DNA of 32,000 nucleotides from NCBI GenBank assembly GCA_038889235.1, contig JAWAHN010000001.1, positions 1-32,000 on the forward strand. Reading direction: 5' to 3'. Below, piece after piece: positions 1 to 32,000 of the stretch. How positions within the stretch are numbered: the stretch's first letter is position 1; each line of letters begins with the position of its first letter. The translations under genes were made by a program, and so were the position numbers. Below the pieces are notes generated by a model. It was not told the DNA's origin and searched no databases. It saw only the letters and a program-made list of their open reading frames with translations. Source of the DNA: Candidatus Jordarchaeales archaeon (GTDB lineage: Archaea > Asgardarchaeota > Jordiarchaeia > Jordiarchaeales > Freyrarchaeaceae).

Positions 1-13
1 CCCGGCAAAAACA

Positions 14-1586
14 GAAACAAAAACAGTCCCCACAAATGGGGATTGAAAGACAACAAATAATACAGGCGGCCATAGAAGCCCGGCAAAAACAGAAACAAAA
101 ACAGTCCCCACAAATGGGGATTGAAAGACAACAAATAATACAGGCGGCCATAGAAGCCCGGCAAAAACAGAAACAAAAACAGTCCCCACAAATGGGGATT
201 GAAAGTGTTCCTCTCACTTGTTTTTTAATGTTTGCAATGAAACATGAAACAAAAACAGTCCCCACAAATGGGGATTGAAAGCGGACGATTGACTCAACGT
301 CCTCGCCCGCCACTGGTTCCGCGAAACAAAAACAGTCCCCACAAATGGGGATTGAAAGTAGTTAAAGTCCACTCCGAACTCCCTGCGAAGCAGCTGGGAA
401 ACAAAAACAGTCCCCACAAATGGGGATTGAAAGCAAAATTCCCTCTCAGATTTGAACACATACCATTTTTCTGAAAGAAACAAAAACAGTCCCCACAAAT
501 GGGGATTGAAAGCAAAAACCGATCTGCCGGAGCGAAAGGCTAGGGGCGAGAAACAAAAACAGTCCCCACAAATGGGGATTGAAAGTTTAAAACAAGCGTA
601 CCGTTCCTGCCCCCCACCACCAAACTGAAAAACTTTCAAGAAACAAAAACAGTCCCCACAAATGGGGATTGAAAGGACGGCAACCAAGCGCTTCCCCCCT
701 CTGGGCAGCCTAGAAACAAAAACAGTCCCCACAAATGGGGATTGAAAGAAAGATAATTGCGGACGCATCCCGCTTCACGATTCCAGAAACAAAAACAGTC
801 CCCACAAATGGGGATTGAAAGAAAGATAATTGCGGACGCATCCCGCTTCACGATTCCAGAAACAAAAACAGTCCCCACAAATGGGGATTGAAAGTATAAC
901 TGCAGCTATCTTTTCCGCCTCGTCCCGTGTTTGAAACAAAAACAGTCCCCACAAATGGGGATTGAAAGTCTGCAGAAGAGATGTACCTTGAGTTTTTTGC
1001 TAAGTTGGTGCGAAACAAAAACAGTCCCCACAAATGGGGATTGAAAGTTTATATTTTTTTCGTCCATTGCCTAAACATGAGCTCTTGAAACAAAAACAGT
1101 CCCCACAAATGGGGATTGAAAGTTAGCTACAATATATGTATAGGGGTGGTTGGACTTACTGCCAAGAAACAAAAACAGTCCCCACAAATGGGGATTGAAA
1201 GTCTCGCCTGCGCCACCCATCCCACCCCTCACCCTAGCCAGAAACAAAAACAGTCCCCACAAATGGGGATTGAAAGATCCTCAGCAGAGTGTCGATGAGC
1301 TGGGTGAAGTCGCTGACCGGAAACAAAAACAGTCCCCACAAATGGGGATTGAAAGCCAAAGATGTCAAGATAGAAGACAATCTAGGAGAAGTTATCTCTA
1401 GAAACAAAAACAGTCCCCCACAAATGGGGATTGAAAGTGCTACTAGTTTGCCTTTTTTAAGTTTTTTTGTCACGTAGAAACAAAAACAGTCCCCACAAAT
1501 GGGGATTGAAAGCCCGGTTTTAGGGAGATTACCCCGGCCATGTTTGCTACGAAACAAAAACAGTCCCCACAAATGGGGATTGAAAG
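14..1586 (+). CRISPR. CRISPR array: 21 repeats, 20 complete spacers (18 unique), truncated at the left window edge
   Basis: Repeat GAAACAAAAACAGTCCCCACAAATGGGGATTGAAAG (36 nt) starts at 14, 92, 170, 246, 323, 398, 477, 550, 640, 713, 786, 859, 933, 1012, 1087, 1166, 1241, 1320, 1401 (37 nt, extra C), 1477 and 1551. Spacers are 37-54 nt. The hairpin TCCCCA-CAAA-TGGGGA runs into the 3' ATTGAAAG handle typical of Cas6-processed class 1 repeats, which supports + strand transcription. Confidence 0.98.
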
Positions 1587-1689
1587 TTTTCTCTATTTCA
1601 GGTACTTTCACTCGCACCATTTTGAAGTAAAAGGAGTCTTCGCGTATGGGGGGTTGGAGGGTTTAGTTATTTTTGAGGTGGGATGTAAA

Positions 1690-1761
1690 GGTGGGGGTTT
1701 TGGTGGGGTTGTTTGGGGGTGGGTTTTGGGTTGGGTGGTGTTGGGGGGTTTGTTTGTTTTT
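1690..1761. repeat. 72-nt low-complexity tract of only G and T, matching the G-quadruplex consensus
   Basis: No A or C from 1690 to 1761. Seven G-runs of 3-6 nt (1693, 1705, 1715, 1721, 1728, 1733, 1743) are separated by 1-7 nt loops. Confidence 0.85.
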
Positions 1762-2278
1762 ATTTTTGTTTGAGTATTTGTTTGTATTGTTGTGCTAGTT
1801 GGGCGTAGCTTTCTGCGCTTAGTTTTATTGTTAGTTTGTGGTGTTCTTCGATTTTTTTGACTGGTTTTGCTGGGTTGCCGAGGACTAGGCTTTCGGGTGG
1901 GATTTGGGTGTTTGGTGTTATGACGGCTCCTGCTCCGATTATGCAGTTGTCTCCTATTGTTGCTCCGTCTAGTACTGTGCTGTTGATTCCTATTATTACG
2001 TAGTTTCCTATTGTTGCTCCGTGGATTACGGCTCCGTGTCCGACTGTTACGTAGTCTCCTATTGTGCATGGTGTTATTCCTGCGTGGATTGAGCAGTTGT
2101 CTTGTATGTTTGAGTATTTTCCTATTTTTATTGTTGAGAGGTCTCCTCTTACTACGGCGTAGTCGAAGATTGAGGATCCTTCGCCTAGTTCGACGTCTCC
2201 TGATACGAGGGCGTTTGGGCTGACGTATGCTGTGGGGTGGATTTTGGGGGTTTTGCCGAGGTATTCGATTATGGGCAT
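1760..2278 (-). CDS. gamma-carbonic anhydrase family protein (YrdA/CaiE/PaaY-like left-handed beta-helix)
   Basis: Hexapeptide repeats with the family segments VVRGD, SNIQDNCSIH and VTVGHGAVIHGATIG (three His ligands), plus a C-terminal helix. Confidence 0.92.
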   Translation of the reverse strand: MPIIEYLGKTPKIHPTAYVSPNALVSGDVELGEGSSIFDYAVVRGDLSTIKIGKYSNIQDNCSIHAGITPCTIGDYVTVGHGAVIHGATIGNYVIIGINSTVLDGATIGDNCIIGAGAVITPNTQIPPESLVLGNPAKPVKKIEEHHKLTIKLSAESYAQLAQQYKQILKQK

Positions 2279-2340
2279 GTGTGGGTCCCCCTGGGGGGAG
2301 GGGTTTGCTGGCTATTTTAGAGGTTGTTTTTTGTCTTTAA

Positions 2341-2453
2341 CTTTTCTGTTTTGGGTTTTGTTTCGGGTTTGGTTGTTGTGTTTCTTTTTCGGGTTTCTTG
2401 TTTGGCTTGTGTTTGGCGGGTTGTTTGGTTTGTGTTTTCGTGTTGGTGGGGGT
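2341..2453. repeat. 113-nt intergenic low-complexity tract with no A on + (no U in the - strand transcript)
   Basis: Read directly: no A between 2341 and 2453. Lies between the OsmC stop and the gamma-CA start. Confidence 0.8.
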
Positions 2454-2464
2454 AGGGGGTGTGT

Positions 2465-2893
2465 TTAGGGTTGCTTGGTTTCGGGTTTTACTTCTACGTT
2501 GACGGTTATTCCTTTGGTTACTGATTCTGTTACTGTGCAGTATTCTCTGAATATTTCGAAGCATCTTTCGGCTCTTTTTGGGATTTCTCCGGTGAAGACT
2601 GGCGAGAGGGTTACGTTGATTTCTTTGACTCTGAGTCTTCCTTCGGGTCTGTGTAGGGTTAGTTTTGCTTTTGCTGAGAAGGAGGCTGGCTCGGTTTTGG
2701 CTTTGCTGAGGCAGTATAGGAGGGAGCCTGACAGGCAGCCGGCTACTGCTGTTAGTAGGAAGTGGAGGGCGCTTGGGCCTTCGCTCTTTGCTTCTTCGAC
2801 CACGATTTTCTGTATCCCTTTGAACTCTACTGTGACTTTTCCGCCGCCGGCCCATTCTATGGTTGCTTCAATTGAGGGGGGTTCGGCGCTCAC
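2465..2893 (-). CDS. OsmC/Ohr family protein
   Basis: 142 aa with GPSALHFLLTAVAGCLSGS (first Cys) and FREYCTVTESV (second Cys), the OsmC two-Cys layout. Confidence 0.85.
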   Translation of the reverse strand: MSAEPPSIEATIEWAGGGKVTVEFKGIQKIVVEEAKSEGPSALHFLLTAVAGCLSGSLLYCLSKAKTEPASFSAKAKLTLHRPEGRLRVKEINVTLSPVFTGEIPKRAERCFEIFREYCTVTESVTKGITVNVEVKPETKQP

Positions 2894-2932
2894 GTTAAAC
2901 CACCCGTGGCGACCGGTTTTCTTTAACGGTTT

Positions 2933-3724
2933 TTATTTCGGCGTTATTCCTGTAAATTTTTGCGGTGGCGTCTTCTTTTTTTCTAGGAAGTTTTTGCTTC
3001 TCTGCTTGAATTCTTCGGTTGCCCAGACCATTGCTGTCACGTCTCTGGCGAGCTGCCAGTTTAGCATTGCCAAGTCGGTCCAGAACTTTAGGGAGGACTT
3101 GATTACCCTGAATGCTTGGGGGCTTGCTTTCTCGACGACTTCTAGTGCGAGTTTCTCTGCTTCTGTTTCTGCTTCGCTGTCCTCGACGACCCTGTTCACT
3201 AGGCCGAGCTGGTAGGCTTCCTGCGCTGTTAGAAGTTTGGCGGTGAAGAGGAGTTCTCTCGCTCTCTTTTCTCCGACTATTAGTGGTAGGAGTTGGACTC
3301 CGCCGCCCAGCGCTGTGGATCCGACCGCTATTTCGGGCTGCCCCAGCTTGGCTGACTTGCCGGCGACTACTAGGTCGCACATCATGGCGAGCTCGTGGCC
3401 GGCGGCGACGCAGGCTCCTCTCACGCATGCGACCACGAGCTTTCCTGTGTCCCTGACGATGTCGATGAGCCTCTTGTAGGCGCTCTGCCACCTTAGCCCG
3501 GATTCGAAGTCGCTTTTTAGGAGCTCGTTGAGGTCTGCTCCCGCGCAGAAGTCGCTTCCCTCGCTGGTGAGGATTATGGCTTTCACGTCGTCGTCTCTGT
3601 CGGCTTTCACAAAGGCGTCGTAGAGCTCGTTTAGGAGGGAGGTGTTTAGCAGACACGGCTTCCCCTTGTACACTATCCTAATCCAGGCTAGGGGCCCCTT
3701 CTTCTCCAGTTTCACCTGCTCCAA
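2933..3724 (-). CDS. enoyl-CoA hydratase/isomerase (crotonase) superfamily protein
   Basis: Motifs FCAGADL, GACVAAGHELAMMCDL, GQPEI and AQEAYQLGLVNRVV. Starts 4 nt after the dehydrogenase stop. Confidence 0.93.
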   Translation of the reverse strand: MEQVKLEKKGPLAWIRIVYKGKPCLLNTSLLNELYDAFVKADRDDDVKAIILTSEGSDFCAGADLNELLKSDFESGLRWQSAYKRLIDIVRDTGKLVVACVRGACVAAGHELAMMCDLVVAGKSAKLGQPEIAVGSTALGGGVQLLPLIVGEKRARELLFTAKLLTAQEAYQLGLVNRVVEDSEAETEAEKLALEVVEKASPQAFRVIKSSLKFWTDLAMLNWQLARDVTAMVWATEEFKQRSKNFLEKKKTPPQKFTGITPK

Positions 3725-3728
3725 CCGC

Positions 3729-4637
3729 TCACCTCCTCTCCTCTCTTTTCAGCCCGAAGAACTCGTACCATCCGCCCCTGCTTCCAGGGTTGAACTTCGG
3801 GTCGCCTAGGTAGCCTGAAAGGACTAGCTTTTTCAGGGTTACAGGCGGGGCGTATCGCTTCTCCCTTGTTTCCCTGTAAATGTACTCGCTGACTTGCAGC
3901 GCTGTGTGGAGCCCTGTGAAGTCCATTAGCTCGAAGGGGCCCATCGGGAAGCTGAAGGCGAGCTTGCACATCTCGTCGATCTCCTTTATTCCAGCTACCC
4001 CGGCCTCGAAAAGCCTTATAGCCTCCATGAACCAGCAGATCATGAATCTCGTCGTGAAGAATCCCGGCACGTCTTTTGCTTCTATCGGTGTCTTTCCAAG
4101 CCTCTTCGCCAGTTCTACTGTTAGCCTGTATGTTTCCTCAGACGTCAGTGCCCCCCTCACCACCTCCACTAGCTTCATCACGGGAGCCGGGTTGAACCAG
4201 TGCATGCCGATGAACCTGTCCTTCCTCTCGACGGCAGACGCGAGGTCACTTATCATTATAGCTGAGGTGCTTGAGGCGAAGACCACTTCCTCCCTGCATA
4301 TTTTGTCTAGCTCAGAGAAAACCTTCTTTTTCACCTCCACATCCTCTGGCACCGCTTCTACAACGAAGTCGACTCCTGCGAAGTCCCGCATGGAGGTTGT
4401 CGCCCTAATCCTGCTCATGATCTTCTCAACTTCGTCCGCCGCCAGGCGCCCCTTCTCGACGAGCCTCTCCAAGCCAAAGGCACCAGACCTTATCAGGGTC
4501 AACGCTCTCTTGAGTGTTTCCTCACTCCTGCTGAAGAGCACCACCTCGTACCCGCTTCTAGCACACACTTGAGCTATACCGTGCCCTATGGTGCCAGCTC
4601 CCAGAACACCAACTACTTTAATATCCTCTACCCTCAT
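3729..4637 (-). CDS. 3-hydroxyacyl-CoA dehydrogenase (NAD-binding), Hbd/PaaH-like
   Basis: Rossmann VLGAGTIGHGIAQ, VVEAVPE, GMHWFNPAPVMKLVEVV and MGPFELMD. I moved the start from 4661 to ATG 4637 because GGAGGTG lies just upstream of it. Confidence 0.95.
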   Translation of the reverse strand: MRVEDIKVVGVLGAGTIGHGIAQVCARSGYEVVLFSRSEETLKRALTLIRSGAFGLERLVEKGRLAADEVEKIMSRIRATTSMRDFAGVDFVVEAVPEDVEVKKKVFSELDKICREEVVFASSTSAIMISDLASAVERKDRFIGMHWFNPAPVMKLVEVVRGALTSEETYRLTVELAKRLGKTPIEAKDVPGFFTTRFMICWFMEAIRLFEAGVAGIKEIDEMCKLAFSFPMGPFELMDFTGLHTALQVSEYIYRETREKRYAPPVTLKKLVLSGYLGDPKFNPGSRGGWYEFFGLKREERR

Positions 4638-4699
4638 AGAAACCACCACCTCCACGAGCACGTAGAACTAAGGGGGAAAAGAGAGAGCCTTTTCTACAA

Positions 4700-4737
4700 A
4701 AAGGGGGCAAGCCGGGCCCTTAAAAAATAGGGGCCGG
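4700..4737 (-). terminator. possible terminator downstream of the RLP gene
   Basis: On - strand, an imperfect 9-bp inverted repeat (4712-4720/4729-4737) around a T6 run, followed by CCCCCTTTTT. It could instead be the promoter of the dehydrogenase gene. Confidence 0.35.
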
Positions 4738-4746
4738 GTGCGTCTC

Positions 4747-6057
4747 TCACACTATCCTCGTCGCCTTCCAGGTTTTCAGCGCTACATCAAGTTCTTTGTG
4801 TTCTTTCGCCGCCTCCTCGAGCGGAATACCCTTCATAGTAGCCTCTACGGCTTGCCTGAAAGCCATGGCGCCCGCCCTGGGTCCCTGCGGGTGGGCGTGT
4901 ATTCCGCCCCCGACGCCTATCACTATGTCTGGTCCGAGGTCGAAGACTAGCAGGGGGACGTGTGAGGGTATTATTCCTCCAGACGGCATCGGGAAGACTT
5001 TCTTCAGGTGGTAGAACGGGTACCTTAGCACTTTAGCTATCTTGATGTAGTTTTCTCGCAGGAATGGGGCTTTGCCGTAGGGTGCAGGGTAGACGACTAT
5101 GTCGGCTCCAGCCATCCTCGGGAACTTGCCCATTATGAGGTGGGCGCTTAAACCGTACTCGGGTGACATGTATATCGCGCCCGTGAAGTCGGGGAGGTGT
5201 GCGAGTATCGGCACGTTTATGCTTGGGTCCTCGGCCAGGTCCCTTAGGGTTTCAAAGCCGACGGGGACGGCGTCCACCATAAGCGCGTTTCCGCCGAGCT
5301 CTATGACGCGGTCGGCTAGCTCTAGGACGCGGGAGGGCCTATCGGTTATGTTGACAGTGTAGAGCGTTTTCTCGCCTTTCTCCTCGTTCGCCCTGTCTAT
5401 CGCCTCCATGAACTTGACAACCCTATCCTCAACCCTATTGAGCTCCATGTCGGCTAGGAGCTCGTCGTCCTTTATTATGTCAACCCCTCCCGCGGCAACC
5501 TCGTAGGCGAGCTCGGCGCCTATGTCCGGAGGCGAGTAAACGCAGGGCTTTATCATGTTGTTTATGAGCGGTCTGTCCTTCACTCCGAGGATTTTCCTGA
5601 CGCCTTCTATGCCGAACTTAGCTCCCTTGAATCCCTCAACGAACTTTCTCGGGAAAGTTATGTCGAGCAGCTTTATTTTTCCCCCGGCCAGTATGTTGCC
5701 TGCAACGGTGGCAAGCAGGACGGGGAACTGGGAGCCGCAAAGGTTAACGAGCGGGAAGGCTATCTGGATTATGTACTGCCTCTCCTCTACGCCCTTGGGA
5801 AGCGACCACTGGTATGACGGGGCCTCGTAGACCCCGATCACCCTGGCAGCGTGTTTACGTTTAACTTCGGGAGTCTCCTTGGGTACCGGCGTCCAGGTTC
5901 CAGTGCTCTGCTCTATGGCGGCAGCCTGAGCCACCACGTTTGCATCCAGACCCGCGGGAAGCGAAACATAGTACGTCGCAACGACGTATTCTTCCGGGTC
6001 GAAGCCCTCGGGAAGCGCCTCGGGGGCGTCAATATACTCATACTCGAAGCCGCCCAT
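4747..6057 (-). CDS. RuBisCO-like protein (form IV RLP), function unknown
   Basis: RuBisCO large-subunit motifs AIEQSTGTW, GGVDIIKDDE, MPSGG and GVGGGIHAHP. Several RuBP-binding or catalytic positions are substituted (MIKPC, AHLPD, VVYPAPYGK). Start placed at ATG 6057; the track gives GTG 6072. Confidence 0.92.
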   Translation of the reverse strand: MGGFEYEYIDAPEALPEGFDPEEYVVATYYVSLPAGLDANVVAQAAAIEQSTGTWTPVPKETPEVKRKHAARVIGVYEAPSYQWSLPKGVEERQYIIQIAFPLVNLCGSQFPVLLATVAGNILAGGKIKLLDITFPRKFVEGFKGAKFGIEGVRKILGVKDRPLINNMIKPCVYSPPDIGAELAYEVAAGGVDIIKDDELLADMELNRVEDRVVKFMEAIDRANEEKGEKTLYTVNITDRPSRVLELADRVIELGGNALMVDAVPVGFETLRDLAEDPSINVPILAHLPDFTGAIYMSPEYGLSAHLIMGKFPRMAGADIVVYPAPYGKAPFLRENYIKIAKVLRYPFYHLKKVFPMPSGGIIPSHVPLLVFDLGPDIVIGVGGGIHAHPQGPRAGAMAFRQAVEATMKGIPLEEAAKEHKELDVALKTWKATRIV

Positions 6058-6111
6058 CTCACACCACTCCACGGCCTTAAAAAGTCCTTCAAAATATTTG
6101 GGATATTATTA

Positions 6112-6125
6112 GTTATAAATTTGCC
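6112..6125 (-). promoter_or_regulatory. BRE/TATA promoter of the RLP gene
   Basis: - strand GGCAAATTTATAAC about 55 nt upstream of the ATG. Confidence 0.5.
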
Positions 6126-6903
6126 GAAAAAGGGGGAAGGCTTCTAGTCGGGCCGGCTGTAGAGTGGAGTGAATTCTTAGACACTGCTTGACTATTGAAG
6201 GTTGAGGCTGTTGACGCCAGCTTACTTTATGCTTAAAAGGGAGGGCTGTCTGCTCCATGTGGTGTGACGCCCCCACCCTTCAAACTTCCGCTTCCTCGCA
6301 GGTGGATGCGACCCGGCGCTCCAGAGTACCCGCGTCGTGAATGTTAGGAGGGGTTGTGGGCGCCGGGGGCTTTAACCCGTGTTACCCTTCCGTTGAAGGG
6401 GTGAAGCGTGGCTTGTGCGACCGCCCCCTCAGACTCAAATTTTCATCCTAGCTGCTCTTCAATCTCGTAGGTCGTGCTCCCTTCCCCCTGGGGGTCATAG
6501 AAACGGTGCGCCGAGTGTATTTGGGCGGCGTTCCTTCACGGCCGCTACTAACCCGGCTTAATCGTGGGGCGATGCGCGGTGCCAAAACTTTCTTTTAGCA
6601 GTGTGCAAGAGAGGCGCCTTCAGTGGCACGTGAGTTCGTTTCCACGATGGATGAGGAAAGGCCTCGCCCCTTCTTTTTAACGAAGTGTTCCTTTGAGGCT
6701 GTGAGCTCCCCGTCGGAGATGCATGCTTTCCTGGTAGGCTCAACCGGGCACGCATCTATGTGTAACAAACTTAAACCGCCAGGGGGAATTTAATTTCTAT
6801 GGGAAAGGAGGCGGAGCGCTTTAAAGGTGGGTTCGCGTGTTCGCCTACTGGCCTCGCGGATCCGCTGGAACCCTTATGCCTCTGTGGTTGAGGTTTCACT
6901 TTC

Positions 6904-7962
6904 GTGGGGTGCTCGTTCTTGAGCGCGTATTGTAGCATGGTTAGGCAGGGTTATGCTTCAGGTAGCTGTATGGTTGAGATGGGCGACGGGTCGTTTAGGC
7001 CGGCGTGTAAGGCGACTCTTAGAAAGGAGGGGGACACCTGGTATAGGCTTATCAGGGCGGCTCACTTGTCTAGGCCGGAGGACTACCTCAGCATTTACCA
7101 GAGCGGGTGTAACCACAGCTGTTTGAAGTGCCACTCTTGGGATTTCTCGCAGAGGTATAATGGCTTCTGGGCTTCTGTTGAGGAGCTGGCTGAGATGGCG
7201 GCGGAGTACGAGGGGATTGTGACCGTCTGGGAACCTAGGGAGAGAGCGACAATGTTTCATGCCACCGACCTGTGCCACCACTGCGGCATGTGCGTCGTTT
7301 ACGGTGTGAGAGGGAGGCTTTGCCCCAGGAAGCTTAGGCGGGAGCAGGTTGTTTTGAGCCCGCAGGGGTATGGGCCTGCCAGGAACATTGTTTCGTTCAC
7401 CGGCGGCGACGTCGTCTGTCAGGCGGAGTTCTACGCTGAGGCGGCGGAGGCAATTAAGGACGCGTGCTCAAATATGTGGGTTCTCATTGAGACCAATGGT
7501 TACGGGCTCACGCCAAGGAACCTCGAGGTCCTAGCTTCCGGCGGGGTCGACTCTTTCTGGCTCGACATTAAGGCTTACGACGAGGAAGTTTATAGGCGCC
7601 TCTGCGGGACCACGAACAAGTGGATTCTGGAGGCGCCCGAGCTCATAGTTGACATGGGCTTCGTACTCGAGGTTCTAACGCTCTACATTCCGGGGTGGGT
7701 TGAAGTCGACCAGATCGTCAAGGTAGCTGAGCTCGTGCGCGACGTAGACCCGGAGATCCCCTTCACAGTCCTAGCATTCTTCCCAGCTTACAGGCTGTCT
7801 AACGTTAGGAGCCCAAGCCTTCTAGAGATGGTCAAAGCGTACCTCGCAGTCAAAGAGACGGGGCTGAAAAACGTTAAGCTGGGGAACTGCGGGGTCTTCG
7901 CGAGAACACGGGAGGACTGGGATATCCTCCTAGCAACCGTAGGACTGGAAGCCATAGGGTAG
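6904..7962 (+). CDS. radical SAM protein (PFL-activase/PflX-like, archaeal type)
   Basis: CxxxCxxC motif GCNHSCLKCHSW, FTGGD, IETNG and WLDIKA, plus an extra CxxCxxC-x9-CP segment. Confidence 0.9.
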   Translation: MGCSFLSAYCSMVRQGYASGSCMVEMGDGSFRPACKATLRKEGDTWYRLIRAAHLSRPEDYLSIYQSGCNHSCLKCHSWDFSQRYNGFWASVEELAEMAAEYEGIVTVWEPRERATMFHATDLCHHCGMCVVYGVRGRLCPRKLRREQVVLSPQGYGPARNIVSFTGGDVVCQAEFYAEAAEAIKDACSNMWVLIETNGYGLTPRNLEVLASGGVDSFWLDIKAYDEEVYRRLCGTTNKWILEAPELIVDMGFVLEVLTLYIPGWVEVDQIVKVAELVRDVDPEIPFTVLAFFPAYRLSNVRSPSLLEMVKAYLAVKETGLKNVKLGNCGVFARTREDWDILLATVGLEAIG

Positions 7963-8060
7963 CCCAGTGAAAGCCGGCAAAATATTCCATCTACTCGCCT
8001 ACAACCACCGGCGGATTCCACCCAGGGGCGCCGCGCTAGGAGTCCATGCTGCGCTGGGCG

Positions 8061-8732
8061 TTAAAGCCAACCCTTCTCCTTCCAGTACTCGTAGTCCTTT
8101 TTGAAAAAGTCTCTCCCCTCGTATATGAGCTTCTTTAGCGCTTGGAAGTCCTTCGACTTCGCCACGAAAGCCTCCCAGTCAAACGTCTTCTTCTCCCTTA
8201 TAGCCTGAACCATCTCCCTGCCTAACCTAGCAGCTTTATCGAGGTCTTCTTCTGAGACGTCTATGATGTTTCGCGCCAGAGCGGTAACGGTGCCGACCGG
8301 GTACGCCCCCTGAAACGCGAGCAACATGAGCATGTAGCGCGCAACAGCCTCCACGTCCCCGACGCCGAGGTAAACGGATATGGCCGCCGCGTACTTCCCA
8401 TGCAAGCTAGGCCTGTGGCCCATGGGAAGACACCTATCGATGAAGTTTTTCATAAGCCCGGTTACGTGGAGAAAGTAGACGGGGCTAGCCATCACTATTC
8501 CGTCAGCACTCATCATCTTACCCTGAATGAGTTTCACGTCGTCCTTCTGGGGGCATTCTCCCTCAACCAGGCAGCGCCCACACCCCTTACAGTAGTTGAC
8601 CTTGTAGTCCTGCAACAAGACTATCTCTGTTTCGGCTCCTAGGGACGCGCACTCGTCAAGCATCCGCTTCGTAAGCCTATAAGTGCAACCCCAATCTTTA
8701 TGAGGGCTGCCAACTATGGCCAAAATCTTCAT
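8061..8732 (-). CDS. iron-sulfur flavoprotein / NADPH-dependent FMN reductase family
   Basis: Motifs MKILAIVGSP, CKGCGRCLVEGECPQKDD (compact Cx2Cx2Cx5C cluster motif), ADGIVMASPVY and MKNFIDR. Confidence 0.9.
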   Translation of the reverse strand: MKILAIVGSPHKDWGCTYRLTKRMLDECASLGAETEIVLLQDYKVNYCKGCGRCLVEGECPQKDDVKLIQGKMMSADGIVMASPVYFLHVTGLMKNFIDRCLPMGHRPSLHGKYAAAISVYLGVGDVEAVARYMLMLLAFQGAYPVGTVTALARNIIDVSEEDLDKAARLGREMVQAIREKKTFDWEAFVAKSKDFQALKKLIYEGRDFFKKDYEYWKEKGWL

Positions 8733-8765
8733 GAAAAACCCTCCTTAAGGGCTGGTTTTAGGCAG

Positions 8766-8797
8766 AAATAAAAAGTTTTTGCATTCCAGTGCACTGG
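8766..8797 (-). promoter_or_regulatory. BRE/TATA promoter of the flavoprotein gene with an upstream 12-bp palindrome
   Basis: - strand AAAAACTTTTTATTT (8780-8766) about 35 nt before the ATG. Perfect palindrome CCAGTGCACTGG at 8786-8797. Confidence 0.55.
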
Positions 8798-9204
8798 CTG
8801 CAGGCGCTAAGCCGGTCAACGCGTTGCTAGACGCGTCACAGCAAAAGAAGTGCACCACCTCCAGAACCCTTCTTCAACTGAGAGCGAGCGAAAACACGCC
8901 ACAGAAAATCTCAGCTTCAAGCAGACTTCGACCTTAAAACAAGCAGGCACCCGGGCTTAGCAGCGTCCAGAAAAGGGCGAGGTAAAGGTGTCTGAGCAAG
9001 TTTAACGCGTCCCAGCCAAGGGGCAGTCAAGGGTGCTGCAATAACCGTTCCAAGATTAAAAGCTCGACAAATGGAGGAGGCGGGAACGTGCTTCAACCAA
9101 ACAACAAGTCGGAGATCACACACCCTTTAAATAAATTTTATATATCGGCTATGTCTAAAGAGAATAGCTTAGGGTGGGGATTTGCTGTTAGGGGGAAGGT
9201 TGAG

Positions 9205-10872
9205 GTGAGTGTTGTAAAAGGGTTTCCCAGCACCATGATGGACGACTACCAGCTGAACGTGATAAAGGTCCTAGAGAACGCCGCTAAAATCTATGGTAAG
9301 AAGGAGGTTGTATCGAGGAGAGTAAGTGACGGGAGCATTTTCCGCTACACGTACAAGGATGCTTGGGAGAGGGTTCAGAGGGCTGCCAACTTCTTGGTTA
9401 ACGAGTTGGAAGTCAAGCCCGGAGATAGAGTTGGTGTCATAGGGTGGAATACGCACAGGTTCTTCGAGCTTTACTACGCTGTACCAGGCATAGGCGCCGT
9501 GGTGCACGAAATAAATCTTAGGTTGAGCCCGGACGACCTAGTGTACATAATAAACCATGCGGGCGACAAGGTACTTTTCCTAGACGACGGGCTTGTCAGA
9601 CTGCTGGTCGAAGGAATAAAGGATAGGCTTGAGACCGTTGAGAAGTTCGTGGTGATGAGTGACAGCAAAGAGGTTGAGACAAGCCTCAAGCCGGCCTACA
9701 ACTACGAGGCTTTAATGGATAGCGCAAAGCCGAGTTTCAAGTTCCCTGTTATAGACGAGCGCAGCGGCGCCGCAATGTGTTACACCACGGGCACGACTGG
9801 TAGGCCGAAGGGCGTTGTTTACAGTCACAGGGCGTTGATCCTCCACTCGATAGTGGCAGGTTTACCTTCAACCATAAATGTGAGTGAAAAGGACGCCATG
9901 CTGGTTTTAGTGCCCATGTTCCACGTCAACGCGTGGGGGATGCCGTACGGCGCCCCAGCGGTTGGAGCCAAGCTGATCTTCCCGGCACAGTTCTATGCAC
10001 CCGACATGATACTTGAACTCATAGAAAAGGAGAAGGCCACTATAGCGGCATCGGTTCCGACAATATGGATCATGGTAGTAGACTACTTGAAGAAGACGGG
10101 TAAAAAAGTTGATCTCACCGGTCTCAAAGTGGTTTTCGGCGGCAGCGAGCCGCCGCTGGCTCTCATGAAAGCTCTAGCCGAAATGGGAGCGACTGTCCAG
10201 CACGCCTGGGGGATGACGGAGACAACGCCTCTGGGAACGGCGAACATAATAAAGAGTTACCTTGAGGAGACTCTTTCAGAAGAGGAGAGGTGGAAGCTAA
10301 TGACCAAGCAGGGATTAGCTGCGCCGCTACTGGAGATCAAGATAGTCGACGAAGCTGGAAACGAGCTACCGTGGGACGGTAAAACACCGGGAGAGCTGCT
10401 GATAAGGGGGCCGTGGGTGACCAAGAGCTACTACAACGATGAAAGGTCTAAGGATGCACTTCTAGACGGGTGGTTCAGGACGGGCGACATAGCCACAATA
10501 GACCCCGAAGGATACGTCAAAATTGTCGATAGAGCTAAGGACTTGATCAAAAGTGGAGGGGAATGGATTAGCAGCGTTGACCTCGAAAATGCCATAATGG
10601 CTCACCCCGGCGTCAAGGAAGCCGCGGTGATAGCCGTCAAGCACCCGAAATGGCAGGAGAGACCCCTAGCCGTAGTTGTTCCGAGGGACGAGTACAAGGG
10701 CAAGCTGACAAAGGAGGAGATAATAGAGTTCATTAGACCGAAGTTCGCCAAGTGGTGGCTCCCAGACGACGTGATCTTCGTCAACGAAATACCCAAGACC
10801 AGTGTAGGGAAATTCGACAAAAAAGTTCTAAGAGAGAGGTACAAGGACTACAAGTTACCGACAGCCGAGTAA
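9205..10872 (+). CDS. AMP-forming medium/long-chain fatty acyl-CoA ligase (AlkK/DmdB-like)
   Basis: Motifs [49 protein letters not shown] and [10 protein letters not shown]. Start placed at GTG 9205 (MSVVKGF) after a purine-rich RBS; the track's 9088 start runs through promoter-like sequence. Confidence 0.95.
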
Positions 10873-10932
10873 CCCCCTTTCTTCCCTTTTTCCAAAATAT
10901 TTTTCCAAAAATAGAATGAAGGGAGCAGCCCC

Positions 10933-11319
10933 CTATATTTCTAGGGGTGTGCTTTTCTCTATGCACTCCTTATGTCTTTGGAGCATGTCGTCGATGATCC
11001 TCTTCAGGTTTTCCTTCGGCATGAAGCCCACAACTTGACCTACGATTCTTCCAGCACAGAAGAAGACGAGGGTTGGTGTGCCCATAATACCGTAGTTTAG
11101 GGCCAGTCTCCTGTTCCCCGGGCTCTGAAGCACGTTAAGCTTAACAAACTTCACCTTCCCCTTGTACTCTTTTGCAAGCTCGTTTATCACAGGGTCAAGC
11201 ATAAGGCACCATCCACAGCGCTCATGCCAGAAATCCACAACGGTAAGCAACTCAGACTTCAAAACCTCGCTACCCCAGTTAATGTAATCTACGTCTAAAA
11301 CAGACAAGCAGACCACCAC
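10933..11319 (-). CDS. thioredoxin family protein
   Basis: VVDFWHERCGWC active site, VKFVKLNV, and IMGTPTLVFF (cis-Pro loop). Confidence 0.88.
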   Translation of the reverse strand: MVVCLSVLDVDYINWGSEVLKSELLTVVDFWHERCGWCLMLDPVINELAKEYKGKVKFVKLNVLQSPGNRRLALNYGIMGTPTLVFFCAGRIVGQVVGFMPKENLKRIIDDMLQRHKECIEKSTPLEI

Positions 11320-11573
11320 TCCTCCGGCTCACAGCTTCGACACCTATCTTTATTACCTTTAAAATTTAATCTTAAGCATTTCTATTTATTTCTTATATAC
11401 TGCTAACTTAACTTGTGAAATTCTTCGCGGGTGGTTTTGTGCATTTTATGTGTTGGATTGTTTTTGTGGCGGGCGTTTTGTGAGATTATTTAGTTGCTGG
11501 TTTCTGTGCTCTCAGCGGTTTTACGTGTGTTGGGGTTGCGGGGTTCTCGTATGAGGGGGGCTTGTGGCGGCTT

Positions 11574-13022
11574 TTAGCGGTTTCTGTTTTCACGGATATC
11601 TTTTGGGTGGAGTTCTGTGGCTTTTTTGAGAGCGATTTGTCTGTACTTTGCTAGGTATGCTGCGGCTTTAGCTGCTCTTTCAGGGGTGGGGTATACTGGT
11701 ATCCCGTTTCTCTCAAGTTCCTCTATTTCACTTTTTAGCAGGTTGTGTGGCGAGTGGGCGGCGACGAGTACTGGTTTTCCGCTTTCCTTGGCTAGGGCTA
11801 CTAGTACTTTGGATAGTGAGGGGACTGCCGGGTGGAACAAGTGGAAGAATATGAGCATGTCTATGTTGCTGTCTTGCAACGCGAGCCTTACGGCTTCGAG
11901 TCCGAGCCTTGGATCGTAAGCGAAGGCTAAGTCTACTGGGTTCGACCTTATGGTCATTGGTGGAAGCAGGTTCTCTATTTTTTCTCTAGTCTCCCTGCTG
12001 AACTCGGGCACGTTTAAACCGTTGCTCTTGCAGACGTCTGATATTATTATGGCTGGGCCGGCTTGTACTGACACTATTGCGACGTTGCTGCCTCTTGGAG
12101 GTCTAGCCATGGATAGAGCTTTCGCAGCATCGTAGAGCTCGGTGATGCTCTCAACGGTTATCGCTCCCGCTTGCTTGAAGAGGGCGTCGTAGAGCCTGTA
12201 GTCTCCAGCCATCGACCCCGTGTGGGATAGGGCTTCCCTGTCAACCCTAGACCTCCCGACCTTGTACACTATCACGGGTTTAACCTTGACGGCCTCCCTC
12301 ACAGACCTGAGGAAGCTGCGAGGATCGTCTAGTCCCTCTATGTGTAACGCTATAACCTTGGTCTTCTCGTCGCGGGCAAGGTACTCCACCATCTCGGGGA
12401 AGTCTATGTCGCACCTGTTCCCGAGCCCGACGGCCAGCCTCACCCCTAACCCTTGAGTTATAGCTTCGTAGCAGAAGAGGTGGCATACGCCCCCGCTCTG
12501 CGTGACAACCGATATGTTCCCAGCTCTAAGCTCGCCTAACACGTCAGTGAATGTGGCGTTCACGCCCACGTGAGGGTTTACGAAGCCGAAGGTGTTTGGT
12601 CCGAGGATTCTCATGCCGGAGCGGCGGGCAACTTTAACCATCTCCTCCTGGAGCCTAGCGCCTTCCTCTCCGATCTCTCTGAAGCCCGCGGTTATAACCA
12701 CCACGCCCTTAACACCTTTATCCGCGCACTCCTCTACGACTTCGAGCACGTGCTGCGCCGGAGTCACAACAACGGCTAAGTCAACTTCACCTGGAATCTC
12801 GAGAACTGACGGGTAGGCTTTCAAACCTTGAACAGCATCCCTTGTCGGGTTAACCGGATAGAGCTTGCCCTTAAAGCTGAGCAGGCTTTTGACGCAGTAG
12901 TAGCCCATCTTGAACGGGTTGTCGGACGCACCTATAACTGCGACAGAGCTAGGATTAAACATCTTTTCTAGTGATTCAAATCTGCTTGAAGCAGTCAACC
13001 TAACGCCTCCAGCCGCCTTCAC
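11574..13022 (-). CDS. acdA: acetate/acyl-CoA ligase (ADP-forming) alpha subunit
   Basis: CoA-binding domain (SVAVIGAS, YPVNP, VDLAVV, RILGPN), phospho-His segment SHTGSMAG, and SNPVDL. Confidence 0.9.
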   Translation of the reverse strand: MKAAGGVRLTASSRFESLEKMFNPSSVAVIGASDNPFKMGYYCVKSLLSFKGKLYPVNPTRDAVQGLKAYPSVLEIPGEVDLAVVVTPAQHVLEVVEECADKGVKGVVVITAGFREIGEEGARLQEEMVKVARRSGMRILGPNTFGFVNPHVGVNATFTDVLGELRAGNISVVTQSGGVCHLFCYEAITQGLGVRLAVGLGNRCDIDFPEMVEYLARDEKTKVIALHIEGLDDPRSFLRSVREAVKVKPVIVYKVGRSRVDREALSHTGSMAGDYRLYDALFKQAGAITVESITELYDAAKALSMARPPRGSNVAIVSVQAGPAIIISDVCKSNGLNVPEFSRETREKIENLLPPMTIRSNPVDLAFAYDPRLGLEAVRLALQDSNIDMLIFFHLFHPAVPSLSKVLVALAKESGKPVLVAAHSPHNLLKSEIEELERNGIPVYPTPERAAKAAAYLAKYRQIALKKATELHPKDIRENRNR

Positions 13023-13153
13023 GAGGAGCGCTCCTGGAAAGCGGGGAACCCGCCTTATAAAGCAGCTGTGCTTTTCACGCCACTTTTTAAGAGGTACGAG
13101 AAGTCCTTGACTTTAACGCTTAATAAGGGTGGTGGCGTAATTTCCTGTTTGGG

Positions 13154-13945
13154 GTGCAGCGCGTGAGCGTCATCTATGTAAGGAGGGAGAGCGGGGAGGT
13201 TCGGAGGGATGTTGAGGCCCTGCTTGAAAACGTAGGCGTCTCTGTTTCCGGCAGAGTTGTCTTGAAGCCCAACCTGATAAACTGTGAGCCGCCTCCGACA
13301 ACTACGCCGGTGGATATCGTTGAGGCGTTAGCAGATTTCTTCATAAGTGAGGGGTGCGAGGTTGTTGTGGCCGAGGGGTCGGGGTGGGAGGACACGTGGA
13401 GGGCGTACAAGGTTTTGGGGTATGCGAGGCTTGCCGAGAGGGGGGTTAAACTGGTGGACTTAAACTTGGATTCCTATGAGGTTGTCGAGGACGAGTCGGC
13501 CATGGTGTTGAAGAAGTTTGAGCTTCCATCGACGCTTAAAGGTGCATACGTCGTATCGGTTCCAGTCCTTAAAGAGCACTCGATAACAGGGGTTAGCTTG
13601 TCGCTGAAAAACATGCTTGGGGCAACGCTTGGCGAGAGGGGGAGGGTTTCGAAGAAGGGGCGCTTCCATAGGCTGGGTATAGACGAGAGCATAGTGGACA
13701 TAAACGCCTACATTAAGCCAAGGCTCGCGGTGATAGATGGCAGGGTGGCTGGTGTGGGGGGTGAGCTGGGATCAAAGCCTAAGAAGGTTGGAGTCATCAT
13801 AGCTTCCGAAGACCTTGTTGCAGCCGACGCCTACGCGTCCACGCTCCTAGGATGCAACCCCCTCAAAATAAGGCACCTAGTGCTAGCGTGGAAGAGGGGG
13901 CTTGGTAACATCAACCTCGAAGAAGTCGAAATAGTGGAAGTTTAG
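13154..13945 (+). CDS. DUF362 family protein
   Basis: Motifs VVLKPNL, VVVAEGSG, VSVPVLKEH, VSLSLKNMLG, AVIDG and DLVAADA. Confidence 0.85.
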   Translation: MQRVSVIYVRRESGEVRRDVEALLENVGVSVSGRVVLKPNLINCEPPPTTTPVDIVEALADFFISEGCEVVVAEGSGWEDTWRAYKVLGYARLAERGVKLVDLNLDSYEVVEDESAMVLKKFELPSTLKGAYVVSVPVLKEHSITGVSLSLKNMLGATLGERGRVSKKGRFHRLGIDESIVDINAYIKPRLAVIDGRVAGVGGELGSKPKKVGVIIASEDLVAADAYASTLLGCNPLKIRHLVLAWKRGLGNINLEEVEIVEV

Positions 13946-14009
13946 GGGGTTGCAGTGGATGCTGAAGCGGTTAAAATGTTAACCTCAGAGCTCTTTTTCA
14001 CTTGTCCAC

Positions 14010-14246
14010 CTAGGATGGCTGACGCACTGCGAAGTGTGCGTTTTGCTCCATTTTTGCTTTCAGAGTTTTCTTGAGCCTCACTATAAGTGTGTAAAGGTCG
14101 CCTATCAACCTAAGGTCTTCGTCGGTCTTTTCAGCCTTTTCCCTCAACAGGCTGTTATAAACCTCCTCAAGCTCCCTGATGAGTGCGCGAATGTCTTCAA
14201 CGGTCATAGTTGACTCTACGGGTTTCGACGCGTCCAGCACCGTCAA
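14010..14246 (-). CDS. small helical/coiled-coil hypothetical protein (78 aa)
   Basis: Amphipathic helical sequence. GAGGAGG RBS before the TTG start and an AT-rich promoter-like stretch upstream. Confidence 0.6.
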   Translation of the reverse strand: MTVLDASKPVESTMTVEDIRALIRELEEVYNSLLREKAEKTDEDLRLIGDLYTLIVRLKKTLKAKMEQNAHFAVRQPS

Positions 14247-14321
14247 GCACCCGCCCTCCTCGACAATTTATTTCACGATAATTTCATCGTCTTTATCTAT
14301 TTTTCGCGTTCACACCGCCCG

Positions 14322-14912
14322 TTACCGCGGAGGACTCCACTTGAACGGCGCACCAGCCTCACCCTCACTCTTCCCCTCCTTCGCCCGCCTAAGGATCTCC
14401 CTTATCTCGTCCACTGCCCTTCTCAGCACATCTTCAACCTCACTTACTACACCCGAATACTCCTCGCCCAGGCTTTGCAGCTCTTCAAAGAGGAGGTACG
14501 CCTCTCCAATGATCTTGCTAAGGGTGGACGAAGCAGCCTGAATCCACGGGGAAAGCATCCAGGAAAGTAACGGAGGCCCACGCCTGAAACATTTACACTC
14601 CTGCTTCCTAAGCTCCTCTAGCATCTGCTTTCCCTTGTCCGTCAGCGTGTACCTCTTCGACCCGTTTCCGAGTATCCTTTGAACCTCCTTTATGTAGCCG
14701 TTGTCCTGCAACCAAGCCAGGAGGGGATAGACTGATCCCGGGCTAGGCTTCCATACGCCGCCGCTCCTCCTGTAAATCTCCTCCATTATTTCTGCCCCCG
14801 ACATGGGCTTCTCTGACAAGAGCTGTAGGATGCTCATTTTGAGGTAGCCTTTGGGTACCGCTGCCATGTGCCTCAGCCATCTTCTAAACTCGTGGTGGTG
14901 CACTCCGACCAC
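14322..14912 (-). CDS. PadR family transcriptional regulator
   Basis: ILQLLSEKPMSGAEIMEEI...WKPSPGSVYPLLAWLQDNGYI...KRYTLTDKGKQML, followed by a C-terminal helical dimerisation region. Confidence 0.92.
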   Translation of the reverse strand: MVGVHHHEFRRWLRHMAAVPKGYLKMSILQLLSEKPMSGAEIMEEIYRRSGGVWKPSPGSVYPLLAWLQDNGYIKEVQRILGNGSKRYTLTDKGKQMLEELRKQECKCFRRGPPLLSWMLSPWIQAASSTLSKIIGEAYLLFEELQSLGEEYSGVVSEVEDVLRRAVDEIREILRRAKEGKSEGEAGAPFKWSPPR

Positions 14913-14914
14913 CT

Positions 14915-14959
14915 ATATCACACTTGATATCAATGTTGATATCGAACTCGATAAATAAA
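14915..14959 (-). promoter_or_regulatory. PadR promoter with three overlapping palindromic operator-like sites
   Basis: ATATCA-N4-TGATAT at 14915 and 14927, and ATATCG-N4-CGATAA at 14939 (12-bp period). The last one overlaps the - strand TATA-like TTTATTTA (14959-14952). Confidence 0.7.
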
Positions 14960-15004
14960 AATTTTTCCGACGATGTAAGCTGAAGCACTTCCCTCGACAG
15001 GAGA

Positions 15005-15631
15005 CTAGTCTATTAGGATCAGGCCTGTTAGCGTGACGACGTCACGGGTACCCCACGCAATGTGTAAGCCGGCATTATCCACGGTTTTTTGGACGTCTAT
15101 ACCTACGGCTTCCATGCTCGGCCGGGCCTCGAACGGGTGCTTGCATGGAGCACTCACATCGCACTCTTCGCAGAGCGGGCACGAGCCAGCGTTGAATCCG
15201 ACCGCAAACCTGTAGCCTCTCTTAAAGGACTCCCTTTCGACGCCGGAGACTATGGCGTTCAGCGACTTCCAGGCTTGCAGCCCTCTCTTCCTCAGGGCTT
15301 CACGAAAAGCACTGTCTGATAAGAGCTCCTCCAGCCTCACACCTGTCTGCACGTAGTTTTTGATGTCGTCTGTTAGGGGGACGTCCAGCTGGACTATTAA
15401 CGCATACTTGTACCTTGCAAGGTACTTCCTGAACTCCTCGGCGGTGGGCGTAAATGGGGGGCACATCTTGTTTCTCCCGTAAAATGGGCAGGGTGGAAAT
15501 CTGCACTTCAACTGGACGCGCTCGTCGACTACGATTAGGTCTACGGTTATTGGTTTAGCTCTGGTTGCCCCAAGCCTTACGGCGAGGCTTGAAAGCTCCT
15601 CTAGGTCTTCCTCGATGCCCAATTTCGGCAC
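15005..15631 (-). CDS. DUF2284 domain predicted metal-binding protein
   Basis: Motifs VQLKCRFPPCPFYGRNKMCPP, AGSCPLCEEC and CKHPFEARPSMEAVGIDV. Confidence 0.88.
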   Translation of the reverse strand: MPKLGIEEDLEELSSLAVRLGATRAKPITVDLIVVDERVQLKCRFPPCPFYGRNKMCPPFTPTAEEFRKYLARYKYALIVQLDVPLTDDIKNYVQTGVRLEELLSDSAFREALRKRGLQAWKSLNAIVSGVERESFKRGYRFAVGFNAGSCPLCEECDVSAPCKHPFEARPSMEAVGIDVQKTVDNAGLHIAWGTRDVVTLTGLILID

Positions 15632-15647
15632 GCCGCCCTGACCGTTT

Positions 15648-16949
15648 TCATCCGTAGCGTTCCAGGTGTTTGGGTAGTAGGGCGTTCGCCTCGACTATTT
15701 CTCTGTAGAGGCTGGCGCTTGGCCTGGGGCGCCTCTCTAGGGTTTCGAAGTCGACTTCAACTAAGCCGAACTTCATCTGGTAGCCGATCACCCATTCGAA
15801 GTTGTCTAGTAGGGACCAGTAAATGTAGCCTTTGACGTCTGCTCCCATCGATATAGCTTCGTGGACTGCCTTTAAGTGCCTCACGATATACCTGCACCTT
15901 TGCTCCTCGCTTCTCGTCGCTATGCCGTTTTCCGTCACCACAACCGGCTTACCGTACTTTTTGAGCGAAAGGATGACCTCTCTCAAACCTCTCGGGTAGA
16001 CCTCCCACCCGTAGTCTGAGACCTCCGCCCCCTCAGGGACCTCTATGAAGGGGAGAGGGAAAAACTCTCCTCGAGGCGTGCAGAGAGTCCTACTGTAATA
16101 GTTTACTCCCATGAAGTCGTACGACGATCTGAGGAAATCGTATTCCTCCCCGTTTCCGAGCGGCGGTTGAAAAACTCCGATACTTATTGCGTCGAGGAAG
16201 CACCCGTTGAAGAACCAGTCTCTCTTCCTAGCCTCTTCAACGTCTTCCTTCGAAGAGGGGTCGCGTGGCTCAAAGAACGGCATCTGCTTCACCAGCGCCA
16301 CCTGCGGCTTCGGGTAACCCATCTCCTTGCAGGTCTCGTGGATTGCCACGTACGCCCTCCCGTGGGCAAGCGCGAGGTTTCTAGCCACAGTCAAGCATTT
16401 CTCTAGGCTTTTCTCACCTGGAGGGAATATGCCGAAGAGGTAGCCCATCGTGGCGACGATCATGGGCTCATTTATCGTGTTGTAGAAGGGTATCAGGTCT
16501 CCCAAGTTTTCCACAACTTTCCTCACGAAGGACTCGAAAAATTCAGGGCTCTTTGGGTTGAGCCAACCCCCCTGCTCCTCAAACCATAAGGGGTTGGTGA
16601 AGTGGTGCAAGGTTATCATAGGCTTCATTCCACGCCTCAGCAGCGCGAGTAAGACGTTACGGTAATGCTCAACCTCCCTCATGTTTATAGTTCCAGGCTT
16701 AGGCTCTATCCTACTCCACTCTATTGACGTTCTGAAAACGTTTAGCTTTAGTGACGCGGCTATGTCGAAGTCTTCTTCGTATCTGTTGTAGTGGTCGCAT
16801 GCTTTTCCTGATTTGTCTAGTGTGTGTCCTTCTTGTTCCCATTTCCACCAGTTGTTGTTTGTGTTGTTTCCCTCAACTTGGTGCGCCGAGACAGCACAAC
16901 CCCAAAGAAAACCCCTAGGGAAAAAGAGGCCGTCACTCAAAAACCCCAC
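15648..16949 (-). CDS. glycoside hydrolase family 1 (beta-glucosidase/beta-galactosidase)
   Basis: Motifs AHQVEG, ACDHYNRYEED, FRTSIEWSRIEP, TINEP (acid/base), VTENG (nucleophile) and SLLDNFEW. Confidence 0.96.
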   Translation of the reverse strand: MGFLSDGLFFPRGFLWGCAVSAHQVEGNNTNNNWWKWEQEGHTLDKSGKACDHYNRYEEDFDIAASLKLNVFRTSIEWSRIEPKPGTINMREVEHYRNVLLALLRRGMKPMITLHHFTNPLWFEEQGGWLNPKSPEFFESFVRKVVENLGDLIPFYNTINEPMIVATMGYLFGIFPPGEKSLEKCLTVARNLALAHGRAYVAIHETCKEMGYPKPQVALVKQMPFFEPRDPSSKEDVEEARKRDWFFNGCFLDAISIGVFQPPLGNGEEYDFLRSSYDFMGVNYYSRTLCTPRGEFFPLPFIEVPEGAEVSDYGWEVYPRGLREVILSLKKYGKPVVVTENGIATRSEEQRCRYIVRHLKAVHEAISMGADVKGYIYWSLLDNFEWVIGYQMKFGLVEVDFETLERRPRPSASLYREIVEANALLPKHLERYG

Positions 16950-17002
16950 CCGGGAGATGTAGAAAAGTTTAACAAATTTAAAAGTTACCGAGGATTTGGG
17001 GG

Positions 17003-17827
17003 TTGTCCGTGGAGGGAGTTATCATAGATTTCCACGTTCACCCTTACTTCAACCACGGTGACGGGAAAAGTTTTAACTGGAGGGATTACTGGTCGCTGGA
17101 GTTCACTTACCGCTCTCTCAAACACCTTGGGATGAAAACCGGGGTGAGAGGGCTTTGCAGGTACTTCGAGGAGCGCATGAGAAGGAGGAGGGTGAAAAAG
17201 TGTGTTGTGTCAACGTTTTACACTCACCTTAACTGCGTCGTGAAAGCAATGGTGGAGCTTCGACCAGACCTCTTCGTAGGGTTCTGCAACGTTGATCCCA
17301 GGGAGGAAAACGCTGGAAGAAGCCTTGTGAGGCTTATCAGGCTGGAGGGGTTTAGGGGGTTGAAGCTTCACCCGCTCCACCAGAAGTTCCGCCCGCAGGA
17401 CGCGCTGAACGTGTGGGAAGCCGCCTCAAAGCTCAGGATCCCGGTGCTCGTCCACGCGGGGAAAATATGGAAGAGCGACCCAGACTACGCTGACCCATCC
17501 CACTTCCACGAGGTCCTCGACAGGTACCAGGGGTTCACGCTAATCTTGGCTCACATGGGGGGAAACTACGTGAGGGAGAGCGTTGAGCTCGCAAGGAGGT
17601 TTGACAACGTCTTCATGGATACCTCGGGTGCTTCAGCCAGGAGGATAATGTACAGCCTGGAGAGGCTTGGAGCCGAAAGGATACTTTACGGAAGCGACTC
17701 ACCATTCATACCTATGGGAGACCCGTTGCCAGAAATAGAGAAGGTCAAGAGCCTACCGATAAGTGAACGCGAAAAGGAGATGATCCTAGGAGAGAACGCC
17801 ATGAGGATACTCGAAGTACACCTCTAA
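17003..17827 (+). CDS. amidohydrolase family (amidohydro_2 TIM-barrel metallohydrolase)
   Basis: Motifs IIDFHVHP, GLKLHP, VLVHAG, ILAHMGG, MDTSG and ILYGSDSPF. Confidence 0.9.
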   Translation: MSVEGVIIDFHVHPYFNHGDGKSFNWRDYWSLEFTYRSLKHLGMKTGVRGLCRYFEERMRRRRVKKCVVSTFYTHLNCVVKAMVELRPDLFVGFCNVDPREENAGRSLVRLIRLEGFRGLKLHPLHQKFRPQDALNVWEAASKLRIPVLVHAGKIWKSDPDYADPSHFHEVLDRYQGFTLILAHMGGNYVRESVELARRFDNVFMDTSGASARRIMYSLERLGAERILYGSDSPFIPMGDPLPEIEKVKSLPISEREKEMILGENAMRILEVHL

Positions 17828-19039
17828 ACTAAAATGCGGGAAACATTTCACCCTTTTTTCTTCAAAAATTGCTCCACCTTCTGCTTTTAGCTTCTCCCAA
17901 ATGACGACACTGCCACCTCCTACTCTACCCACCTCACTGTTTAGGCTCAGTTCCCCCTGATTTTCACATGTTTTTGCAGAATGCTTGAAGGTTTATTGGG
18001 TTGCAAGCGTTCAGGGGCAACTTTTACTAGTAGGCAGCTTTCTGCTTCTGCGCCCCACTCAGTTTCCCTTTATCCTTTTAATCACATGGACTTTACCTGC
18101 GTGAGGAATTCAGCCCCCTCAGTGCAGCTTCCAAAAGTCTCCGCTTGAACGGCTTTTCATGCAATGACGATTTTCACTAAAAGTTAGTGAAATACATATG
18201 CTTCCAACCAGAACCACTCAAATAACTAAGACCTAAAAAAGCGGAGAAGAAGCACTAGGGGACAAAAGGTTCTCGAATTCTTTAAGCAAAAAATTAACTT
18301 CCTTTTTCTTAAAGAAGTTAGTCCAGCGAAAAACGGTGGGAGGGGGTATTGTGGATAAATGGGTAAAAGTTTATGGGGGCGAGCTAGGGTTTAAAGGGAA
18401 GGAAATTCCTTTGTCGAGCTCGCCTCCCCCTAAAATTTTCTCTTTTTAAAAGGGCACTTTGATACTCGTATTTTTCGCATGGAGTTCTCTCTTGTGATTA
18501 CTAGTAAGTGGCTTTTCCGTTGCAGCCATGGGCACCCTTACGTACCTATGATTTGCACGCGCATCGCTCCTAGGTTAACGCTTCATTGAGCCCCTCAGCA
18601 ATATTAACGAGCCCATTGGAGGATCCATATAAGGGGGCTTTTTCACTGCGAACCTGCCATGCTTTGACGCCTTTCCTGTGTGGCAGGTTTATGACTGCTC
18701 CATTGGTGGAAGAGTGAGACGGATGGTGTAAGTTTTTAGAAGTCGGCTAGGTCTTCTGAGTTGGCCTTAAACTGTCACTTAGCCCTCTAGGGTGGTGGGG
18801 CCGCCGCAAGCAAAACTACGGCTAATTTAGAAGTTTCGTATTTTAAGTTGATGAGGCACTATGGTGGTTGCTTCCTTCGCGGCACGAACATATTTTATGT
18901 TGTAGTGCAGTTTTCTCTAGCCTTTGGCCGGGGGGCATTAACACTGTCTCCAAGCACCTAAAGAGGACTGGTGAGGGCTAAACTGGCGGTTTTCGTGCCG
19001 CGTGCCGTCGAGCCCGGCCTCTTTAGGACCCTTTCTTTT
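17828..19039. other. 1.2-kb region without long ORFs, rich in inverted repeats (candidate structured RNA or cis-acting DNA site)
   Basis: No ORF of 60 aa or more in the track. Perfect stems at 18172/18184 (9 bp), 18295/18314 (7 bp), 18378/18417 (8 bp), 18651/18681 (9 bp), 18878/18992 (11 bp) and 18957/19018 (10 bp). Confidence 0.5.
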
Positions 19040-19651
19040 TTAGAAACCCATTTCGAGCATTGTTAAGAGAACTTCGCTCGGGTGGAGCTCTAGGTTTTCC
19101 ACTTCGATTTCCACTATTTTTCTGAGTTTAACCTCTTCGCCGCTTACTATTTCTGCTATTTTCGCGTCGGCGAGCTGTTGACAGAGCTGCACCACCCTCC
19201 ACCTTTCAAGCCCCAACGTTCTAGCTATGGTTGTAAAGGACAAGTGTTGACCCTTCTTGTGGGCGTCGAGGAGCATGTCGTATATCTCTGCCCTCTTTTC
19301 GTGCGAGAGGGCGAAGCCCAGCGTTGCTGCTTCGTCCGCCGACATGTCGTCTAGAGTTTTCACCGACCCGTCTTCAACGTCGATAAGCTTGATTTTCAGT
19401 TTCTTATTCAAGAAGAAAACTACTCCTAGGTGGACGGCTTTGAGAACGCCTCCCAGACTAGGCTTGGACAGAAACCTGAGCTGGTCGTAGACATACTTGG
19501 ATGACTTGCCAGTCTTTTTCTTCATCCAGTTGGGGTTAACCACTTTCTTGTCGAACACTTCCTTCAGTATTTCCACTCTTGTCGGATGCGCTAGGGCCTT
19601 GAAGTACGGCACAGCGTTTTTCATGGAGTCGGTCAACAAGCACACCTCCAC
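19040..19651 (-). CDS. tandem winged helix-turn-helix protein (two ArsR-like repeats)
   Basis: Two related segments, FKALAHPTRVEILKEV and GFALSHEKRAEIYDML, each followed by an HTH and beta-wing. The GTG start shares 1 nt with the upstream TAG; a start a few codons later is also possible. Confidence 0.8.
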   Translation of the reverse strand: MEVCLLTDSMKNAVPYFKALAHPTRVEILKEVFDKKVVNPNWMKKKTGKSSKYVYDQLRFLSKPSLGGVLKAVHLGVVFFLNKKLKIKLIDVEDGSVKTLDDMSADEAATLGFALSHEKRAEIYDMLLDAHKKGQHLSFTTIARTLGLERWRVVQLCQQLADAKIAEIVSGEEVKLRKIVEIEVENLELHPSEVLLTMLEMGF

Positions 19652-22164
19652 TAGAGTGGTTCAACAGTTAAGGGGCCGGGCTTTGAGAAGATGAAGCCCG
19701 GCTGGAGGCAGTTCATTTCTCGAAGAACGTTTGCAAGGTTTAGTGCGGTCTCCTCGTCTATGGGGACGTCGAGCACTAGGAAGCGCTTCTTTTTCCTTCC
19801 ACTCCAGGCGCCGAAGAGCCCCGATATCAGTGAGAGGAGAGAGATGAATTCTCCGTCGCTCAGAGTGTGAATCTTTTGGGAGACACGTCTCCCGAGGACC
19901 AGTCGTTCCAGGACGCCTACGTCGACGTGGAAGTCCTTTATCCCAAGGATCTCGCCGATTTTCGGCAGGTCTTTGGAGAGCATGTTGAAGAACTCCCTTT
20001 TGGCATTGTCCTCTGTCCGGCTTAGGAAGCCCGCCACGATATCTGCGAGCTTGGCGCACCTCTCCACTGACGCTACGCGACTCTCCCGCTTTTCAATTTC
20101 CCTCGAGAGCGTGAGGAAGCGCTCCGCTTTGACCTCAAGCTCCTTGATCCGGTCCTCAAGGTTCTTCTTTGAAGCCTTAATCTGACTGACCTTCCTCTTA
20201 AGCTCAGCAGCCTCCTTCTTCACTTCCTCGTAGTTTTCTGTGGCGTACTGCTGCTTCAAGGACTCGAGCTTCCGCTCCTCTTCTTCAAGGTCCTTTCTCA
20301 TTTTTGCAGCTTTCTCACGCATATCCGCCAGCTGCGCTTCAGCACTTACTATCCTAGCCCTCAGAGACTCGATAACCCTTAAGCCTTCATCCCTCTCCCT
20401 TTTCGCCTTCTCAAGCTCACTCCTCAGCTTGAACCGCTCCTTTTCAAGCTCTTTTGCTGCCTCGTCGAGACCCCCAAGCTTCATCCTAACGGCGTCAAGC
20501 CTTAACTCGTATGTTTTTAACTCCTCCTCAGCCTCCTGAACCCTCCTCCTCAACTCGTTCACTTCTAGCTCCTTGCTCTTAACGGAGGCGCTGAGCTCAA
20601 CGTAACTCCTTTGAAGCTCTATCGCCTTGTCCACCTCCCTCAATATGTCTTGCAGCTCCTTCTGCCTGAACTGCAAGCTCCTAAGCTTCCTCTCAATCTC
20701 TCCTATGTGGCTTTCCAGCTCCTTGACTTCCCTTGAAAGGTTGACTGTTTCAGCGTGGCATAGGGGACAGAAACCTTTCTTCTCAAGCCAGCACTTGAAG
20801 TCCCGGAGGAAACGCGCCTCGGACGATAAGGAGCCTATGAATGGCTTAACGGATCTCTCGAGCTCGTCAGAGAGGCGCTCTCTGAGGGAGACGAGTGACA
20901 TGGTGTCGCTTATCTGTTCGGGGAGCTCAGCCACTTTAGCTCTGAGAGAGGCGTAAGAGTTGACGATCCTCTGAAGAGATATCATGTCCTTGTTCAGGTT
21001 AAACTCCTTGACGCGTAGCTGCTCCCTTAAATTCTCCAGCTCCGGCTTGAGACGGGATATGGCTTCGACAAGCTGCTTCTCCCTTTCAATGTAAACCCCC
21101 TTATCTTCCAAGGGTGTTTCCTTAGAGAGCTCAGCATCCACCACTTCCATTTTCCTACTGAGGGAGACTATCTCCTCTTCAGCGCTCCTAACCCTCTCCT
21201 CAGCCCTCTTGAGGTCGCCCTTCAACAACTCTACTTCTTTCTCGAGCTGGGCGACCCTCCTCGCCACGTCTTCAAACGTCTTCCTCATGAGGTCTACCTG
21301 TTCTTCCTTCACTCTGATGCTGTTAGCGAGGTTTTCCAGGCTAGACTTCTTAGCTTCAAGCTCCTCTATCCTAGCTGAGAGAGAAAGCTGCTCTTTCTCC
21401 ATGGAAATAATTTTCTCTCTGAGCTCGCCCGCCTCCCTTGCAAGTTTCGACGTAAGACCTAGGAAGGCTGCCTTAAGCTGGCTGACGTACTCTGAAAGGC
21501 TGCCTCCCCTGCTGGGAGAGGGCACGCCCTCCTCTGACAAGTACTCCTCGAAGCTCGTAACTTCGCTCTCAAGCTCTTCAAGCCGCATTTTTAGGCTCGT
21601 CCTCAGCGATTCTATGTCGCTTCTAAGCTGTTCAAGCAGGTCGAGGTAGGTTAGAGACCTCACCTTCTCTTTGAGCTGCTGGTAGCTCTTCTCCAGGTCG
21701 CCTCTTAGGATGAACACGTCCTTAATGTTACCTAGCACGGTCTCACCGGTGAACTTCTCGAGGAATGCTTCGACATCCCTGCCCTCAGCCAGAATCTCTC
21801 CTGTCTCCGGGTTCACCACGCGGCTCTCGACGTAGACCGCGCCATCCGGGGAGCGGGAAACCCTTCTGATCACCCTGATGAGTCTCAGCTCGCTGCTCGA
21901 AGGATTTGCAAGCTCGAGCTCAACTACACCGGTGTCCCCGGCAAGGTAGTCTTCGACTATTTTGACGTCTCCGACTATGCCGAAGAGTATGAGACGTGCC
22001 GTGGAGGTTTTGCCCGCCCCCATGCGGCCGGATATCTTGAAGGGGCCTCTAGGGAACGTGTACCACTTCGCTGGCTCATCGAAGCCGCTAAAACCTGCCA
22101 CACGGAAGCCGTTAATGAATACTCCATCTTCTACTTGAACGTCGGCATGCGGTCTTTCAACCAA
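19651..22164 (-). CDS. Rad50/SbcC-like SMC-superfamily coiled-coil protein with zinc hook and degenerate ATPase head
   Basis: N-terminal Walker A ISGRMGAGKTS, two long heptad coiled-coil arms flanking a central CPLC (aa 466-469, nt 20769-20758), and C-terminal LSDGE and FLVLDVP. TTG start with a GAGGTG RBS. Confidence 0.9.
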   Translation of the reverse strand: MVERPHADVQVEDGVFINGFRVAGFSGFDEPAKWYTFPRGPFKISGRMGAGKTSTARLILFGIVGDVKIVEDYLAGDTGVVELELANPSSSELRLIRVIRRVSRSPDGAVYVESRVVNPETGEILAEGRDVEAFLEKFTGETVLGNIKDVFILRGDLEKSYQQLKEKVRSLTYLDLLEQLRSDIESLRTSLKMRLEELESEVTSFEEYLSEEGVPSPSRGGSLSEYVSQLKAAFLGLTSKLAREAGELREKIISMEKEQLSLSARIEELEAKKSSLENLANSIRVKEEQVDLMRKTFEDVARRVAQLEKEVELLKGDLKRAEERVRSAEEEIVSLSRKMEVVDAELSKETPLEDKGVYIEREKQLVEAISRLKPELENLREQLRVKEFNLNKDMISLQRIVNSYASLRAKVAELPEQISDTMSLVSLRERLSDELERSVKPFIGSLSSEARFLRDFKCWLEKKGFCPLCHAETVNLSREVKELESHIGEIERKLRSLQFRQKELQDILREVDKAIELQRSYVELSASVKSKELEVNELRRRVQEAEEELKTYELRLDAVRMKLGGLDEAAKELEKERFKLRSELEKAKRERDEGLRVIESLRARIVSAEAQLADMREKAAKMRKDLEEEERKLESLKQQYATENYEEVKKEAAELKRKVSQIKASKKNLEDRIKELEVKAERFLTLSREIEKRESRVASVERCAKLADIVAGFLSRTEDNAKREFFNMLSKDLPKIGEILGIKDFHVDVGVLERLVLGRRVSQKIHTLSDGEFISLLSLISGLFGAWSGRKKKRFLVLDVPIDEETALNLANVLREMNCLQPGFIFSKPGPLTVEPL

Positions 22165-22361
22165 TATTGCGACACCTCAGTCATTAGCATTGAAGGAAAA
22201 ACGAGACTGCGAGCGCGCGTCGTTGCCTTAAGGTCCTCAGTTTTTTCACAATTTCCGTGAGAAAGAGGAAGGGGATGAGATATAAACTTATCGTGAAATA
22301 GCCTCGCGGGCAGCGAGGTTAGGGCTTCCGGAAGATAAATAAAGTCTCATGATCAAATATT

Positions 22362-22610
22362 TTGTGCGCTTGGGGGGTAGAATTGACAGGACTTAAGCTA
22401 GTCGAGAAGAGGTTTCCTCGCAACGACGAAGTCATATGGCATGACGACAGTGTGAAGGAGGCTATCAGTAGACTTGAGAAGGGAGAGGATGTATGGGTTT
22501 GCTCGAGGAAGCTATCGCTCCTAATAAAGATGTACGGCAAAAGAGTGGTGGTGGAACCTTTAAGCTGGAAGAGGAAGATGATCTTTAAGGTGTCCCGTGC
22601 CGAATCCTAG
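22362..22610 (+). CDS. small hypothetical protein (75-82 aa), divergent from the SMC-like gene
   Basis: Protein-like composition and codon usage. The real start may be TTG 22383 after GGGGGGTAG. Converges on the U32 gene stop. Confidence 0.6.
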   Translation: MCAWGVELTGLKLVEKRFPRNDEVIWHDDSVKEAISRLEKGEDVWVCSRKLSLLIKMYGKRVVVEPLSWKRKMIFKVSRAES

Positions 22611-22627
22611 GGCACGGCCTCCATTGG

Positions 22628-24901
22628 TTAGGCGACACCTCTGAAGAAGTGCCCTCTTGTGAGGGGGGATAGCTTCCTCAGCCTTTCCTTGAGTGGTGAC
22701 GGATCCTCGCCGTCTAAGGCGGACCGGTACGCTCTAACGACTTCTTCTACGTAGCTTGAACTCCTTGCTCGGCAGTCCAATCTAACGACGTTAATGCCTG
22801 CTTCAGCCAGCTTTCCAAGGGCGTCTATCATGCAAAGGTCTCTTGAGTTGAGGACGTGCATTCTGCAGTTTTGGTCGAATGCTAAGGGGAAGCGGAACCC
22901 CCTTTCGTCCTCAATGAACAGAGATAGCTTGAAGCATGGCCTATCGCACCTCCCTTCAGGGTGAAAGACGCTCCTAGCGGTGCAGTGCTCTGAGACCATA
23001 AGCTCCAGCAACCCGTGGGCGAGGCATTCAACCTCCACGCCCCCCTTGCGCATCGACGAGATCTGCTTGAGTGTGAGTTCCGGGCTTAGCGTAACCCCTC
23101 TAATCCCCAAGCGTCTAAGCACGCTTAAGGAGACGGAGTTCGTTATGTTTAGGAAGTAGTCCGCATATACGGGGGCGACCGACGCTTCAAGTAACAAGTT
23201 AAGTGTGCCGTAGTTGCCTGCGATTACACCGTCGGGCTTAAGCGCCGCTAAATCCTTTAGGGAGGACGAAATTGAGGCGACATCGCTGTTCCGCGTTATT
23301 CTCGGAGTGGATAGCATAAACTCAGCACCGTGATCCCTGCAGTAATCCCTGCCCTCGCCGAGCTCTTCAAAACTCAAGGGGGAGCGGGGCTTGAAGTAGT
23401 CTCCTCCTATGACGACGCGGTCCGCTCCGTAGTCGACAGCTAGTTTGAGCAGCTCTAGGCAGTCGACACGCACGGATAGTTTAAGCTGACCGCTGCTTGT
23501 GGATGCGTCTGGAAACCGGTCGGGGGTGTGGGGGAAGGCAAGGGGTCCTTTCCCAGTGTCCCAGTGAGCTGTGAGGAGCCGAGCATCTTTACCGTCGGTG
23601 CCCCCCGGAGCATGGGGGCTTCTTAGGGATTGGTTGGAGCACCATTGTGTTGTACGACCGGCGGAGCCAGCCATTTTACAGCCAGCTTTCTCTAGAATGC
23701 GCTCGACCCAGCTGACTACTTGGGAGTCACGTGTCCTGTAAACTTTACAGCCTACGTGTGCCTCCCCGTCGAACGGCATACTTACGGTCTCGCCCGCCTC
23801 CGCGCGCTCGACCCGCCCATGCTTGGTGAGTATTTCGCTCACGATGAAGCCCGTCTTCCCCCATTCCCCGACTATTTCTAAGCCATCCCCGACACGTAGC
23901 TCCCTTGAGAGGCGCACTTTCAAGACACCCTTCTTGAGACCTGTAACCACGCCAACCTCGACGCCCACGTTGTCTGGTCTCTCGTAGTTCATCAGCTCTC
24001 TTCCAGGGTTGCCGTCCAGGTAGCCCTCGGTGAACCCCCTGTTGAAAACCGACATAAGCCTCTCCACGGCTCCTCTCTCAGGTGCCTTGCCCTTGAGAGC
24101 CCTCTCCAGTGCACGCTTGTAAACGTCAACAACGACCGCAACGTACTCCGGTCGCCTCATCCTACCCTCTATCTTGAGGCCGTTAACGCCCGCGTCCACG
24201 AGGTCGCGCAAACGGTTGACTAGGCACAGATCCTTAGTGCTGAGCAGGTGGCCTTCAGCGAGCACCCTCCCCGACTGATCGATTAGCTTGTAGCGCTTGC
24301 GGCACGGCTGAGCGCACCTACCCCTGTTCCCACTCCTCCCCCCTATTATGCTGCTCATGAGGCAGGCTCCTGAATAGGAGAAGCATAGGGCTCCGTGGAC
24401 GAACACTTCCAGCCACATGTCCGTAGTCGACCTAATTTTCCGGATCTCCCCCAGCGAAAGCTCCCGTGCAAGTATGACCCCGTGCGCTCCAAGCTTTTCA
24501 AGAAACTTGGCGGCCTCAGCGTTGTGGGTTGTTGTCTGCGTGCTCGCTATCAGCTTCAGTCCCTGCAAGCGTTTTCCCATCTCTAACACTGCTAGATCCT
24601 GGAATATGATGGCGTCCGCTCCTGCCCTGTGAAGCTCTTCAAGGTGGTGGGCGACCTCGCCGAGTTCCTCGTCGAATACCAGCGTGTTAACAGTGACGTA
24701 GACTTCGACACCGCGTGTATGAGCGTACCTTACGGCCTCCTTTATCTCTTCCATTGTGAAGTTTTCAGCGTACTGCCTTGCATTGAAAGACTTTCCACCA
24801 AGGTAGACCACGTCCGCTCCACACTCCACCGCTGCAAGGAAAGACTTCCACTCGCCTGCCGGAGCTAGGATCTTTGGCCGCATGAACCACCGTTCCTCCA
24901 A
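22628..24901 (-). CDS. U32 family protein, long two-domain form (RlhA/TrhP-like Fe-S RNA hydroxylase)
   Basis: Motifs GADVVYLGG, FVHGALCFSYSGAC...NRGRCAQPCR (four cluster Cys) and LKIEGRM. These are followed by a beta-barrel and a second degenerate U32-like domain (LSPEL, LMVSEHC, HVLNS). Confidence 0.92.
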   Translation of the reverse strand: MEERWFMRPKILAPAGEWKSFLAAVECGADVVYLGGKSFNARQYAENFTMEEIKEAVRYAHTRGVEVYVTVNTLVFDEELGEVAHHLEELHRAGADAIIFQDLAVLEMGKRLQGLKLIASTQTTTHNAEAAKFLEKLGAHGVILARELSLGEIRKIRSTTDMWLEVFVHGALCFSYSGACLMSSIIGGRSGNRGRCAQPCRKRYKLIDQSGRVLAEGHLLSTKDLCLVNRLRDLVDAGVNGLKIEGRMRRPEYVAVVVDVYKRALERALKGKAPERGAVERLMSVFNRGFTEGYLDGNPGRELMNYERPDNVGVEVGVVTGLKKGVLKVRLSRELRVGDGLEIVGEWGKTGFIVSEILTKHGRVERAEAGETVSMPFDGEAHVGCKVYRTRDSQVVSWVERILEKAGCKMAGSAGRTTQWCSNQSLRSPHAPGGTDGKDARLLTAHWDTGKGPLAFPHTPDRFPDASTSSGQLKLSVRVDCLELLKLAVDYGADRVVIGGDYFKPRSPLSFEELGEGRDYCRDHGAEFMLSTPRITRNSDVASISSSLKDLAALKPDGVIAGNYGTLNLLLEASVAPVYADYFLNITNSVSLSVLRRLGIRGVTLSPELTLKQISSMRKGGVEVECLAHGLLELMVSEHCTARSVFHPEGRCDRPCFKLSLFIEDERGFRFPLAFDQNCRMHVLNSRDLCMIDALGKLAEAGINVVRLDCRARSSSYVEEVVRAYRSALDGEDPSPLKERLRKLSPLTRGHFFRGVA

Positions 24902-25009
24902 GGAAAGCGTGGGATGGAAAACCTAAAACGCTTGCTCCAACCATCCTGGAGCGGCTAGCAACCTTTATAAGCGTCCACTCACGTCTAACCTCGATAAGAT
25001 TGGTGAAGG

Positions 25010-25465
25010 GTGGGTTTTTTGAGCAAGTACCTTTCTCCCCCCAGTAAAGCCGACGCTGAGCTCTTCGAAAAGATGCTTAAGAACGTTGGGGTTGAAGAGT
25101 TCCTGGACGCTGCGAGGAGCGCCGCCGACTCGGTGAGTGCAAGGCTCAAGGAAGGAGACATGAAGGGGGCCGCCGAGTACGTGTTTGACATGGTGGTTCA
25201 GTCGCTCATGGTGAACGAGCTCGAAGCCCCAAGGAAGGTTATAGATTTGCTTAAGAAGAGAGGGGATAGGTTCAGGGAGCTTGTTGATAACCCGGTCTTC
25301 AAGGTGAGCGACGAGCTGTTGGCGTCATTCGAGAAAAAAGATGTGAAGCTCTTCGCCGACGCTATGAGCAAGGTGGAGAGCGAGGTAATGGGAAAAACAA
25401 GCCTCGACATCAGGTTCTCCATAGTTAAGGACATACACTGTGCTTTTTACAAGTATGCCCGCTAA
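25010..25465 (+). CDS. hypothetical helical protein (151 aa)
   Basis: Clean ORF with host-like codon usage and a TATA-like CCTTTATAAG at about 24962. Its stop overlaps the convergent gene's stop. Confidence 0.75.
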   Translation: MGFLSKYLSPPSKADAELFEKMLKNVGVEEFLDAARSAADSVSARLKEGDMKGAAEYVFDMVVQSLMVNELEAPRKVIDLLKKRGDRFRELVDNPVFKVSDELLASFEKKDVKLFADAMSKVESEVMGKTSLDIRFSIVKDIHCAFYKYAR

Positions 25466-25824
25466 CCAGTCAGCTCGCTTTCCTCTTTACACTCCTCCCT
25501 CTCCTTCTTTGAAAGGTAGAGAGATACTATAAAGAGGCTCTGAAGAAAGAGAAGGGTCAGGATCAAGGCAACCCCGACGAGCACTTGGACCTTTAACGGA
25601 ACGGGGTAGAACTCAGGGGGAACGAACCTGGCCCACCAGTTGGATAGGAAAAAGGTGTTGACGGTGACCGCACCTATCACTATGAAGTAAACGAGGTACC
25701 CTACGGCTAGCTGAGTTTTAAGGATCCTGCCGGCTAGTCTAGCCCACTTTCCCAAGGCCAAACACGAAACCCTCCTGTTTTCAGGGCGGTTGAGGAGTGA
25801 GATCCGTAGTCTGGCCCTTTCCAA
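25462..25824 (-). CDS. hypothetical membrane protein with two predicted TM helices
   Basis: Hydrophobic stretches LAVGYLVYFIVIGAVTVNTFFL and VLVGVALILTLLFLQSLFIVSLYL. Starts just after the phosphoesterase stop. Confidence 0.7.
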   Translation of the reverse strand: MERARLRISLLNRPENRRVSCLALGKWARLAGRILKTQLAVGYLVYFIVIGAVTVNTFFLSNWWARFVPPEFYPVPLKVQVLVGVALILTLLFLQSLFIVSLYLSKKEREECKEESELTG

Positions 25825-25830
25825 GAGAGG

Positions 25831-32000: not shown

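Follow-up and report, generated by a model that had tools for sequence, protein, structure and literature searches.

A Rad50-like gene that is coupled to a winged-helix gene, with no nuclease gene beside it, raises the question of what its product does and with which partner. We addressed this question in a 32,000-nt window of genomic DNA from a hot-spring Asgard archaeon (Jordarchaeia). The initial annotation of the window had proposed a three-part module composed of a degenerate Rad50/SMC-like gene, a tandem winged-helix gene, and a structured non-coding region of 1.2 kb, and our analysis confirmed the gene positions and the ORF-free stretch as placed. The Rad50-like gene and the winged-helix gene were retained as parts of the unit, and the non-coding region was not. 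The two genes form an operon that is restricted to Jordarchaeia-type Asgard archaea.

The Rad50-like gene (19651 to 22164, minus strand) encodes an SMC-superfamily protein of 837 aa, which was recognized from its translation, its motifs, an AF2 model, and RNA-library contigs. The P-loop in its N-terminal head is intact, its C-terminal head is degenerate, and its two arms of coiled coil are approximately 270-290 residues long; the description of the gene as a degenerate zinc-hook SMC-like ORF was borne out by the motifs GRMGAGKTS (Walker A), CPLC in the center, LSDGE, and LVLDVP (Walker B without Glu). It resembles Rad50 in overall architecture, in size (the genome's own Rad50 is 807 aa long), and in the CxxC hook at the coiled-coil apex. 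Across five sequences with identities down to 30%, Walker A GRMGAGKTS was unchanged and the CPLC hook (residues 466-469), flanked in the AF2 model by helices 421-463 and 473-564, was invariant; the KRFLxxD and NCxQxGF blocks were also invariant between lineages only 30% identical. However, the protein differs from Rad50 in that the Q-loop Gln position is occupied by R154 (Gly in the distant homologue), the signature reads LSDGE or LSDAE across homologues with the loss of one signature Gly, and Walker B reads LVLDV or LLIDT, in which the Asp is kept and the catalytic Glu is replaced by Val or Thr. In addition, no His follows the D-loop of the long protein, and no H-loop was recognizable. Such a pattern points to selection that maintains nucleotide binding and the hook but not hydrolysis. 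Judged by its sequence, the long protein is a Rad50-derived coiled-coil protein: the P-loop and the CxxC hook remain, whereas the H-loop, one signature Gly, the Q-loop Gln, and the Walker B Glu are gone. Dimerization through an ATP sandwich may be blocked by the Asp in LSDGE.

The AF2 model of the long protein had a pLDDT of 75, and its best fold match in the PDB was Rad50 (7zr1_D), followed by Smc5/6, MukB, and JetC. Structures of the Rad50 hook and head were matched weakly by profile (6zff, 3aux, and 1l8d; the hook is represented by 6zff and 1l8d), and the Rad50 HMMs NF041034 and NF003034 gave scores below their cut-offs (74 bits of 1000 and 62.6 of 700, respectively). The C-terminal head was modeled with low confidence (pLDDT 43-64) and matched no family, leaving only the N-terminal half of the heads recognizable; given this poorly modeled head, nucleotide binding and head dimerization of the long protein are assumptions.

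Within the same genome, the nearest relative of the long protein was Rad50. An hhalign comparison aligned the head of the long protein to that of the genome's own Rad50 with a probability of 98% (E 1e-13), P-loop to P-loop, and the matches to the genome's own SMC (93%) and to a second SMC-like protein (92.8%) were weaker. A canonical NurA-HerA-Mre11-Rad50 operon with another Rad50 is located at C1:219-225 kb, 200 kb from the locus, and an SMC-ScpA-ScpB operon is also present elsewhere; the sole match of the ScpA HMM (C1:625161-625757) lies beside the canonical smc. Since both machineries are encoded elsewhere, the long protein is an extra paralogue, the fourth of the SMC superfamily in this genome. 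The possibility that it is the genome's only Rad50, which the initial annotation had raised against its own proposal, does not apply.

The partner gene (19040 to 19651, minus strand) encodes a tandem ArsR-type winged-helix protein of 198-203 aa, as judged from its translation, HMM matches, and an AF2 model; its longest ORF of 203 aa carries two ArsR-like repeats, in line with the earlier description of a gene with two winged-helix domains. Each half begins with an ArsR-type helix motif, and both gave weak ArsR/HTH_20 matches that missed the family cut-offs (21.7 of 27 for HTH_20 and 32.4 of 55 for NF033788). The AF2 model was confident for the C-terminal winged helix (residues 105-186) and poor for the N-terminal half, with pLDDT <50 over residues 37-75. 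The fold is of the ArsR type: the top Foldseek matches were HlyU, CadC, AntR, SrnR, and SmtB (probability 1.0, E approximately 0.01-0.05), CzrA was also among the best, and the Atlas neighbors of the protein carry HTH_5/HTH_20. Two domains in one chain distinguish the protein from the homodimeric ArsR/SmtB repressors. The proposed analogy with kite/ScpB proteins received no specific support: the sole match of the ScpB HMM (PF04079) in the genome was the canonical scpB, which adjoins the canonical smc, and a ScpB domain was just one among many generic winged-helix matches in the fold search. When a profile of the protein was run against 400 Asgard genomes, it returned only the four family members and generic single-domain matches.

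The two genes are tightly coupled. The TAGTG overlap of one base reported for them exists only if the longest winged-helix ORF is taken. A GGAGGTG ribosome-binding site overlaps the GTG of that ORF, over the upstream stop codon, and the orthologues align from residue 6; therefore, the real start is probably a TTG located 12-15 nt further on (approximately 19636; 198 aa). Coupling is tight with either start, and the junction in relatives is a 4-nt overlap or a 12-nt gap. Homologues of both genes were collected, and the pair was adjacent in all four family genomes; it was also found side by side on a distant metagenome contig (L050) at 30-31% identity, where the two genes are divergent. Pattern scans of genomes and metagenomes returned only Jordarchaeales loci. 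For the long protein, word-based searches of protein sequences yielded four close clusters and nothing more, missing the 30% homologue, which is a database singleton. Comparative support from this distribution, approximately five Jordarchaeales species and one metagenome singleton, is thin. When a complex of the winged-helix protein with the head fragments (residues 1-240 and 660-837) was predicted, the score was 0.00, which is no answer and is uninformative either way.

Upstream of the operon, a BRE/TATA-like promoter element (GATAAGTTTATATC; 22279 to 22292, minus strand) is kept in all four family genomes, and the remaining intergenic region around it does not align among them. At the predicted transcription start lies a 21-nt block (TCTCACGGAAATTGTGAAAAA; 22241 to 22262, minus strand) that contains a TCAC-N7-GTGA inverted repeat and shows at most one mismatch across four relatives; the 2.14-Mb genome has no second copy of its 15-nt core, even when up to one mismatch is allowed. 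These features make the block a candidate operator. The operator-like motif on L050 matches at only 11 of 15 positions, and approximately 0.07 such matches would be expected by chance in that spacer. A Shine-Dalgarno-like TGAGGTG (22173 to 22179, minus strand) upstream of the start codon of the Rad50-like gene is conserved in the upstream alignment. RNA-library contigs cover 18915-22237, with one of them bridging the gene junction, and a contig end at 22237 falls just downstream of the 21-nt block. At the other end, a contig spanning 18915-19584, which starts inside the winged-helix gene, and the inverted repeat I3 point to a probable operon 3' UTR (18915 to 19039, minus strand) with a local hairpin in which 18957-18966 pairs with 19018-19027; the folding z-score of this 3' UTR was not significant.

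The divergent neighbor of the operon is a small ORF on the plus strand (22362 to 22610, approximately 73-82 aa). Its longest form has 82 aa, and its divergent orientation is as stated in the initial annotation; called an orphan there, it is a real conserved small gene of the family, 51-69% identical in relatives, with substitutions concentrated at third codon positions (43 versus 15 and 17). No homologue of it was found on L050, no usable family or ESM Atlas match was obtained for the 82-aa ORF, and no RNA-library contig covered 22238-22572. Its membership in the module is unproven. The genes around the pair are those of a GH1 protein, an amidohydrolase, a U32 protein, and a YfcE-like phosphoesterase, together with two unknown ORFs. 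Annotation of these neighbors agreed with the earlier statement that no Mre11, NurA, HerA, kleisin, or defense effector gene is adjacent; unlike Rad50, the long protein is encoded without an adjoining Mre11, HerA, or NurA gene, and its partner gene specifies a winged-helix protein, not a nuclease. A 247-aa metallophosphoesterase encoded 3.7 kb away was considered as a cryptic Mre11 and rejected, as it is YfcE/phosphodiesterase-like.

The ORF-free stretch at 17828-19039 (1212 bp) contains no ORF of at least 60 aa and is, as had been noted, the largest gap between ORFs of at least 100 aa in the window. The lineage has been reported to recode stop codons; with TAG or TGA recoded, no convincing frame was opened in the spacer. 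Beyond the probable 3' UTR, it is a variable tail-to-tail spacer (17828 to 18914) that lies outside the module on the basis of its length, similarity, Rfam, folding, and RNA contig data. The corresponding spacers in five genomes are 1212, 612, 436, 144, and 2 bp long, no DNA similarity to the relatives' spacers was detected, and there is no long spacer after the gene on L050. No RNA-library contig covered 17842-18914, although both flanks were covered; the region is thus unconserved and without an RNA-library contig, the outcome that the initial annotation had named as contrary to its proposal. Its portrayal as full of palindromes and stems was not sustained, since folding in 120-nt windows was not above chance: the mean z-scores of the spacer were -0.23 (plus strand) and +0.14 (minus strand), compared with -0.23 and -0.30 for neighboring coding DNA, and only two windows had z < -2, both on the plus strand (18360-18479 and 18600-18719). 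Neither Rfam, at gathering and permissive thresholds, nor ARAGORN gave a credible match for the spacer, the related loci, or the window as a whole. The spacer holds no copy of the operator-like motif, and scans for sigma-70-type promoters and terminators found no more sites there than in shuffled sequence. Two other interpretations of the spacer were rejected: a pseudogene, as tblastx against the whole genome gave no paralogous remnant, and a replication origin, as ORB-type repeats, cdc6, and a skew inflection were all lacking. Positions 17700-19200 contain only short imperfect repeats of two or three copies, and no Cdc6 gene is present in the window. The analogy with the origin-binding protein WhiP likewise gained no specific support from a spacer that lacks ORB-like repeats.

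The ASRPs (ClsN and Sph1/2) are lineage-restricted archaeal members of the SMC superfamily that carry coiled coils and Walker motifs at their termini, most of them also a zinc hook, and ClsN organizes chromatin compartments with no known kleisin (PMC9389158, PMC11344861). In the long protein, Walker A, a coiled coil, and a hook are present, but of Walker B, a motif with which ASRPs are described (PMC9389158), it retains only the Asp, and no conserved winged-helix partner is described in the two ASRP accounts (PMC9389158, PMC11344861). The ASRP HMM NF045487 gave the long protein 88 bits (cut-off 300), less than the genome's Rad50 (120) and the second SMC-like protein (106). As in SMC-ScpA-ScpB, a long coiled-coil ABC-type protein is encoded beside a protein with two putative winged helices; in contrast to that system, the long protein has a hook in place of a hinge (no SMC_hinge match), no kleisin gene is adjacent, and the ScpB HMM misses the partner. 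We interpret the pair as a variant, new and confined to its lineage, of the SMC-related proteins of archaea, with a function that may be as follows.

In the explanation that we tentatively prefer, and that is possible as a whole, the pair comprises a hydrolysis-poor tether and a winged-helix repressor and adaptor. The long protein would dimerize through its zinc hooks, would probably still bind nucleotide with slow or no hydrolysis, and would serve neither as a motor nor as the partner of a nuclease but as a static tether or scaffold with a length of approximately 40 nm. The winged-helix protein would read two half-sites as a single-chain pseudo-dimer, repress the operon at TCAC-N7-GTGA, and act as the DNA-binding adaptor of the tether; both the physical interaction of the two proteins and DNA binding by the long protein are predicted. 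Functionally, the closest parallel is coalescin (ClsN) in its role of bridging chromatin. We consider it rather unlikely that the pair constitutes an undescribed minimal Asgard SMC-type complex, in which a Rad50-derived, hydrolysis-dead zinc-hook tether is loaded site-specifically by a single-chain pseudo-dimeric winged-helix adaptor and bridges or coheres DNA with neither kleisin nor nuclease nor ATP cycle. Several points weigh against the preferred tether and adaptor explanation: the winged-helix fold is generically ArsR-like and bears no specific likeness to known SMC partners, the operator-like motif is only partly matched on L050, and the winged-helix gene on L050 is divergent, a layout expected of a regulator facing its target and not of genes for two subunits. 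This layout would fit a dedicated ArsR-type autorepressor accompanied by a Rad50-like protein that does not depend on it and acts by itself or with partners encoded elsewhere, the mode assumed for other SMC-related proteins specific to single archaeal lineages. The ArsR/SmtB-type sequence and fold, with the helix motif in both halves as in ArsR/SmtB repressors, and the palindromic element, conserved at the transcription start of the protein's own operon and unique in the genome, also favor regulation alone. However, in Jordarchaeales the gene is downstream of the structural gene and translationally coupled to it, which better suits a product needed in stoichiometric amounts, and the one distant homologue found among 1.84 billion representatives lies beside the same SMC-like gene. 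We regard regulation alone as somewhat unlikely.

The degeneracy of the heads and a weak match to the Rkd4 (arcadin-4) HMM (E 0.0012) would be compatible with a cytoskeletal or membrane-associated structural protein of Rad50 descent, comparable to arcadin-4, whose expression is controlled by the winged-helix protein; this is quite improbable, given the strictly conserved P-loop and zinc hook, the absence of cytoskeletal genes nearby, and an Rkd4 score (17 bits) that falls far short of the cut-off (860). Very unlikely is a reduced Lamassu- or Wadjet-like sensor of plasmids or viruses. The long protein shares an SMC-like fold and long coiled coils with LmuB and JetC, whose PADLOC models matched it with E down to 3e-20 and whose structures were among its fold matches; however, the PADLOC matches fall mainly in the coiled-coil arms (approximately residues 150-745), the neighboring genes include no effector (LmuA or JetD) and nothing kleisin-like, the locus lies among metabolic genes in stable synteny across the family and not in a variable island, and no relatives of it were found in viral contigs. 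The substitutions in four hydrolysis motifs could also mark a dying, functionless Rad50 paralogue, an idea that is hardly tenable beside a reading frame open over its full length in every complete copy, RNA-library contigs that cover the gene, and identical substitutions and conserved blocks that persist at 30% identity. A role for the 1.2-kb region as a cis site or RNA component of the unit is largely refuted and extremely improbable: the spacer abuts the operon 3' end, has the two locally stable plus-strand hairpin windows, and shares an element of approximately 52 nt with one other locus of the genome and with one relative, but its variable length, its lack of shared sequence, and its folding, which equals that of coding DNA, weigh against such a role. 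We conclude that the region plays no part in the unit.

Eukaryotes have no closer known relatives than the Asgard archaea, and how these archaea organize their chromosomes is therefore relevant to the origin of cohesin, condensin, and Smc5/6. The genome described here encodes four SMC-superfamily proteins, of which one, a Rad50 derivative with hook and P-loop, appears to have given up hydrolysis and to have become tied to a DNA-binding protein. As things stand, its very narrow distribution (approximately five Jordarchaeales species and a singleton) makes the pair a lineage curiosity, not a general principle. If the pair is a static, site-directed tether, the Rad50 scaffold would be reusable without a nuclease and without an ATP cycle, and coalescin would be joined by a second case of an SMC-related chromatin protein specific to one archaeal lineage.

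The long and small proteins are encoded by a two-gene operon that is conserved and expressed and has a conserved promoter element unique in the genome. The locus lies in a 32-kb window at the beginning of contig C1, in the 2.14-Mb, 8-contig genome of an Asgard archaeon, and its DNA was found again in hot-spring metagenomes. ORF calling bore out the gene positions in the initial annotation: an 837-aa Rad50-like zinc-hook protein (19651-22164, minus strand), a 203-aa probable tandem winged-helix protein (19040-19651, minus strand) and a divergent 82-aa ORF (22362-22610, plus strand). The one-base TAGTG overlap described for the first two genes holds for the longest ORF, whose GTG is probably not the true start of the winged-helix gene; since a GGAGGTG ribosome-binding site overlaps the GTG and the alignment of all orthologues begins at residue 6, translation probably starts at a TTG a few codons further on. 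In the relatives the two genes overlap by 4 nt or lie 12 nt apart, and tight coupling is therefore conserved whichever start is used.

Within the family the 82-aa ORF evolves under purifying selection (43 third-position changes versus 15 and 17), with a conserved start probably near 22383-22389; no homologue turned up elsewhere, it matches no known family, and no RNA-library contig covers it. Beyond it, a 757-aa protein (22628-24901) contains two modules of the U32 family, one TrhP/UbiU-like in its N-terminal half and one UbiV-like in its C-terminal half, and looks like a fused UbiU-UbiV-type enzyme. The matching region in the same-genus relative G003 (locus L036) gave two tblastn segments separated by a gap, with a longest ORF of only 497 aa.

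Single-sequence and profile searches found both genes only in the family's four other genomes; neither was found outside the family in six sister-family genomes and approximately 400 Asgard genomes. Adjacency within the family proves little because the entire neighbourhood is syntenic there. When the small protein was searched exhaustively against 1.84 billion representatives, a single real homologue (197 aa, 31% identity) came up besides its orthologue cluster. On L050, a 39.5-kb metagenome contig, the small-protein homologue directly adjoins an 824-aa protein that matches the long protein from end to end at 30% identity (E 1e-89) and shares its motif pattern; the two genes are in divergent orientation. 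The closest counterparts of the L050 amidase (~60%) belong to the sister family within the order, which suggests a related but distinct lineage. The two genes co-occur, adjacent in the four relatives and, despite rearrangement, on this distant contig, and such persistence through rearrangement and divergence to 30-31% identity is the main argument that they may be functionally linked. On L050, a Roadblock/LC7 gene (3767-4126) follows the winged-helix gene, a gene-poor stretch of ~1.2 kb occupies 4126-5306, and a Cdc6/Orc1 gene begins ~8 kb away at the contig end.

The long protein has a Rad50-derived fold. A Pfam search returned coiled-coil noise only, and NCBIfam gave sub-threshold matches to ASRP (88 bits of 300), Rad50 (74 of 1000) and SMC; the ASRP match is unspecific because the true Rad50 (120 bits) and the second SMC-like protein (106 bits) of the genome score higher. 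When the heads were searched alone, the N-terminal half was recognised as Rad50/AAA_23 and nothing else was recognisable, the C-terminal head giving no match. In profile-profile comparison the N-terminal head aligned over 246 columns with the Rad50 of its own genome (98% probability, E 1e-13); the matches to the genome's SMC and second SMC-like protein were at 93% and 92.8%, respectively. The AF2 model (pLDDT 75) contains two arms of ~270-290 residues joined at CPLC (466-469), and its best PDB match was Rad50 of the MRN complex, ahead of Smc5/6, condensin, MukB, JetC and LmuB. In the five-sequence alignment on which the motif calls rest, the blocks GRMGAGKTS, CPLC, KRFLxxD and NCxQxGF are invariant, the Q-loop Gln is replaced by Arg or Gly, the signature is LSDGE or LSDAE, Val or Thr stands in place of the Walker B Glu, and the H-loop His is absent. 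Because this pattern is unchanged at 30% identity, it points to selection acting on nucleotide binding and on dimerisation through the hook, not on hydrolysis.

The long protein is an extra paralogue in its genome. A canonical SMC gene, above the curated cut-off and followed by ScpA and ScpB, lies at C1:621.5-626.2 kb, a second SMC-like gene with a hinge at C1:198-201 kb, and a NurA-HerA-Mre11-Rad50 operon at C1:219-225 kb; the concern that the long protein might be the only Rad50, with mre11 elsewhere, does not apply. The second SMC-like protein has 1117 aa and scores 261 bits with SMC_prok_A, under the cut-off. Its gene belongs to a same-strand run (C1:193977-201466; L035:1978-9467) that also encodes a 568-aa MoxR-like AAA_5 ATPase, a 559-aa protein matching no family and a 276-aa protein that carries an AAA lid; no kleisin was evident beside the SMC-like gene. 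Directly 3' of the Rad50 operon, C1:225365-226411 (L034:9366-10412) encodes a 348-aa all-HEAT-repeat protein with weak matches to the domains of Cnd1, PDS5 and stromalin. Such a protein adjoining Rad50 in an Asgard archaeon may merit separate study.

Expression was assessed from assembled contigs of a sediment metatranscriptome containing a strain 95-99% identical. RNA-library contigs cover the amidohydrolase 3' end (17386-17841), 18915-22237 in four pieces, one of which (19581-20536) crosses the gene junction, and 22573-22700. No contig covers 17842-18914 or 22238-22572, although such contigs are no proof of absence, strand or ends; these silent stretches between covered ones argue that the contigs represent RNA, not contaminating DNA.

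The non-coding spacer at 17828-19039 is indeed the largest gap between ORFs of at least 100 aa in the whole window; its proposed membership of the unit and its structured character were not sustained. Lying tail-to-tail between the amidohydrolase and winged-helix genes, it measures 1212, 612, 436, 144 and 2 bp across the five genomes, with agreeing values at metagenome loci, no sequence similarity was detectable among the five spacers, and no RNA-library contig covers its stretch 17842-18914. This is the outcome that the initial annotation itself had named as refuting the non-coding component. Folding z-scores were no different from those of neighbouring genes. Searches of the spacer found no Rfam or tRNA match, no ORF under stop-codon recoding, no paralogous pseudogene, no ORB-like repeats and no copy of the operator motif. 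Another sample yielded a near-identical DNA contig with two 1-nt deletions inside the spacer, as unconstrained sequence would give. The sole recurring piece is a ~52-nt element (18325-18379), 80% identical to C3:330943-330992 of the same genome and 85% to C29:6847-6897 of G003. It contains a TATA-like ATAAAT and is followed by a strong hairpin (18375-18385 pairing with 18417-18427) and a T-rich run; 18325-18450 could hold a shared promoter and a small RNA of ~60 nt, too short to show in RNA contigs. Two T-rich 19-nt direct repeats, 79% identical (17850-17868 and 19028-19046), bracket the whole spacer and may be no more than the 3' end signals of the two genes, or could be the ends of an old insertion.

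Alignment of the upstream regions of four relatives revealed three conserved islands amid otherwise unalignable sequence: a BRE/TATA element (22279-22292), a 21-nt block (TCTCACGGAAATTGTGAAAAA, 22241-22262) and the ribosome-binding site. The spacing from the archaeal TATA box to the transcript start is established, and the block would begin approximately at the expected start. It holds TCAC-N7-GTGA, two half-sites one helical turn apart, and its 15-nt core is unique in the genome even when one mismatch is allowed. The block looks like a putative operator bound by a winged-helix repressor in the form of a dimer or pseudo-dimer, and the small protein is the obvious candidate to bind it. An 11-of-15 match to the core ~25 nt before the winged-helix start codon of L050 (~0.07 expected by chance, an estimate) is only suggestive.

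The small protein has an ArsR-type helix motif at the start of both halves, weak ArsR/HTH_20 matches and Atlas neighbours that are ArsR-family proteins of ~190 aa. In its model the C-terminal winged helix (residues 105-186) is confident and residues 37-75 are poor. The kite/ScpB likeness suggested initially found no specific backing, as the ScpB HMM did not match and the fold matches comprised ArsR/SmtB repressors and many generic winged-helix domains, a single ScpB domain among them. That the small protein is both adaptor and autoregulator is our tentative preference, at less than even odds; a regulator and nothing else is the strongest rival reading and only somewhat less likely. A defence role of the pair is unlikely: the PADLOC matches fall mainly within the coiled-coil arms, the locus sits in stable metabolic synteny, and no effector is present.

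Lineage-specific SMC-related proteins are an established category in archaea, including ClsN, Sph and Rkd4 (PMC9389158, PMC11344861). The long protein stays under the cut-offs of the curated Rad50, ASRP and SMC models, differs from Rad50 in lacking the Walker B Glu and other hydrolysis residues, and has a dedicated winged-helix neighbour. Under the adaptor and autoregulator reading, the long protein would form hook-linked dimers that bind nucleotide without turnover and act as a static tether, and the small protein would bind the operator for autoregulation and may additionally bring the tether to DNA.

Follow-up and report, generated by a model that had tools for sequence, protein, structure and literature searches.

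SMC-superfamily proteins are commonly seen as ATP-driven machines, and the Asgard archaea, to which the genome studied here belongs, are the closest archaeal relatives of eukaryotes. Degenerate ATP sites occur in heterodimeric ABC proteins: those of CFTR, TAP1/2 and TM287/288 keep Walker A but have lost the Walker B Glu and the His-switch and carry an altered signature, and degenerate sites in such heterodimers bind ATP stably with little hydrolysis. In archaea, the ASRP family (archaea-specific SMC-related proteins), which includes Sulfolobales coalescin/ClsN and haloarchaeal Sph1-4, is recognised by three features, a zinc hook and, on either side of it, an N-terminal Walker A and a C-terminal Walker B Asp (Yoshinaga et al. 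2022, PMC9389158). One of its members, the haloarchaeal Sph3, is required for rod shape and has been discussed as cytoskeleton-like (PMC10869688).

Here we describe an Asgard locus that encodes a very divergent relative of these proteins, together with a small winged-helix protein. It lies in a window of 32,000 nucleotides, the whole stretch of DNA that was analysed, in which no match to Rfam was found anywhere.

The two-gene locus and its expression

The two genes and a candidate promoter are located as follows:

19651..22164, minus strand: SMC/Rad50/ASRP-superfamily protein, 837 aa (ORF and translation, orthologs, purifying selection, RNA-library contigs)
19040..19651, minus strand: tandem winged-helix (ArsR-like) partner, 203 aa (junction, fold, matches, shared distribution)
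22281..22286, minus strand: TATA-like hexamer TTTATA, candidate promoter, about 117 nt upstream of the start codon (sequence)

The reading frame of the SMC-like protein runs from a TTG start at 22164 down to a TAG stop ending at 19651, and each motif quoted below occurs in it once. The GTG start of the partner overlaps this stop by one base (TAGTG), and the partner looks translationally coupled to the SMC-like gene. A hairpin past the partner's own stop codon was rejected, since its predicted fold is no more stable than that of shuffled controls (z = -0.09).

Both genes are expressed, as they are present in RNA-library contigs that cover 18915-22237. One contig spans the junction of the two genes, and in the flanking non-coding DNA coverage is zero at 18005-18808 and almost absent at 22238-22572; contigs of this kind carry no proof of strand or of one single transcript. 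The coverage ends downstream of TTTATA, which is put forward as the candidate promoter from its sequence and position. RNA run X7 gave 0 raw reads on the locus with about 3% of the run sampled, which is too little for a test.

The family of the SMC-like protein is present in all five genomes of one Asgard family, with one copy per genome, and in none of the other sources among 1.84 billion representative proteins. Its neighbours (a U32 peptidase, an amidohydrolase, a GH1 glycosidase and PadR) are syntenic across two genera. The genome also carries a HerA-Mre11-Rad50 cluster, an SMC and an SMC5/6-like protein, all with standard motifs, and the SMC-like protein is therefore an addition to these and not a replacement. 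An Mre11-like gene is found directly upstream of the canonical Rad50 (C1:221619-222776), whereas no Mre11 gene stands next to the SMC-like gene, whose neighbour is the tandem winged-helix protein. A recent duplication of the genome's own Rad50 was rejected as the origin of the gene, the pairwise BLASTP being non-significant (E 0.14).

Head motifs

The positions that correspond to the motifs of an ABC-type head are the following:

22006..22029, minus strand: Walker A GRMGAGKT, residues 46-53 (invariant in all orthologs)
21697..21714, minus strand: Q-loop equivalent FILRGD, residues 151-156, with R154 at the Gln position (hhalign, motif table)
19849..19863, minus strand: signature equivalent LSDGE, residues 768-772, the first Gly replaced by Asp, D770 (alignments, motif table)
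19762..19779, minus strand: Walker B equivalent LVLDVP, residues 796-801, D799 retained and the catalytic Glu replaced by V800 (alignments, motif table)
19750..19761, minus strand: D-loop equivalent IDEE, residues 802-805, three residues nearer to Walker B than in Rad50 and SMC (motif table)
19681..19692, minus strand: His-switch equivalent IFSK, residues 825-828, the His replaced by K828 (alignment, motif table)

A preliminary description of this DNA had already reported a retained Walker A and four substituted hydrolysis motifs, and had named a misaligned register as a possible error. The register was upheld by several comparisons. In a MAFFT alignment with the genome's own Rad50, SMC and SMC5/6-like proteins, LSDGE pairs with SGGE, LVLDVP with IMDEP/VLDEP, IDEE with LDEE, and IFSK with IVSH/VVSL. 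The distance from the signature Ser to the Walker B Asp, counted on the sequences, is 31 residues both in the SMC-like protein and in the genome's Rad50, which has Q, SGGE, DE and SH at the corresponding positions. For the N-terminal head, hhalign against a Mre11-linked Rad50/SbcC-like group gave a probability of 91.6% and placed VFILRGDLEK over VFVRQGEVEE, which assigns R154 to the position of the Q-loop Gln. Both the Walker A and the four substitutions (R154, LSDGE, D799-V800 and K828) therefore stand as first described. In addition, the stretch from Walker B to the D-loop is three residues shorter than in Rad50 and SMC, and the chain stops 9 residues past K828, whereas Rad50 and SMC continue for about 30 or more.

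Coiled coil and zinc hook

Between the two halves of the head, the AlphaFold model (four-sequence alignment) contains two long helical arms and an apical loop:

20776..21648, minus strand: ascending coiled-coil arm, residues 173-463, with breaks near 204-222, 347-355 and 411-420 (AlphaFold, pLDDT 80-90)
20758..20769, minus strand: zinc-hook motif CPLC, residues 466-469, in the apical loop 464-475 (sequence and AlphaFold)
19948..20739, minus strand: descending coiled-coil arm, residues 476-739 (AlphaFold; Foldseek matches)

The helices of residues 173-463 and 476-739 are antiparallel and modelled at pLDDT 80-90, while the head has pLDDT below 50 in the same model, so that the geometry of the active site lies outside its confident part. 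CPLC sits in the loop between model helices 421-463 and 476-562; it is a putative zinc hook at the modelled apex of the coil. Both Cys are invariant among the orthologs, in line with the intact hook first proposed from the sequence, and the hook of the genome's own Rad50 likewise reads CPLC. Foldseek searches with the model matched full-length JetC, Rad50, condensin and MukB chains with E down to 1e-10, matches that reflect coil topology only.

Conservation of the substituted head

The orthologs are 61-71% identical to the SMC-like protein, and every complete copy has an unbroken reading frame. R154, D770, V800 and K828 are kept in four of the four full-length orthologs, as are G46-S54 and D799, and D803 and E804 are invariant in the shortened D-loop. 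The substitutions are thus common to all orthologs, and none of these restores a canonical motif. Whole-gene dN/dS is 0.07-0.14 for the pairs with estimable dS (0.093 for the least saturated pair), and within the protein the C-terminal half of the head has the highest identity (76-88%) and the lowest dN/dS.

The loss of several catalytic motifs and the very long stem of the family (1.82 changes per column in the head-domain tree described below) could be taken as signs of a Rad50 or ASRP copy that is decaying and close to being lost. The selection data already contradict this explanation, which we hold to be extremely improbable: with intact frames in the complete copies, dN/dS near 0.1, invariant residues at the substituted positions, a conserved C-terminal head and RNA-library contigs over the gene and its partner, the initial view that this is not a pseudogene is borne out.

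Another early suggestion, that the protein is the inactive half of a heterodimer, now appears unlikely. No paralogue was found in the same genome. Moreover, in asymmetric ABC dimers the motifs of each site are divided across two chains, but here the Walker B/Q-loop/His-switch side and the signature side are both altered on one chain, so that neither site would be a consensus one if the protein paired with a canonical head.

A different possibility is that the head is still a working ATPase, which cycles like Rad50 and SMC with relocated residues, either D803/E804 of the short D-loop or R154 acting on the γ-phosphate. Constraint on the protein is strongest at and around the replaced positions, and a rewired site would account for this no worse than a dead one would. 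The invariant D803 and E804, three residues nearer to Walker B than in Rad50, offer a potential catalytic base. Closely related ASRPs vary between D-E and D-K or D-A, a hint that the wider group may tolerate change at this position. Against this, four catalytic elements are altered together, the signature Gly among them, and no ABC-type ATPase is known to hydrolyse efficiently when Walker B Glu, Q-loop Gln and His-switch are all missing. On balance we consider a working ATPase unlikely.

The winged-helix partner

The model of the partner (pLDDT 84) contains two wHTH domains within about 200 residues. Its top Foldseek match, over the whole length, is the tandem-wHTH factor PF0095 of P. furiosus. 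Matches to ArsR/SmtB structures reach Z 10.5 and 9.7, and it is the second domain that superposes on ArsR-family repressors (Z up to 10.5, rmsd 2.3 Å over 82 residues). Unlike ArsR/SmtB regulators, however, the partner gene comes after the SMC-like gene and its start codon overlaps the stop codon of the latter, and the protein scores below the family cut-offs (32.4 bits against 55 for the ArsR model, 21.7 against 27 for HTH_20).

The partner occurs only in the same five genomes, every time adjacent to the SMC-like gene, and is conserved at 73-83%, above the SMC-like protein. Its conservation, downstream overlap and identical distribution suit a stoichiometric subunit better than a repressor. 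A complex prediction with the partner and two head halves scored 0.00 and carries no weight for or against binding.

Several other identities of the partner were considered. It has no match to PF21811 (RdfA, the usual partner of haloarchaeal ASRPs) at E up to 1, and RdfA was rejected after hhalign against three RdfA sequences gave a probability of 0.1%. Comparison with the wHTH proteins of methanogen ASRP operons gave 8.7%, which establishes no kinship. The idea of a kleisin/ScpB-like subunit found no support, as a single JetABC chain (Z 7.6) stood amid many generic wHTH matches.

The nearest folds of the partner, ArsR/SmtB repressors and PF0095, are of the ordinary-regulator type, and together with the precedent of haloarchaeal Sph3 (PMC10869688) they give some ground for an alternative in which the large protein is a nucleotide-independent structural coiled coil, serving the cytoskeleton or cell shape in the manner proposed for Sph1/Sph3 and arcadin-4, and the winged-helix gene only regulates the operon. 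If nucleotide were irrelevant, the invariance of G46-S54 and of the Walker B Asp in proteins of 61-71% identity would be unexpected, and a mere regulator does not agree well with a gene that is better conserved than its presumed target, lies downstream of it with overlapping codons and shares its exact distribution. We give this alternative a low probability.

Family placement

No family model of Pfam, NCBIfam or PADLOC matches the SMC-like protein above its cut-off, and searches of the PDB by sequence and profile returned coiled-coil noise only, with no Rad50. The Rad50 models NF003034 and NF041034 score 62.6 and 74 bits against cut-offs of 700 and 1000, and the ASRP model NF045487 scores 88.3 bits against 300, with its best stretch in the coil and hook (residues 364-592); no protein of the genome matches this model at E 1e-30 or better. 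The SMC models TIGR02169 (46.9 bits against 729) and TIGR02168 (66.7 against 567) have their best stretches in the coiled coil, and Arcadin-4/Rkd4 (NF053563) scores 17.1 bits against 860. Two other matches were rejected: PF24161 (CCDC39), by which Pfam labels the orthologs on a weak or faint match to coiled coil, and P0009, a repeat protein matched over 40 residues around Walker A, which was the sole non-coil match of an exhaustive search and is attributed to chance. By protein-language-model features, the N-terminal part clusters with AAA_23 (0.96) and its C-terminal counterpart with SMC_N/SbcC_Walker_B clusters (0.92).

In a head-domain tree, built from a set without ClsN, the family is sister to, and outside, a clade of 13 ASRP sequences (support 91/91). 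Both stems are long (1.82 for this family, 1.38 for the other), and by the AU test neither Rad50 (p 0.22) nor SMC (p 0.30) is rejected as the group to which the family belongs. The profile similarity of the concatenated heads to known families is moderate: hhalign gave 73% to ASRP and 80% and 42% to two Rad50-like groups, on a scale in which ASRP against Rad50-like groups gives 93-97%. The tree thus places the family weakly, and not decisively, beside ASRP (ClsN/Sph). The label "Rad50-like" used in the preliminary description holds for the architecture, the Walker A and the CxxC hook, but calls for refinement as to the affiliation, as the protein falls below all Rad50 models, is without Mre11 and groups weakly beside ASRP.

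LmuB and JetC of PADLOC give matches with E down to 3e-20, ASRPs are frequent on archaeal plasmids and the nearest language-model cluster is mostly viral, all of which would fit a role against viruses or in the maintenance of mobile elements, after the pattern of Lamassu, Wadjet or Rad50-like systems. The PADLOC matches are, however, almost wholly in the coiled coil (e.g. residues 463-732), among the adjacent genes there is no LmuA, JetA, JetB or JetD and no effector such as a nuclease, and the SMC-like gene has a neighbourhood syntenic in two genera, a single copy in every genome of the family and no match by tblastn in 72,556 plasmids. We judge a defence or mobile-element role very improbable.

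Proposed role

Our preferred reading is that the large protein is a hook-dimerised, ATP-binding and poorly hydrolysing DNA tether or scaffold, with the winged-helix protein as its DNA-binding subunit, and we rate its chances as even. The locus would be a two-gene module confined to one Asgard lineage, whose large product is a very divergent member of the SMC/Rad50/ASRP group with a bipartite ABC-type head, an antiparallel coil of about 40 nm and an apical CxxC hook through which two chains would be joined. The head would still bind nucleotide, since neither Walker A nor the Walker B Asp varies, and hydrolysis would be very slow or absent, since the catalytic Glu, the Q-loop Gln, the signature Gly and the His-switch are all replaced. 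The result would be a long-lived tether or scaffold in place of a cycling motor, attached to DNA by the tandem winged-helix subunit. We infer nucleotide binding, the absence of hydrolysis, dimerisation at the hook, contact with the partner and a DNA target, the first two from the motifs.

We also considered a more radical scheme, in which the family belongs to neither Rad50 nor ASRP and forms a branch of its own, not named before, within the SMC superfamily. A salt bridge between R154 and D770 across the head dimer would replace the ATP sandwich, and give a closed hook-linked ring or rod, permanent or nucleotide-independent, fixed onto DNA by the winged-helix subunit. This appears quite improbable.

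Next to its canonical Rad50, SMC and SMC5/6-like proteins, this Asgard lineage strongly conserves a fourth protein, with a putative zinc hook and with replacements at all of the hydrolysis residues. Together with the bona fide ASRPs, the family suggests that a whole archaeal branch of SMC-like proteins may work by binding and not by cycling, a point of relevance to the formation of chromosome compartments by coalescin and to the influence of Sph proteins on cell shape.

Comparison with known systems

In SMC proteins dimerisation is at a hinge domain, in place of which the SMC-like protein has the hook. Archaeal Rad50 is similar in architecture, length (807 against 837 aa), CPLC tetrad and the N-terminal strand-Walker A pattern; besides the substituted motifs, the SMC-like protein departs from it by its shorter D-loop and by the loss of the last helix and strand. 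In heterodimeric ABC proteins one consensus site survives and the altered motifs are divided between two chains. In contrast, a homodimer of the SMC-like protein would have both sites degenerate, because all altered motifs are on one chain and there is no paralogue.

The comparison with ASRP extends furthest. All three features by which that family is recognised are found in the SMC-like protein, which shares with it the bipartite head and the coiled coil with a central CxxC zinc hook in place of a hinge (PMC10869688). The bona fide ASRPs that were compared, from Asgard archaea, methanogens and haloarchaea (Sph2), have the signature LS[DTEK]SE, a Walker B Asp followed by K, A, S or E, and neither the Q-loop Gln nor the His. 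The SMC-like protein likewise has an acidic or polar residue after LS (LSDGE, compared with LSDSE, LSTSE and LSESE), a replaced Walker B Glu, which is frequent in ASRP, and no Q-loop Gln or His-switch. Some ASRPs keep the Walker B D-E while near relatives have D-K or D-A. A short C-terminal tail with a terminal L-x-V-E-x-L-like strand is also common to both, and many ASRP lineages have a small neighbouring partner gene (PMC10869688). The differences are that the SMC-like protein is about 200 residues longer (837 against 610-650 aa), has a full GxxGxGKT Walker A, an Arg in the Q-loop and the three-residue deletion in the D-loop, carries a Rad50-like CPxC hook, and has a tandem wHTH partner and not RdfA. 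Since non-canonical positions are the norm in ASRP, the substitutions are less exceptional than was at first assumed. The proposed tether-type role also resembles proposals for the ASRP proteins coalescin and Sph, and, as comparable replacements are normal in these proteins, the locus does not represent a new kind of system.

Head motifs and coiled coil

The 837-aa protein is a very narrow and very divergent variant in the SMC/Rad50/ASRP superfamily (ASRPs are archaea-specific SMC-related proteins), and it has a new partner. Its gene, its motifs (each occurring once in the protein) and an upstream box are the following:

Window 22164 down to 19651, minus strand: single open reading frame, TTG start and TAG stop
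Residues 46-53: GRMGAGKT, Walker A
Residues 151-156: FILRGD, Q-loop equivalent
Residues 466-469: CPLC, zinc hook
Residues 768-772: LSDGE, signature equivalent
Residues 796-801: LVLDVP, Walker B equivalent
Residues 825-828: IFSK, His-switch equivalent
Window 22281-22286, minus strand: TTTATA box upstream of the gene

The preliminary description, a Rad50-like protein with four substituted hydrolysis motifs acting as a structural clamp, a tether or the inactive half of a heterodimer, is confirmed in its observation and supported in part in its interpretation. Each quoted motif and substitution is real, with a register backed by alignments and profile comparison. The Rad50, SMC and SMC5/6-like proteins of the same genome have standard motifs, and alignment to these pairs LSDGE with SGGE, LVLDVP with IMDEP/VLDEP, IDEE with the D-loop LDEE and IFSK with IVSH/VVSL; by manual count, 31 residues separate the signature Ser from the Walker B Asp in both the 837-aa protein and the genome's Rad50. 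The Q-loop position is ambiguous in a simple MAFFT alignment with the genome's Rad50/SMC proteins. It is resolved by comparing profiles with Rad50/SbcC-like proteins of a Mre11-linked group, where VFILRGDLEK aligns with VFVRQGEVEE at 91.6% probability and R154 thus occupies the Q-loop Gln position. Two further features were absent from the preliminary description: the segment from Walker B to the D-loop is shorter by three residues, and the chain ends nine residues past K828, so that the last helix and strand of Rad50/SMC are missing.

In an AlphaFold model based on an alignment of four orthologs, helices 173-463 and 476-739 pack confidently into an antiparallel coiled coil (pLDDT 80-90) with the CPLC loop at its apex; both head halves are at pLDDT <50, where the model is unusable. 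Foldseek matches of this model to JetC, Rad50, condensin, MukB and Smc5/6 (E down to 1e-10) reflect SMC-type coil topology alone. Taken separately, the head halves were assigned from language-model features to AAA_23 (N-terminal, score 0.96) and to SMC_N/SbcC_Walker_B clusters (C-terminal, score 0.92).

Family placement and distribution

The protein lies under the cut-offs of the ASRP (88 bits vs 300), Rad50 (63-74 vs 700-1000), SMC (47-67 vs 567-729) and arcadin-4 (17 vs 860) models, and the stretches that match best are coil. We compared it with ten bona fide ASRPs and two Mre11-linked Rad50-like groups from Asgard genomes, adding Halobacterium Sph2 and two methanogen plasmid ASRPs. In concatenated-head profile comparisons, its heads reach 73% to the ASRPs and 80% and 42% to the two Rad50-like groups; these known families reach 93-99.6% among themselves, which makes the 837-aa protein an outlier. 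In the maximum-likelihood head tree, the ASRP clade is the sister group of its family (support 91/91), with long stems on both sides; grouping the family with Rad50 (p 0.22) or SMC (p 0.30) instead is not rejected by the AU test.

Three relatives, sharing 62-71% identity, came out of a word-indexed search across 5.8 billion proteins; one carries the label Candidatus Freyarchaeota, the name of an Asgard phylum. When 1.84 billion representatives were searched exhaustively with HMMER, the sole true matches were the same cluster and a fragment; all other hits were dismissed as noise from coiled coils or a chance match to a repeat. In a set of 400 genomes from the phylum, all five members of one family (two genera) carry the gene, the six sister-family genomes (87-100% complete) lack it, and the only hit in the remaining genomes is one weak match to the coiled coil. 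The source genome has a single copy. A defence or mobile-element system formed by the gene and its partner is a very improbable reading.

The source genome also encodes an SMC (contig C1:621512-625024) and an SMC5/6-like protein (C1:198134-201445). The last two genes of a four-gene cluster (C1:219065-225193) encode a Mre11-like protein and a canonical Rad50 (SGGE, DE, SH; hook CPLC); judged by their order and size, the two genes before them resemble NurA and HerA.

Selection and expression

All orthologs keep R154, D770, V800 and K828, together with Walker A and D799. For the whole gene, dN/dS is 0.07-0.14 in pairs with estimable dS, and 0.093 in the least saturated one (dS 0.98). Conservation peaks in the C-terminal head half (76-88% identity, dN/dS 0.05-0.08), where three of the four substitutions lie. 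That the gene is decaying is, for all its substitutions, scarcely credible. A rewired, active ATPase seems unlikely.

Four assembled contigs from a metatranscriptomic library of an unrelated study cover window 18915-22237 at 95-99% identity, one of them spanning the junction with the partner gene. Coverage is zero over the non-coding 18005-18808 and nearly zero over the upstream spacer 22238-22572. This pattern makes the pair a candidate two-gene unit and fits transcription from shortly downstream of the TTTATA box, the contigs themselves showing neither strand nor a single transcript.

The winged-helix partner and the neighbourhood

The partner's start codon begins at the last base of the 837-aa gene's stop (TAGTG). 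Its 203 residues are predicted to fold into two winged-helix domains (pLDDT 84), the second superposing on ArsR/SmtB repressors (Z 10.5), and the P. furiosus tandem-wHTH factor PF0095 is nearest to the whole chain. Orthologs share 73-83% identity, above that of the 837-aa protein; the gene is immediately downstream in every copy and restricted to the same five genomes. Codon overlap, fold, conservation, constant adjacency and shared distribution suit a dedicated subunit, with putative binding, better than they would a regulator of generic kind. The rival in which the large protein is structural and independent of nucleotide, with a simple regulator beside it, is doubtful. The partner is unrelated to RdfA, which was ruled out as a relative.

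The 1.2-kb gap between the partner gene and an amidohydrolase gene (window 17828-19039) holds no ORF >55 aa and no Rfam match. The matching gap measures 613 nt in a contig of the same genus and shrinks to 3 nt in the other genus, so the module does not conserve this stretch. Just past the partner's stop codon is a long hairpin (window 18900-19045, minus strand); taken whole, the region shows no better folding than shuffled sequence (z -0.09), and RNA-contig coverage stops at 18915, about 40 nt beyond the hairpin. Upstream of the module in every genome inspected is a gene for a 757-aa protein (window 22628-24901, minus strand) with two U32 peptidase-family units, the N-terminal like TrhP/UbiU and the C-terminal like UbiV, as if both halves of a U32 pair had been fused. 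A gelsolin-domain gene about 5 kb from the module in a related genome (L019:13911-14516) is in keeping with an Asgard origin.

Proposed mechanism and comparison with known systems

In the reading we prefer, held with about even confidence, two chains would be joined through the zinc hook, the heads would bind nucleotide and hydrolyse it poorly or never, and the dimer with its winged-helix subunit would form a stable tether or scaffold on DNA. The earlier idea of an inactive heterodimer half is unlikely, because there is no paralogue and both ATP-site faces are altered on the same chain.

The ASRP family, to which ClsN and Sph belong, was defined as SMC-related proteins with a zinc hook (PMC9389158). 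In Sulfolobus, the chromosomal B compartment is shaped by ClsN (PMC11344861), and the rod shape of Haloferax needs Sph3 and the neighbouring RdfA; in a survey, 84% of SMC-like and 78% of RdfA-family proteins were encoded side by side (PMC10869688). The ASRP and RdfA pairing is also found on Halobacterium and methanogen plasmids, with a wHTH gene next in the latter, so a small partner gene beside an ASRP is an already known pattern. Two Methanosarcinales plasmids (L061:3010-6175, L062:3001-6015) carry an ASRP gene followed by an RdfA-like gene and a 161-165-aa winged-helix (HTH_45) gene, with a TnpB gene close downstream of the array on both. In two of three Asgard ASRP loci inspected (L030, L034, L038), a look-alike 92-131-aa ORF lies just upstream, and in two of the three a 234-239-aa AAA (PF00004) gene lies further upstream.

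In the ten Asgard ASRPs (L030-L039, each gene near 1450-3340 of its locus), Walker A is APNATGK[ST], the signature is LSDSE/LSTSE and Walker B is D-K/D-A/D-E, and both the Q-loop Gln and the His are missing. Sph2 of Halobacterium salinarum pNRC200 (L060:2974-4926) has Walker A GRNATGRTS, in which Arg replaces the P-loop Lys, signature LSESE and Walker B LLDS. Across the ASRPs compared, the signature is LSDSE, LSTSE, LSESE or LSKSE and Walker B is D-K, D-A, D-S or D-E; they lack the Q-loop Gln and the His, and have a short C-terminal tail. Since these ASRPs are themselves non-canonical, the 837-aa protein shares the style of motif degeneracy of its nearest known relatives, but is set apart from them by its length, full Walker A, Arg at the Q position, D-loop deletion and a different partner.
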